DNA of 64,000 nucleotides from Zygnema circumcarinatum SAG 698-1b (lineage: Eukaryota; Plantae; Zygnematophyceae): positions 2,036,689-2,100,688 of the forward strand of contig CM074809.1 of NCBI GenBank assembly GCA_037447605.1. Direction: 5' to 3'. Shown here piece by piece: positions 1 through 64,000 of the stretch. Within the stretch, counting starts at the first letter, position 1, and every line of letters begins with the position of its first letter. A program made the translations under genes and the position numbers. The notes beneath the pieces are model-generated. The model was not told the DNA's origin and searched no databases. It worked only from the letters and a program-made list of their open reading frames with translations.

Positions 1-532
1 CAACTCCCACACCCTCGAATGAGAACAGAGAGAGAGGGGGAGAGAGAGAGTTAGAGCGCCCTCCAAGCCGCCGCTGCAACGCTTCCTTTCCCCCCCTGGG
101 AAAACTCTCGCGGGAAGGGAGGCAGGCGCCGCTGGCGCGCGCCTTCCAGGAACCTGCGCCGCCTGGGAGCGCGCCGCTCAAGAGGGCTCCACGTGGCAGC
201 GGCTCCCGTGGCTTCCAGAAGCCTGCGAGTAAAAAAGCTGCCGCCTGTAGCACCGCCACGGCCAGCTGTAGCGGTGGATGGTGCACAGCTACAGCGAGCG
301 CTACAGGCGGGCCGCTGCCTGCCCATCAACCAGCTATGGCCATTAGTCGGAGCCAGTCACGACCAATGCTGGAGCTTTCGCATTAGCTATGGCTAATCAT
401 CCTAGTGAAGGCCAGACTGCTTTTTGTGCTCGGTATAAATAGCGACTAGTTAGGTTTTAGTCAAGACCAGACCATTTTATAAGTAAGAAGTTAGTCTGGT
501 CTAGACTAGATCTTAAATATAAAATATTTCCG

Positions 533-738
533 CCATAGTGCGACTCAATTCCTATAGTGCGACTATATTCCCATAGTGCGACAAGCATGTAACTCGCGCG
601 TCGCATGGGGATCGAGTCGCACTGTGACGCAAAAGTTGAGGAACTAAAAACCGTCACTTCTACCTCGCATCGCAGGTGCGACCTCGCAAGCACGTCGTCG
701 CAATAGTGTCGCACTATGATGAAAAGGTCGCACTATGG
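533..738. repeat. Small foldback/MITE-like motif array
   Basis: TAGTGCGAC occurs three times on the left and its reverse complement GTCGCACT(A) three times on the right. The outer 12-bp inverted repeat CCATAGTGCGAC is at 533-544 and 727-738. No TSD seen. Confidence 0.5.
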
Positions 739-1008
739 GCACGAAATCGAGGCTCTGGGAGTTAGGATCTGCTTCTAGCCTCAACAACGCGGCCCAAGAA
801 GCAGCCGCGAAGGTTGTTGTTGCAGCGCCCTCCATGCGTGGGGCTGCCACTTCTCCTCTAGCACTTGTAGAACTCGACATTTTCAATGAATTGCTCAATC
901 ACACAAAGCACACTAAATGCAAGAGAACAACTCAGCGGAAATATGAAAATGTCAGGAGAAAGCCACCAGCCTAAAACTCCTTAAGATAACGATGAAATNN
1001 NNNNNNNN

Positions 1009-4000
1009 GGCTCCACACTTTGTCAACATACAACCGTGCAATCTCGTCGGCCCCAGCTGTCTTAGTAGTGGGTGCAAAATGCACCATCTTGCTGAGCCGA
1101 TCGACAAAGACGAGGATGGAGTCATGCCCCCGAGGTGTCACAGGAAGATCTGTGATCAAGTCCATACCCACACTATCCCATTTCCGAAAAGGAGGTGTGA
1201 GGGGTTGCAGCTGGCCAGGGATCCTGCCAGTGCGGGGTTTGTTTCGTTGACAAGTTGGACAAGCGAGTACATACGCTTTCACATCCCTCGAGAGTCCAGG
1301 CTATCTAGTAATTTTTTGGAGGTTAGTTGGTATGGAGTTCCTGTAATCCCATGCGTGACCCCGGCACTTAGATTATGAAGCCTGACTCAGGAATGAGCGC
1401 TGGGCATCTTGCTGCATGATGACTGCTGGCCGTGGCACTGAAATTTATCTTCTCACACCACTTTGTCCTTACACACCTGCTATCCAGGAATAAACATCAC
1501 CAGGATACCCTTCTTATCATCTGCCCAGATTGAGAGAGAGCAGGCAGGGTTGGTACTGCTGTCACTTGTGGGGAGGGATCTATGACAAAGCATACTGGAG
1601 ACGGAGATTCGGGGTTGGCCGGCCCCTCACCTCTGTCATCTCGTTCCACCAACACTCGAGTCGACGAGCGCACCATCCAGGCAAGATGCCGAGGCTGCCT
1701 ACTCAGTGGGTCTGCAACATTCAGCCTTCCGGCTGACAACTCACCGGCAGCTCAGCCTCTGAGGAGCTCAGATGCTGTGCCTTGCCCTTCACAGAGTAGC
1801 CGCCTGGGTAGAGAGAACGCCAGCGGCGGGTCAGTGACCACGTGACCGCCTCCGCCCCTCAAGAGGACCGCCATGTCCTTAGGGCCTGACCACTGCAGGC
1901 ATCTCCTGTCTCTCCAGTATAGTCGCGTTAACTGGGTTCATTTTGCGACTTTCATACGCCAAAGGTTGGCCATCTTGAAACAAGACGGCACCCAAGGCGA
2001 ATCCCGAAGCATCACAAACCACTTCATAAGGCTTGGACGGGTCCGCTAAACGGAGAGTGGGTGCGGTAACAAGTGCATGGCGCACACCTTCGAATGCATC
2101 CTGGCATTCAGGGGTCCATGTAAAGGGGACACCGGAACGTGTCAAATTAGTCAAGGGAGTAACCAACTTACTAAACCCTTGGATGAACTTACGAAAATAA
2201 TTCGCAAATCCCAAGAAAGACCTCAACTGATGCAAGTCAGTCGGTGGCGCCCAAGTTTCTACCGCGGAAACTTTGGCAGGATCAGGTCGAAGACCCTGAT
2301 CATTGAGGATATGCCCAAGATAAAGCAACTCACGTTGCATGAAGTGACACTTCTTCCTCTTGGCATAAAACTGGTGTTTCCTCAGGGTCTCAAACACTTT
2401 CCGAACGTGTTCAAGATGTGCCTCCTCCGTCTTACTGAAGACAAGGATATCATCGAGGTAAACCAAAACAAACTCATCCATGCCTATGAACATCTCGTTC
2501 ATCACAGCCTGGAAAGTCGCCGGAGCATTAGTCAATCCAAAGGGCAACACCTTATATTGGAAATGACCAATCGGCGTCCGGAACGCAGTTTTTGGCACAT
2601 CAGCTTCCGTGACGCGGATCTGATGATACCCCTGAGCAAGATCAAGTGATGTAAACACTTTGGCGCTGCGGAGTGATTGTAGACTGATTAATATGTGGAC
2701 AAGTAGATTCTTCACGGGATCTCGCCAGTGCGAGAATCAATGCACATCTCTTAACGAGCCATCTTCTTCCAACAAAACAGGTTGGTCAAGGGGTTCTTGA
2801 CCGGGTTCTATCCATCTGTCACGCAAGCGCTAACTGCCCTCCAAATCTTTGGTTTCTTTTGGGCTTAACCGATAGATCGGCCGCCAAGGCGGCTTTTGCT
2901 CAGGCTCAAGAGGGATTGTGTGCCCCACCCCTCTCGATGGGGGCAACCCTCTTGGAAGGTCATCAGGGAAGACATCCCTGAATTCATCCAACAGAGGTTG
3001 GAACTGGGAGGGAACAGTGGAGAGCACGTCAGTAGATGTGATCTGCCACTCCTGATCTTCGTCATGAACATCCTCAGTGGCTGTCATGACATGCACCATG
3101 AACAAGGTGCAACCCTTCACCGGCTCTGGCCATCTGATAGCTGGAGCAATAGTATAAGGGGCAAGACACTGCTTGAGCAGCAGCCTGCCTGTGGCCCTCG
3201 ATGGTGCAAGACAGCCCGCCACCACTGCGAATACCATGTGGGACATAAGAGCTCCATTTGTGCTTCACCACTGCTAACCAAGCACCCCCAAATAATATCA
3301 AGCACCAGGCGATCTGTGTTAGAAGACACCCACTGCCCCCCGGAGTAGCTATCGCAGTCCACTCGAGTGACGCTACCACAGACTTGCCCTTGCGTCCACC
3401 CCTGAAGAACACCTCCTGGATGGGGATCTGCGGCTCAACCCAATCTCTTGGCTAACGAAACTGACAAAGTCAGCATCTGCCCGTGATCAGCAGGTTGCTG
3501 GGTGCTCATCCGGCCGCTCGATGAAGGCCATGGCACGATGGGCAAGATGGAACATAGATCGCATTATACGAGGCCCCAGACTAGCTGTCCTCCACACCAA
3601 TGTGTAGGTGAGCCAACCAGCAAGCTGTGGATCCTTCTACCTCTATGAATGCGTGCCCTTTCCTCAACGGCGTCATGACTTGCCAAGCTGGTCGCCGGAA
3701 AGGCGCCAGCCTTCCATGCGCTGAGGAACCAGCACATGCAATCTAAGGACATGAAATGCTCCCATGACATGCAAAGTAATCGATGGCACATTGCATGAGA
3801 ACATCATCGCCCATGACATTGAGGATAAAGACATGCCAATCACCATTCATCACTACATTCGATAGCTTTAAGGCGGCCAGTGGAAGCGGGAGGAAGAAGG
3901 AAATGGAAACAGGAGTGCATCAAACATAAAAGAATTGTGCATTTCCAAAGGTCTGCTAATCCATTAACAATGTTTGAGGTTCTAAGAAACAAATGTCCCC

Positions 4001-5230
4001 TAGTCCTGGCGGCAGCTTCCATCCCTCCCCCTAACCTAGCATGTCCACCAGCAACGACCCCTAAGCTGCTGGTGGGTTGGGGTTTTCCGGCCCCTTGCCC
4101 TTCTTGTCCTTGGTGTTCAGAGGGCAATCCCGGGCCTTGTGCCCCTCCTTGCGGCAGCGGAAACACTTGTTCTACCGCTGCATCTTCTCCATTTCCTTTG
4201 GAGTCATCTTCTGCGGCCCTCAGTGGGGGCGGGAGCCACTTCTGGGCTGCTCGCGCTGCCCTTCCTCCAGCCGAGCAGGTGGGGTCCCGTGCTTCGTGAC
4301 CTGTCAGTCACGTCACTTGCTGGGGTCGGAAGGGCCTGCACCGTGGAGGGCGAGGTTCCATGAATGGCTGCAGTCAAGCACAGCTCAGAGCTCAGCGGGG
4401 ATCCACGGCTTCAACACCTCCGTGTGGCGAAACCTCACCTCCCATGCTGGCTACAAGCCATTCCTAAAAAGTGAAAAGAATTTGCTGTGCCCAGGCCTTG
4501 TGAGTGGTGATTTGGGGCACTACTGCCGGAGGCTCCGGCAGAGTTGCCTGACGTCCTTGGCTTTGGACCATGTCTTAGTCTTATCTGGGCTTTCTAGTTG
4601 GTATCCAAGGCCCCAAAGTGTTGAGAAGTTCATCTCTGAACTCATCTGTCGTCCCATCATTAGAGAGGCCCTCATACACACGCACGTCCCCTCAGCTGCT
4701 GGCAAGCAAAGCTATCATTTGGAGGCACAGCCTGTTCGCCAACAGTAACCAGCCAACCATGGCCCATCGAGCAGCCCAGATGTTTGCCCAAAGGAAAGAG
4801 GGGCCACCTTGCCGACTTCGCTGTATCCTTGAGAAGGTTGTGGGGGACAGCCCAGGACCGGGATCTCCTCCGCCCCAGGACCTGCCCTCATCTGGATCCC
4901 CCATGCCTGTGGTCGCCACCCCGTGAGCTGCTCCCGTGGCAAAATCTGCGCCTTCCTGTTGGATGGGGCGCCGGACAGGCGACGCCACTTGAGTGGTTTG
5001 CCTAACCCCTTCCCCAGGACCTGCTGCATCCACTGCCTCTACAGCCTGAGGGGGGGTTCGGGGCATACCTTCCTCGATCCTTCGGAGCCTGTCCGAAAGG
5101 CCCCGGAACTCCATTTGGAGCGTGTCCACCAAGCGGCGGACCGTGAGCTCCATGTCGTCCACCTTCCTTGAGCAGCTCAACGTATTCACGTTCTGCTCCC
5201 TTACACTCTTCCCCAGATCCTCAATCCTGT
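1009..5230 (-). mobile_element. Ty3/gypsy chromovirus family G, internal copy (gag-PR-RT-RH-INT), frameshifted, gap-bounded on both sides
   Basis: RT with LVYLDD in ORF 1879-2715, integrase fragment at 1009-1282 and gag at 4000-5230. Clean blocks are near-identical to the copy at 14131-19250. Confidence 0.9.
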
Positions 5231-5318
5231 NNNNNNNNNNGGTGGGGCTTTCTCTATCTTGACGTCTCTTGTCTTGCATCTGTCTTGAGCTTTCCTTTCG
5301 CGAACAGCTGCTGCGAAG

Positions 5319-6231
5319 ATGTCTACGACTCAAGAGCCGAGTGGAGGCGACTCTGTCGAGGGTGGTTCCACCATGGAATTACCAACAAGTGGTATCAGAG
5401 CTGATGGAGACATTCGGCATACTATTCCTATCTTCAAAGGAACTGACTACAAGGACTGGCGGTGGCACATGATGACCCTTTTGCAGACCAAGAACCTGGT
5501 CAAGTACGTGAACGGGACTGTCAAGCCGCCGACTGTGGATTCGCCCATGACTGCCGACGAGCTATCAACGTGGACGATGAAGGACGCTCAAGTGAGGCTG
5601 CTCATCGCCTCAAGCGTCAGAGGGAACCCCGCCAAGATGCTTCGGGAGCTTACGTCCGCCTACGAAATGTGGCAGAAGCTCGCCAACATCTACGACGTCA
5701 TCGATATCACCATCAAATTCGAGCTCTACGATGAGCTGATGCAAATGAAGATGGCCCAGACCGAGGAGTTGACCACATACGTGATNNNNNNNNNNAGCCA
5801 GGCAGCCTATCGTCAAGGATCATCAGATTGTGAGCTTCCTCCGAGGTTTGCCGAGCCGGTTTGCACCAACTATCAACTCCCTGAAAACCCTGCTCGTCAA
5901 AAATACGCTTACTCTTGAGGAAGTGATAATGCGAGTGAGAGCGGAGGAGAGCACGATCAAAGGGACGAAGAGGTCCACCTCGGAGGACGTGATGGCGATC
6001 GACCAGCGGAGACCTCAGAAGAACAGTGGAGCGCCGGCACGACTTTGCAACTTTTGCAAACGCAAAGGTCACCTTGAAGCCGAATGTCGAACCAAGAAGG
6101 CTGCCCAGGGCAACGTACCGACCCCGAGCGCACCCAAGAAGGACGGCAAAGGCAAGGCAAAGGAGATCATCTGCTGCTGCGCGCAATCGTACCGACAATA
6201 TATTGGCCGAACCGCACTCAAGCAGATGTAG
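5319..6231 (+). pseudogene. gag: Copia D gag (UBN2-like) with CCHC zinc knuckle
   Basis: IPIFKGTDYKDWRWHM N-terminal motif and CNFCKRKGHLEAEC knuckle. Broken by a gap and a frameshift. Confidence 0.8.
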
Positions 6232-6339
6232 CTCGCTATGAGCCGCCGAAGTCCGTCGGGCTAGGGTGAAGCAAAAAGCACGCTGTTATTTGTGTAAATC
6301 AAATTCCCCCGCTTAATGAAACACTATCTACTATCTGCC

Positions 6340-9300
6340 GTGGCTTATAGACCAGGTGCTTCTGGGCACATGTGCAAATGGCTGTAAGTCTCTATCTTTC
6401 ACATGCAGATGCCGGATGAGTCAATGCAGCGTGACGCCGCCACGGAGTCCGTGACGCCGTTACACAAGCGAGGAGTAGTCCAAATTCGCCACCATGCGTG
6501 AAGGAACGTTTTCCCAAATCAGGATTGGTAGCGCAAGGTACACCCCAACCCTTAGAAATAACTTCGTTAGTCGACCGCTGGAGCTGATATGAGGGATATT
6601 TAGGCGTAATACCCGCAAATAGTGGTATGGTGAAAAACTGTGAAAAACTCGTGTCGAGGGACCCAGCCAGGGCTCTACTACCTAGATCGAAACCGGTAAA
6701 ACGGGAATTATCGCATCCGCCGCTGAAATGGGCGCGAAGCGCCGCGGGGAGTCTCGTACGCTTCCGATAGTGCGCACTCGAATCCCCAACCTCGCGGAAC
6801 GGGTTCGAAAAACTGAAGGAAAGTGGATCGACCGCGAATCAGTCCTAGTGGAGCCATTGCGACAATGGCGAGTCTGAACCGCACTCCACGCGCTGCGCAA
6901 CCAAATGACCATGGCCAGCCCAAATAAAGATCTTTACTCTTTCCGGATGCCATTTTCGACGCAGCCGGAAGCTCGACGAACTTGGCGTAAATCGAAATCC
7001 ACGCAGCGCCACCGCATAAAGTGAAAGGACGAGAACACCCGCCGCCAATCGCATGACAAGATATGCTGGGTTATCTGGCTAAGTCCGGGGCCCCAATTTT
7101 GGTCGACGCGCCCGCGACCTTTACGACATGACAATGATGGTCGTTCGCTGCCCCGGGCGGCGCCGCCATGAAATTTACCAAAGCAGTAAGGAGTCGTAAG
7201 ATTCAATGGGGATTGGAAGTCCGCATATCGGCTCCGATTCAGTCTCCGGGACCGTGGCAACGCGACTGGGCACTGGCTGCAATGGCCGTCCGAGACCCTT
7301 CTTTGCTTACTCGTGTGAGCCTCGCCTCGAGGTTTTCCCCGCCACGCCTCGCCAAAACGGAGAAGTCAGCTCGCATCGTATATGTAGGTAGTGCGACTCC
7401 ATCGCCACCCCTTCCCGACCCACGGCGCGGAGACGTTCCGCGCAACACGGAGGTTGGAGCTCGTTCACAGCGACATCTGTGGACCGATCACTCCAGAGAC
7501 GAAGGGAGGATCGAGGTACTTCATCACATTCCTTGATGACTACTCAAGGAAGATCTGGGTTGCGCTATTGAAGCACAAGAGCGAGGCATTCAACACCTTT
7601 CGTACTTGGCAGATCGAGGTAGAAAGGCAGTCCGGCGAGAGGATTCAGAGATTCCGGACGGATAATGGGGGAGAATATAAATCCCTCCAATTCTCTGAAT
7701 ATCTCAAGTCCCTTGGGATCCGACATGAGTTCACGGCCCCTGTGAAATGCAAATGAGCGTCTTGAGCAAATGTAGAGTGAACTCGCACTGCCACATGACA
7801 CGTCGATGTTATGAGTCAAATTCTTCTCTTTAAATTTTGGGAGAAGCCATCCTCACGGCTGCCTATATCCTAGAATCAGATGTCCCTCCGCCCTCAAGGA
7901 TCACAGAAAGTACCGGAGAGATGTGGAGGGAGGAAGCCCAGACGATTCAAGATTTCATTTAGTATTCGCTCATGCTGGATAGCTTACTTCCAAAGAGCAA
8001 GCGCGCATTTACCTAAGTTCAAGCTCCTCGCAGAGGAGAATTCCCGCCATTTCCTTGGCTACAACGCACTTCTACTGGACTTCTTATCGCCTCGAATCCG
8101 CCCACAGAGAAGGTCCCGACAAGTCGCACTACCGCTGAGGACCTCAAGAAGGAGACGCAGCACGCAAGGACTCGAAAGTGGAGCCGCCTCGACCATAGAA
8201 TTTCCCGCTGAGGGATATTCGGGAGGTGAGGATCTGGCCTTACCGCCCTCCTTCCCCTTCAATCTAACGGACTAAAAACCCACGCCGGTGTCAGCCACGC
8301 GGAGGAGAGAGGCCTTCAAGAGGGAAGCTACTCGACCGCATTCCCGAGGAATGTACTGAAGAAACCTGTCCGGGATCTGACAACGATCGTATTATCACCG
8401 GGTTGATGGTGAAGCGGGAGGAGCTCCCTAACAAGCAGTACAACCCAAATGGGGTACCGCTGCATGGGATGGACCCACCCCGTAGCCAACGCTAAGGGGT
8501 TTACACCTCTTAACCACGGACAAAACCACCTTGGAGGCCCAGGAACAAGCCTGTGAAATACGGGGATTTCGGTCCAAGGAACCCATGGACTCAGAGGGGG
8601 AAGAGGCCGAGGGGAAACCCAGAAAAGGTACCCCTTGACTCAGCCGACTTCACAGGAATGGCACTTTGCCTTATGGCACATTTCGAGGAGCCGCCTACCT
8701 ATTCCGACGCATTGGATGGAGCGGACGCAGCGAAGTGGAGAGTCGCCATAGATAGCGAGCTGAATAGTCTTAAGGAGAATGGGACATGGCGGCTAGAGAA
8801 GCTGCCCCCAGGACGCAAGGCAATCGGCTGCAAGTGGGTGTTTAAAGTCAAACGGAAATCAGATGGGAGTGTAGATAGGTTCAAGGCACGGCTAGTGGCG
8901 AAAGGTTTCGCGCAGAAATTCGGAATTGATTATTCTGAAACCTTTGCACCCGTAGTCAAGTTCAACTCACTGCGCGCATTGATTTCGATCGCGGCGGACG
9001 AAGGGATGCACGTCCACCTCAGCTGGACATCAAAACGGCATTTCTTTATGGAGATCTCGAGGAGGAGATCTACATGCAGCAACCGGAGGGAACGGTTGAA
9101 CCAGGAGCAGAGCACCTCGTCTGCAGACTTGTCAAGAGCCTATACGGCCGTAAAACAAGCACGGTGAATTTGGTACCGTAAAAATCCACGAACCGCCTAC
9201 ATCAAGAATGGCTTCACGCCGCTCAACGCACCACCGTGTACACGCTAAAGGGAGGAGACTACGCCGTATGTTCTGTAGGTGCATTCACGTGATGACCCTC

Positions 9301-10200
9301 ATCATTGTGAGTTCCTCTGCGAAGAGCATCAGGCCCCAAGGACCTTCTAAAGCAGAATTTTCGTGATGTCGATCTCGCCCTCAAGGGAATACCTCAAGAT
9401 CCGTGCCTTAAGAGGGAGTCTGCTTGTTCCTCGGGCCAGAGAAGCACGCCAAGGAAGTCTTGGCTAAGTTCAACATGGAGCAAATGTTCACCATGCTCCA
9501 CTCCCCATGGACGGCAAATGAGCTCACCGACATGAGCCCTCGTGACGGAGTAAGGCTGAGGGGCGCTGAGATGATGCAGTACTGCATTGCACGCTCGCCA
9601 TCTAAGAGCCTAATGTACCTTACAGGAAAAGGAACGCTACCGATCCGGCGAAGCGCCAAGACGGCCTGTGCACATGGAGAATCCAGGCTAAGCATTGGGA
9701 GGCAAATAAGAGAATCTTTCGACATCTAAAAGGGACGTCCCACATGACACTACTTCGCTCGAGAGGGGCGCTGCGCCTGCTGCGTTCTGATACACGGATG
9801 CGTATAGTGGAGGAGACCCGCATACCGGGCGTAAGTCCACTCTCGTGATACGCTGTGATCTCAACGCTGAGGTTTCACCCTCGCGGGTCTTCACTGGCTG
9901 ATACCGCGGCCTGGCCGAAAAATCGGGGCTGCACAATACGCAGGGCCGCGATGTCACGCGCCGCCGCAGAGGCGGCCCGGGTCAGGCACTACTCTTCTGG
10001 TGAATGGAAGACCACGCATTCCCTTGCATATCCTGACGGACAACAAATCCTCCATCGCGCTGATCGAGAATCCCGTATTTCATAGGCGAAGCAAACATAT
10101 TAAGATCCAGCACCACTACACGCGAGATCTAGTGGAGGCGGGCGAGATCGCGGTGTCTTTTGTGAAGACCAAAGATACGTCAGCAGTATACGCGACTGCG
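6340..10200 (+). pseudogene. pol: Copia D pol (PR, INT, RT, RNaseH), frameshifted
   Basis: GASGHM protease motif at ~6350; LELVHSDICGP...RTDNGGEY integrase at 7391-7756; IGCKWVFKVK...KARLVAKGF RT at 8553-9167; NPVFHRRSKHI RNaseH at ~10070. Confidence 0.85.
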
Positions 10201-11255
10201 GGGGTCAACGGGACTGGAATTACAAAAGGGAGTGAACATCGCCCCCTCCTCAATCTCGGGTCCCTTTGTGGCCTTGCACCCCAAGAAATGTCAGACGACT
10301 AGAGGCCGTACAACGCTTGGGCTTTATAGTTCTGTAAATGGATACGAACTAGACGCCAACATGAAGCTTATTGCGTCAGGTCAATTAAATGCGACGCGAT
10401 AAGTTCGGGACCGCGACATGACGAAACGGAGTATCGGCGCTGCCGTGGGCGACGCTGACGAGCATGCCGCGCACTTTTCTACCGTACAGGCGCTGCTGCG
10501 CGAAGCGCCGCTGGTGACGCCAAGTCCCGAGAGATGTGCACGGACGCTGACGCAGGAGGCCAGCGAGCCGCTAAGTTCAGAATCAGACGCGCGCCACAAC
10601 TCCACTACTCCGGACGGGCTCGGCCGCGCCTGGGCGAGGACCGGGTCCGCAGACGCAGCTTTGGCCGAACGCTACCGGGCTCTTGACCCGCATTTTACCC
10701 CGGCCAGGCTGGGCGCGACAAAGTCGTCCACAGGATTGCCAATGCAGCCTTACCAGAAAGATATGGTAGCAGCGCATTCCTCGAAAGTGTAGCAACCCTC
10801 ATACCACCACGCTAACGGGGTGCAGTTTAGTTGAGGCCCCATTCAGAAGTAATGTATATGAGTGTTACCGCTACCTGGGAAATAAGCTGGTACAGCTGCA
10901 TTAAGCAAACCTGGGGTCGCTTTTAAATCTGTCAGACTTCACCCAAAGCAAAATCAGAGTTTTATGTCCGTGGGGCTTTCTCTATCTTGACGCCTCTTGT
11001 CTTGCATCCGCCTTTGAGCTTTCCCTTTCTCGCATTAAACAAATACCGCTGAAGACGCCTACCTAATTCTCAAGAGCTGAGCTCGAGGCTTAATTGCCGG
11101 TAGCGGTTCCACCCAATGGAATTACTAACAATCGCATCAATCGATTGGCTCCACCGGCTATTTTGATGCCTTGCCTTGCCAAATCGTGATCATACGCTTA
11201 TTTGCACACTTTAAAGTTCTAGAAATGGTCCCTGGGGACGTTCGGCCAGACAATG

Positions 11256-12283
11256 TGTTGTTGCAAATACTCTCCTTGGGCGCGTAATGCTTACTTCTTT
11301 ACCAGTAACTCGACATTTTCAACGCACTGCTCAATCACACAAAAAGACACTAAACGCAAAGCAGAACAACCTCGAAATATGAAAATGTAAGGAGAAAGCC
11401 ACCAGCCTAAAACTCCTTAAGATAAAGATGAAATACAACTTGACAACACTAGAGCCAAGCTTCAAGCACCTCTCTCAAGCTACGTGAATAAACCACCCAC
11501 TACAAGCTGAACTCTTCCCACTATCTTCTTGGCCCTAAGCAAGATAGCCTCACTCCCCAATGTGAGTCACGAGAAGGTTAACTTCTACCATACAATCTAA
11601 CCCTTAAATACAATATGTCGCCATAATAGACATTGTCATGTCACGGCCGCACATGCTGGGCCGCCTTGCAAGACCCTTCTCCCGATCCTACTCTCGCGCC
11701 GTCGGATCCTGCTCAGCTTGCACGGATCCAGCACATCGATGCCGTCAGATCCGCCTCAGCCTTATCTCCATCCGAGTCCTCCACCGTAGGATCTGACTCC
11801 TCATTACTTGGCGTCATGTGGGACCCCGTAAGCCTACGAGCGCCACCGACCTAGGCCGTACAGGCCTTCCCTTTAACCCGATACGTGGCGCCTTCCGATT
11901 CGCCACGGTCCTCCAAATGAATCATTGCTGACTCCGTACCTTGTCAGTTCTGCTCCGCGCGCTGATTCGCGCCTCGTCACGTCCCGATTTGTCGCGTCGC
12001 GCCACGTCACATCTGACTCCGCCACGCCGCGCCTCGCCACCGACCAATGTCCGTACACCCATGGTCCTGGCTTTACAAACCGTACCACTGATTGGCTCCA
12101 CCGACATTCTGATGCCTTGCCTTGCCAAATCAGACTCTGCGCGCTATACGCACACCCCTTAAAGACTTGTACGGTCGCCTAGACGCCCCTCCGTACAATG
12201 TCGACAACATGAGCACACCCCTCCTTAGAACTTAGTACCAACAACTTAGTGTACAACTAGTTCCTAACTACTTTACACTAACA
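11256..12283 (-). mobile_element. Solo LTR of family B inserted into another family-B LTR
   Basis: Complete ~1.03-kb TG...CA LTR flanked by TSD CAATG (11251-11255 and 12284-12288). Homologous to 815-998 and 27103-27756. Confidence 0.85.
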
Positions 12284-14130
12284 CAATGTAGACATCATGA
12301 GCACACCCCTCCTTAGAACTTAGTGTTAGTGTTAGTGTATGATAGTTAGACATTACATTGGACACACTAACTTGTTGTGGTACTCAGTTGTTGAACATGA
12401 GACTCACGCTAGGCGTGGTGTAGCACACAGATTTAGTGATAGCCGGTGTTGACTTGGCTGAAGTGCAGCGAGTCTTGTAGTTCGAGCTTGGTAGTTAGTC
12501 GCGGCGTGGCAGTGCTTGACATCACCAGGGCTGGCGCTACTTTGATGAGCTTGTGGCCTTGTGTGCAAAGCGCGGAAGCGGAAAGTTACTTGGCGGCGGA
12601 AGCGACATGGGAGATACTTAGCGGAGTCCCGGAATGCGCCCGTGGACCACGCACTCGTGATGTGGGTCCGCTGGATTCGTATGCAGTAGAAGTGTGGCGG
12701 AGGAATGCGCTAGGAAAGGCGTGGCGAGCTATGCGGGCAGCTATGCAGACGGGGCAAGAAACTAGGTCGGTGTCGTGCGTGGGTTTCTTGAGGCCACTCT
12801 CGATTAGCTATTCTTGAGAGTCGCCCACTTTGAAACTCAGTGCATGGGTTTGCAATGGCCGAGAGGCGTGGCGTGAGCATGTGTGTAGCGTCACGGGCGC
12901 CACGCCAACCCATATAGTGCATAGTTTTACTATGGGAAAAATAACCACTACTAGTTACATCTCTTATTACAGTACTGCTGTGCTGTGGGCTGCCTTCACT
13001 TGTGTATTGAGTGGTAAGAGGGACTTGCTGTAGTGGTGGGAGAACTTCATGTGGTGGACATTTTATTATAAAAAGGAGTTTTAGGCGGTGAGCTTTCTCC
13101 TACACTTCTCTCGATTGATTTCCGCTGTGCTTATCTCTGGTGTTCATTCGGTGAGTTATGGGAGATGAGTGAATTGAGATATTGCCTTGAGAGTGTAAGA
13201 GTGGGAATGTCTACGCCGGTGGGAACCACGAGTTCACGTGGAGGGTGACCTGCGAGGAGGTGTTCTTGCGGGAGCAGCGGGGATCAGTCCCCACTCCCAG
13301 CAACTGGTATGAGCCATGGTGGCCGAGGGAGGACCACGTGAGTTCAGCATCCCGGCGTTAAATGACTGGGGAGGCGTGGCAACTCTGATCGGAGGTGTGT
13401 GCCAGAGGCGCTCCGTCCTAGTACTCTCACGCGAGCTTGAACCCGGCGTGGCCCAGCGTCAGGGGGCCACCTAGGACGGGGAAGGGTCACAGGATGGAGG
13501 CTGCCGAGGTTGCAAGGTTACGATGCAGCCTTGATATCTTGGGAACATATATGTATCCCAGCGTCGCCCAGATGTGGTCGAGGATCCGCGAATCCCGACC
13601 ACATCTTCCTATACGTTTTAGGCGCGTAACCGTCTTCGATACAATTCACGGGTCACCGTTGATACTTGGACCCAGTGGCATGATCGAACCAGCGCCCGGC
13701 AGCGTAATGGGATCCGGCCGTTACGGCACGTCACGGCGGCGCGCACGCGTCGCGGCAGCCAGCGCCCTTGTGGAATCGCAGTGGCGTTAGTTAGTTGTAC
13801 ACCTCGACCCCGGTATTCGGTCGAGGGGAGAGTTCGTGTGATCGCCATTGGGCGGCCAGCGCAATCCTCCCATGCTGGTAGGAGGTTAAACGGGGGAAGC
13901 GTAAAGGGGCGTGGGTGACTATCGTCACCCAACCAACGTACCGGCATTCGGTTGCACCCCTGACCAGGGCTGCTCCCCACTCTGAAGCTCGCTCGCTCTT
14001 GCTCTCGCCCTCTCGCTGAACTCTGAGTGCTGGTGTGTTATTCCGCGCAGGCTGAAGGAGTTAGATTTCAGCCGTGACATTTGGTATCAGAGAAGGGTTT
14101 CTTTTCTTTTTGGGAAGGAACCTGTTGGTC

Positions 14131-15598
14131 ATGGTGACCACTCGCCGGGCCGGAGGGGACCCGGGGCCCTCGGGGCCGCCACCTCCACCACCTGTCCCCC
14201 GGGACGAGGTGATGGAGGAGAACTCGGAGACTGCGGCCGTCCCCATGGAGGGGCCCAGTCCCGAACCCACGGATGGCCCAAGCCATCGGCGCATCCCTTT
14301 CCCCGCCGCTGATGCAAGCGGCGGCGGGAAGCCGATCCTTCCCCGCCCGGTTGGGCGCTCATCACTATATATGGGGCGATCCTAAGGAAAAGGATCGCAG
14401 ATTTGGGGAGGGAGGTGACTCAGGTCGTCACGGACACCAGGGGTTACCCTGGGAGGATGGACGACATGGAGCTCACGGTCCGCCGCTTGGTGGACACGCT
14501 CCAAATGGAGTTCCGGGGCCTTTCGGACAGGCTCCGGAGGATCGAAAATATGCCCCGAACCCCGAGCACAGGGTAGTAGGTCACGGCCGGGTCACGGGAA
14601 GGGGTTAGGCATACCACTCGGTAGCGTCGTCGTGCGACGCGCCCCAACCGGCTGCGGAAGCAGCAGCGAGATCGGACCCTGGTTTTCCGCAGTCACCCGC
14701 GAGGTGGCGAACCACCAGGTGAGGACCCCGTCGAGCAGCTCTTTGGCGGAGGAAGATCCTTGTCACCGGACTGCGCCTGGGCAACTAGAGGATGTCGGCG
14801 GGCCGGCCGAGAGTGGCCCCGCTTTCCCTTTAGGCGGAGAACATCCCTAACACGGACTGTTCCGATTGAAGCGGTCTTGGAGCCCAAGCGAAGGGTTGCC
14901 GGCGACCAGCTGTCCCCCCCTCCGATGGGTAGCTTGCTTACCGGCACTGAAGGAGCCGCATACCGGGTGTATGAGGGCCTCTCACGATAATTGAGGGGCG
15001 ATTGGGATAAGTTGAGAGAATGAACTATCAAACTGCACCGGGCCTTGGATCGGCTTGGAGGCCGGGATAAGTTTGAGAACATGGTCCCAAACCGGTAGTG
15101 TCAAGCAGTTTCTGCGAGACCTGCGACAAGTGGTGCCTCAAATCACCACTCCCCAAGCACGGGCAGGCTGAGTTCTTTCCACTTGAGAATGGCTTGAAGC
15201 CACACACGAGAAAAGCTAAAACCCAACCCACGGACTGCGAGCGTGGGACTGGCCCGACTCTGGTACGATTTCTTTGATGCAGCCATTCGGTTGGACACCG
15301 CCCTGCGGGCGATACAGGCCCTTCCCGACCCGGCCCGAGGAGGTCGGGCAGCGTGCTGTGAGGTCGTGCGTGAAGGCGGGACCCTCAGCTGCGAGGAAAA
15401 GAACAAGCGAAGGAAGCGGGTAGCTGCCGCCCGCCTTGCGGCGCGAAGTTGACTCGAGAGGGGAAATGGAGAAAGATGCAGCGGGAGAACAAGTGTTTCC
15501 GCTGCCGCAAGGAGGGGCACAAGGCCCGGGATTGCCCTCTGAACGCCAAGGACAAGAAGGGCAAGGGGCCGGAAAACCCCAACCCACCAGCAGCTTAG
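14131..15598 (+). pseudogene. gag: Chromovirus gag with CCHC knuckle (indel-interrupted as assembled)
   Basis: ATG at 14131 after the PBS; KCFRCRKEGHKARDCP at ~15492-15540; TAG at 15596-15598. Confidence 0.8.
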
Positions 15599-18500
15599 GG
15601 GTCGTTGCTGGTGGACATGCTAGGTTAGGGGGAGGGATGGAGACTGCTGCCAGGTCTAGGGGACATTTGTTTCTTAGAACCTCGGACATTCTTAAATTGG
15701 TTGGCAGACCTTTGGGAATGCACGATCTCTTTGTGTGTGATGCACTCCCTGTTTCCATTTCCCTCTCCCCTGCCACTGTAGTGACTCCTTTTGGGTTTAT
15801 GGATGTAGTGATGAATGGTGATTGGCATGTCTTTATCCTCAATGTCATGGGCAATGATGTTCTCATGCAATGTGCCATGGATGCTTTGCATGTCATGGGA
15901 AACACCTCCCATGTCCTTGGGCTGCATGTGCTGGTTCCTCAGCACATGGCAGTTCGCACCTTTCCCAACGCCACTTGGCGGTTGGTGAAACAGTTGAGGA
16001 AAGGGCACAAATTGGTGCAGACGATGGAAGGATCCACCAGTTCGCTGGTTGGGTCACCCTACACCTTGGTGTGGAGGACGGCTCGTCCTCAACCCTCGCA
16101 TATAGTGCGATCTATGTTCCATCTTGCCCATCGTGCCATGACCTTCACCGGGTCAGCCAATGGCCACCCCGCAGTGATACTGCTAGATACTGGGGCAGAT
16201 GCTAACTGACCAGTTCTGCATTCTGCGGCTTGATTTGGGTTGACCCGCAGATCCCCATTCCAGAAAGTGTGCACACACACACCGAGGGACGGGCCCCTTA
16301 AAGGGCAGTCTGCAGTAGCGTCACACACTCTCAAGATCGAGCTCAATCCTACTCGAGGCGGTTAAGTGTCTTCGACTGCAACTGGCCTCTGGTACGGATG
16401 TTATTTTAGGGAGTGCTTGGTTAACCATAATCAAAGCCCAATTGGACTTTGCCTTCCATACTGTATTCTGCACAGTGGGGATAGGCGCATCACACTGCAC
16501 CCTGGCAAACCCACATCCACTGCTATCACGCAGGTTGATACTCCTTATCTCTGCTCGGCTATGCAATTGGCCAAAGCAGTTAAGGAGGGTTGCACCTTGT
16601 TCATGGTGCATGTCATGACAGCCACTGAGGATGTTCATGACGAAGATCAGGAGTGGCAGATCACATCTACTGACGTGCTCTCCACTGTTCCCTCCCAGTT
16701 CCAACCTCTGTTGGATGAATTCAGGGATGTCTTCCCTGATGACCTTCCAAGGGGGTTGCCCCCATCGAGAGGGGTGGGGCACACAATCCCTCTTGAGCCT
16801 GAGCAAAAGCCGCCTTGGCGGCCGATCTATCGGTTAAGTCCGAAGGAAACCGAGGAAATGCGTAAGCAGTTGACTACTTTACGGGACAAGGGCTGGATGG
16901 AGCCCAGCCAAAGCCCTTTTGGGGCGCCCATCTTGTTTGTTGGCAAGAAAGATGGCTCGTTGAGGATGTGCATTGATTATCGTGCACTCAACAAGATCAC
17001 CGTAAAGAATCGATTTGCTTTACCACGTATCGATGATCTGTTGGATCGTCTTCACGGCGCCAAAGTGTTCACATCACTTGATCTTGCTCAGGGGTATCAT
17101 CAGATCCGCGTCACGGAAGCTGATGTGCCAAAAACTGCGTTCCGGACGCCGATTGGTCATTTCCAATATAAGGTGTTGCCCTTTGGATTGACTAATGCTC
17201 CGGCAACTTTCCAGGCTGTCATGAACGAGATGTTCATCGGCATGGACGAGTTTGTTTTGGTTTACCTCGATGATATCCTTGTCTTCAGTAAGACGGAGGA
17301 GGAACATCTTGAACACGTTCGAAAAGTGTTTGAGACCCTGAGGAAACACCAGTTTTATGCCAAGAGGAAGAAGTGTCATTTCATGCAACGTGAGTTGCTT
17401 TATCTTGGGCATATCCTGAATGATCAGGGCCTTCGGCCTGATCCTGCCAAAGTTTCAGCGGTAGAAACTTGGGCGCCACCGACTGACTTGCACCAGTTGA
17501 GGTCTTTTCTGGGCTTTGCGAATTATTTTCGTAAGTTCATCCAAGGGTTTAGTAAATTGGTTACTCCCTTGACTAATTTGACACGTTCCGGTGTCCCCTT
17601 TACATGGACCCCTGAATGCCAGGATGCATTCGAAGGTGTGCGCCATGCACTTGTTACCGCACCCACTCTCCGTTTAGCGGACCCGTCCAAGCCTTATGAA
17701 GTGGTTTGTGATGCTTCGGGATTCGCCTTGGGTGCCGTCTTGTTTCAAGATGGCCAACCTTTGGCGTATGAAAGCCGCAAAATGAATCCCGCTGAGCGCA
17801 ACTATTCTGCAACAGAACAGGAACTGCTTGCAGTAGTCCACGCCCTGAGGACACGGCGGTGCTATTTAGAGAGCTGGCGGTCCACGCTGGTGCCGACCAC
17901 CGCCCGGTGGCAGCGTTCCTCTCAACCCAACGGTTGTCTAAGAAGCGGCGGGCAGCTGAGTACGAGTTCCTCAGGTTTGGCGCGATTAGGTTTTATCGGC
18001 CCGGAAGGCTAAATATGGCAGACCCACTGGTAGGCACAGCCACCGGCATCTTGCTGCCCCTGGATAATTGGCTTTCGTCGACTCAGTGTTAGAACGGGCG
18101 GGTGTGGTGAGACGTGGCGGTCGTCTCCGGTATGCTTTGTCATAGATCCCTCCACCAGTGACGCAGTCGACCCTCCTGCTCTCTCTGATCTCAGACGGAT
18201 GATTCAGGAGGGGTATACTGGTGATCCTTTGTTCCTGGATGGCCAAGGTAATGGCTATAAGGACAAAGTGGTGTCTAAGGACGGATTTTGGTACCACGGC
18301 CAGCAGTTGGTCGTGCCCAAGGCCGGGACTGTACGGCAGCTCATTCTGGGTGAGCTACATGATCCTCCGTACCGAGGTCACATGGGAGTTGCCAAAACCC
18401 GTGAGGCACTGCTCCGAGAGTTCTGGTGGCCTGGACTCTCGAGGGATGTGAAAGCGTATGTACTCGCTTGTCCAACTTGTCAACGAAACAAACCCCGCAC

Positions 18501-19700
18501 TGGCAGGATCCCTGGCCAGCTGCAACCCCTCACACCTCCTTTTCGGAAATGGGACAGTGTGGGTATGGACTTGATCACAGATCTTCCTGTGACACCTCGG
18601 GGGCATGACTCCATCCTCGTCTTTGTCGATCGGCTCAGCAAGATGGTGCATTTTGCACCAACTACTAAGACAGCTGGGGCCGACGAGATTGCACGGTTGT
18701 ATGTTGACAAAGTGTGGAGCCAGCATGGTCTTCAGTCAGCAATTGTGTCTGACCGTGATCCACGATTCACCGGCCATTTTTGGACGGAAGTGCTCAAGAT
18801 CGTTGGGACCAAGCAGGCGCTGAGTACAGCTTTCCACCCGCAAACTGATGGCCAGACGGAACGGGTGAACAGGATCCTGGAGGATTACCTCCGGCATTAT
18901 GTGGGACCTACCCCGGATGGGTGGGACGAACTGCTCCCAGTGGCTGAGTATGCCATCAATAATGCTTACCAGGAGTCCATTGGTACCACCCCTTTCTTCC
19001 TGAACTTTGGTCAGCATCCTCTAAATCCCCTGCAACCAAGGGATCAGCCCCCTGATCCGTGGAACATGGGCGTCCACAGAACCCCCGATCCTTGGAAGGC
19101 GAGGAAGGCGGTGGGACTCAACCTCTGCGGTCAGATCTTTTGTCGGCTAATGTCACAGAGGCGCTGCAGAGAGGCGGCAGACCACGCTAGCGGCCCAGAT
19201 GCGACAAAAGGCCTATCTTGCGACCGTCACCGTACCCAACTCACACCTTGATGAGGCGTGAGGTGTTGCTAAGTCTGGCGAACTTGAGACTCAAGCTTAT
19301 GGCCGGAACGTAAGGCGTAGCCCGCTCATTAGGCCCTTGAGGTCATGAAAGCGCATCAATAATTAAACTTCTTGGTTGGATTTACCAGCCCATATGAAGG
19401 TGCATCGGTCTTCGTGTGGGGTTCTTCAAAGGCTTTACAGCGGTGATGGGGAGGATCAACCACCTCCCCACCGGTGGAACTTGGTGAACTTGGTATGAAG
19501 TTGAAACCATTCAAGCCAGCATTATTGTGAAAGATTAGCTCTTCCCGATCACGAATACCTGCGTGAAGTGGTTGGTATGGGGTTGAACATAGCATGGGAA
19601 AGCCAGGGCAACTTAACGATTGCGGGAGCTCATCAACTTGTCTTGGGGGCCTTGGCCTTGAGGAGGAGGAAGCGGCGAGGCGGCGCGAGAGTTCTGAGCG
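15571..19700 (+). pseudogene. pol: Chromovirus pol: PR-RT-RH-INT-chromodomain
   Basis: LLDTGADAN protease at ~16180; RT/RH ORF 16366-18012 (YLDD, DASGFALGAVL); integrase ORF 18199-19251 (HHCC, D,D35E region); degenerate chromodomain (YEVE...EYLVKW.GYG.EHS.WE-like) at ~19490-19620. Confidence 0.9.
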
Positions 19701-20553
19701 TTCACGCCTTCCGGAGGAAAGGGATTGACGGGATTGTCGGCCCGAGGCCTCCGGTTATCACGTAGAGTTCGGCGATCTTAGATTGAAACTTCTGTTTTGC
19801 CTTTCTTACCCCACCCATAGCGTGAGCGGGCGTTCACATCCTCCGCGAGGGGAGTAATGTGGCAGCTGATCACCAGCGGAGGTGTACCCAGAGGCGCTCC
19901 GTCCTAGTACTCTCACCCGAGCGGGCAGTGGCCAAAGTGGGGGACCACAGAGACGGGAAGGGTCACGGGATGAGCTGCGAGGTTGCAAGGGTTGATCTTG
20001 TATGACATCTTGAAGACATATATGCTCGCGTCGTGATGTGGGCTCGAGGATCGCGGAATCACGACCACATCTTTCCTTACGTTTTTAGGCATGCTTGGAG
20101 TCGTCCGTCTGCTGATGCGGGTCGCGGATTTAGTGCCGGACGGTACAGCCGTCAAGACTCCAGCGCCCGGCTTGCTAAGATCCGGCCGTGCGGCGTCTGG
20201 CGGCACTTACGCTGTCGCGCTTGCCCAGCGCCAGCAGAGAATGCGTGGCGTTAAATGCGTTGTACACCTATGACCCATTCGGGTCAGGGAGGGACACGTG
20301 GCAGTCTGCCATTGGACAGCCCTGCTTCCAATCCTCCATGCTGGTAGGAGGTTCAACGGGGGAAGCGTAAAGGGGCGTGGGTGACTGTCGTCACCCAACC
20401 AACGTACCGGCATACGGTTGCACCCCTGACCAGGGCTGCGCCACTCTCTGAAGCTCTCTCTCTGGCTCTTGCTCGCCCTCATTGTTGAACTCACGAGTGC
20501 TGGTGTATTGTTATTCGCCTTGGTGAAGGAGTTAGATTCGGCCAGAAGTGATA

Positions 20554-23500
20554 AGGTACAAGGGTGGAGATGGCGTTTGGTCCCACTGCTGCGTGGGCAA
20601 GGGGTTGCACAACTACGTTGGCCCGGCACCATCAAGGCACGGTCTTTGTAGGAGGAAGATACGGCGGAAGCGGCGTCGGAGTTCGACACGGGGGTTGTTA
20701 GATGGATGGCTAAGGATAGCAAGGCCACTTACCCGGATCGTCATAGTGTGAGGGAAGTCCACCGTCTATCTTGTATGATCTCGGGGACCTCACATCATGT
20801 GGAGGTGCTTAGAAGAGATGTATGATGTAAGGATAGCGTGGCGATTGTCAGCCTTTCTGTGACTAGGAGAAGATGAAGATGTCTCGGATGAGAAACTAGG
20901 GAATATATGGTCAGATTTGACACTCTAATGGAGGTTCATAGCCTTGGGCTTAGTTAGAGGGGACCATAAGATCAGCCGGTTTCTAGGGGGTACACAGTCG
21001 GTTTGATGTGGCGGTTGTGGCTCTTAGGGGCGATGTAGCGAACTCCATGATGACCCTTGAGCAAGTGAAGCCCGAAGGATCCAGGAGGGAGGATCTGATC
21101 CCGAACGTTGGGCACCGAAGAGAGATCTTGCTTGGCGCACTGGCGTCAAGGCCGAAGAGGCGCGTTGAAGGCGAGCCGAGGTGAACGCCAGCGAGGCGTG
21201 CCTACACGTGTGGCAAGACTGGCCCTTTACTACGCGGGCTGCCCCTTCAGAACAAGAAGCACCCGGATGCGAGGGAGGAGGAGCTTAAGTCATCCGGCAA
21301 GAAGAGTTGAGGGCTTACTTCAAGTACAGAAGAGAGAGGCCACAAGGCTGCGGTGCGGAGTGTGATGAGACGAATCTCATGCTCGCGAAAATTACGACTT
21401 TGTTGGGAAGATCGGGTTCGAGGATGCGAAGCGGCCATGGGCGATTGACTCTGGCGCTTCCACACATGTGTGGCGGCAATGAATGTTCTCCCGCGTTGAT
21501 TTACGTTGGAAGGACCCGATCATTCACTTTCGGCAACGGAGGGAGTGGCTTGATCCGCGAGGAGAGGTAGTCAAGATCGCGACTTCGGAGCGGCTCAATC
21601 ATCTCTGAGAAGAAAGGAGAGAAGCGTGCGTGCATGCGGTGATGTTCTTCACCTGGTGAAATGAGAACTTCATGTCGTTAGCCAAGTGTGTAGAAGGGTA
21701 CGAGGTTACCTTTAGTGAGAAGTCATGCGTGGCTACTCATATGGAGACCGAAAAGCAGCTATTTGAGGGGTATGAGAAGGGAGGCCTATATTACCTTCAT
21801 TATAGAAGAGAGGAAGATGAAGGGGTTATGGCAATATCTGAAAGTGTAGTAAATCTTTGGCATAAGTAGACTTGGCCATCTGAACCATAGTGGACTGCAA
21901 CAGCTTGCCGCAAGGGGGCTGGTCCGCGGGTTAGATGTATATGTAGTTGAGAAGGAGCTCGGTTTTTGCAAAGAGTGCATAGAGGGGAAGGCGCACAGAA
22001 AACCATTCGCGAGGAGAGGAGAGGAGACGTTCCATGCGCAAGAGAAGCTGGGTCTGGTTCACACCGACCTTTGCGGACCCGTGACACCGGCAACGACTGG
22101 AGGAGCCCGATAATTCATCACATTTCTTGATGATATTTCGAGGAAAAACTGGGTGAAAATTCTCAAAAACAAGTCTGAGGCTTTCGGAGCCTTCAGAGAG
22201 TGGCACGTACAGATGGAGCGAGAGAGCGGATCCAAGCTGAAGACTATGCGCTCGGACAACGGAGGGGAATTCAAGTCGAAGGAATTCGGCGAGTACTTGA
22301 GGACTCGCGGAATAAGGCATGAATTTTCTGCTCCTTACTCCCCTCAAAGTAATGGAGCTACTGAGAGGGTGAATAGGACGCTGGGGGACATGGCAAGGAC
22401 CATGTTGATTGATTCCCCTTTTCAGCATCGTTTTGGGGAGAGGCAGTGATGACTGCCACCTACCTTAGAAATAGATGCCGTCCTGCGATTACGAGAGCGG
22501 GTCCACACGAAAGAGGTATTATAGGTAGGAGGAGGGAAGCCCGGTGTCCCACCCCGAAGGCTTTTTGGGCCTTGACTGGCGGGTGGCAGTCTTGCTGGCA
22601 AAGCGAGAAGAGGAAATTGATCCTCGAGCGTGGAAGGTATTTTACCGGCTACAACACCGGCAACCACACTTACGGGATGTGGAACCCTGGTCGAATGAAG
22701 TTGAGAATTTCGAGGGACATCCACAGTGGATGAGAGAGAGGCTGATGACACGACTAGGTGAGACGGAGCCCTAAAGACAAATTTGGAGATTGTGTACGAG
22801 GACGTGGAGACTAGGGGAGAAGGCGTTGATGCCGTCCAGGTCCCAGTTTTGGAGGAGGTCAGCATGCCCAGGAAGCGGAGGCCCCGAACCCGAGAAGCGT
22901 TACCAAGCGTCGGCGGGGCTATTGGGAAGCTGAACCAGAAGTGCCGCAAAAAGCTGGCGGGAGAGCCCGTAGATTTCGGCCAGGCGGCTCCCACCTACGC
23001 CTCACTGTCGGGGCGAGGAGAACTCGGCGGCGGCGTGCCGGTACATGGGCCAGTCACGAGGACTTAGAGGCGAGGCGAGAGGCGATGTTGGCAAGCATGC
23101 CTCCGGGTTTGTCAGGGGATTTTCTTCAACTCAAGGTGGGAGAGCGCCGGAACCCATGAGGAGGAGCACCAGCGTGGTAGGGAAGGCTTTGATCGGTCGG
23201 GCCTAAGGGGTTTCAACAATGCGAGGAGAGTGCCCTTGGCTTCGAGTGAACTTCAGCGGGAGAAGCGCCGCGCTGCTTCATGATCACCGAACTGCTAACC
23301 AGTGAGGAGGCGCAAGACGGGTCGATGGCGAAAAGTGGCGAGCAGCAATTGACAGTGAGTGGGATAGCTTGCTAGAGAACGGGACATGGCGACTTGAGGA
23401 GTTGCCGAGGGGAAGAAGGGCCATTGGATGCAAGTGGGTGTTCAAGGTGAAGCGGAAGGGCCGAAAGGGAGTCCCGTCGGTACAGGCGCGCACGGTGGCG

Positions 23501-24805
23501 AAAGGCCGGCCGGGCATACGGAATTGACTACGGAGACCTTGGCGGTGGTAAAATTCAATTAAGCTGGGTGCCCCTAATTTCGATTCTGCGGTACGGGGAT
23601 CTGCGATACATCAACTCGACATCAAGACCCGTTTAAATACGAGGAGATCACCGAGATCTACATGGAGATGCGGCCGGAAGGAAAGATTGTCCCAGGCGAG
23701 GAGGATCACGGTTTGTCGCCCTGAGTAAGAGAATGCGTACGGTGAAGCGAGCGCCGAGTCTGGTATGAGAAGATAGGCGATCTTCGGGAGGAACGGACCG
23801 TCTTGATTAAAGCGATCATTCCGTTTAAACGAGGGGCGAGGATCTCATGTCGTTGGGATCTATGTTAGCGACCTCATTATGGTGAGTCTCTCGTTGGAGA
23901 GAATCAATGATTTGAAGGAGCTGCTCCAGGCTAACTTCAAGATGTCGGATCTAGGGGAAGCGCAGTATCTGTTAGGGATGCAGCTGAAGAGGGGGCAGGA
24001 CGGCAGCCTCTTTCTGTGTTAGAAGAAGTACGCCGCAGACGTACTTGCGAGATTTCATATGGAAGATTAGGATCAGGTACGGCCCCATGGAGATTAGAGC
24101 GCGGCGTGAGGAGATGGCGCCGCGGATCTTGAGGAGGTACAGCGGATGTCGCAGTCTGAATCTGCTTCTCCGGAAGTCTCATGTACCTAGCAGTTGGTCT
24201 GGCCGGACTTAGCCATGAGTATTTCGGCAAATGATTCCATGGAGATCGGGTCGAGCATTGTTAGGAAGCACGTGAAGAAGAATCTTCGGTATGTCACGGG
24301 GAACCTTGGATTCTACGGCCTGGTATGAGAGGGGCCAATTAGAGTGTCGGATACACCCGACTCAGATTGGGGAGGTGACGTGGACACATCACGATCAACA
24401 TCAGGATTCGTGTTCCTGAATGGAGGAGGAGCGATCTCGTGGAGCTCCAAGCTCCAGGATTCGGTGGCCTTGTCAAGCACCGAGGGCGAGTACATGGGGG
24501 CTTGCCATGCAGCAAAGGAGGGAGTGTGGTTCCAGTACTTCTTTGATGAATGTAAGAGACCACAAACTCCGGTGACTCTGTTTACGGACAACCAGTCGTC
24601 CATAGCCTTGATGGGAAACCCTGTATTCCACAAAAGGACCAAGCACATTAGGGTGCAATACCATTACGTGAGGGAATTGGTAGAGGAAGGGATGATAGTG
24701 GTGAAGTTTGTAGGAGCGAAGAAGCGGTACGGATATGTTGACCAAAGGGGTCGTGAGGGGAGACACTACTGTGAATACAGGACTCATTGGGGGCTGGGGC
24801 CATGA
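20554..24805 (+). pseudogene. pol: Copia A gag-pol (PR, INT, RT, RNaseH), frameshifted
   Basis: IDSGASTHM at ~21443; GGLYYL...LWH at 21780-21865; integrase RSDNGGEF...NGATERVNRTL at 22153-22449; RT GCKWVFK at ~23430; RNaseH ORF 24344-24805 (DSDWGGD...SSTEGEY...HKRTKHI). Confidence 0.9.
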
Positions 24806-25847
24806 GGAAGCTGAGCCCAAGAGGGGATTGTTAGTGTTAGTGTATGATAGTTAGACATTACATTGGACACACTAACTTGTTGTGGTATTCGGTTGTTGAA
24901 CATGAGATGCACTGGGGCGTAGTGCTTCTAGATTTATGATGTCGGTGTTACGACTTAGAAGCGGAAGTCTCGCGCCCTTGATGCGCGGAGTTGAACAGCT
25001 GGCGATGATTAGTCGCGGCGGTAGCGAGGAGTCTTGCGGCAATCTGGGCTACTTTTGATTATTATGGCCTTCGTGGCGCAAAGCCTTGAATGGAAAATGC
25101 GTAGCGGAAGCGACATAGGTGATACTTGGCGGCGGGTGGAATCGCCCACGTGGACCACTAAGTGATGTGGGTCGGCCCGGGTTCGTATGTACGGCCGAAG
25201 TGTCGTGAAATCGCTAAGGAAGGCTGGCCAGCGGCGGGCTATGCGGACGTGTCGCAGTTGAGACAAGAACTAGGTGGGTAATAGATGCGTAGGTTTCGCG
25301 AGCCCACTCTCGGTCAGCTATTCTTGAGTCATGCCCGAAACTCAGTGCATGGGTTTGCAATGGCGGGCGTGACGTGACATGTGTGTCACGTCACGGGCGC
25401 CATATTATATAGTGCATAGTTTTACTATGGGAAAAATAACCATACTAGTTCTGTCTCTTATTCTGTGCCTGCACGAGCTGTCAGGCTGCCTTCACTTGTT
25501 TCGTGAGTTAGTGAGTAAGAGGGACTTACCTTGTAGTGGTGGGAGAACTTCATGTGGTGGACATTTTTATTATAAAGGAGTTTTAAGTAGTGAGCTTTCT
25601 CTACACTTCTCTCTCGATTGATTTCATTTGTGCTTATCTCACGGTGTTCATTCTACGTGAGTTATGAAGATGAGTGAATTGAGATAGAGCGAGGTATAAG
25701 AGTGGGAATGTCTACGCCGGTGGGAACCACGAGTTCTGTGGAGGTGACACGAGGTGTTCTTGGGAAGCGTGAGGATCAGTCCCCACTTGACACTTAGTAC
25801 CAACAACTTGAGTGTACAACAAATTTACAACTACTTTTACACTAACA

Positions 25848-26760
25848 ATCCCCTCTTGGTACTTAGTTCCCCTTGGGCCCTAGTTTCATGAGACCACTAC
25901 AATTCCCTAGTGTCCCACAACTACATGTATGCTCCCTTGTCTGAACAAGCTGCCCCCTCTTGATCTCAAGGCCCGAGAGATCATCTTTCCCCTCTTGATC
26001 CTCACTTGGTCGCCTTCCACATTTGATCCTGGGCGCTTCCGCTGAACTCCTTATAGGTCCAGCAACCGGGTATTCCTTCGTAGTTGCAACCTTGTACTCG
26101 GGCTGCTCCACTACCCTGGGTTGAAAGGACCCCTCCACTTCAACTCATGGTTGTTTGGATGCAACAAGCCCGTGTGTTTCCGGCCTCCTTGGGGCTCCTA
26201 ACTGGTGATCACGGAATTCGCACACATTCTCACCACCACTAATGTCCACCCTTTTAGGTGATGGGTCCTTTCAACCCCTTAAGCTTATCACGAAATGTCG
26301 TTGGCGAAATAAATCCTCTGCTCCCGAGCCTCAATGCTTCTCTAGCATCACTTTCCTCACTCCAAAAGGCTGATGCGGATCTATCTTATGGTGAATGGGT
26401 TCCTCCACGGGGTCCTTGGCAGGATAGCTCAGCCTTGAGCCTCCCTTCCCACTCCTAGAAGTAAAGCCCACCTTGCTGGATTCCCTTGCACAGACTTGCC
26501 TGTCTCCTTGTGAATGACCTCACAACTACCCCTCTCAAACCATACTCCATAGTCCTTCTCACACAACTGACTATGAGAGAGGAAATTAATGCAGCCCAGT
26601 CAGGGAGTATCTGATGCGTTACCAACATGGAACCCGACCCTCGCGTGCTTCCCTCCCAGAACACCTCCAACTTGGTACATTAGCCTTCGTCACAGGACTC
26701 CTTCTCAGTTCTTTGAGTAGACGAGCGGGTTCCTCAAAGTCTCATACGTAGCAATTTGAA
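25848..26760 (-). pseudogene. Element B internal region: degenerate Copia post-protease / pre-integrase sequence running directly into the PPT
   Basis: Manual translation gives NFLSHSQLCEKDYGVWFERGSCEVIHKETGK...GIQQGGLYF (26455-26600), which resembles the Copia NLLSxSQL...GGLY segment. No INT, RT or RH motifs before the PPT at 25848. Confidence 0.55.
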
Positions 26761-26764
26761 ATCT

Positions 26765-27002
26765 ACCTTAACTTCAGCTGTGGCGGAGTGCAGCTTTCGA
26801 CGGTATTTCGGCAAAAGCGAGTTCCGGGGAGTAGAGGGCCCCGAGGAGAGAGAGAAGCTTGAGTGGGAGCAGCCGGGATGGGCGTGCAACGGTATCTTGC
26901 ATTACGTTGGTTGGGTGGCGGCGGTCACCCTCGCCCACTACGCTTCCAGATTGAACCTCACCGGCATGGAGGATTGACGAGGCGTCGGTAGCAAGCTGCG
27001 AA
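26765..27002 (-). mobile_element. Family-G chromovirus LTR fragment inside element B
   Basis: The reverse complement matches 13865-14070 (CAATCCTCCATG...CACCCAACCAACGTA...GCTGCTCCCACTC...GCTGAAG..TAGATTTC). Ends at a 100-N gap. Confidence 0.65.
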
Positions 27003-28818
27003 NNNNNNNNNNNNNNNNNNNNNNNNNNNNNNNNNNNNNNNNNNNNNNNNNNNNNNNNNNNNNNNNNNNNNNNNNNNNNNNNNNNNNNNNNNNNNNNNNN
27101 NNCGTCACGGCCGCACATGCTACGCCTTGCAAGACCCTTATCCTGATCCTAACTTCGCGCCACAAGCTTGATCCTCCTTCAGCTTGCACGGATCCAGCAC
27201 ATCAATGCCGTCAGATCCGCCGCCCTTCTTTATCTCCATCCGAGTCCTCCACCGTAGGATCTGGACTCCTCATTACTTGGCGTCATGTGGGGACCCCGTA
27301 GCCTACGAGCGCCACTGACCTAGAAGGCCGTACAGGCCTTCAATTTAACCCGGACACGTGGCGCCTTCCGATTCGTCACTGTCCTTCACATGAGACATAG
27401 CTGACTCCGTACCTCGTCAGTTCTGCTCCGCGCGCTGATTCGCGCCTCGTCACTTCTCGATTTGTCGCGTCGCGCCACGTCACATCTGACTCCGCCACGC
27501 CGCGCCTCGCCACCGACCAATGTCCGTACATTCGAGGTCCTGGCCTTACAAATCGTACCACTGATTGGCTCCATCGACATTCTGATGCCTTGCCTTGCCA
27601 AATCAGACTCTGCGCACTATTTGCACACCCCTTAAAGACTTGTACGGTCCCTTAGACGGTTCGCCGTACAATGTAGACATCATGAGCACACCCCTCCTTA
27701 GAACTTAGTACCAACAACTTAGTGTACAACAAGTCCCTAACTACTTTACACTAACAAAGGTCGCCATGGCACATGGTCCAGATGGATATGGCATATGGTC
27801 TAGATGGACATGGACATGGTCTAGATGGACATGGCACATGGCGCAGTCGCACGCAGTTTGCAACCCATCCATGGCCATGGCCATGCCCGGAGCCGTTCCA
27901 CTCCCTCCCTCCGTGCTCGCAGGCCGTTGTAGCACAAGATAAGTGGGGTTAAGAGGAGACTGCTGAGCTAGTTGAAGGTGCTGTACGGCCACTCGCGCGT
28001 GCGTGCTGAAACTAATGAAGGGTTGGGTTGGTTCTGTGGGTCTTCCTGCAGCATAGAGCCAGGATCCGGGGGATTCAGAGGTACGCGCAGCGGAAGACGT
28101 AGGGATCCTGAAGATGTTCCCACCGGCGGCTGNNNNNNNNNNCTCCACCGTAGGATCTGACTCCTCATTACTTGGCGTCATGTGGGACCCCGTAAGCCTA
28201 CGAGCGCCACCGACCTAGGCCGTACAGGCCTTCAATTTAACCCGACACGTGGCGCCTTCCGATTCGTCACTGTCCTTCACATGAGACATAGCTGACTCCG
28301 TACCTCGTCAGTTCTGCTCCGCGCGCTGATTCGCGCCTCGTCACTTCTCGATTTGTCGCGTCGCGCCACGTCACATCTGACTCCGCCACGCCGCGCCTCG
28401 CCACCGACCAATGTCCGTACATTCGAGGTCCTGGCCTTACAAATCGTACCACTGATTGGCTCCATCGACATTCTGATGCCTTGCCTTGCCAAATCAGACT
28501 CTGCGCACTATTTGCACACCCCTTAAAGACTTGTACGGTCCCTTAGACGGTTCGCCGTACAATGTAGACATCATGAGCACACCCCTCCTTAGAACTTAGT
28601 ACCAACAACTTAGTGTACAACAAGTCCCTAACTACTTTACACTAACAAAGGTCGCCATGGCACATGGTCCAGATGGATATGGCATATGGTCTAGATGGAC
28701 ATGGACATGGTCTAGATGGACATGGCACATGGCGCAGTCGCACGCAGTTTGCAACCCATCCATGGCCATGGCCATGCCCGGAGCCGTTCCACTCCCTCCC
28801 TCCGTGCTCGCAGGCCGT

Positions 28819-31800
28819 TGTAGCACAAGATAAGTGGGGTTAAGAGGAGACTGCTGAGCTAGTTGAAGGTGCTGTACGGCCACTCGCGCGTGCGTGCTGA
28901 AACTAATGAAGGGTTGGGTTGGTTCTGTGGGTCTTCCTGCAGCATAGAGCCAGGATCCGGGGGATTCAGAGGTACGCGCAGCGGAAGACGTAGGGATCCT
29001 GAANNNNNNNNNNGTGACGGTGAATGATGGCCGTCAGGAGGCAGGCAGAGTGGACTGAATGCTTAGATTCGGTCGCGTGAACTTCCACCCACTTGGTGTA
29101 TCTGTCCACGGCTAGGAAGTCCCGAATGTAGCCAGAGGGGGTGCCGAGCTGGGGGATAGAAAAGGTGTCAATGTTCCAATCTTCTGCAACGCCCCGGATC
29201 GGGATCTCACCCATCTCTAGGGGTTGGCGGTCGGGGGGAGCAGAACGCTTGCCGCGTTGGCAGCGGGTGCAGGTTTCGATGTAGCGGCTCACCGCGCCAT
29301 GGAGGCCGGGCCAATAGTAGCGCTCCTGCAGTAGGGCGACCATCTTCTTCTGGCCAAGGTGGAATCCGCCGGGCTGGGAATCGTGGGCGACATCCAGAAT
29401 CTCCATGCGCTCGTTGGGAAATGGAACAGGAAGGCCGGAGGGTAGGTAAAGAATCTGTCCGTCATCATCGACAGAGAAGTTCCGAGCGCGGCGGAGCAGC
29501 CGAGCCCTCTCGGTGTCCGTGATAAAAGGGGGCAATGTGCGGGTCATGACGTAGCGCAGAAGGGAGGAGTCTGAATGGACGTCATTGGCGCTGGGGAAAT
29601 GGGGAGGAAGGAAGGGAGCTTCGCCATCGTCATCCATGAGGAGTTCCCACGGATCCGCATGGGGGTGGCCGTGGGTGAAGTCAGGGTCCTGCCAGCGATG
29701 GAGGGTGGTGGCCGTGGCCGGAATATCGATCAGCCCATCTGCGAATATGACATCATGCAAGTCTTGATCGGCAATAAAAATCTCAATGGGAAGATGCTCA
29801 GGGTTCAAGAGGGTGGGTGGAGGGATGGGTTCAGGAACGGCCGGATCGTGATAGAGGAGGGGAGCCGAGGGGTTGCGACTGAGGCCGTCAGCATTGCCGT
29901 GACTACGGCCGGGACGGTGAGTGACCTTGAGTACATTATACTCCTCCAACTTCATCACCCATCGTGCAAACTTAGGGCGTAGGGTAGCCATAATGTGCAG
30001 CCAAGTGAGGGGCATGTGGTCAGTCCGGATGATAATGGGCTGGTAGGCCGTAAAGAGCTTGAACTTCTCCAGTGCCCAGAGAATAGCCGCTGCCTCACCC
30101 TCAGTAGGGCTGTACTTGGTCTCGGTTTCCGAACAAACCCGGCTAGCATAACTGACCGGGTGTTCCCCATCCAAGAAGGTTTGATCGCCACGCCCCAAAG
30201 CCCGCCCTCGACTCAAATGTACCGGGCCAATGATGGTGTGGGCGTGGTGGGGTCAATCGATGCGCATAAGGAGCCTCGGGCGAGGGCACTCTGAGCCGGA
30301 GGCCGTGATCTTGGCGCCGGCTCCATTCGTAGTGGACTCGCAGGCTTCCAAAGGCATGTAGGGACGCGATAAGGGCATAGCTCTTGATGAATCGGCGATA
30401 GAATGAGGTGAGTCCCAAGAAAGACTTGAGCTGAGTGAGGTTCTGTGGAATCGGCATAAGGTCAATCGCTTCAATCTTGTCGAGTGAAGGTTTCAGGCCA
30501 TTGATGCCAAGGCGGTGCCCGAGATGAGTGATCACCTGATGGCCCCATTTGCACTTGGGTGCAATCTTCAAACGCTGACCGATGAGCCGCTGAAGTACTT
30601 GGTCAATGTGTTGCGTGGGTAATCTCAACTTGCCGTGGTGGGAAGCATCATCCACGTAAGGTTTGCAGAAGGCACGACAGGGGCCGAACACCTGGTTGGC
30701 CAAGCGCTGGTGAGTCTGGGCTGGAATTCTTGAGCCCAAAGGGAAGCACTGTCCACTGCACGAAGCGCGTGGCTGTGCGAAGCCCTGTCTTGCAGCGATC
30801 GGCCTGTCGCAGGGGGATCTGCCAGAAGGACTTCTGCATGTCCAGTGCCGAGAACCATCGGGTCATCGAGACGTGCCAGGAGAATCAGGTCCACATCCGT
30901 AACGAGTAAGGATCCCACTTCGCTATGGCATTCGCCTCGATAGTCTCCACGTATGAGTGTGCCATCCTCGGGCTTTGGGGCGAACGCCACGCTCCAAGGC
31001 CCTTCTCCGGAAACTTCCACTGCCGGGCCGCCACGTTTCATCGACCGTTCGACATCGCCGGCCGCGCTGGGCGGAAAAGCTTATAGGAGTCATGGTCACG
31101 GAGGTGCATCATCCCGTGATCGGCGTGGTGCTCAATCGTGCGGGTCTTGCCGGCGTCGGTTGAATGTCGTGGCTAAAACTAGGTGATTTTGGCGCAGCAC
31201 TTGGCGTAGTTGAGAATGCTTGATCGGGTCTGAGAGTACTGCTGGCCCCAATCGCATCTGACCCTCTATCTCCAGCCACTCTTCATCACCGATGGTCTCG
31301 TGGGCTGGGAAGCTGGGTGCAGCGAGCACCGGCGGCAAAAGTTCCTCCGTCGGCGCACAGAGGGCTGGATTCGGGGGAGCAGGAGGGGAAGTCTCGCCAT
31401 CGGTATCAGAATTGGCCGATCCATAGGAAGAATGGGGGCTGCCGACAGCATGGTACATGGTGATCTCTGGGTAGGAGACCTGCGCCGTGGCGTGGCGTTT
31501 GGGGAAGGCGGAGGTGGCAAGGGACTCGAGGATGATGGGGAAGGAGTAGTCTATCCCGCCAGCAGATAAGTGCAGCTGACACGTAGCAAAGTCGATTTGT
31601 GCTCCCATCGCACGAGCCAATTCGGAGCCCGCCAGGATAGAATAGTGCTCAATCACTGCGGATGACCGCATTCACCGCGGGTCCCCATCTCGCCAAGGCC
31701 GATGATCACTTTGGGCACCTTCAATCCTTTCTTCATGTGAAGCTCCCCTCAACCCCTACACATATCCGAATGGCTCGAAAGGCTCTTGTCCAACTTAACC

Positions 31801-34250
31801 CCTCGCAGCCTTCATCACCGGGTTTGGACGTAATCGCGGCAAGATAGCTCCCGTGTCGCATCATTTCTTTGCCGATGACCGCTTAGCCATACATTACTGA
31901 CAATGATTCGCGACGCTGGGTGCTGGGATCGTGAGGGAGAACATGAATCGGGCGCAGGATGATGGCGGGAGAGCTTAACCGACCGAAGAGGCCAGGCTGT
32001 GGTGGATATCCGCCATGAGGGGATGTCCTGAGAGGTGCCATGGGGAACCGGGAGTCAGCAGGTGGCCTCTCGCATCGCCGGCCAGCTTACAAACTACCTA
32101 CCAAAGACTGTACCACCGCATCAACTCCGTGACAAGGTAAGGCCTTAGCCTTGTCTCCTATGAGCCGACATGAACCATGCTCAATCGTGATGTGCCGTCT
32201 GGCTTCTGGGGGTGGTCGACGATCGGCTGCTTGGGGGTAGAAACGGGCTGCTCGAGGGCGATGGGGCGGGTTGACATGCATTTCTTCCGTCGCCGGTGCT
32301 GTCGGCTCTGGCTGCGCCGCTGTCGGCTCCTCCTCATTGAGATCGTCAGTTTCCTCCTCAGGCATGGATCCCAAGGGATGACCCGTGGAAGGAGGGAGGA
32401 CTGAAGTTCTCCGGACAGGGGTGGCGACCGGTGGAGCCGTGCCGGAGGAGCTGGCGCCGTTGACATTGGCAGGGAGGAATGGCAGGGGATGTGAATGCGG
32501 ATCACTTTGTTGATTGTGGAGTTCTGGCAAGAAGGCGCTGTAATCTCTACGATCCGGCTTGAGCACCTTTCTTCTAAGTGATGGGGATTCGGACCAAGCC
32601 GGGTTGCAATGCTGCCGCGTAACTGGGCAAAGCAAGGAGCGGCGTTAGGATCGGGCTCAAAGACCCAATGCGTTTGCTGCTGAAGGCTGTGGAGTCCATG
32701 GGGTGCGTATGGATAAAGCGGACGCTATGTGATGGTATAAGCCGGTGAAGGGAGGTGGAGGCGCAGCAAAAGGGAGCCGGAGTTCTGGTGGCTATGCGGT
32801 GAGTAGCCGAGCATGTCCATGATGGTGATCTCCGCAGTGAGCTCCCCTCGCACGCTTTCCCCTTCGGCCTCTTTCACTTGAGAGTCTCCTCGCGATGCAT
32901 ACACCGCATCATACAAGTGATCTCGCGTAAGGTGCAGTCCATGGTCCACAACGCAGCCGCGGATTGTGATTCAGGCCGCAGGCAAGGCAAACGCCCTCTG
33001 GAACCCCTGCCTCTGTCATCCGACGGCGCAGATCGGCCCTGGCAGCTTCTCTCTCTTCGGGTGTGCGATCGGAATAAGGACCCCGATATCCTGGACGAGA
33101 AACGTCTGGGATGTGAGGATTCACCGCCGGCTCAATGGGATGCGCCGGATCATGAGGGTATGGGGAAAGGGGAAGGGGCTTGGTCGCGCTGGCTATAGCC
33201 AGAGGCTGCACCACAGGGGCTGCCCGGACGTCCTGAGCAGGGATGCCGGAGAAAGACGTCTTGTTCCTAGAAAATGTAGCGTAGGGATCATACAACTGCT
33301 GATTCTGTGTCTTCAGGAACTGCTGGTAGAGTCGATCTTGTCGCGATCCGCTGTATTCATGTAATGCGGTCGCATATGTCGGCTTGCCTCTCTCTTGATC
33401 CTTCCTTCTCACCGCCTCGCCTCTTCTAACAAGGCCCGGCATCTCTGGCCGGTGGTTGTCGCTGTACCACTCATCCAAGTGGAGATCCCCTTCGCTGATG
33501 GCCTTATGGAACTAATTCTGAGAACTCTTCGGGAAGTCGCAAGTTCTCGACAGTATTTGCTACGCGACAAAACGCTTCGCGAATTCAAAATGTAAAATTA
33601 CCATCACCGTGAAAGTATCTCTATGTAGCTAAGTCCTGCTCTAGCAATGGATCGGATTCGAAATCCAGTTGTCTCAAAAGCTTGCTTTGAACGTGTCCCT
33701 TTTTGTCGTGGTGCCGACGACATCCGCGAGCGCTGGGACACGCCTTCCAATTGACTCTCCCTTCCGCTCCAAGGGCCACTTTGATCCACCGGGTCCTCCT
33801 TCAGTCCGCTTGTGCCGCCTTTCTCTCAAGGTGTCTCCATGCTTCCTCAAAGATTCTCCCCTCGCTTAAGCCGCAGGTGAAGCCTCTCAGATGATGCCCG
33901 TGGTATCCCTCACCTCACTCTTTTCAGGAATCATGGCTATCAGTTTTGTCATCATCTCTTCCATCTTGCTGGGAAACTCAGATCTGACACGTGTGCTTCT
34001 CTGCAGGTTGGTGCGAAAGCTGGAGGGTCCTTGCGATCGTCCTGCCCTTGCCCCTGAAGCCGCTCGCCTGGGGCTGCCGGATGGGTAAGTTGTGAACGCC
34101 GGAGGTGAGGGTGCCCTCCGAGGAACCGCCTCGGCTTCGAGGATCGCGGCCGCCGCTGCGGCTGGAAGGGACCTCAGCGCTATCCGACCGAGATCCCGCG
34201 GGTTGTGTCCCCCGTGGGCCGCTGCGGGGACCCTGCGTTCGAACGGCACT
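28819..34250 (-). mobile_element. Ty3/gypsy element C (non-chromovirus-like): gag-PR-RT-RH-INT
   Basis: RT: LDMQKSFWQI, LPFGLKN, YVDD (30600-30870). RH: SYASR...YSPTEGE...TDH...NADGLSR. Integrase HHCC zinc finger in ORF 28966-30216. Gag-like ORFs at 32909-34249. Putative LTR end TGTAGCACAAG at 28819. Confidence 0.8.
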
Positions 34251-34359
34251 TCCTCTCTTCACGTACCCGCGACAAATGGTATCAGGCAAAATGCAAGCTT
34301 TGATCATCCTCGGCGCGTATTATCGCCACCGGGTATGGCCATCCGTAGCTTAAACGCTA

Positions 34360-37300
34360 CAAATACCCATACTCGAGGTGTGTACTTAGGGCGCCGCCCT
34401 CGCCCTAGTACTTTCACCCGGCGCGGCCGAAAGTGGGCCGCGCCGGACTCGGGACCGGAAAGGCCCTGATCGTCCCGCGAAGGTTGCAGTGGTTCGAAGG
34501 CGCGTATACCGAGATATATACGGACGCCGCATGGGCTCGGGATCATGGAATCTCGGCTCACATCTTCCTTACGTTTTGGAACGTAACCCGCCGCCCTATT
34601 GGGCCATGGTTACCGCTTGTACGGATGATCGTTGGGCTTGACGCGCTGCGCGCGTAGGGATCCAACCGTACCGACGATTTAAGGCGCTAAGCCGCTGTTG
34701 GCGCGGGCAAGGCTGCGAATGCGGCGTTATCGTGATGCGCAGCAGGCCACCTCCCCACCCATTCTCGGTGCCTTAGAGGGACACGTGCGGCGCTTACATT
34801 GGACGCTCAATCCTCCATGGCCGGTAGAGGTTCAATCCGGGAAGTTGCAGGGGCTTAGGTGATCGCCGCCACCCAATCTAACATACCGCATGGGTTGCAC
34901 GCCCGTCCGGCTACCCCACCTCGGAAAGGCCTCCCTCTCCTCCGACTCCGCGGAGTACCGGGTGTGTAATTCCTCGCAGCGTCAAGAGGCGCTCCTTCGG
35001 GCCGTTAAGAGACATCGATACCGCTGCTGGGCGGCCCTCGGGAGAACCTGCAGTGGGCCTGCGGTGACCACCGGAGGGGACCCTCGGCCCCGGGGTCGCT
35101 TGCCTCCACCTCCCCGCCTCGACGCAGGAGAGATGGAGGAGAACTCCTGAGACTACCGGCCCCATGGAGGGGGCCGAAGTCCCGAGCCCACGGGTGATCA
35201 AGGTCACCCGGAGACCACCGCCCCTCTCCCCACCCAACCGGAGCCCGTGGCTCCGGTAGAAGCCCTCAACTGGGCCCTACCCCATGATCGGGGCCCACAT
35301 CACCGTGGGCGCGGCCCAGAAGATGAGGAACAGGATTGAGGATCTGGGGAAGAGCGTAAGGGAGCAGAACGTGAATACGTTGAGCTGCTCAAGGAAGGTG
35401 GACGACATGGAGCTCACGGTCCGCCGCCTGGTGGACACGCTCCAAATGGAGTTCCGCAGCCTTTCGGACAGGTTCCGAACGATCGAGGAAGGTATGCCCC
35501 CTCAACCCCCCTCAGGCCGTAGAGAGGCAAAGTGGGATGCAAAGTTGTGTCCCCGGGAAGGGTTAGGGCAAGCTACTCCTGGGTGAAGGCCGTCAAGACC
35601 CCGGACGCCCAACCGGGTCACGGCAAATGGGTAAGTCCCACCCCCGGCTTTTCCACGGGGAAGCCACCCACGGGTGTGTATAACCACCCAGCTGGGGGAC
35701 CCCCGCCTGGGCAGCTGCCGGGGCGGAGGAGATCCCCCAGCCCCCACGCTTCCCCGCGAATCCCATCGAGGATGCCTCGACCTAATCGGGCCAAGGTGGC
35801 CTCTCTTTCCTTTTGGGGTGAACATCCTACCACGGACTGCTCGATTGAGCAGTGGTTGGGTCAAACGAAGGGTTACCTTCTTGCGACCAACTGTCCCCCC
35901 CTCCAGTGGGTAAGCTTTGCTTACCCAGCACTCAGAGGAGCCGCATACCGCGTGTATGAGGGCCTCTCTGATGAGATTGGGGACGATTGGGATAAGTTCC
36001 GAGATGAACTTATCAAACACTTTTGGGGCCTTGATCCCAAGCTTGGGAGGCCCGATAAGTTTCTCGTAACATGGTCCAAAACCGTATAGCCACAAGCGCC
36101 AAGCAGATTCCCCGGGCGCGACAAGTGGTGCCTCGTGATCACCACTCACAAGCCTCGACAGCCGAAGTTCTTTTTCCACTTCGTGAATGGCTTGAAGCCA
36201 CACCTCGAAGCGCGTTTAAGAACCAAACCCACGGACCAAACCGCGGGGACCCTCGCACGCATCAGCCAGACACTTGATGCAGCCATTCGGCTTGGACACC
36301 GCCCCGCAGCGAGCGTAGCCCCTTCCCCACCCCTGCCAGAAGTCGGGCGACGCGGACAGGCGTCGTGTGGAAGTTGGGCGGGACTCAGCCTCAAATCGCG
36401 TGAAAGAACAACAAGCGAAGCAGCCTCGAAGTGGCCGCCTCGGCCTACCCACGCACGCCGCCAGGTTGACCTGCAGGAAATAGAGAAGATGCAATGAGAA
36501 CAAGTGTTTCCTGGGCCGCCGCAGTGAGGGGCAATAAGGTCTGGATCGCCCCCTCCTCAACACCAAGGACAAGAAGGGCAGGGGCCGGAAACCCCAGCAC
36601 TTTGCAGTGTCGCACACGCTGAAGCCAGGTAGTAAAATGTTCACCCAGTGGATGCCATCCTCGTTTCTTTAAACCTCTTATTACTCAAACCCCCTGCATC
36701 CTTTCAAATGGCGATCCCGACGCATCCTCCCACCCATAACATGATTTCATCTGAAATGATCAGCGTCCATCCCAACGCCCGATGTCCGCCATGATGTCTG
36801 GTATTGCCCACCCATAACCCAACGCGCCCAAACCTGCACCGCCGTCGGTGCCCGAAATGGAAAAGCGGCACATGTTGGTGTTAAGAGATGGAAGGATCCA
36901 CCTCGCCTTTGCCGGTTGGCTCACCCTACACATTGGTGTGGAGGACGACTCGTCCTCAACCTTCGCATATAGTGCGATCTATGTTCCACCTTGCCCATCG
37001 GGCCATGACCTTCATCGGATCAGCCAATGGTCACCCAGCAGTTCTACTGCTAGATACTGGGGCAGATGCTAACTTTGTTAGTTCTGCGTTCACCCAGCGG
37101 TTTAAGTTGACCACAGATCCCCATTCGGAAAGTGTTACTTTCGGGATGGACGCTAGCGGGCCGATCTCCTCGCAATAGCCACACTCAAGATCAAGTCTAC
37201 CCTACCCGCGCCAAGCGTCTTCTGCAACACAACTGGCCCCTCGGTATCGATGTGTTATTTTGGGGAGTGCTTGGCTAACCATGGTCAAAGCACAATGGAT

Positions 37301-40118
37301 TCTCATCCCTGCATCGTGATTCTCAAGACAAGCAGGACAGTGGCTTAATACCCTCGCACTCGGCAGCCACATCCCGCCGCTATCAAGCAGCCTCAAGCAC
37401 TTCTTATCTCGCCTATATGCAATTGGCCAAAAGTCAAGTATGAAGGTTGCACCTTGTTCATGGTGCATGTCATGGCAGCCACTGAGGATGTTCATGACGA
37501 AGATCAAGAATGGCGCATCACATCTACGATGTGTTTCTGGGCCGTTTCCACCCAAAACTAACCTCCTCTCGTTGGATGAGTTCAGTGGATGTTTTCCTCG
37601 ACGACCTTCCAAGAGGGTCGCCACCTCATCTAGAAAGGAGTGGGGCACACAATCCTCTTGAGCTGAAAGCAAAAGCCGCCTTTGGCGGGCCGACTCCATC
37701 GGTTAAGCCCTAAAGAAACCGGCGAGATGCTAAAGCAGCTTGGCAACTTTACGCGGAAAAGGGCCGGATGTAACCTTACCAAAAGCCCCTTTGGGGCTCT
37801 TTACTTTGTTTGTTGGGAAGAAAGATGGTTCGCTGAGGATGCATTGATTATCAGCAAGACTCAACAAGATCACCCAAAGAACCGCTTTTGCTTTACCACG
37901 CGATGGGATGATTCATTGTTGGATCGCCTTCACGCCTTCGCAGCGTTTAATACTTCCACTGATCTTGCTCGCCGTGGGTACCATCAAACTGGGTGTTACT
38001 AGTCGATGTGCCAAAAACTCCGCTGCCCTGACATTGGTCATTTCCAATATAAGGTGTTGCCCTTGATTGACTAATGCTCCTACGACTTCTGTGTCATAAT
38101 AAACCAGATGTTCATAGTGCATGGATGAGTTTGTTTTGGTTTACCTCGGCGATATCCTTGTCTTCGCAGAAGACGGAGGAGTCACATCTTGAACACGTTC
38201 GGAAAGTGTTTGAGACCCTGAGGGAACACCAGTTTTATGCCAAGAGGAAGAAGTGTCACTTCATGCAACGTGAGTTGCTTTATCTTGGGCATATCCTCAA
38301 TGATCAGGGTCTTCGACCTGATCCTGCCAAAGTTTCCGCGGTAGAAACTTGGGCGCCACCGACTGACTTGCATCAGTTGAGGTCTTTCTTGGGATTTGCG
38401 AATTATTTTCGTAAGTTCATCCAAGGGTTTAGTAAGTTGGTTACTCCCTTGACCACTTGGACACGTGCTCCGCAACCTTTACATATATAACCCCAATGCC
38501 GATGCATTCAAGGTGTGCGCCTATGCACTTGTTAATGCTAATTCCACTCTCCGCTTAGCGACCCTCGGCCCAAGCCTTATGAAGTGGTTTGTGATGCTTC
38601 TCGATTCGCCTTTGGGTGCCGCCTTGTGTCAAGATGGCCAACCTTGTGCTTGTTGTTTCTAAAATGAATCCCGGCCGAAGCCGCCAACTATTCTCGCCAA
38701 GTAATGTAATGTTAATCAAGCAGGGTCCACGCCTCAGGACATGGTGCGGTGCTATTTAGAGGGGGCGGTTAAGGCCACGTCAATGCATCACCGCCTCGGC
38801 CGACGTGCTCTCACCCAAATGCACTCGCCTAGGCTACAGCACGCCGGGTTCAGTTCCTCCTGGGGCAGTTTGACCGCCAGTTGGCTCCACGGCCCGGTCA
38901 ATGTAGCGTAATCTTAATCGAAAAGTGCGCGATTCGCCTCGATGGTGCCTCGCCGACTCGAGTGTTGGTGGAACGAGATGACAGAGGTGAGGGGCCGCCA
39001 ACCCCGGTCTCCGCTCCGCATGCTTTTGGTCATAGATCCTCCACCAAGGACGTAGCCAACCCTCCTCGCTTCTCTCTCGACATCTCGCATGATGATCCGG
39101 TAAGGTATACCGGGTGATCCTTTTGCCCCGGATGGCCAAGGTAATGGCTATAAGGACAAAGTGGTGTCTAAGGACGGATTCTCGTGTACCACGCCAGCAG
39201 TTGGTCGCGCCTGCGCTCTGGGACTGCACGGGCAGCTCTCATTCTCGGTGTAGCCACATGATCCTCCTGCACCGAGGTCACATGGGAGTTGCCAAAACCT
39301 CGCGGAGGCAATCGCCTCCCGGTGAGTTCCCCGTGGCCTCGACTCTCGAGGGATGTGAAAGCGTGATGTACTGCCCGTCTAACCTTGTCAACGCAACAAA
39401 TCCCCGCGACCGGGCAGATTCCCCGCCACCGCAACCCCTCACACCTCCTCCTTCGAAACGGGATAGTGTGGGTACGGACTTGATCAATGCATCTTCCTCG
39501 CGGACACCCTGGGCATGACTCCATCCCCTCGCCTTGCCCATAGGCTCTCAGCTAGAAGATGGTGCATTTTGCACCAACTACCAAGACCGGCCAATGACGG
39601 TGATTGCACGGTTGTGGTTGTTGACAAAAGTGTGGAGCCGCGATGGTTCGCAAATTGTGTTCCGACCGCGATCCACGCATTCACCTACTACTTCGACTAA
39701 GTGCTCAAAATCGCTGGGACCAGCAGCGCTGAGTATGTACCTTTCCACCCAAGAAACCGATGGCCGCATCTTTAACGGGTGAACAGGATCCTGGAGGATT
39801 ACCTCCGGCATTATGTGGGACCTACCCCGGATGGGTGGGACGAACTGCTCCCAGTGGCTGAGTATGCCATCAATAATGCTTACCAGGAGTCCATTGGTAC
39901 CACCCCTTTCTTCTTGAACTTTGGCCAGCATCCTCTAAATCCCCTGCAACCAAGGGATCAGCCCCCTGATCCGTGGAACATGGGCGTCCACAGAACCCCC
40001 GATCCTTGGAAGCTGAGAGGAACTGATGGGACTCAACCTCCCGCAGTCAGATCTTTTGTCCGGCTAATGTCTGAGGCGCTGCAGAGGGCACGGCAGACCC
40101 TGCTAGCGGCCCAGTCGC
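34360..40118 (+). mobile_element. Third family-G chromovirus copy (noisy, 3' end lost in a gap)
   Basis: Degenerate LTR at ~34360-35050; gag block near-identical to 5170-5230 reverse complement; clean RT block at 38160-38460; clean integrase block at 39780-40000. Confidence 0.85.
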
Positions 40119-40170
40119 GNNNNNNNNNNAGCCCAGCCAGACAAAGATTTCAGTGAGAAGATACTTTCAT

Positions 40171-40609
40171 TGTAATGACAATCCCCGGCCAACCGCTGGC
40201 TGGGGTGACTTTCCAAAATACAACCTTTATCTAGGTTGAGTCCTGTTTTCCCTTTGCTGTCACTATGCCAAGCTACCATCTTGTTCTATCCTGCCTTACA
40301 TTCCTCCCAATGACCAATGATAACTAGAAGCCTAGCTAAGAGACTAGCCGAAGAGAGGACAGGGGAGGAGAGCCCCCAAGGAAGGGCTCTTTGCGCATCG
40401 GGTTCAGCCGCCGGTGGGAACATCTTCAGGATCCCTACGTCTTCCGCTGCGCGTACCTCTGAATCTCCCGGATCCTGGCTCTATGCTGCAGGCAGACCCA
40501 CAGAACCAACCCAACCCTTCATCAATTTCAGCACGGACGCGCGAGTGGCCGTACAGCACCTGCAACTAGCTCAGCAGTCTCCTTTCAACCCCACTTATCT
40601 TGTGCTACA
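40171..40609 (+). mobile_element. LTR-like sequence (TGTA...TACA) matching the repeat at 27928-28130 and 28819-29003 in inverted orientation
   Basis: 40403-40609 is the reverse complement of 27928-28130, with a few substitutions. Confidence 0.55.
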
Positions 40610-41951
40610 ACGCCAACGCCAAAACGACCTAATAATGGTATGGTATGACCGTATCACCGTACGAGTACGGTCGTACGGTCGTTAATTGTTCAAAACGAGT
40701 GGTTATAATATATGTAATAAAGTGTTTTAGTTTGTAATATATTACTAATTTTAAACCCGTTGTAAATTATATAATATATTCGGAATTTATAACGCGGGCC
40801 ATCCCTACTCGTGTCCCGGTCGCTGTGCGGTGACTGTACGGCCCAAAAGTCAGGGCCTTCCGAAGGATACCGCGCTCGACGTGACTATAAGGAACCAATC
40901 ACCGTATCACACGTGTCACTTGCAGGCCACCTCAGTACGGCAATGTACGAACGACGACTGTCCCACTGGCCGTACTCCATATGACCGTACGGCCGCAGGC
41001 TCCACCCGCCCCCGGCGGGAAGGACCGCGACAAGGGCGAGGTCCGCTGCGATTGGTCCGCCGCCCGACGCCCGCTCTGCGATTGGTCGCGCAGATACCCC
41101 TCCCTGCCGGCCGGCTGTCAGACGGTCGCCGCCCGCCGGCTCCGGCCGGCCGGCCGTCAACGCGCGTTGTCGGTGGCGGGACTTGGAGTTGACTGAGGCT
41201 CGCCTCCCTCCCTTCCTCCCTTTCGGTCCTGTACGGTGGACTCACGGGGCTTCCTTCCTGCCTTCGCTCCGTCCGCTCAAGGTGGCGGAGGAGCTCGCAG
41301 GGCGCGGGGGATTCAGGGGGAGGGCGCGCATGGAAACCACCGGTCCAGGCAGCAACTAAAGAGAGGTTCTCGAGATACATACATATCGGATTTCTTCGGG
41401 CGGGTTGAAGGGACACGTAGGAGGGTTGGCGGTGACAGGCGAGGTATGCTTGCGGGGAGGAATGGTTGCAGAGAGCAGATCAACTGAGCGTTTGGTGTGG
41501 AAGGGGGCTGGATCGAGGTTGGAAAATAGGTTTTGAATGAGAGGGAACAGCAGCAGCACGAGGAGGAGGAGGAGGCAGCAGTTATAGGGATGCACTAGTG
41601 AATTGTACGCTTCTGGATAGCTTGACCTAAGATCTGGTGATTTGAAGGCATAAGCCTGCGTGTTGCGTGGGGGGAGCCGTATTTGATAAGGACTTCCAGA
41701 TCTATACAGTCTAATGCTCTGCTCCCGGTTCTCCACAGTAACAGAGTAAATGCGTAGAAGACCTCTAATTACTATTGAAACATTATTTTCCTTCTTCTTT
41801 CGCTCAGGCTATTCGTCAATATCTTCTCTGCTGACTACGGTGTGTTTCATATGATTGGGTCCATATTCAGGTGCTTACCTTTCTGCAATCTCTTTTCGCC
41901 TCAGCACGTCTTCCTCCGCCGCTCCAAACATAAGTAGGCCGGTCCCTACGC

Positions 41952-44265
41952 ATGGGTCCTCTATCGATGAAAAAATCCTGCTACCCCCGGACGGCACAAC
42001 AGCTGATTCTGGCCCCAATTCTTTTGTTGATCGGCACGTTATCCCTTTATGCAGGTATGTATCGTGCTGCTCTACCGCAAATTTTAAAAAAAAACTTCCT
42101 CGCTTCGACCATTGACATTTAAAAGCCCAATTAATAGGCTGTCCTCTTCACGTTTCTGGGGTAACTACTGTAGGGCTGAGGATGTAGCACTTTGTGCTTT
42201 AACATGCCAGGTAGCAACGGTGCTTTTCACGAACAGCAGCTGCAATAAACAGCTCTGATTTGCAATTCTGCATTCAAATCCTGCAGAGGGAAACTTCACT
42301 GCTCCAAATGAGGCTTACGAGGAGTCGTTCGAGTCATGGTTAGAAGCTTTACGGGTGGCAGAGGATGCTCCCATAGACGAGGAGATAACGAAGTTGAGCA
42401 CGTTCCAAGATGAGCTGAACGCAGCAACTCTCAATGCGTCGGAGCTCCATGAACGCAGAAAATTAGCTGGTGTGCTTCCTAACCTACTTGGAAGAGCTAC
42501 AAACCCACCAATGAAGTATATTGCGAATACTGCCACTGCCCCGCGGAGAGCAAAGTGCGTGAGGGTCCTTTTTCTGCGTTTTTTGTGGCTAAGTTTGTTC
42601 CTGGATCCTTCTTGTTTACAGTAACCTTTTGTAACATCGGCTGCTGAAACAGTCAGAGGGAATTGTCCTGTCTATTGCTGCCGGGTCTATGAGTGAATGC
42701 TTCTGGATATTCCAACAATGTGCTCGTTGCATGGTTCGCGCCTGGGCGGCAGCGTGCAATGTTCGCGATGGGTCGTGGGTGTATGACCGGAAGCGACCGG
42801 TGTACTCATATCGATGTCCATGGATCCGCACTCCGTACAACTGCAAACGTAACGGCCGGAAACAGGAGATCTATGAGCGATGGTCATGGAAACCGAGAAG
42901 CTGCAATATGGGCAAATTCGATGCTTTATCCTTTGTGCAGCGTTTTCGGGGCAAGGTAGGTAGAGTGGCTTCCTTATTCCTCAATGTAAAGCGTAGCTGC
43001 AAGCATGCCTTCGATTGATCTTTAGGCTGGCACGAATTTGCTTCATTGAAGATCTTGTTGAATACGCTGTCAAGGTGTGAGTTGCAAAGTGAGAAAGTGG
43101 AAGGATTGGATTTGCAAGAAAAGGCTTCCACATGTCAGGAATCCTTTTCCCAACTTTTGGGTGAACGAGGACGAACTTTGAAGTGTTTTTTTTGCTGTTG
43201 AATTGTATCCTGTCTGAATGAAGTGGAAGGGGAAGGGGTAGCGACTGCGGGGACAGTCAGTACTTTTGTTTCCAAACGTTCAGAGATGGTGCTTTTCTCC
43301 CTTGTTTTTCGCTTTGGAGCCAGTGGAACATTTCATGTAAGCTGAAGAAATTCATACAGATCACTATAAATCACGTGGAATGTCTTTTACCTTTCGCCTT
43401 TATTGACCAATGGCTTTTCCCCTGGTTGATGCAGGTTGTGGCTCTCATTGGTGACTCCTTCTCCAGCAACATGGGAGAGTCAATTACGTGTCAGCTCTCC
43501 CGGGCGGTGACAATAAAAAGGTACATCGCCAGATTTGCAGGAAAGAAAGTGCGAGGAATTATTGCTCCTGATTACAACTTCAGGTTGATCACGATTCTAG
43601 CCCCGTATTTGGTGCGCTATTCAAAGAATCCTAAAGATTTCGCGAAGCTCGGTTTGAAGCAGAACAACTTCTACGACTATCTCGTGTGGACCGACCAGCT
43701 TGACTCTTCCTGGTCGCGGCCGCTCAAGTACATTGACTTCGCCATATTCATGTCCGGCCACTGGTTTCAGGTCTCACAGGGGAAGACAGTTGTAAGATCA
43801 CGCACATTCGTGCGAAAAAACAGAGTACTCGTCAACATATCAGGGGTGGATGCTTACTCACTCGCTTTGAAGACTGTGATCAAATGGGTTTCTAAGGGCT
43901 CTAAGTACAGGGGCGTCCCCATGTTTGTTGCCTTCTCTCCGTCCCATTACACCGATGCGGCGCAAGGACAGCCGGATTTCTGCAAGGAGACTCAACCGTC
44001 TGCAGTGAAGACCATGTACAGCTTTGCCAATAAAGATTGGTCTGCAGCTTGGGTGAATGCTGAGAAGAAAGCGGTCGCAGGGTCGAAGTTCAAGTTTCTG
44101 GACACGTCTATAATGTCAGCAGGGCGACCGGATGGGCATGTCCAGACGTTCTATGGGCGAGCGAGGAACAGCAAAACCAAGTGGGACTGCACTCATTGGT
44201 GCTTGCCGGGCGTCCCGGATGCTTGGACTGACATGATGCACTATGTGGTGAGAACCCAAATGTAG
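41952..44265 (+). CDS. TBL: TRICHOME BIREFRINGENCE-LIKE (PMR5N + PC-esterase) polysaccharide O-acetyltransferase, spliced
   Basis: Exon 41952-42054 encodes a signal anchor (LILAPILLLIGTLSLYA). Stem exon starts at 42287. PMR5N exon ~42753-42955 (CNVRDGSWVYD...C...NGR...WSWKPRSC). Exon 43435-44265 has the GDS motif and DCTHWCLPGVPDAW. The exon 2/3 junction is not resolved. Confidence 0.9.
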
Positions 44266-46526
44266 AACGTAGGCTCCGGCTATTAGGGACTGAGCAATCT
44301 TTACGTTGACCTTTATAAATTTTCTTTACATAATCGATTATGTTTGTAAGTGGCAGCAGAATAAGTCGTCGTTTCCATTTTCAAGCTCAATTTATGCTCG
44401 GAAATGGTGACAGCTTCCGGAGCACTTTCAGCCTATGCTGAAAGTTAGTGAATGTCGGCAATTTTTTTGTAGAAGAATAATGGACGACTGAGGTCCTCTA
44501 AATAAGAGCTTCAGACAGGCCATTTGTACGCAGTTGTACGAGCTCGACAATCTTCTCCTCAGATTGCGGAATCGGAGGCCGCACGAGCAGATGTAGGCGG
44601 CAACCAATCCCAGAATCTGGTTTTTGCCCAGTAGGTTAAGAAAGGATGGAGTTCCAAAGGTAGCTTGTTGTACAGCCACACGGCAACATAGTTGTAACAT
44701 AGGCATATTTTTTCAACAATTTTCTAATGTGAGAGAAGAGGGTTTCATTTATAGTGGCAGCACTGTGGGTGCTAATACTGAACAGAGAATCGATGCAAAT
44801 ATTTGCTTATGCCCGGACCAATTTTCTATCATCGCTACTGTTTGAGGTGGATTATTCCAAGTATCCCACCATGCCCTAATCCGTGATTTAGTCGAAACTG
44901 GAATGCATCAGTATGCCAATGCTTTCGCTTGTTTGAGCCGGCGGCTCACAGAACTTGGAGCCTGCGACCACTTCCCCCAACAGCAGGGCCATCCATTCTG
45001 CATAGCAAACGACGCCGGCATCTGTAAGAGTGTACTTCCACAGAGCGGAGCTGTCGAGCATGTCAAAGTAGTGCAAAGCCTGCGTTGGCTCAAAGCCAGT
45101 GGCATTCGTGCGCCCCACGAAGGCCGTTACTTGGCCGTAGGATTTATCGATTCGAGGGAAGGTTGGGAACGAGAAGCAGGCAGGGGATTCACCGCTGCTG
45201 GTGGGATACGTCTGGTGGCCTGTGTGAATATGACATTAGAACAAAATGTTACGGAGAAACCCTTTCTGAAGTGGCACGAGTCTCGACACGAGCGACTCAG
45301 ATTACCACCTACTCTTAAATCATGGAAGGCGACACTTGTCCATTAAGTTTTGCAAGATGCAATGATGTTGGAGCTTCGAGTTGAAAACCTGGAGGGCATG
45401 ACAAGTAGCCCTGTGCAGCAATGTTGTCTATCCATCCTCCCGCCTTTTTGGTGAGTTCAGTCGAGTTACACAAATGGCCAGCGCCAGCGCGCGCCCTTAA
45501 AGCATTCAAGGTAGAAAGGAGCAAACTGCCACAAGACTCTGAAAGGAGGAGGGAGTACGGGGCCATTTCAATGGAGCTGATCCTCCAATGCAGAATGTAA
45601 GATGACACGTGAAGTGTAAGGCCCATCTAATTGTGTGGATGTCGCCCTCAGTTCGGAATTGAGAGCATGTAATTTGCTCTTCGACGACCGCCCCTATGTC
45701 AATCGGCATTCTTAAAGCATGGCTGTGCAGGAACCTTAAATTACGCCTTGGTGTCGTTTCATAATCATGCGTAGAAGTCTCATTCATGTAAGTACTCCGA
45801 ATGAAACAATTTGTCCAAGATCGAAGTGTTCCGGGTAAGGATGGGAACGTGCGGAGACACGAGGACTAAAATCCCATCCACAGGCTAAATTCAGGATGTC
45901 AATCTTACCTGATTCTTGACTCCCTAAGGATGGCCGGGGAAACACAATAACAACCCCTGAAGATATGAGGATCGTCCATAGTGCAAAATACGGCACTTGC
46001 AGCAATTTGGTTCCCTTGTGTCGCATGGTTCCAGCACTTTTCGCCACTACTTGTATAAGCTCAGAAACCAGGCTGACTTCGAAATCGCACGACAAAGGAA
46101 ATCTTTCGCTAAATAGCTTTCTGTTAAGGTTTTATTTGAATGCCTTAATGGCAGAGCGTCTGAGTGTGAGTGTGCGAGTGTTATAAGTCTGACCAAACAC
46201 TGAATGCCATAGTGACTAGAGCAATCAGAGAGAGGCAAAACAGAGAACCCTAAAAAGACATCAGTCTGCTTCTCCCACCTCTGCTCACAAGCCCCCTTTC
46301 CAAATTGAACCTTCAACAAAATGAACCGAGACTCTCAGCATAGGAATCCCTCTCGCAAATTGCCCCCCTTCCCTTCCCCTTCCAGCCTCCACCCCGGCCA
46401 GTGCGAAGCGGGACCCCCCTCCATGGCTCCGACCAGGCCTGCAACTCCCGCTCCCCCTGCAACCATCCAACCATCCGACCGCACGGCAACCCTAATTTGG
46501 CTCCGTTTCCTCCCTGCTCCAGTCGG

Positions 46527-46735
46527 CCAATATCGGAAAACTGACGAGTATCGTAATATCGATAAATATCGGAAAACTGACCAGTAGCAGTAGACTGACC
46601 AGTATTGTCAAACTGACCAACATCGTCAAACCGACCAATATCGGAGAACTTACAAGTATCGTCAGACCGGACAGTATCGGAAACTGACCAATATCGGTAA
46701 TTTGGCCAAGATTGGCAAAGCGACCAGTATCGGCA
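46527..46735. repeat. Degenerate ~18-bp minisatellite (AAACTGACCAATATCGG-like, ~11 units)
   Basis: Repeated ACCA(A/G)TATCG units directly upstream of the 59K gene. Confidence 0.7.
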
Positions 46736-46960
46736 CTTCGCCGGCGCCGGCCAGTTTTGCCGGCCGACCGCGGACACCAATACGCCCCGAATATGGCGAT
46801 ATGCCATTCGAGCCGAATACGACAACGTAAGGGTCCCATGACCATGCGGCCGTCCGTACGGTACACGAGGGCGGTGAGGGCGCCCTCCAGGGCCCACTTT
46901 CTAAGGTTGCGCTCGCGTGCAGGGAAGGAGCTGGCGTCTGCAGACAGCGCGGGGAGGGCC

Positions 46961-49900
46961 ATGGCGGACAGCCCGGCAGGGCCGCCTTGGAGGCCTTCGG
47001 AGGTCTACCTGCCACATGGCGGATGGAGGGGAAGCCCGAGTGGCCCCGCTATCAATGCGGGATGGAGACCCACCGCTCAACTTTCTGGACCGCCGCCGTT
47101 CTTTCCCGCAAACTTTTGGCCCTCCGACCAACAAATCTATCCAGGGTCAACTTCTCCTGCTCGACCCCTTGCTCCGCATCTTGTTTCTTCCTTTCCTCGG
47201 CACCTCTACCCTAGTGGTAACAGTCTTGCAATACCTGGAGGGTTTGGAGAGGCACCAGTGCCGATTCATTATCAAACACAAATGCAAATGCAATCGGAAT
47301 CTGCCCCAAACGGTTACAATTCAATTCAGCAATCTCATTTTCCACTACAAAGCTCACAACAAGTGCCTATGCCCTCGCCGCCACTTCCTCCGCCTTCCCT
47401 GCACCCTTCTCATGCCCCTCCTCTAGCCGCTATTCCGGGAACTGCGCATTCTCGTCAGGCCTCAGCTCCTGCCCCTTTCGCATCTTACAGTCCTCATTTC
47501 AAGCAAACCAGTGTGGAATCCCGAATTATTAGGCCTCCGTTTGCCATAAGTTTAGTTGCCCCGTCTGAAGGACGAGAAATGGAAGGTGGGAAGGTGGCAC
47601 GTCCGTCTTTGGACGCATTTTTGCAGGAGCTGGGTACTAGAGTGACTTCGGATGGTGGGGCAAGTAAGCCAGATTTTAAGAACAACATTTTGCAGCTGCA
47701 GCGGATGACGAATAGTAAGTTGGACGAGCAGGGAATGAATCAAGTCGAGAAGGTGCTGGAGCAAGGAAAAAAATTTCCAAACGAAAACCGAGTGGTCGAG
47801 GATGAGGGTGCCATGGCGAGCGCACTGGGAGAAGATATTTTTTCAGTTCCTTGGAAGTTGCAAGAATATTTTATTAGAGTTGGCCACCAGTTGGCCCTGC
47901 TGGAGGATGTGTATGTTTCTTCCTTTTCTCATGTATCCTTTCCACTCGTCTTCTTGTCCAAAACCTTCCTTTGCGTTGTCCTTCTCTTGCATTTTTGCGG
48001 CAGGCGGTCATTTTCTTAGCACCTTATTTACATGACGTATTAAATGGGCATAATCTTCAAGACCCACTTTATCGCTAGTAATACCGTATCTCTAGCGTTG
48101 GCTATCCAGGATTACGTAGGCACCGTAGCAGCAAACTTATTCAATCATTCTTCAGTAGTCTTTGCAGTTATAATCCTGGAAGTGATTCTGAAGTTCAGAA
48201 CCGCGTCTAGCGGATATCGTGCTATGGTACAAATCATTTTGAACCAGTTTCCTTCACGTCCGCTTCATTGCTTACGGGTGCAGGATTGCAGAACTGCAGT
48301 GTTATTCTGTAGGAGAAGCAGAGGATCATTTGGAGGGTCGTCCTGGCCTTACTGGATGCAATGAAGAGGATGGAGGTAGAAGTGGCGGAGAGGATGATTG
48401 CCAGAAGCTGGAGGAGGCCACCACTTCGACTGTCAAGCATAGCTTGGTGCATGTCAGAAACGCGGTGAATGAGATACAAACAGCATGTACAGATACTCGA
48501 CCGAAGGATATGGACAGAAACCAGAGTTTGCCTGTCGCGAACGGATGGAGAGCTATGGTTTCCTCGGAGGGTTTGAGAGCCAAGGAGAAACAACCCAGGG
48601 AACGGAAGACGAGAGCGATGCAGGCAGCATTGAAATTAGAGAAACAGCTGAGGGCTTTGTTGGCTCCTCTAGAGAGGGCAATTGATGCAGGGGGGGGTTC
48701 ACCGACACTGGAAGCTTTGGAACTCAGCCTTCTAGTGAAGCAAAGAGACAAAGTGCTTCGCAACAGGAAGTGGAGAAAGAAGAAACGGCAAAGAACGGCA
48801 GAGGCTGTGCGGAAGGTAATGTGAAAAGATTATAGCTTTTGGACCTTTCACAGATTTTGGCTTACCCTTGTTTCTTACAGAAGGAAGGCTTGCACATCAA
48901 GCCTTTAAAACTTGGATGATGCAGCAAGCATTCGAATAAAAGGGCGCAATTCTTGTACTTGGGTCCTGAATTACATAGTTGAACACTCCTGATTTAGCAG
49001 AATCTTGTGAACTCCATGACGACTCAAGTCTCAGTTTAGGAAGTTGGAATCCAGCACTTCTCAGCTTGTCTGCGTTAAGCATTATATTTGAGGCAATTCG
49101 CACATTTAGCCCATTTCTACATTGAATTTTGATTCAAGCTGTCCGTCAGCAGTTGTTGCTGTCTGCAAGCCGTTATGGTATGGAAGGATTAGATCATTAA
49201 ATTGTGAGCTAGTTCCACAACAGCTGACAACGAACAAGAAAGGTACAAGAAAGTTTTCATGTTGAGAACAGTAAGGAGTACAACAAAAGTTACAATTTTT
49301 TTTACAGATTACTGTAGCATGCCAATAGCAATGATGCGCCCACATCGTTGAGCTTCATGAATCTTCCTTTTGTAGAAGGAAATCTTACCAACCAGGGGGT
49401 GTTCTGAGCTTGCAGCACAGGCCGCCTGTTGCATGATTCTACTCTGCAGGACTTAGAAGCAGGATAGCTTGTATGCTTTTCTTTTGGCTTCACGTTTTCA
49501 TTAGTCTAGTAGGGGATTTGTGCTGTTTGATTGTTCAATCTCATCAGGAGCGCGAAAAGTTCGAAGAGCTGGACCGGGCGGCAGATGAATGGCGAGCACA
49601 GGAACTTGCGAAGTCCATCGCACAGCGTAAGGTGGGTGCATGCGTTATCGTAGGACCCGATTTTCAGGCTCATAACTTTTTTGTCCCTCTGCAAAACAAT
49701 ACATTTGTTGGATTTACCGCAGTGATCGTAAAAGCATTTGTTTCTTGGGTGCGTGCAGATGGAGGAGTTGCGTGAACTTGCTGAAGCAGCAGCTGAGGAC
49801 GAGCGTCGTAATACAGAGAAGGAGGTAGGTGAAACGAGCACCCTTTGCACTACCGACATATGCAGTTGTCATTTTTTTTTCAGATTGCCCTGTTTTCTAG

Positions 49901-52211
49901 GGTATACCCATTCAGGAGTCAACATAAGGTTCTTACAACCAGCTTTAGCCGCCGCTGGCAGTTTCTGCTTTATGGTTGTGTCTCGAAAATCAATTATCTT
50001 TGTGGCAGCTACTTATCTTGTCCACACTTCATAGAAATAGGTACCATAACTGCAGGTCAGTCTGTTGCTAGTAAGTGAGCATGATCTTTCGGCTTTGCAA
50101 AAGTCCATGTACGGCGGCAAACCGATATTGAATGGATACATAATGCATGCCTTATTGAATTTGTAGTAATGCTGTGTCAAGGCTAGCAGAATGATGTGAC
50201 TAGGACTGTTCGGGATGAAAGCTTGAGAATGTGTGACTTTTAATCGTGAACTTATGCTGGTCACATGTGGACAGCTGGAAATGGTACTCATGCTCGAGCA
50301 CCTTCAGGAGTTGCGAGACCTGCGCATTTCCAAGCTTCGGCGGCAAGGTGAAACTTTTACCCCTCCTTCCCTGCCGAATGTTGCTTCTCGACCTTCTTTT
50401 CGCTTCAACTGGTCATGCCTGCGTTCTTATGACAGAAGGAATTGTGTTTATGGTTGGGCATTACTGATCTTCGATGGGAACAGTCCAGAGGCCACTGATA
50501 GTCAAGTTGCAGATACATTGTCGCATCCCATGGATAATCAGCACTGCACGCAATAAATCCTTTTCAAAATGGAAGCTGATAACACAATTATGGAAAGTGA
50601 TTGTGCGGCTTGCTGTAGTGGCATTTTTTTTCCTTTGTTCGGGTTTGTCGCCTCCCGACAGAGGTGACTGCAGAGGCCCAGAGCTGGGTTGGGAAAGTGC
50701 AGATATGACTGCAGGGGGGATAGGAAAGGCAGTCATAATCCTTCCACCCTTCCCTTAAGAGCAAAGGAACGCTGATATTGGACTGCGCAGTGGATATGAT
50801 GTTTGAATCGTATCGTGGCCAATTGATGTTATTGCTTATTTGATATGCGTCATGCCAAACTTAACGAGATCCTAGGAGTTTGTTGCCAACACCTCAATGG
50901 GTGCGGAGGGATGGCGTTCAGGGCACTTACTGCCGGAAGAAGATGACAAATTCTTGGAGAGAGTGAAGGCAGCCGTGGAGGAGGAAGAGCGGCTGATTGC
51001 AACCAGTAAGACCGCAGCTGCCATAGCCAGCGCAGAAGAGGCAGCTAAGCAGGGGTCCTACCCAGAGCAAGGGCATGCCCAGTCTATGGATAGCGCAGCG
51101 CAAAAGAAAACCCAGTCTAGTGGGAACTTGGCGGATGACGACTCTAACTCGCAGCTGGATGGAGATGCTGGCGAAGACATTGCAAAGGGAGATGTTTTGA
51201 GACATGGGCATGCATCAATAGTGAAAAGCTCAGAAGGTTTAGGTGAAAGACGTATGGAAGGAGAGAAACGAAGTGACCATGAGAGGGGGGCTGCAAAGGA
51301 GCCGAGTAGGAGTGGAGTGGAAGAAATGCCCCATTTGAGTGCGGACGCATATGATTATTACTATGGAAGCCAGCGAAGCATGAGTCGTCTTGTGGAGGTG
51401 AGTGTTCGCAGTAGCCACGATTCTCTGTTGCAACGATCGATATAAGAGCATTCCGTTATCTCTCACTTTCTCTTTCCCCTTAGTCCTTGCATCATTCATT
51501 TGATCTTTCGGCAACTTTACACAGCTGATTTTGAGTCAGACAGGATGCCAACAGATTCACGTGTCATGTAAATGCTGTCACTGAATTGACAAAAGGTAGT
51601 ATGTGACGATCATGACCATTTGTGCATCAATTTTTCCCGCGTGTTTGTCATCGAATTTGAAACAGCTTTGTTCGCATGCTGTCCTGTCTCTCACATGTCT
51701 CCAGATTATTTTGTTTCACCCTCACGATGTTGTCCTCCTTGGAAGTCAAACATGGTTCTGTTTCTCTGCCTGCCAGGTGCGGCGCCACTGGGATGCCTTC
51801 ATCATGCAGGGAGGCAGGTGAGCACTGGCCATATAGAGTTCACTTTGTGAAATCGTTTGTCCCTTGAGGCAGAACTACAAGCAAGAAGGGCTGCTTTGCA
51901 TGGGTTGTTTGAATGGGTCTGTTTATCTCAGTACAGCACGCCAGTGATTTCTGCACTTCCCCTTCTCATTTACACCTACGAGCATCATCTCAAGCTTCCC
52001 TTTGATGACAATCAATAAACTCTTCTTGAAGTTCTCATGGCGCAAAGGTGTCGAGGTTGTGTGGCCACTTCTTAAGTGATGTCGTAATTTTGTTGACTCT
52101 GATTTCTTCTTCAGCTTTCCGTGTAATGTTTGCAGTCGAATCCCGGGTCATTGGGTGGAGCCCTCTCCGCCATCAGACCCTGTGTGGGCCTCGGTCTTGG
52201 CACAGACCTGA
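46961..52211 (+). CDS. SNRNP59: U11/U12 snRNP 59-kDa protein (PDCD7-like; minor spliceosome), 8 exons
   Basis: Exons 46961-47910, 48284-48815, 49548-49631, 49759-49824, 50275-50347, 50922-51397, 51777-51817 and 52136-52211; all introns are GT-AG and the junctions join in frame. Motifs recognised from plant 59K proteins: NRKWRKKKRQR, ADEWRAQE, LQELRDLRI.KL..QGH.LPEEDDKFLERV, RRHWDAF..GGSRIPGHWV.P. Confidence 0.85.
47933..47941 (+). promoter_or_regulatory. Perfect U12-type 5' splice-site motif GTATCCTTT in intron 1 of the 59K gene
   Basis: Exact match to the RTATCCTTT consensus, 22 nt downstream of the U2-type donor GTATGT at 47911. Function is inferred. Confidence 0.55.
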
Positions 52212-52514
52212 GATGATGAAGCAAAGCGGAGCACCACGTCATGCAGCGATAGGAATACAAGTTTCACCCACAGTGGGGAACTGCGTGACAGTCCCCAACA
52301 GTTTCTTTTGTTCATATAGCATGCCTCATTTTCCCGTTTACGAGGTTGGTGAAACGGCACATGCATCATTGTGATAATTGAGGGTAAAACTTTAGGTCGA
52401 GGCTTTGCATCTTTAAAAGGAAGCTGAAATTTGGCGGTCTTCTGTCCCACTGCCCCCTTACTGCGTCTCACCTTGTCCACTACTCTCACCCACAGGATCC
52501 TTGATCCACATGTC

Positions 52515-52566
52515 ATCCACATCCACATCCACATCCACATCCACATCCACATCCACATCCACATCC
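52515..52566. repeat. (ATCCAC)n hexanucleotide microsatellite
   Basis: About 8 perfect units between the convergent 59K and exonuclease genes. Confidence 0.95.
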
Positions 52567-53103
52567 ATCCATCCTTGAAATTGATCCACATGTTTAGAGT
52601 GAGCCCAGTGCTGCATATGGTACAATGTCTTGGCACATGAGTTCCGGCACGTTGCCATCAACTCTACTAAGGACTGGCTAGAGGTTCTGGCACGGCTCAA
52701 TGCCCAGACCCGGACTCAACGTTATTGGCGAAACTCCTTATTCTAGTCTACCTACTGGAACTGCGACGGACAAGACTATGATACATAAATACAGTACAGA
52801 AACCTCTTGTCAGGCTAATCACTTCGACCTTCCAGCCGGGCACTACACCGAGCTCTGCTTTGCTGAATACTTCAAACATTTGAAACATGAAACGTAAGAA
52901 ATCCCACAACCGGTTGGTATGCCCCCTAAAGCATACCGTGGTTCACGAACAGATTTGGGAAACCCATAGTCAAACAGGTTCAGGGGAAGGCCTGTTCAGA
53001 CCATGTTTTCGTCGTTCACCAAGCGGTGTTCATATGTACACAACTGACTCCTACAAAAGGAGGGCTTCCGATGAATTCAACTCTCCTTGCCGCCGTTTCC
53101 ACA

Positions 53104-56100
53104 TCAAGCCCAACGCAGGGGAGGTCTGTCAAATGCACGATAAAGTTTTTCACATAGCCATGCGTCCTGGGCTGCATACTTCACTTGCTGAGGAGAAAGG
53201 TATTCCAATGCCCAATTACTCATAGTTACTGCCCTCGACTTTTCCGCGTCATGTCCAAAAATGTGCTTTACAAGGGCCTGCGCTCAGAAACGTAACAGAA
53301 AGCGAAAGAAAATGAAGTTGGATCATACGACTCCAGGAATTAGAAAGCACGAGGCAAACGACAACAAGACAGTTTTCCCAGCAAAAAGCAATGTAAGTAT
53401 ACTCGAGAGGAACAGAGCTTTTGCTTAGTGAGTACCGAAACATTGCTGCAATGAGATTGTAAAGATAACACGCAGTTACAGTTGACTGCAAACGCGATAC
53501 ACAACTTTTGAACCTATATGAGCAAAACTGATAGATACAATGTCAATGGACAAGGTACTTAGCTGGAAAGGGCCTGGGCCACGCAACACACCTACGTGGG
53601 AACCTTCAGCAATGGAGACGACAAGTGGCATTGCTCCCATAAAGAATATGCACATTCGTCAGCCAATTGTATGAAAATTCTACTCAAAAGTCAGAGCACG
53701 CATACCTTCAGGCTCGTTTGGAGGCCAAGGTCGATGACCTTCACTCTTGCCAGTGCACTTAAATCACACAGTCCCTCGCACATCCACCCGTAGTCATCCT
53801 CGATTTTCTACAATTGTCAAAAAAACAAATACCCTTAAAACAAAAGGAAAGAATCACGGAAAAAAAAAAGAGAGGAGGGGGAAAACAGCAACAAGGAAGG
53901 AGTTTACTATCATACCAAAGAATACTGTCAGCCAACATTTCCACGAGAGTCAATTTGCCATAATGACAGAAACGGAAATAATGTAGGAAAGGAGCCGTTC
54001 GCAGAGCAGCACTGAACGAAACATAGACTAATTGAGTTCACTTGGAAAAAAATTGTAGGACATGGGGGAGCTGCGTTCTCAGACTTGCATGAGACATTAC
54101 CACCAGAGTGTGTGATGCAAAATAGGTGGTATGAAAAAAGAATGACTGATACCCTGCTTTTTTTTATTCTAGGACAGCCTTCCTGGCTTGATACTACAGA
54201 TCACTGTTGAGGTGTTGATAAAGAAGAGGCATGGGCCCCTTGTTATCCAGCGTGGGTTAACAAACAGTGACAACATCATGGCGTGATCGAACCAGCACGT
54301 ATGTTAATATCAGCTTATGATGCACTTTGTAGCTGTCAGATACCACCGGCGAATTCTCAAAAAAAGCCAAGATTGTGCTCTCACCCTGGCATCCTGCTTG
54401 ATGCCCACTCCTGCGAGAGTTACATAAGGAGACACAAGCAAGTCCTTCAGCGTCTGCATCCACAAATAGAAAATAGGTAAGCAGCAACTTACTGGTAAGT
54501 CTGAGTGCTTCATACAAAGGCAAAATCATTAAGAAAAAGTGAGGAAAGGAAGCCTGTCAGAGAGTCAGTCATGCACGGATCAAGCGGTACTTGCCAGGTG
54601 CAACTCTGCAATAGCTTACTAATGTAGAAAGATATTGGCGCGGGTGGAAAAGCCAATTATCGCTTTATCGAGCCATCTTGAACCTCGCTGCTGCTGCTGC
54701 AAACTAAGACGGACTCTCTAGGGCAACTCATTCTACTACTCTGTGATTGCAATAGCCATACACAATATTGACATGGCAGGAAAGAAAGAAACGAAACGAA
54801 TGTGATCATTGAGATGAAGAACATCCGTTAACTCAAGTAAGACCTTCCAATTTGAAAGTAAACGAGACATGAAGTCGACACATGGCTAAGTGTTGGCGTG
54901 CATTCAGATGACGGTTTTGTCGACATACCCGGTGGACTAGCAATTCAATGCATGCGCGTATTGCCTCAAACACAATGACCAGAGCCATGAATTAGGCCAA
55001 TCATAAGCTCCGGTTCCAGTTTGCTTAAATTCCGGGAGAATAGCTGCAAAATGGCCTGTCCATACCTTTGGAAAGTGATCCAGGTACAGCAGTTGCACTA
55101 CAAGGCACGCCACTTCTGTTGCTAGCTGTAGCAGTGCCACAGGGTTCACTTGTCCCTTCCTGAAATTTGGCTCCCATTCCAAGTCCATCCCGTAGACTGC
55201 TGAAGGATGTTGAAGCAGCCAGTTCTCTATCACTCTTGCTTCATTTGTCAGGGTGATTTCCACCATGAACAATTGATTGGCTCTAAGTTCTACATTCTGA
55301 AGGTGGGTGTTGGGTCTGTGGGAGTTAGTCTGAACAACTGAAACTGGGAACTGAACGCTGTCTACTCTAGGTTGGTAAAATGTGTATGGTGTGTGATCGG
55401 TAGCCTGGATCGAAGACTCGGCGACTGCCTGTGTGGAGCAATCACGTTTGATGTGACCGAATCCATTGCAATTGTAGCAGCGAACCCGTCGGCATTGACT
55501 ACCAGAATGTCCTGCATACCCCTTCCGCACATCGCTAAGTAAATCAGTAAGTTTGAACAACTCATAACCTTCGTCCAGACGAAACAGACCTATCCACTGT
55601 AGCACGTTTTTAGGGCTCTTAGGGATGCTAAAAAAAGACCTGCCGGAAACCATACGAGTCTATTGCTCAAACAAAGGGAGGTTTGTTCCCTTTGCAAACA
55701 CTCCACAAAGCGCCAGATTTAGGCTAACTCTGAAAATCTTGTCCAGAATGACGTAAGCTTTGTAAGCGATCATGTGCATGAGACATGCACATGAGTGAAA
55801 CGTATGTCTCAGTGCGAATAACTCGAGATGCAGAGAAGGAACGGAAAGCGGACAATGGACTAATACTGCCATTATAAAAAAAAAACAACTTCCGACGATG
55901 ACGAAATAAATCCAGCTGAGGGAGGAGCAAATACTTGTCAAAATCTACAGCCTACATTGCAGACAGCAACTAATCATCATCATTTTTTGCGGCCTACATG
56001 TCTTTTCATTCGCAAATGTATGTTGTCTAAGCATGAACAGAGACACTCATTCACTGCAAGGCATGAAAACAATTGACACGCTCTAGATAAGATCCTGCCT

Positions 56101-56411
56101 TAACTACGTCGCTTTCCAATCCGGCCGGTGCACCCTTCAGTCCAAATGTCAGTCAGGTCCGGATGTAATATTCACATTCTACGAGCCATCTGCAAGTTTT
56201 GCAATGTCGAGTTTTTCCAGACATGACTTCGCCTTGAACTAATGAAAAATCCGTGCCATTCCCATGCTTTCCTGCTCGCATCAGTCCATCCAGCCTCTCG
56301 TACACATCCGCAATGCATCGCTTCACCACCAAGATCCACCTTCAGAACCGTCCCGCGGTGTGGCTCCATGTCGCACTACGTACCACTCTGGCGGCAGACG
56401 TTGCACCACAT
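53104..56411 (-). CDS. Two CCHC zinc knuckles fused to a WRN-type DEDDy 3'-5' exonuclease (~272 aa), 5 exons
   Basis: Exons 56411-56384, 55511-55066, 54453-54385, 53807-53706 and 53277-53104 splice in frame. Knuckles CNVCRQSGHSGSQC and CYNCNGFGHIKRDC. ExoI GMDLEW, ExoII GVGIKQD, ExoIII SNW...YAAQDA. Confidence 0.85.
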
Positions 56412-56830
56412 GCTGCCGCCGGAGAAGCCGCCAGCCGGCGCAGTGAGGTGCAGGTGCAGGTGCTGCCTGCCCTCAATTCTATGGCAGACGGCTCAACATC
56501 AACAACACTGGAACGCTTCAGGGAGGCGAGGGAGGCGACGCAGCGCCAGGACTGTTTGCACCCAGAATCAGTCGAGAAATTATTTTCGAGATTGCCAAGA
56601 TAAGTAAACATTTGAGGTCAGCCCGGGAGAAACTTTGGCAAATGACGGGCAGCAGAAAGGATCGCCGCGCTTGCTTGGTTGCGGTCGGACTCCTCCGGGC
56701 AGGAGAAGAAGTTTTCAATCAGAAATCGGGCAGCCAAGAACACGAGCTGAAATTTCAGTGCCGTAAAATAAATTTACATATCCTATTATCCTGCAAGCTT
56801 CGTGCTTCAAAAAGTGGCTTGCTGCAAATA

Positions 56831-57325
56831 GGGGGAGTCAGACCTTGACCATCGCCCGCGGAATTGACAGATTCCGCCGGCGGAAAGGTATTGATTTCGA
56901 TTGCAGAATTCGGATCGGAAACCGCGGCTCCCTCCGAACCTGTCTGTCCCGTCCGTACTTCGAAATAGGTTACAAAAATGAGATACAGGCTCGGCGCCCG
57001 AGCCTGTCGAACGTCCACTTTTGGCGGAAAAGGCCCGACTCCCCCTATTTAGGGGGAGTCAGACGACCAGCGCCAAACCAATTCCGCGAGCCCGTCGGGC
57101 CAATTCCGCGTTGTACGGCAGGCCTTTTCCGCCAAAAGTGGACGTTCGACAGGCTCGGGCGCCGAGCCTGTATCTCATTTTTGTAACCTATTTCAAAGTA
57201 CGGACGGGACAGACAGGTTCGGGGGGAGCCGCGGTTTCCGACCCGAATTCTGCAATCGAAATCAATACCTTTCCGCCGGCGGAATCTTTCAATTCCGCGG
57301 GCGATGGTCAAGGTCTGACTCCCCC
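56831..57325. mobile_element. Inverted dimer of a short GGGGGAGTC-ended MITE forming a long palindrome
   Basis: Copy A at 56831-57045 and copy B at 57052-57325. Arms 56831-57035 and 57121-57325 are near-perfect reverse complements. All four ends are flanked by TA. Confidence 0.75.
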
Positions 57326-57746
57326 TAATAGTGGCTTGCTGCAAATTTTCGCGTCCGCAGAAGGAAGGGCGCGAGCGACCTTCAAAATGACTTCCCGCTA
57401 AAATTCAGCGATCCCCAAGAGTAAAAAGAAATAACGTCATGCTGCCACGGCTGAGTAATCAGCAATAAGGTCTGCCTATAAGCTTAGTTGCTTTGCTTGT
57501 TCCATGTAAAGCAACTCTGTGCGCGTGCTGCGCCGCACATCGGCGACCTTCGCGGCTGCTTCTAGTGCCGTGTTGTCGAGCCTAGAAGTAGCTTTCCGTT
57601 TTGAGGCTTTCTCTTTGTCCTTATGTCCATTGTGACCGCTTCCTCTGTTTCCCTATGTCCATTTTATCCATGTACATTTGATGGCCTTGCCATCGTGAGT
57701 TCAATCAAACATCATTCCCCTCCATGTAAAACTTGCCTCAAATAAG

Positions 57747-58160
57747 GGAAAAATATATACCGCCCCCCCCTTTTTTTTGGTTATCCCGCCACTGTTTTTT
57801 TGAAATCCGACCCTTCCATTTCGGCTATTCTGCCCCCTGTTTTGAAATATCCCGCCCCCCCCCATTTTGGATATTCCCCCCCTTTTTCTCCTTCTCACAC
57901 ATCAGCGCAACGTTCGTTCGAGAGAGAGAGGAAAGGAGAGTCTCTCTCCTTTGCTCTCTCCTTTGCTCTCTCCTCTAGTCTCTCTCTCCTTTGCTCTCAC
58001 TCTACTCACTCTCTCTCTCTCCTTTGCTCTCTCCTCTGCTCATTCTCTCTCTCCTTTGCTCTCTCCTTTGCTCTCTCCTCTAGTCTCTCTCTCCTCTACT
58101 CTCACTCCTCTGCCCTTTCTCTCTCCTCTATACTCTCTCTCCTCGGCTCTCGCTCCTTTG

Positions 58161-58191
<31 letters not shown>

Positions 58192-58334
58192 TTCTCTCTC
58201 TCTCTCTTTCTCCCTTTCCCTCTCCTCTGCTCTCTCTCCTCTAGTCTTTCTCTCCTCTACTCTCTCTCCTTTGCTCTCACTCCTCTGCTCGAGAGAGAGT
58301 AGGGGAGAGAAAGACTAGAGGAGAGAGAGCAGAG

Positions 58335-58384
<50 letters not shown>

Positions 58385-58707
58385 AGAGAGAGCAAGCTAT
58401 CAAGCCAACCATTACATCATGACAGACCTTCACACCCACCAAAAGAAAAAGGATAAAAAGAGAATAAAAAGTTCCTAAATATAGAAAAACTCGCAAACCG
58501 AGAGGAAGAANNNNNNNNNNGGGGAGGGCAAGGGAGGGGAGGGGCTAGGACGGGAGGGGCGGGAAAGAAATATTCAAAACAGGGGGGCGATCTCCTCCCG
58601 AAATATCCAAAATGGGGGAGGGGGGCAGAATAGCCGAAATGGGAGGGTCGGATTTCAAAAAAACAGTGGCGGGATAACCAAAAAAGGGGGGCGGTATATA
58701 GTTCTCC
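57747..58707. mobile_element. Non-autonomous Mutator-like/foldback element
   Basis: Long TIRs GGAAAAATATATACCGCCCC...TTGGTTATCCCGCCACTG and their inverse; 8-bp TSD CAAATAAG at 57739-57746 and 58708-58715; CT/GA-rich interior; no transposase. Confidence 0.75.
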
Positions 58708-60633
58708 CAAATAAGTTATTAAATGCATCGACCTTCTTCCTCCACCGTCCGATCAGCGCCCCGATCGAATCTGACCGTCGATATTCCAGATCCTGACCGT
58801 ACCGTACCGTCAGCCAGCCGGCCGGCCGGCCTGCCGACAACGGCCACTATCCTTCTGTTTTCTGTTTTCTGTTTTACGGGTACGGTGCACGTGGCTATTG
58901 ACATCCATGTGCGCCTCCTAACGGCTCCGTTAGCCGTTGAACTTCCGCCGAAACTGCGCACATGAAGCCGCCTCCGAGCGTGGCCGTGGCGGCCCGATGG
59001 CCCCGCGGTCAACTCCGACTTTTGGGCGGCCCCTGTAAGGCGGCTGCCAATCACAATTTGACACGTGTGCAATGTTGTTGACGTAGCAGGTTCTGATTGG
59101 TTGAGTCTAAACGCACGAAGCTGAATGGTTTTCCCGCCCGTCGCTCCGCTTTGTCACTTCGCCCTCCGCTTCTGCTTGTTGCAGGGAGGGAGGCGGCCCT
59201 GCCCGCCCCCCCTGCCGCTGCTCGGCCGGCCTGGCCATAGCGACGCTCTTGCAGCACGCGCTCACCTGCTGATACCTCCGTGCCGCGGGAATGTTTCTCA
59301 AGGTGGCTGCAGCGCCGGGGGGAGCGATTCTCGCTGTCTCGTGTGGCCGCACGGAGGGATTGTTTGCGTTTGCGTTGGCAAGGAGCTCTGGCAACATGAG
59401 GAGCTACTCGCACGTCCGACGGTCGATCATCTTCCATTTAAAAGGCGACAGGAAGCGGTCAGTCTCGCTGGGACTGCCTGCTGTCTCAAGCCGCTCGTGC
59501 AGGGCAGACATGTTTCCTTTCGCATTTGGTATGTTTGTCGTACATGCGGAAATGAGGAGGTTTATGCTCCCAGCACAGGCTTTCTGTTGGAAAATCCGCG
59601 GGCTTTCTCTTCCAAACTACGGGCGGTTACTTGGGATATCCAGATGTTTTACTTGAATAAAATCCTCTACACTAAGGTTCAACTCGAGTTCGCTCCAGTC
59701 AGCGTTTGAATCTTATCTTTAATGCCCATGCCCATCGAGCCCACCTTGGTGATAGAAGTCACTGTCAATTCTGTTATAATGCGGATGATCTATGGCCCTC
59801 TCTACCGCCTCTTATTTATGCTTGCAAATAAACCTTTGCTTACAAGGAAGACTGAATAAACCGAAGGTACCGCGTGCCAAAGCCCCCAAAGCTCTTTTCT
59901 GAATTGTGAACATTTTGCGAACGTGCAACGTTCTTGTAATTGTCACCGTCTCTCTTTTTCGAAGGAAGGCTTAATATTGCAAGACGGGGCAATTAAAAAA
60001 GCCGCAAGTGAAGCTATTTATGAAATGTTTCGGAAATTCTTGATAGAAATTAAACGCTTCTATTGCCAATCGTATCTGCAGCAAAATAGTGTTTACTTTT
60101 TTGGATCCTTTTTGCCTGCATGTGCTTTTGACGTAAAATTCTCTTATGCCCAGCTCAACACAGATTCTTTTGCGTGTTTCAAAGACCGGACGGATGAGAT
60201 CGTTATTTTTTTTAAGCGGTGCTAGCGCTAGACTGTTGCCTACGGATGTATTGGCGAATGAGTCAGTTAAGTAAGGACTTTACAGCATTGAGCTGACTTG
60301 GCAATGGGGATATTTTGCAGAGCCCTTTGCTGCAGTTCACAGGCGGGGCAACGAGCAACTAGCTTATCTTCAGCAGAACGAGCACCCTCTCCTCCACAAA
60401 GCACCAACACAACTGTGAACCTTTCTTCAGAACCTTCTGGTGCGGGCAAAACTATAGCTAACCGGCATATTCACATCATAATACTTGTTATTGAATCCAT
60501 GAGAGTACATAGCAAGTCATTGTTTTCTGTAAAGTAAAATCAGCACAAATTGGATGATGCAGTCAGCAAGCGCACGGAACTCTAAAGCAATCACAGTGAA
60601 AGTGATGTTATTTGTGCATGTCCTGCCGACTCC

Positions 60634-62779
60634 ATGTGCTCCTTCCATCCTTTCCTGATTGTGTGCGATGATGTGGTTTATGATCCGGACGGAGCAGGTA
60701 GTGAGGCCCGTGTGGTTCGTGAAAATGAGCCTTCAAGGGATATGCAGCTGATGGCCGCACAGGCTGTGCTAACGAAGGAACTCAATGGTGGATTTACGGA
60801 CGTAGCTGTCGGGGGGGTGCGATTCAGCGAATGGGCAGTTCAGGAATTTCCTCTTCTTGGCGGTCTCCTCTCTGGACCACATCGCAAGGGCTGGGCAAGC
60901 TACAGCACGACAATTGAGCGCTACTCCAACCTCAATGTCAATGGTCGTGCAAGGCTGGTTCGAGGAGCCTATGCTTTTCTGCAGAAAGTGGCACCAAAGC
61001 CAGCTCCCACTCCACCTCTAAACGAGCATAGCTCAGGACAGCTGCAGACCAGTGTTCAAGGTGGCAAAAAACTGGAGAAACAATCGGCCCGCAGCTTGGC
61101 TCCAATTCCTTCATGGCAGAGAGGCACAGCAGACAGCAGCCTGAATTGTGGAGGAGGCGGGCCAAGCATGGGACACCAGGTCTTGAAGCCGGCCATAGGG
61201 AAGGAAGGAGCTCCCGTTTCTGTGTCGATAGAACAAGACGCAGGATTAGCAAGCTGGGTCTATGGACACCCAGGGAGCAATTTCCAGTTAGGGGCTTTAA
61301 AGCAGGTACCAACGAGAAGACCAGTTCAGGAAGGTATTAAGTATCAAATATCAATAGGAGGTAGTGCGACCATGGAATCGTCGTTTGTTGAACGCCTTGC
61401 GGAGGCCGAGGATGCTGGCGCGACTTCAATAAATCCCGACTTACATATAGCTTGTGCACAAATTTTGGATCCGCCACAGCCAAGTAGCAACTCGGTGAAT
61501 GTGCTCCGCCATGACAGAGACGACCAGAGCAGTTTTTATACACAGATGAGTATCAGGGGACATACCATAATCGATAAAGGCCTTGCAGATGGTGGACATC
61601 AATTGACTCCTTTGCGACATCATGTCACAGCAGAGTCTAGTCATATAGGGTCTATAAGTGATGGAGTGGGTATTGGGACTCTGTCAGCTGTTGGCCCCAT
61701 TCAAGTTAGTGCTAGCCCTCATTTATCGATTATGGTCGAAAGTGAGCGTTTGGCAGGTATTCACGGGGAAGCAGCAGCAAAGACCACTGTAGAAGCTATG
61801 GCCTCTAATCCAGGGGGGCAGTTGACTGACGATTGGTTCGCGCAAAGGAAATGGAGACTGACAGCAAGTGCTTTTAGCAATGCCTTGGGCTTCTGGGAAT
61901 CAGGGAGGATAGACCTCTGGGAAGAAAAGATTGGAAGGGGGGAAGGCTTTTCTGGCAATGAGGCCACATCGTGGGGAATTTCACATGAAGCACAAGCTGT
62001 GCAACTTTATTCTGCAATGACAAAGAATCGAGTGGAACATCGGAGTTTTCAGGTGGGCGAGCACATCTTACGCATCACTCACAACTCAGCTCCTTATTCT
62101 TACATATGTCTTCCTTAAACAACTTTCCAATTACACAGACACTCTTATTCACACGCAGCTTCTAATCTTAGAGAAGTTTGTTGTCCAGTCATAGGCCGCA
62201 TGTGATAAGTGCATTCGCACTCTCGTTCGTAGCGTGACTGCCAATCTCACGAGTCCTTCTGGATAAGTGGAGCAGGTTTACCGGGAGGGTGATGACGCCC
62301 ACTCGTGGCTTGGTGCTTCCCCTGATGGCCTTCTTGAGAGGGACGCCAAGGGGCAGAATTCTACAGCAGGAGTGTTGGAGGTGAAGTGTCCTCACAATAA
62401 AGGGCGCCCAGAGGTCGCGACGCCTTACCGACAGGTCCCTTACTATTATATGCCACAGGTGCAGGGCCTTCTGGAGATATTGGACCGTGAGTGGCTCGAC
62501 TTCTATGTGTGGACAATGAAAGGCAGCGTGGTGTTTAGAGTGGACAGAGACAGGGGTTACTGGAAGCTCATTTACGGCGTCCTAAGTGAGTATTGGTGGT
62601 CCCATGTGGTGCCTGCAAAACATGCCCTGCGGCAAAACAACCTTCAACGAGTGGAACTGCTGAAGCCGACCAAGGCTCATGCTTTAACAACTGTCATTAA
62701 GAAGGAGAGCCAGCGCCTCTCTGCAGAGTCTCCAGCCATATGGCGGGAAACTGGCGGCAGGTTCTTGGAATTGAGGTAA
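60634..62779 (+). CDS. YqaJ-like (lambda-exonuclease/PD-(D/E)XK family) protein; the 5' end probably lies further upstream (possible start at 59291)
   Basis: WFAQRKWRLTASAF, WGISHE, LGASPDG, EVKCP and YYMPQVQG motifs. Intron 62053-62275 is GT-AG, phase 0. Upstream exons were not resolved. Confidence 0.85.
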
Positions 62780-63627
62780 TTATTGAAAGGTGTCGCGATC
62801 TGATGGGAAGTCCGATTGCTGGTTGCTGTTGTTCATGAATGAATTTTGTAAGCCATTGCACTTCCATAAATCTGCATGCATTGCATTCCAAACGCCCCGC
62901 AGAATCGCCGCGTCCGGCAATCCGCGGGTGTTTTATTCCTATCATTTTTCACAGCAGAACTGATCAACTGATCAACTGGAAATGACGGGAGTCAGCAAGG
63001 TAGACGATGTTTATTCAAACACGTGCACAATTGGAGAGGTTGAAGGTTCAAGTACTGTAGAACCTCTGTAAGTGTAAGGGCCGAGAGCTGGGTCAGGGGA
63101 GCTTTTATAAGTCCTAACATTGATCTAGCCTCGATTGAACCCCTCTGTGTGAAATTGTTGTCAACAGGAAAACTTTGCTTAGGGCAAAGCAGGCTGTTCT
63201 GTTCCGTACTGTCTTAATAAATAACCAAGTAATAGCCTCTAAGCCAAATTTTTACTACCAGCTAGAGAAAGTGTAATCTCTCGAAGGGCCTTTCAAGTAG
63301 CACAAGTCCTTCCAACAAGGACCTTGTGAATCAACTCGCCCATTCCTTGAAGCTAGAAGTCACTCTCTCATTCTCTGGCCCATAGGCGGCTCCAAGTACT
63401 GCAAGGAACTGAAGCCTAATTCTCATACATCGAAACAGATTTGAAGTGAGTAGAGAAGAATATATAGTTCTGTTGTTGAACTGTTCCAAAACCTGAGGTG
63501 TCGAAAGTTTCATGAAGTTCAGCAAAAAAAATTGAAGGGAGACGTGTACACGAGTGGACGAGGGAAGTTTGCTTCGAAAGCGGCTGTCACAACTCGACGG
63601 CCAAACAGCCAGCGGCCCGGCGAACTC

Positions 63628-63890
63628 AGGCTCGCGATATATCCCGATACGAAAATTGGCGATAGGTGGACCTACGATAGTCACAGTACCTGAAAAGACG
63701 ATATTTTACGATATATCGCAACCTTTGTATCGATACGACAGACCATCGTTAAGTATCGTTCAGCGATATGTTCGCATAATATCGTGTAACCTAATATCGG
63801 CACATATCGTAGCGATTAGTATCGTCACGTATAGATATGCGGTATATGGATATCGATACGCGTCATTCTCGACCTTTTTATCGTACACTA
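63628..63890. repeat. CGATA/TATCG motif array (possible MITE subterminal repeats)
   Basis: More than 15 copies, mostly CGATA on the left and TATCG on the right. Confidence 0.5.
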
Positions 63891-63936
63891 TTCGACAGTT
63901 CAAGCACGGGGCAATTTTTTGGACGAATTGCGTGCT

Positions 63937-63998
63937 GCCACGTGGTGGGCTGAATGTGGAAACCGCTTTTCGAGCCGTGGTCGGAGGTGCCACGTGGC
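63937..63998. promoter_or_regulatory. Two G-box (CACGTG) motifs, one a perfect GCCACGTGGC palindrome
   Basis: GCCACGTGG at 63937-63945 and GCCACGTGGC at 63989-63998. No target gene is visible in the window. Confidence 0.3.
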
Positions 63999-64000
63999 GG

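What the first reader, a model, noticed from the sequence alone, without database searches (positions are those of the whole stretch)
47911..48364. Possible minor-spliceosome feedback switch: a U12 donor inside intron 1 of the U11/U12-59K gene
Seen: the in-frame U2 donor (47911) is followed 22 nt later by a perfect U12 donor, GTATCCTTT (47933), with a partial TCCTTT copy just upstream. A U12-like branch motif TTTCCTTCAC (48248-48257) lies 27 nt before the acceptor CAG (48283). Splicing the U12 donor to that acceptor shifts the frame to a TGA at 48362-48364. Known: U11-binding USSE elements autoregulate the U11-48K and U11/U12-65K genes; I know of no such element described for 59K. Inference: abundant U11 snRNP would divert 59K pre-mRNA to an NMD isoform. 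Alternatively, the U12 donor could give an in-frame product using CAG 48299 or AC 48275.
Basis: partly seen in the sequence, partly recalled or inferred. Interest (0 to 1): 0.75.

Follow-up and report, generated by a model that had tools for sequence, protein, structure and literature searches.

The report
Competing U2/U12 donors in 59K gene
The first intron of this plant-lineage gene for a minor-spliceosome protein (U11/U12-59K) has two start sites that are both used in real RNA; the second looks like a minor-spliceosome site and gives a truncated reading frame, so the gene may throttle its own output, as is already proposed for another minor-spliceosome gene.

Summary
Every motif and coordinate is as stated. 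Public RNA-derived contigs show both predicted junctions: 47910>48284 in run X7 and 47932>48284 in run X1. Each is the only surviving junction in its run, and the DNA is identical in both.

The gene is a U11/U12-59K (PDCD7) orthologue of 8 exons and 765 aa. The upstream GTATGT donor gives the conserved protein junction (LLEDV|IAELQCYS here, LLEDV|MAELRCYS in a relative). It sits at the same position and phase as intron 1 of three mosses and a liverwort.

The GTATCCTTT donor adds 22 nt, shifts the frame and stops at TGA 48362-48364. That is 451 nt before the next exon junction, so the isoform is predicted to be an NMD target.

Three things are inferred, not shown: splicing at 47933 by the minor spliceosome, NMD of the isoform, and feedback. 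Two results weaken the reading. The branch motif has one mismatch and lies 27 nt from the acceptor, against an optimum of 11-13 nt. The motif is also absent from intron 1 in six land-plant orthologues.

It is not a USSE. The closest known case is the competing U2/U12 donor circuit of CENATAC. I file it as a new member of a known kind and found nothing described for 59K.

The parts
46961..52211 (+). U11/U12-59K (PDCD7) gene, from ATG to TGA. It has 8 exons and a productive ORF of 765 aa.
   Evidence: Exon joints come from spliced contigs of runs X1 and X7. The ORF was checked by script. The best relatives of exon 6 carry Pfam PF16021 PDCD7 and are named U11/U12 snRNP 59 kDa protein.
46961..47910 (+). 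Exon 1 coding part. It has a Pro-rich N-terminal extension and ends in the conserved block ...FSVPWKLQEYFIRVGHQLALLEDV.
   Evidence: X7 has a contig at 46924-47911 and X1 has one at 47056-47933. BLASTP against relative P0001 gives 52% identity over the last 33 aa.
47911..47919 (+). U2-type donor tgt|GTATGTTTC. This is the productive 5' splice site, at the ancestral position and phase.
   Evidence: The joint 47910>48284 is present in X7. It gives LLEDV|IAELQCYS, against LLEDV|MAELRCYS in the relative's cDNA. The intron has the same position and phase in mosses and a liverwort.
47911..47932 (+). A 22-nt segment that is intron in the productive mRNA and exon extension in the alternative mRNA.
   Evidence: The X1 exon-1 contig runs unbroken to 47933, and the joint 47932>48284 is present.
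47921..47926 (+). Partial TCCTTT copy inside a pyrimidine run.
   Evidence: Seen in the sequence only. It has no RTA prefix and there is no evidence of function.
47933..47941 (+). U12-type donor consensus cat|GTATCCTTT (9 of 9). It is used as a 5' splice site.
   Evidence: Searches show the motif. The joint 47932>48284 is present in X1.
48248..48257 (+). U12-like branch motif TTTCCTTCAC. TCCTTCAC matches TCCTTRAY at 7 of 8 positions, and the motif also fits a U2-type yUnAy.
   Evidence: The A at 48256 is 27 nt from the 3' splice site. This is inside the 40-nt search window used by classifiers but beyond the 11-13 nt optimum.
48281..48283 (+). Shared acceptor CAG, holding the first AG after the branch motif.
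   Evidence: Both joints end at 48284. The script confirms it is the first AG.
48284..48815 (+). Exon 2.
   Evidence: Contigs lie at 48284-48816 in X1 and 48284-48813 in X7. BLASTP against P0001 gives E 3e-17.
48362..48364 (+). Premature TGA of the 47932>48284 isoform. The ORF is 350 aa and lacks the PDCD7 domain.
   Evidence: The stop lies 451 nt upstream of the exon 2/3 junction.

Best explanation
Intron 1 of the U11/U12-59K gene carries two competing 5' splice sites that share one 3' splice site at 48283.

The upstream site (GTATGT, 47911) is a weak U2-type donor at the ancestral intron position. It yields the productive 765-aa mRNA.

The downstream site (GTATCCTTT, 47933) is a consensus U12-type donor. 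I infer that the U11/U12 di-snRNP recognises it together with the TTCCTTCAC branch motif and that the minor spliceosome splices it. That keeps 22 extra nt, shifts the frame and stops translation at TGA 48362. The result is an mRNA that encodes only the N-terminal 324 aa plus 26 foreign residues. By the exon-junction rule it should be an NMD target.

59K is itself a U11 snRNP protein, so high minor-spliceosome activity would divert its own pre-mRNA into the unproductive form. That is negative feedback, with the same logic as the competing U2/U12 donors of CENATAC.

Shown: both junctions exist in RNA, each dominates one data set on identical DNA, and the frame consequences are as stated. Inferred: U12 dependence, NMD, and feedback.
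For: -: the joint 47932>48284 is seen in X1 only and 47910>48284 in X7 only. The X1 exon-1 contig does not break at 47910. The X7 intron contig does not break at 47932. Neither run differs from the window at any letter in this region.
- frames, the stop codon and the 451-nt distance to the next exon junction.
- the U2 junction reproduces the conserved protein junction of a relative's cDNA.
- the position and phase of the U2 donor are conserved in bryophytes, so the U12 donor is the added element.
- the donor matches the U12 consensus at 9 of 9 positions. It lacks +5G/+6T, while the gene's other six donors all follow a G and look U2-type.
- the gene is PDCD7/59K.
- the same architecture is described for CENATAC, with a productive U2 donor, a U12 donor leading to a premature stop, a shared 3' splice site, and a gene for a minor-spliceosome protein.
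Against: - The branch motif has C where the consensus has R, and it lies 27 nt from the acceptor (optimum 11-13 nt). It also fits a U2 branch site.
- By simple count, U1 complementarity is no worse at 47933 (6 of 11) than at 47911.
- There is no RTATCCT in intron 1 of 59K in Calypogeia, Physcomitrium, Ceratodon, Sphagnum, Populus or Erythranthe. No close relative's genomic locus could be obtained.
- A transcript expected to be an NMD target is the main junction in X1, which is unexpected if NMD is efficient.
- Contigs show presence, not absence or true ratios.
- Only two RNA data sets were laid on the region, and their conditions are unknown.
Confidence: 0.55

Rival explanations
1. It is an ordinary U2-type alternative 5' splice site. 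GTATCCTTT resembles the U12 consensus by chance. The major spliceosome uses both donors, and the choice is set by SR/hnRNP factors, temperature or stress rather than by the minor spliceosome.
For: - The shared acceptor has a usable yUnAy and 60% pyrimidines in its last 30 nt.
- The branch-to-acceptor distance of 27 nt suits U2 better than U12.
- U1 pairing counts are similar for the two donors.
- The motif is not conserved in six orthologues.
- One RTATCCTTT per 64 kb is about chance.
Against: - A used GT followed by exactly ATCCTTT has a chance of about 6e-5, and this one sits in one of the few genes for U11 snRNP proteins.
- GTATCC lacks the +4A/+5G/+6T that U2-type donors rely on, yet it is the surviving junction in X1.
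- A near-consensus U12 branch motif lies upstream of the first AG.
Confidence: 0.22
2. It is a true U12-type splice without a regulatory role. A lineage-specific minor-spliceosome donor arose inside a U2 intron (a twintron-like arrangement), and its use is tolerated unproductive splicing rather than a feedback device.
For: - Nested or competing U2/U12 sites are known and often have no shown function.
- Conservation is lacking in bryophytes and angiosperms.
Against: - The near-complete change of dominant junction between X1 and X7 on identical DNA argues for regulated choice rather than low-level noise.
- Its location in a U11 snRNP gene mirrors the 48K, 65K and CENATAC circuits.
Confidence: 0.15
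3. It is a USSE-type enhancer. U11 binds the motif without splicing it and activates a nearby U2-type splice site.
For: A partial TCCTTT lies 12 nt upstream of the full motif. USSEs regulate the U11-48K and U11/U12-65K genes.
Against: - The motif is itself used as a donor.
- There is only one full copy.
- No upstream 3' splice site or poison exon appears in the contigs.
Confidence: 0.03
4. The U12 donor makes an in-frame protein variant by pairing with CAG 48299 or AC 48275. The frameshifted form is a by-product.
For: Both combinations are in frame. AC 48275 lies 19 nt from the branch A, closer to the U12 optimum.
Against: - Neither joint is present in X1 or X7 contigs.
- Both would remove or displace the conserved IAELQCYS block.
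- GT-AC combinations are disfavoured.
Confidence: 0.05

Closest known systems
CENATAC (CCDC84) competing U2/U12 5' splice sites (Cologne et al. 2019; de Wolf et al. 2021, PMC8280824; review PMC8329584)
   Same: [quoted passage not shown] The U2 donor gives the productive mRNA and the U12 donor gives a premature stop. The gene encodes a minor-spliceosome protein. An autoregulatory loop is the proposed reading.
   Different: - The gene differs: 59K/PDCD7 of the U11 snRNP, against a U4atac/U6atac-associated factor.
- The CENATAC sites are conserved across animals. This one is absent from six land-plant orthologues.
- The CENATAC switch has been seen in patients with a minor-spliceosome defect. 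No perturbation data exist here.
USSE (U11 snRNP-binding splicing enhancer) of SNRNP48 (U11-48K) and RNPC3 (U11/U12-65K) (Verbeeren et al. 2010, 2017; PMC5473595)
   Same: A U12-type 5' splice site sequence in a gene for a U11/U12 protein gives an unproductive mRNA, which yields homeostatic feedback. 59K binds both 48K and 65K.
   Different: A USSE is a tandem pair of donors that are not spliced and that activate an upstream U2-type 3' splice site. It is conserved from plants to animals. Here there is a single donor that is spliced itself, and it is lineage-specific.
U2/U12 twintrons and nested introns (prospero, NCBP2, SRSF10, and others; PMC8329584)
   Same: The major and minor spliceosomes compete on one intron and give alternative mRNAs.
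   Different: In most of those cases both products are coding, or the minor pathway is the productive one (SRSF10). Here the minor pathway is the unproductive one.

Membership tests
PDCD7 / U11/U12-59K protein | Pfam PF16021 (PDCD7) domain | tested here: inconclusive
   Single exons give no Pfam hit. The best homologues of exon 6 (P0001, P0017, P0021, P0022) all carry PF16021 above its cut-off.
PDCD7 / U11/U12-59K protein | Orthology to proteins named U11/U12 snRNP 59 kDa, with shared gene structure | tested here: met
   P0001 aligns to exon 1 and exon 2. Its own relatives are annotated as 59K in Physcomitrium and many angiosperms. The relatives' gene structure resembles the window's 8 exons, and the position and phase of intron 1 are shared with the mosses and the liverwort.
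U12-type (GT-AG) intron | 5' splice site RTATCCTTT | tested here: met
   GTATCCTTT at 47933-41 matches 9 of 9 positions.
U12-type (GT-AG) intron | Branch site TCCTTRAY | tested here: inconclusive
   TCCTTCAC at 48250-57 matches 7 of 8 positions, with C at the R position. No PWM score was computed.
U12-type (GT-AG) intron | Short branch-to-3' splice site distance (optimum 11-13 nt) | tested here: not met
   The distance is 27 nt. This is inside the 40-nt classifier window but outside the optimum. The acceptor does hold the first AG after the motif.
U12-type (GT-AG) intron | Splicing depends on U11, U12 and U6atac snRNAs | not testable with these tools
   This needs snRNA knock-down or suppressor-snRNA experiments.
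USSE | Tandem repeat of U12-type 5' splice sites | tested here: not met
   There is one full copy plus a bare TCCTTT.
USSE | Sites are not used as donors and activate an upstream U2-type 3' splice site | tested here: not met
   The site is used as a donor, and no upstream acceptor or poison exon appears in the contigs.
CENATAC-type competing-donor circuit | [quoted passage not shown] | tested here: met
   The joints 47910>48284 and 47932>48284 are both present.
CENATAC-type competing-donor circuit | The U2 donor is productive and the U12 donor gives a premature stop | tested here: met
   Searches give the frames. The conserved junction is shown.
CENATAC-type competing-donor circuit | Both donors are phylogenetically conserved | tested here: not met
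   The position of the U2 donor is conserved. The U12 donor is absent in six orthologues. Close relatives could not be tested.
CENATAC-type competing-donor circuit | Donor choice responds to minor-spliceosome activity | not testable with these tools
   There is only a between-data-set switch of unknown cause.

The most novel reading that the evidence does not exclude
In this streptophyte lineage the U11 snRNP protein 59K has acquired its own minor-spliceosome sensor. A bona fide U12-type donor placed 22 nt inside an ancestral U2 intron can take over almost all splicing of the pre-mRNA and shut off 59K production. This would be an independent invention of minor-spliceosome homeostasis, alongside the 48K and 65K USSEs and CENATAC. 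It would work by direct U12 splicing rather than by enhancer action, in the bridging protein that links 48K to 65K.
Probability: 0.4. Interest if true: 0.7.

Novelty: new member of a known kind. Interest (0 to 1): 0.6.

Why it matters
Feedback control of the minor spliceosome is known for 48K and 65K (through USSEs) and is proposed for CENATAC. 59K is the protein that bridges 48K and 65K in the U11/U12 di-snRNP, and I found no such control described for it.

A working U2/U12 donor competition in 59K would show that this regulatory logic has arisen repeatedly, in different genes and lineages. It would also offer a compact natural reporter of minor-spliceosome activity in a non-seed-plant system: two junctions 22 nt apart.

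The apparent near-complete switch between two public RNA data sets makes the idea directly testable with existing reads.

Tried and rejected
- **Exon-by-exon Pfam scans** and a PDB sequence search with exon 6 gave nothing.
- **Word search** with the exon-1 open frame, read through the donor region, gave no hit.
- **Word search** with the relative's 835-aa ORF returned only that protein itself.
- **Metagenome scan** with exon 2 gave no relative. No genomic locus of a close relative could therefore be obtained.
- **Rfam** on the whole window gave no snRNA or other family.
- **RNA folding** of the two-donor region showed no structure beyond shuffles (z -0.22). **Repeat search** found no tandem U12 donor.
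- **The other RTATCCTT sites** in the window are copies of a dispersed repeat or isolated hits, not U12 introns.
- **Look-ups for P0021, P0051 and P0056** found no record, and the barley file was too large.
- **The three cDNA contigs of the relative** (L001, L006, L007) are identical and show only the productive form.
- **Runs X8 and X9**, which carry the same species label, hold nothing of the gene at 90% likeness.
- **A decaying ancestral U12 intron** was rejected as an explanation. The U12 donor is out of frame with the shared acceptor, and the U2 donor sits at the conserved position and phase.
- **The joined spliced protein** was never sent to a search tool. Exons were joined only inside scripts to read frames and lengths.
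- **No SpliceRack or intronIC PWM scoring** was possible offline.

Full report
**Observation**

- Exon 1 ends ...GAGGATGT at 47910.
- It is followed by GTATGTTTC (47911).
- A bare TCCTTT lies at 47921-26.
- GTATCCTTT lies at 47933-41.
- TTTCCTTCAC lies at 48248-57.
- The acceptor is CAG at 48281-83. It holds the first AG after the branch motif and lies 27 nt from the A at 48256.

RTATCCTTT occurs once in the 64-kb window, against 0.61 expected from shuffles. On sequence statistics alone the motif would be unremarkable.

**RNA evidence**

The look-up of sequencing runs listed seven runs of the same organism that hold the stretch. I laid X1, X7, X8 and X9 on 46800-52400.

X1 and X7 are RNA-derived. 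Both carry the same six further GT..AG joints, which define exons 2 to 8.

At intron 1 the two runs differ.

- In X7 the exon-1 contig ends at 47911 and a contig joins 47910>48284.
- In X1 the exon-1 contig runs on to 47933 without a break at 47910, and a contig joins 47932>48284.
- Both runs also hold an intron-retaining contig.
- Neither run differs from the window by a single letter across 47056-48313, so the difference is not a cis polymorphism.

Contigs drop rare variants, and their depths are not local measures. What is shown is that both junctions exist and that a different one survives graph cleaning in each data set. The in-frame alternatives at 48300 and 48276 were not seen.

**Gene identity and model**

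The joints give the following model.

| Exon | Coordinates |
|---|---|
| 1 | 46961-47910 |
| 2 | 48284-48815 |
| 3 | 49548-49631 |
| 4 | 49759-49824 |
| 5 | 50275-50347 |
| 6 | 50922-51397 |
| 7 | 51777-51817 |
| 8 | 52136 to the stop at 52209-11 |

The productive ORF is 765 aa.

Single exons give no Pfam or PDB hit. A full HMMER search with exon 6 found 23 proteins. The best hit (P0001, E 3.7e-14), together with P0017, P0021 and P0022, carries PF16021 PDCD7. P0001's own relatives are annotated as U11/U12 snRNP 59 kDa protein in Physcomitrium and many angiosperms.

**Which isoform is productive**

P0001 comes from a cDNA contig of a relative (L001). The full ORF of that contig is 835 aa and reads ...LALLEDV MAELRCYS.... 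The U2 junction here reads ...LALLEDV IAELQCYS....

In Physcomitrium, Ceratodon, Sphagnum and the liverwort Calypogeia fissa (identified), intron 1 sits after the aligned LL-x-x-V, with the V codon split GT|N. The 47911 donor is therefore the ancestral, productive one.

The 47932>48284 isoform adds 22 nt. It reads ...EDVYVSSFSHDCRTAV... and stops at TGA 48362-64, giving a 350-aa ORF that lacks the PDCD7 domain. The stop lies 451 nt before the exon 2/3 junction, and five more junctions follow. By the >50-nt exon-junction rule (established knowledge; also stated in PMC6717393) it is a predicted NMD substrate.

**Is the second donor a minor-spliceosome site?**

For:
- It matches the U12 consensus at 9 of 9 positions.
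- It lacks +4A, +5G and +6T.
- TCCTTCAC matches the U12 branch consensus at 7 of 8 positions and lies upstream of the first AG.
- Given a used GT, the chance that ATCCTTT follows is about 6e-5.
- The gene encodes a U11 snRNP protein.
- The U2 donor it competes with (tgt|GTATGT) is the only one of the gene's seven donors that does not follow an exonic G. That weakness would make it tunable.

Against:
- The branch-to-acceptor distance is 27 nt, against an optimum of 11-13 nt (PMC3584512). It does lie within the 40-nt window that classifiers search.
- The same motif fits yUnAy.
- Raw U1 complementarity is similar for both donors.

U12 dependence is therefore inferred. I put it near 0.75.

**Conservation**

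There is no RTATCCT or TCCTTRAY in intron 1 of 59K in Calypogeia, Physcomitrium, Ceratodon or Sphagnum. There is also no RTATCCT in intron 1 in Populus or Erythranthe.

No genomic locus of a close relative could be found. The relative's three cDNA contigs show only the productive form. The element is therefore lineage-specific, or at least unproven beyond this genome.

**Comparison with what is known**

A USSE is a tandem pair of U12 donors that are not spliced and that activate an upstream U2-type 3' splice site in SNRNP48 and RNPC3. This element fails both defining features.

The architecture matches CENATAC: competing U2 (productive) and U12 (premature stop) donors with a shared 3' splice site in a minor-spliceosome gene, read as autoregulation.

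Searches for PDCD7 or 59K together with autoregulation found only component lists.

**Verdict**

This is a real alternative 5' splice site pair with an unproductive U12-consensus donor in the 59K gene. It is most likely a CENATAC-like homeostatic device (overall confidence about 0.55). The rivals are a chance U2-type alternative donor (0.22) and a non-regulatory U12 splice (0.15). I file it as a new member of a known kind.

Earlier scan notes on other pieces of this genome report U12 introns and an RBM41 orthologue. I did not check them and use them only as leads that a minor spliceosome exists here.

Noticed in passing
L008:3490-3510 and L008:4125-4165: In Populus euphratica 59K, the intron after ...KMKKQ has the donor aag|GTATCCTTG and an ACCTTTAAT about 20 nt before its CAG. 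This may be a U12-type intron in poplar 59K. The motif is absent at the same intron in Erythranthe, three mosses, Calypogeia and the window.
   Followed up: partly
window 46527-46696: An 18-nt tandem array of 9.5 copies (consensus CCAGTATCGTCAAACTGA) lies about 265 nt upstream of the 59K start codon, in the likely promoter region.
   Followed up: no
window 52514-52567: A perfect (CATCCA)9 microsatellite lies about 300 nt downstream of the 59K stop codon.
   Followed up: no
window 17273, 38152 (+) and 2450 (-): Three copies of a dispersed repeat share TTTACCTCG..GATATCCTTGTCTTC and a CTCCCTTGAC about 293 nt downstream. They are repeat copies, not U12 introns.
   Followed up: partly
window 46961-47910; L001:10-723: 59K here is 765 aa and the relative's ORF is 835 aa. 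Both carry a long Pro-rich N-terminal extension that the 400-500-aa moss, liverwort and angiosperm proteins lack.
   Followed up: partly
window 46924-47933 versus 48284-52400: In both X1 and X7 the exon-1 contigs have about half the k-mer depth of the contigs for exons 2 to 8. This could be 5' coverage bias or an undetected second transcript start.
   Followed up: no
runs X8-X10: Three 2017 runs carry the same species label but hold none of this gene at 90% likeness. They may come from a different strain or species filed under one name.
   Followed up: no
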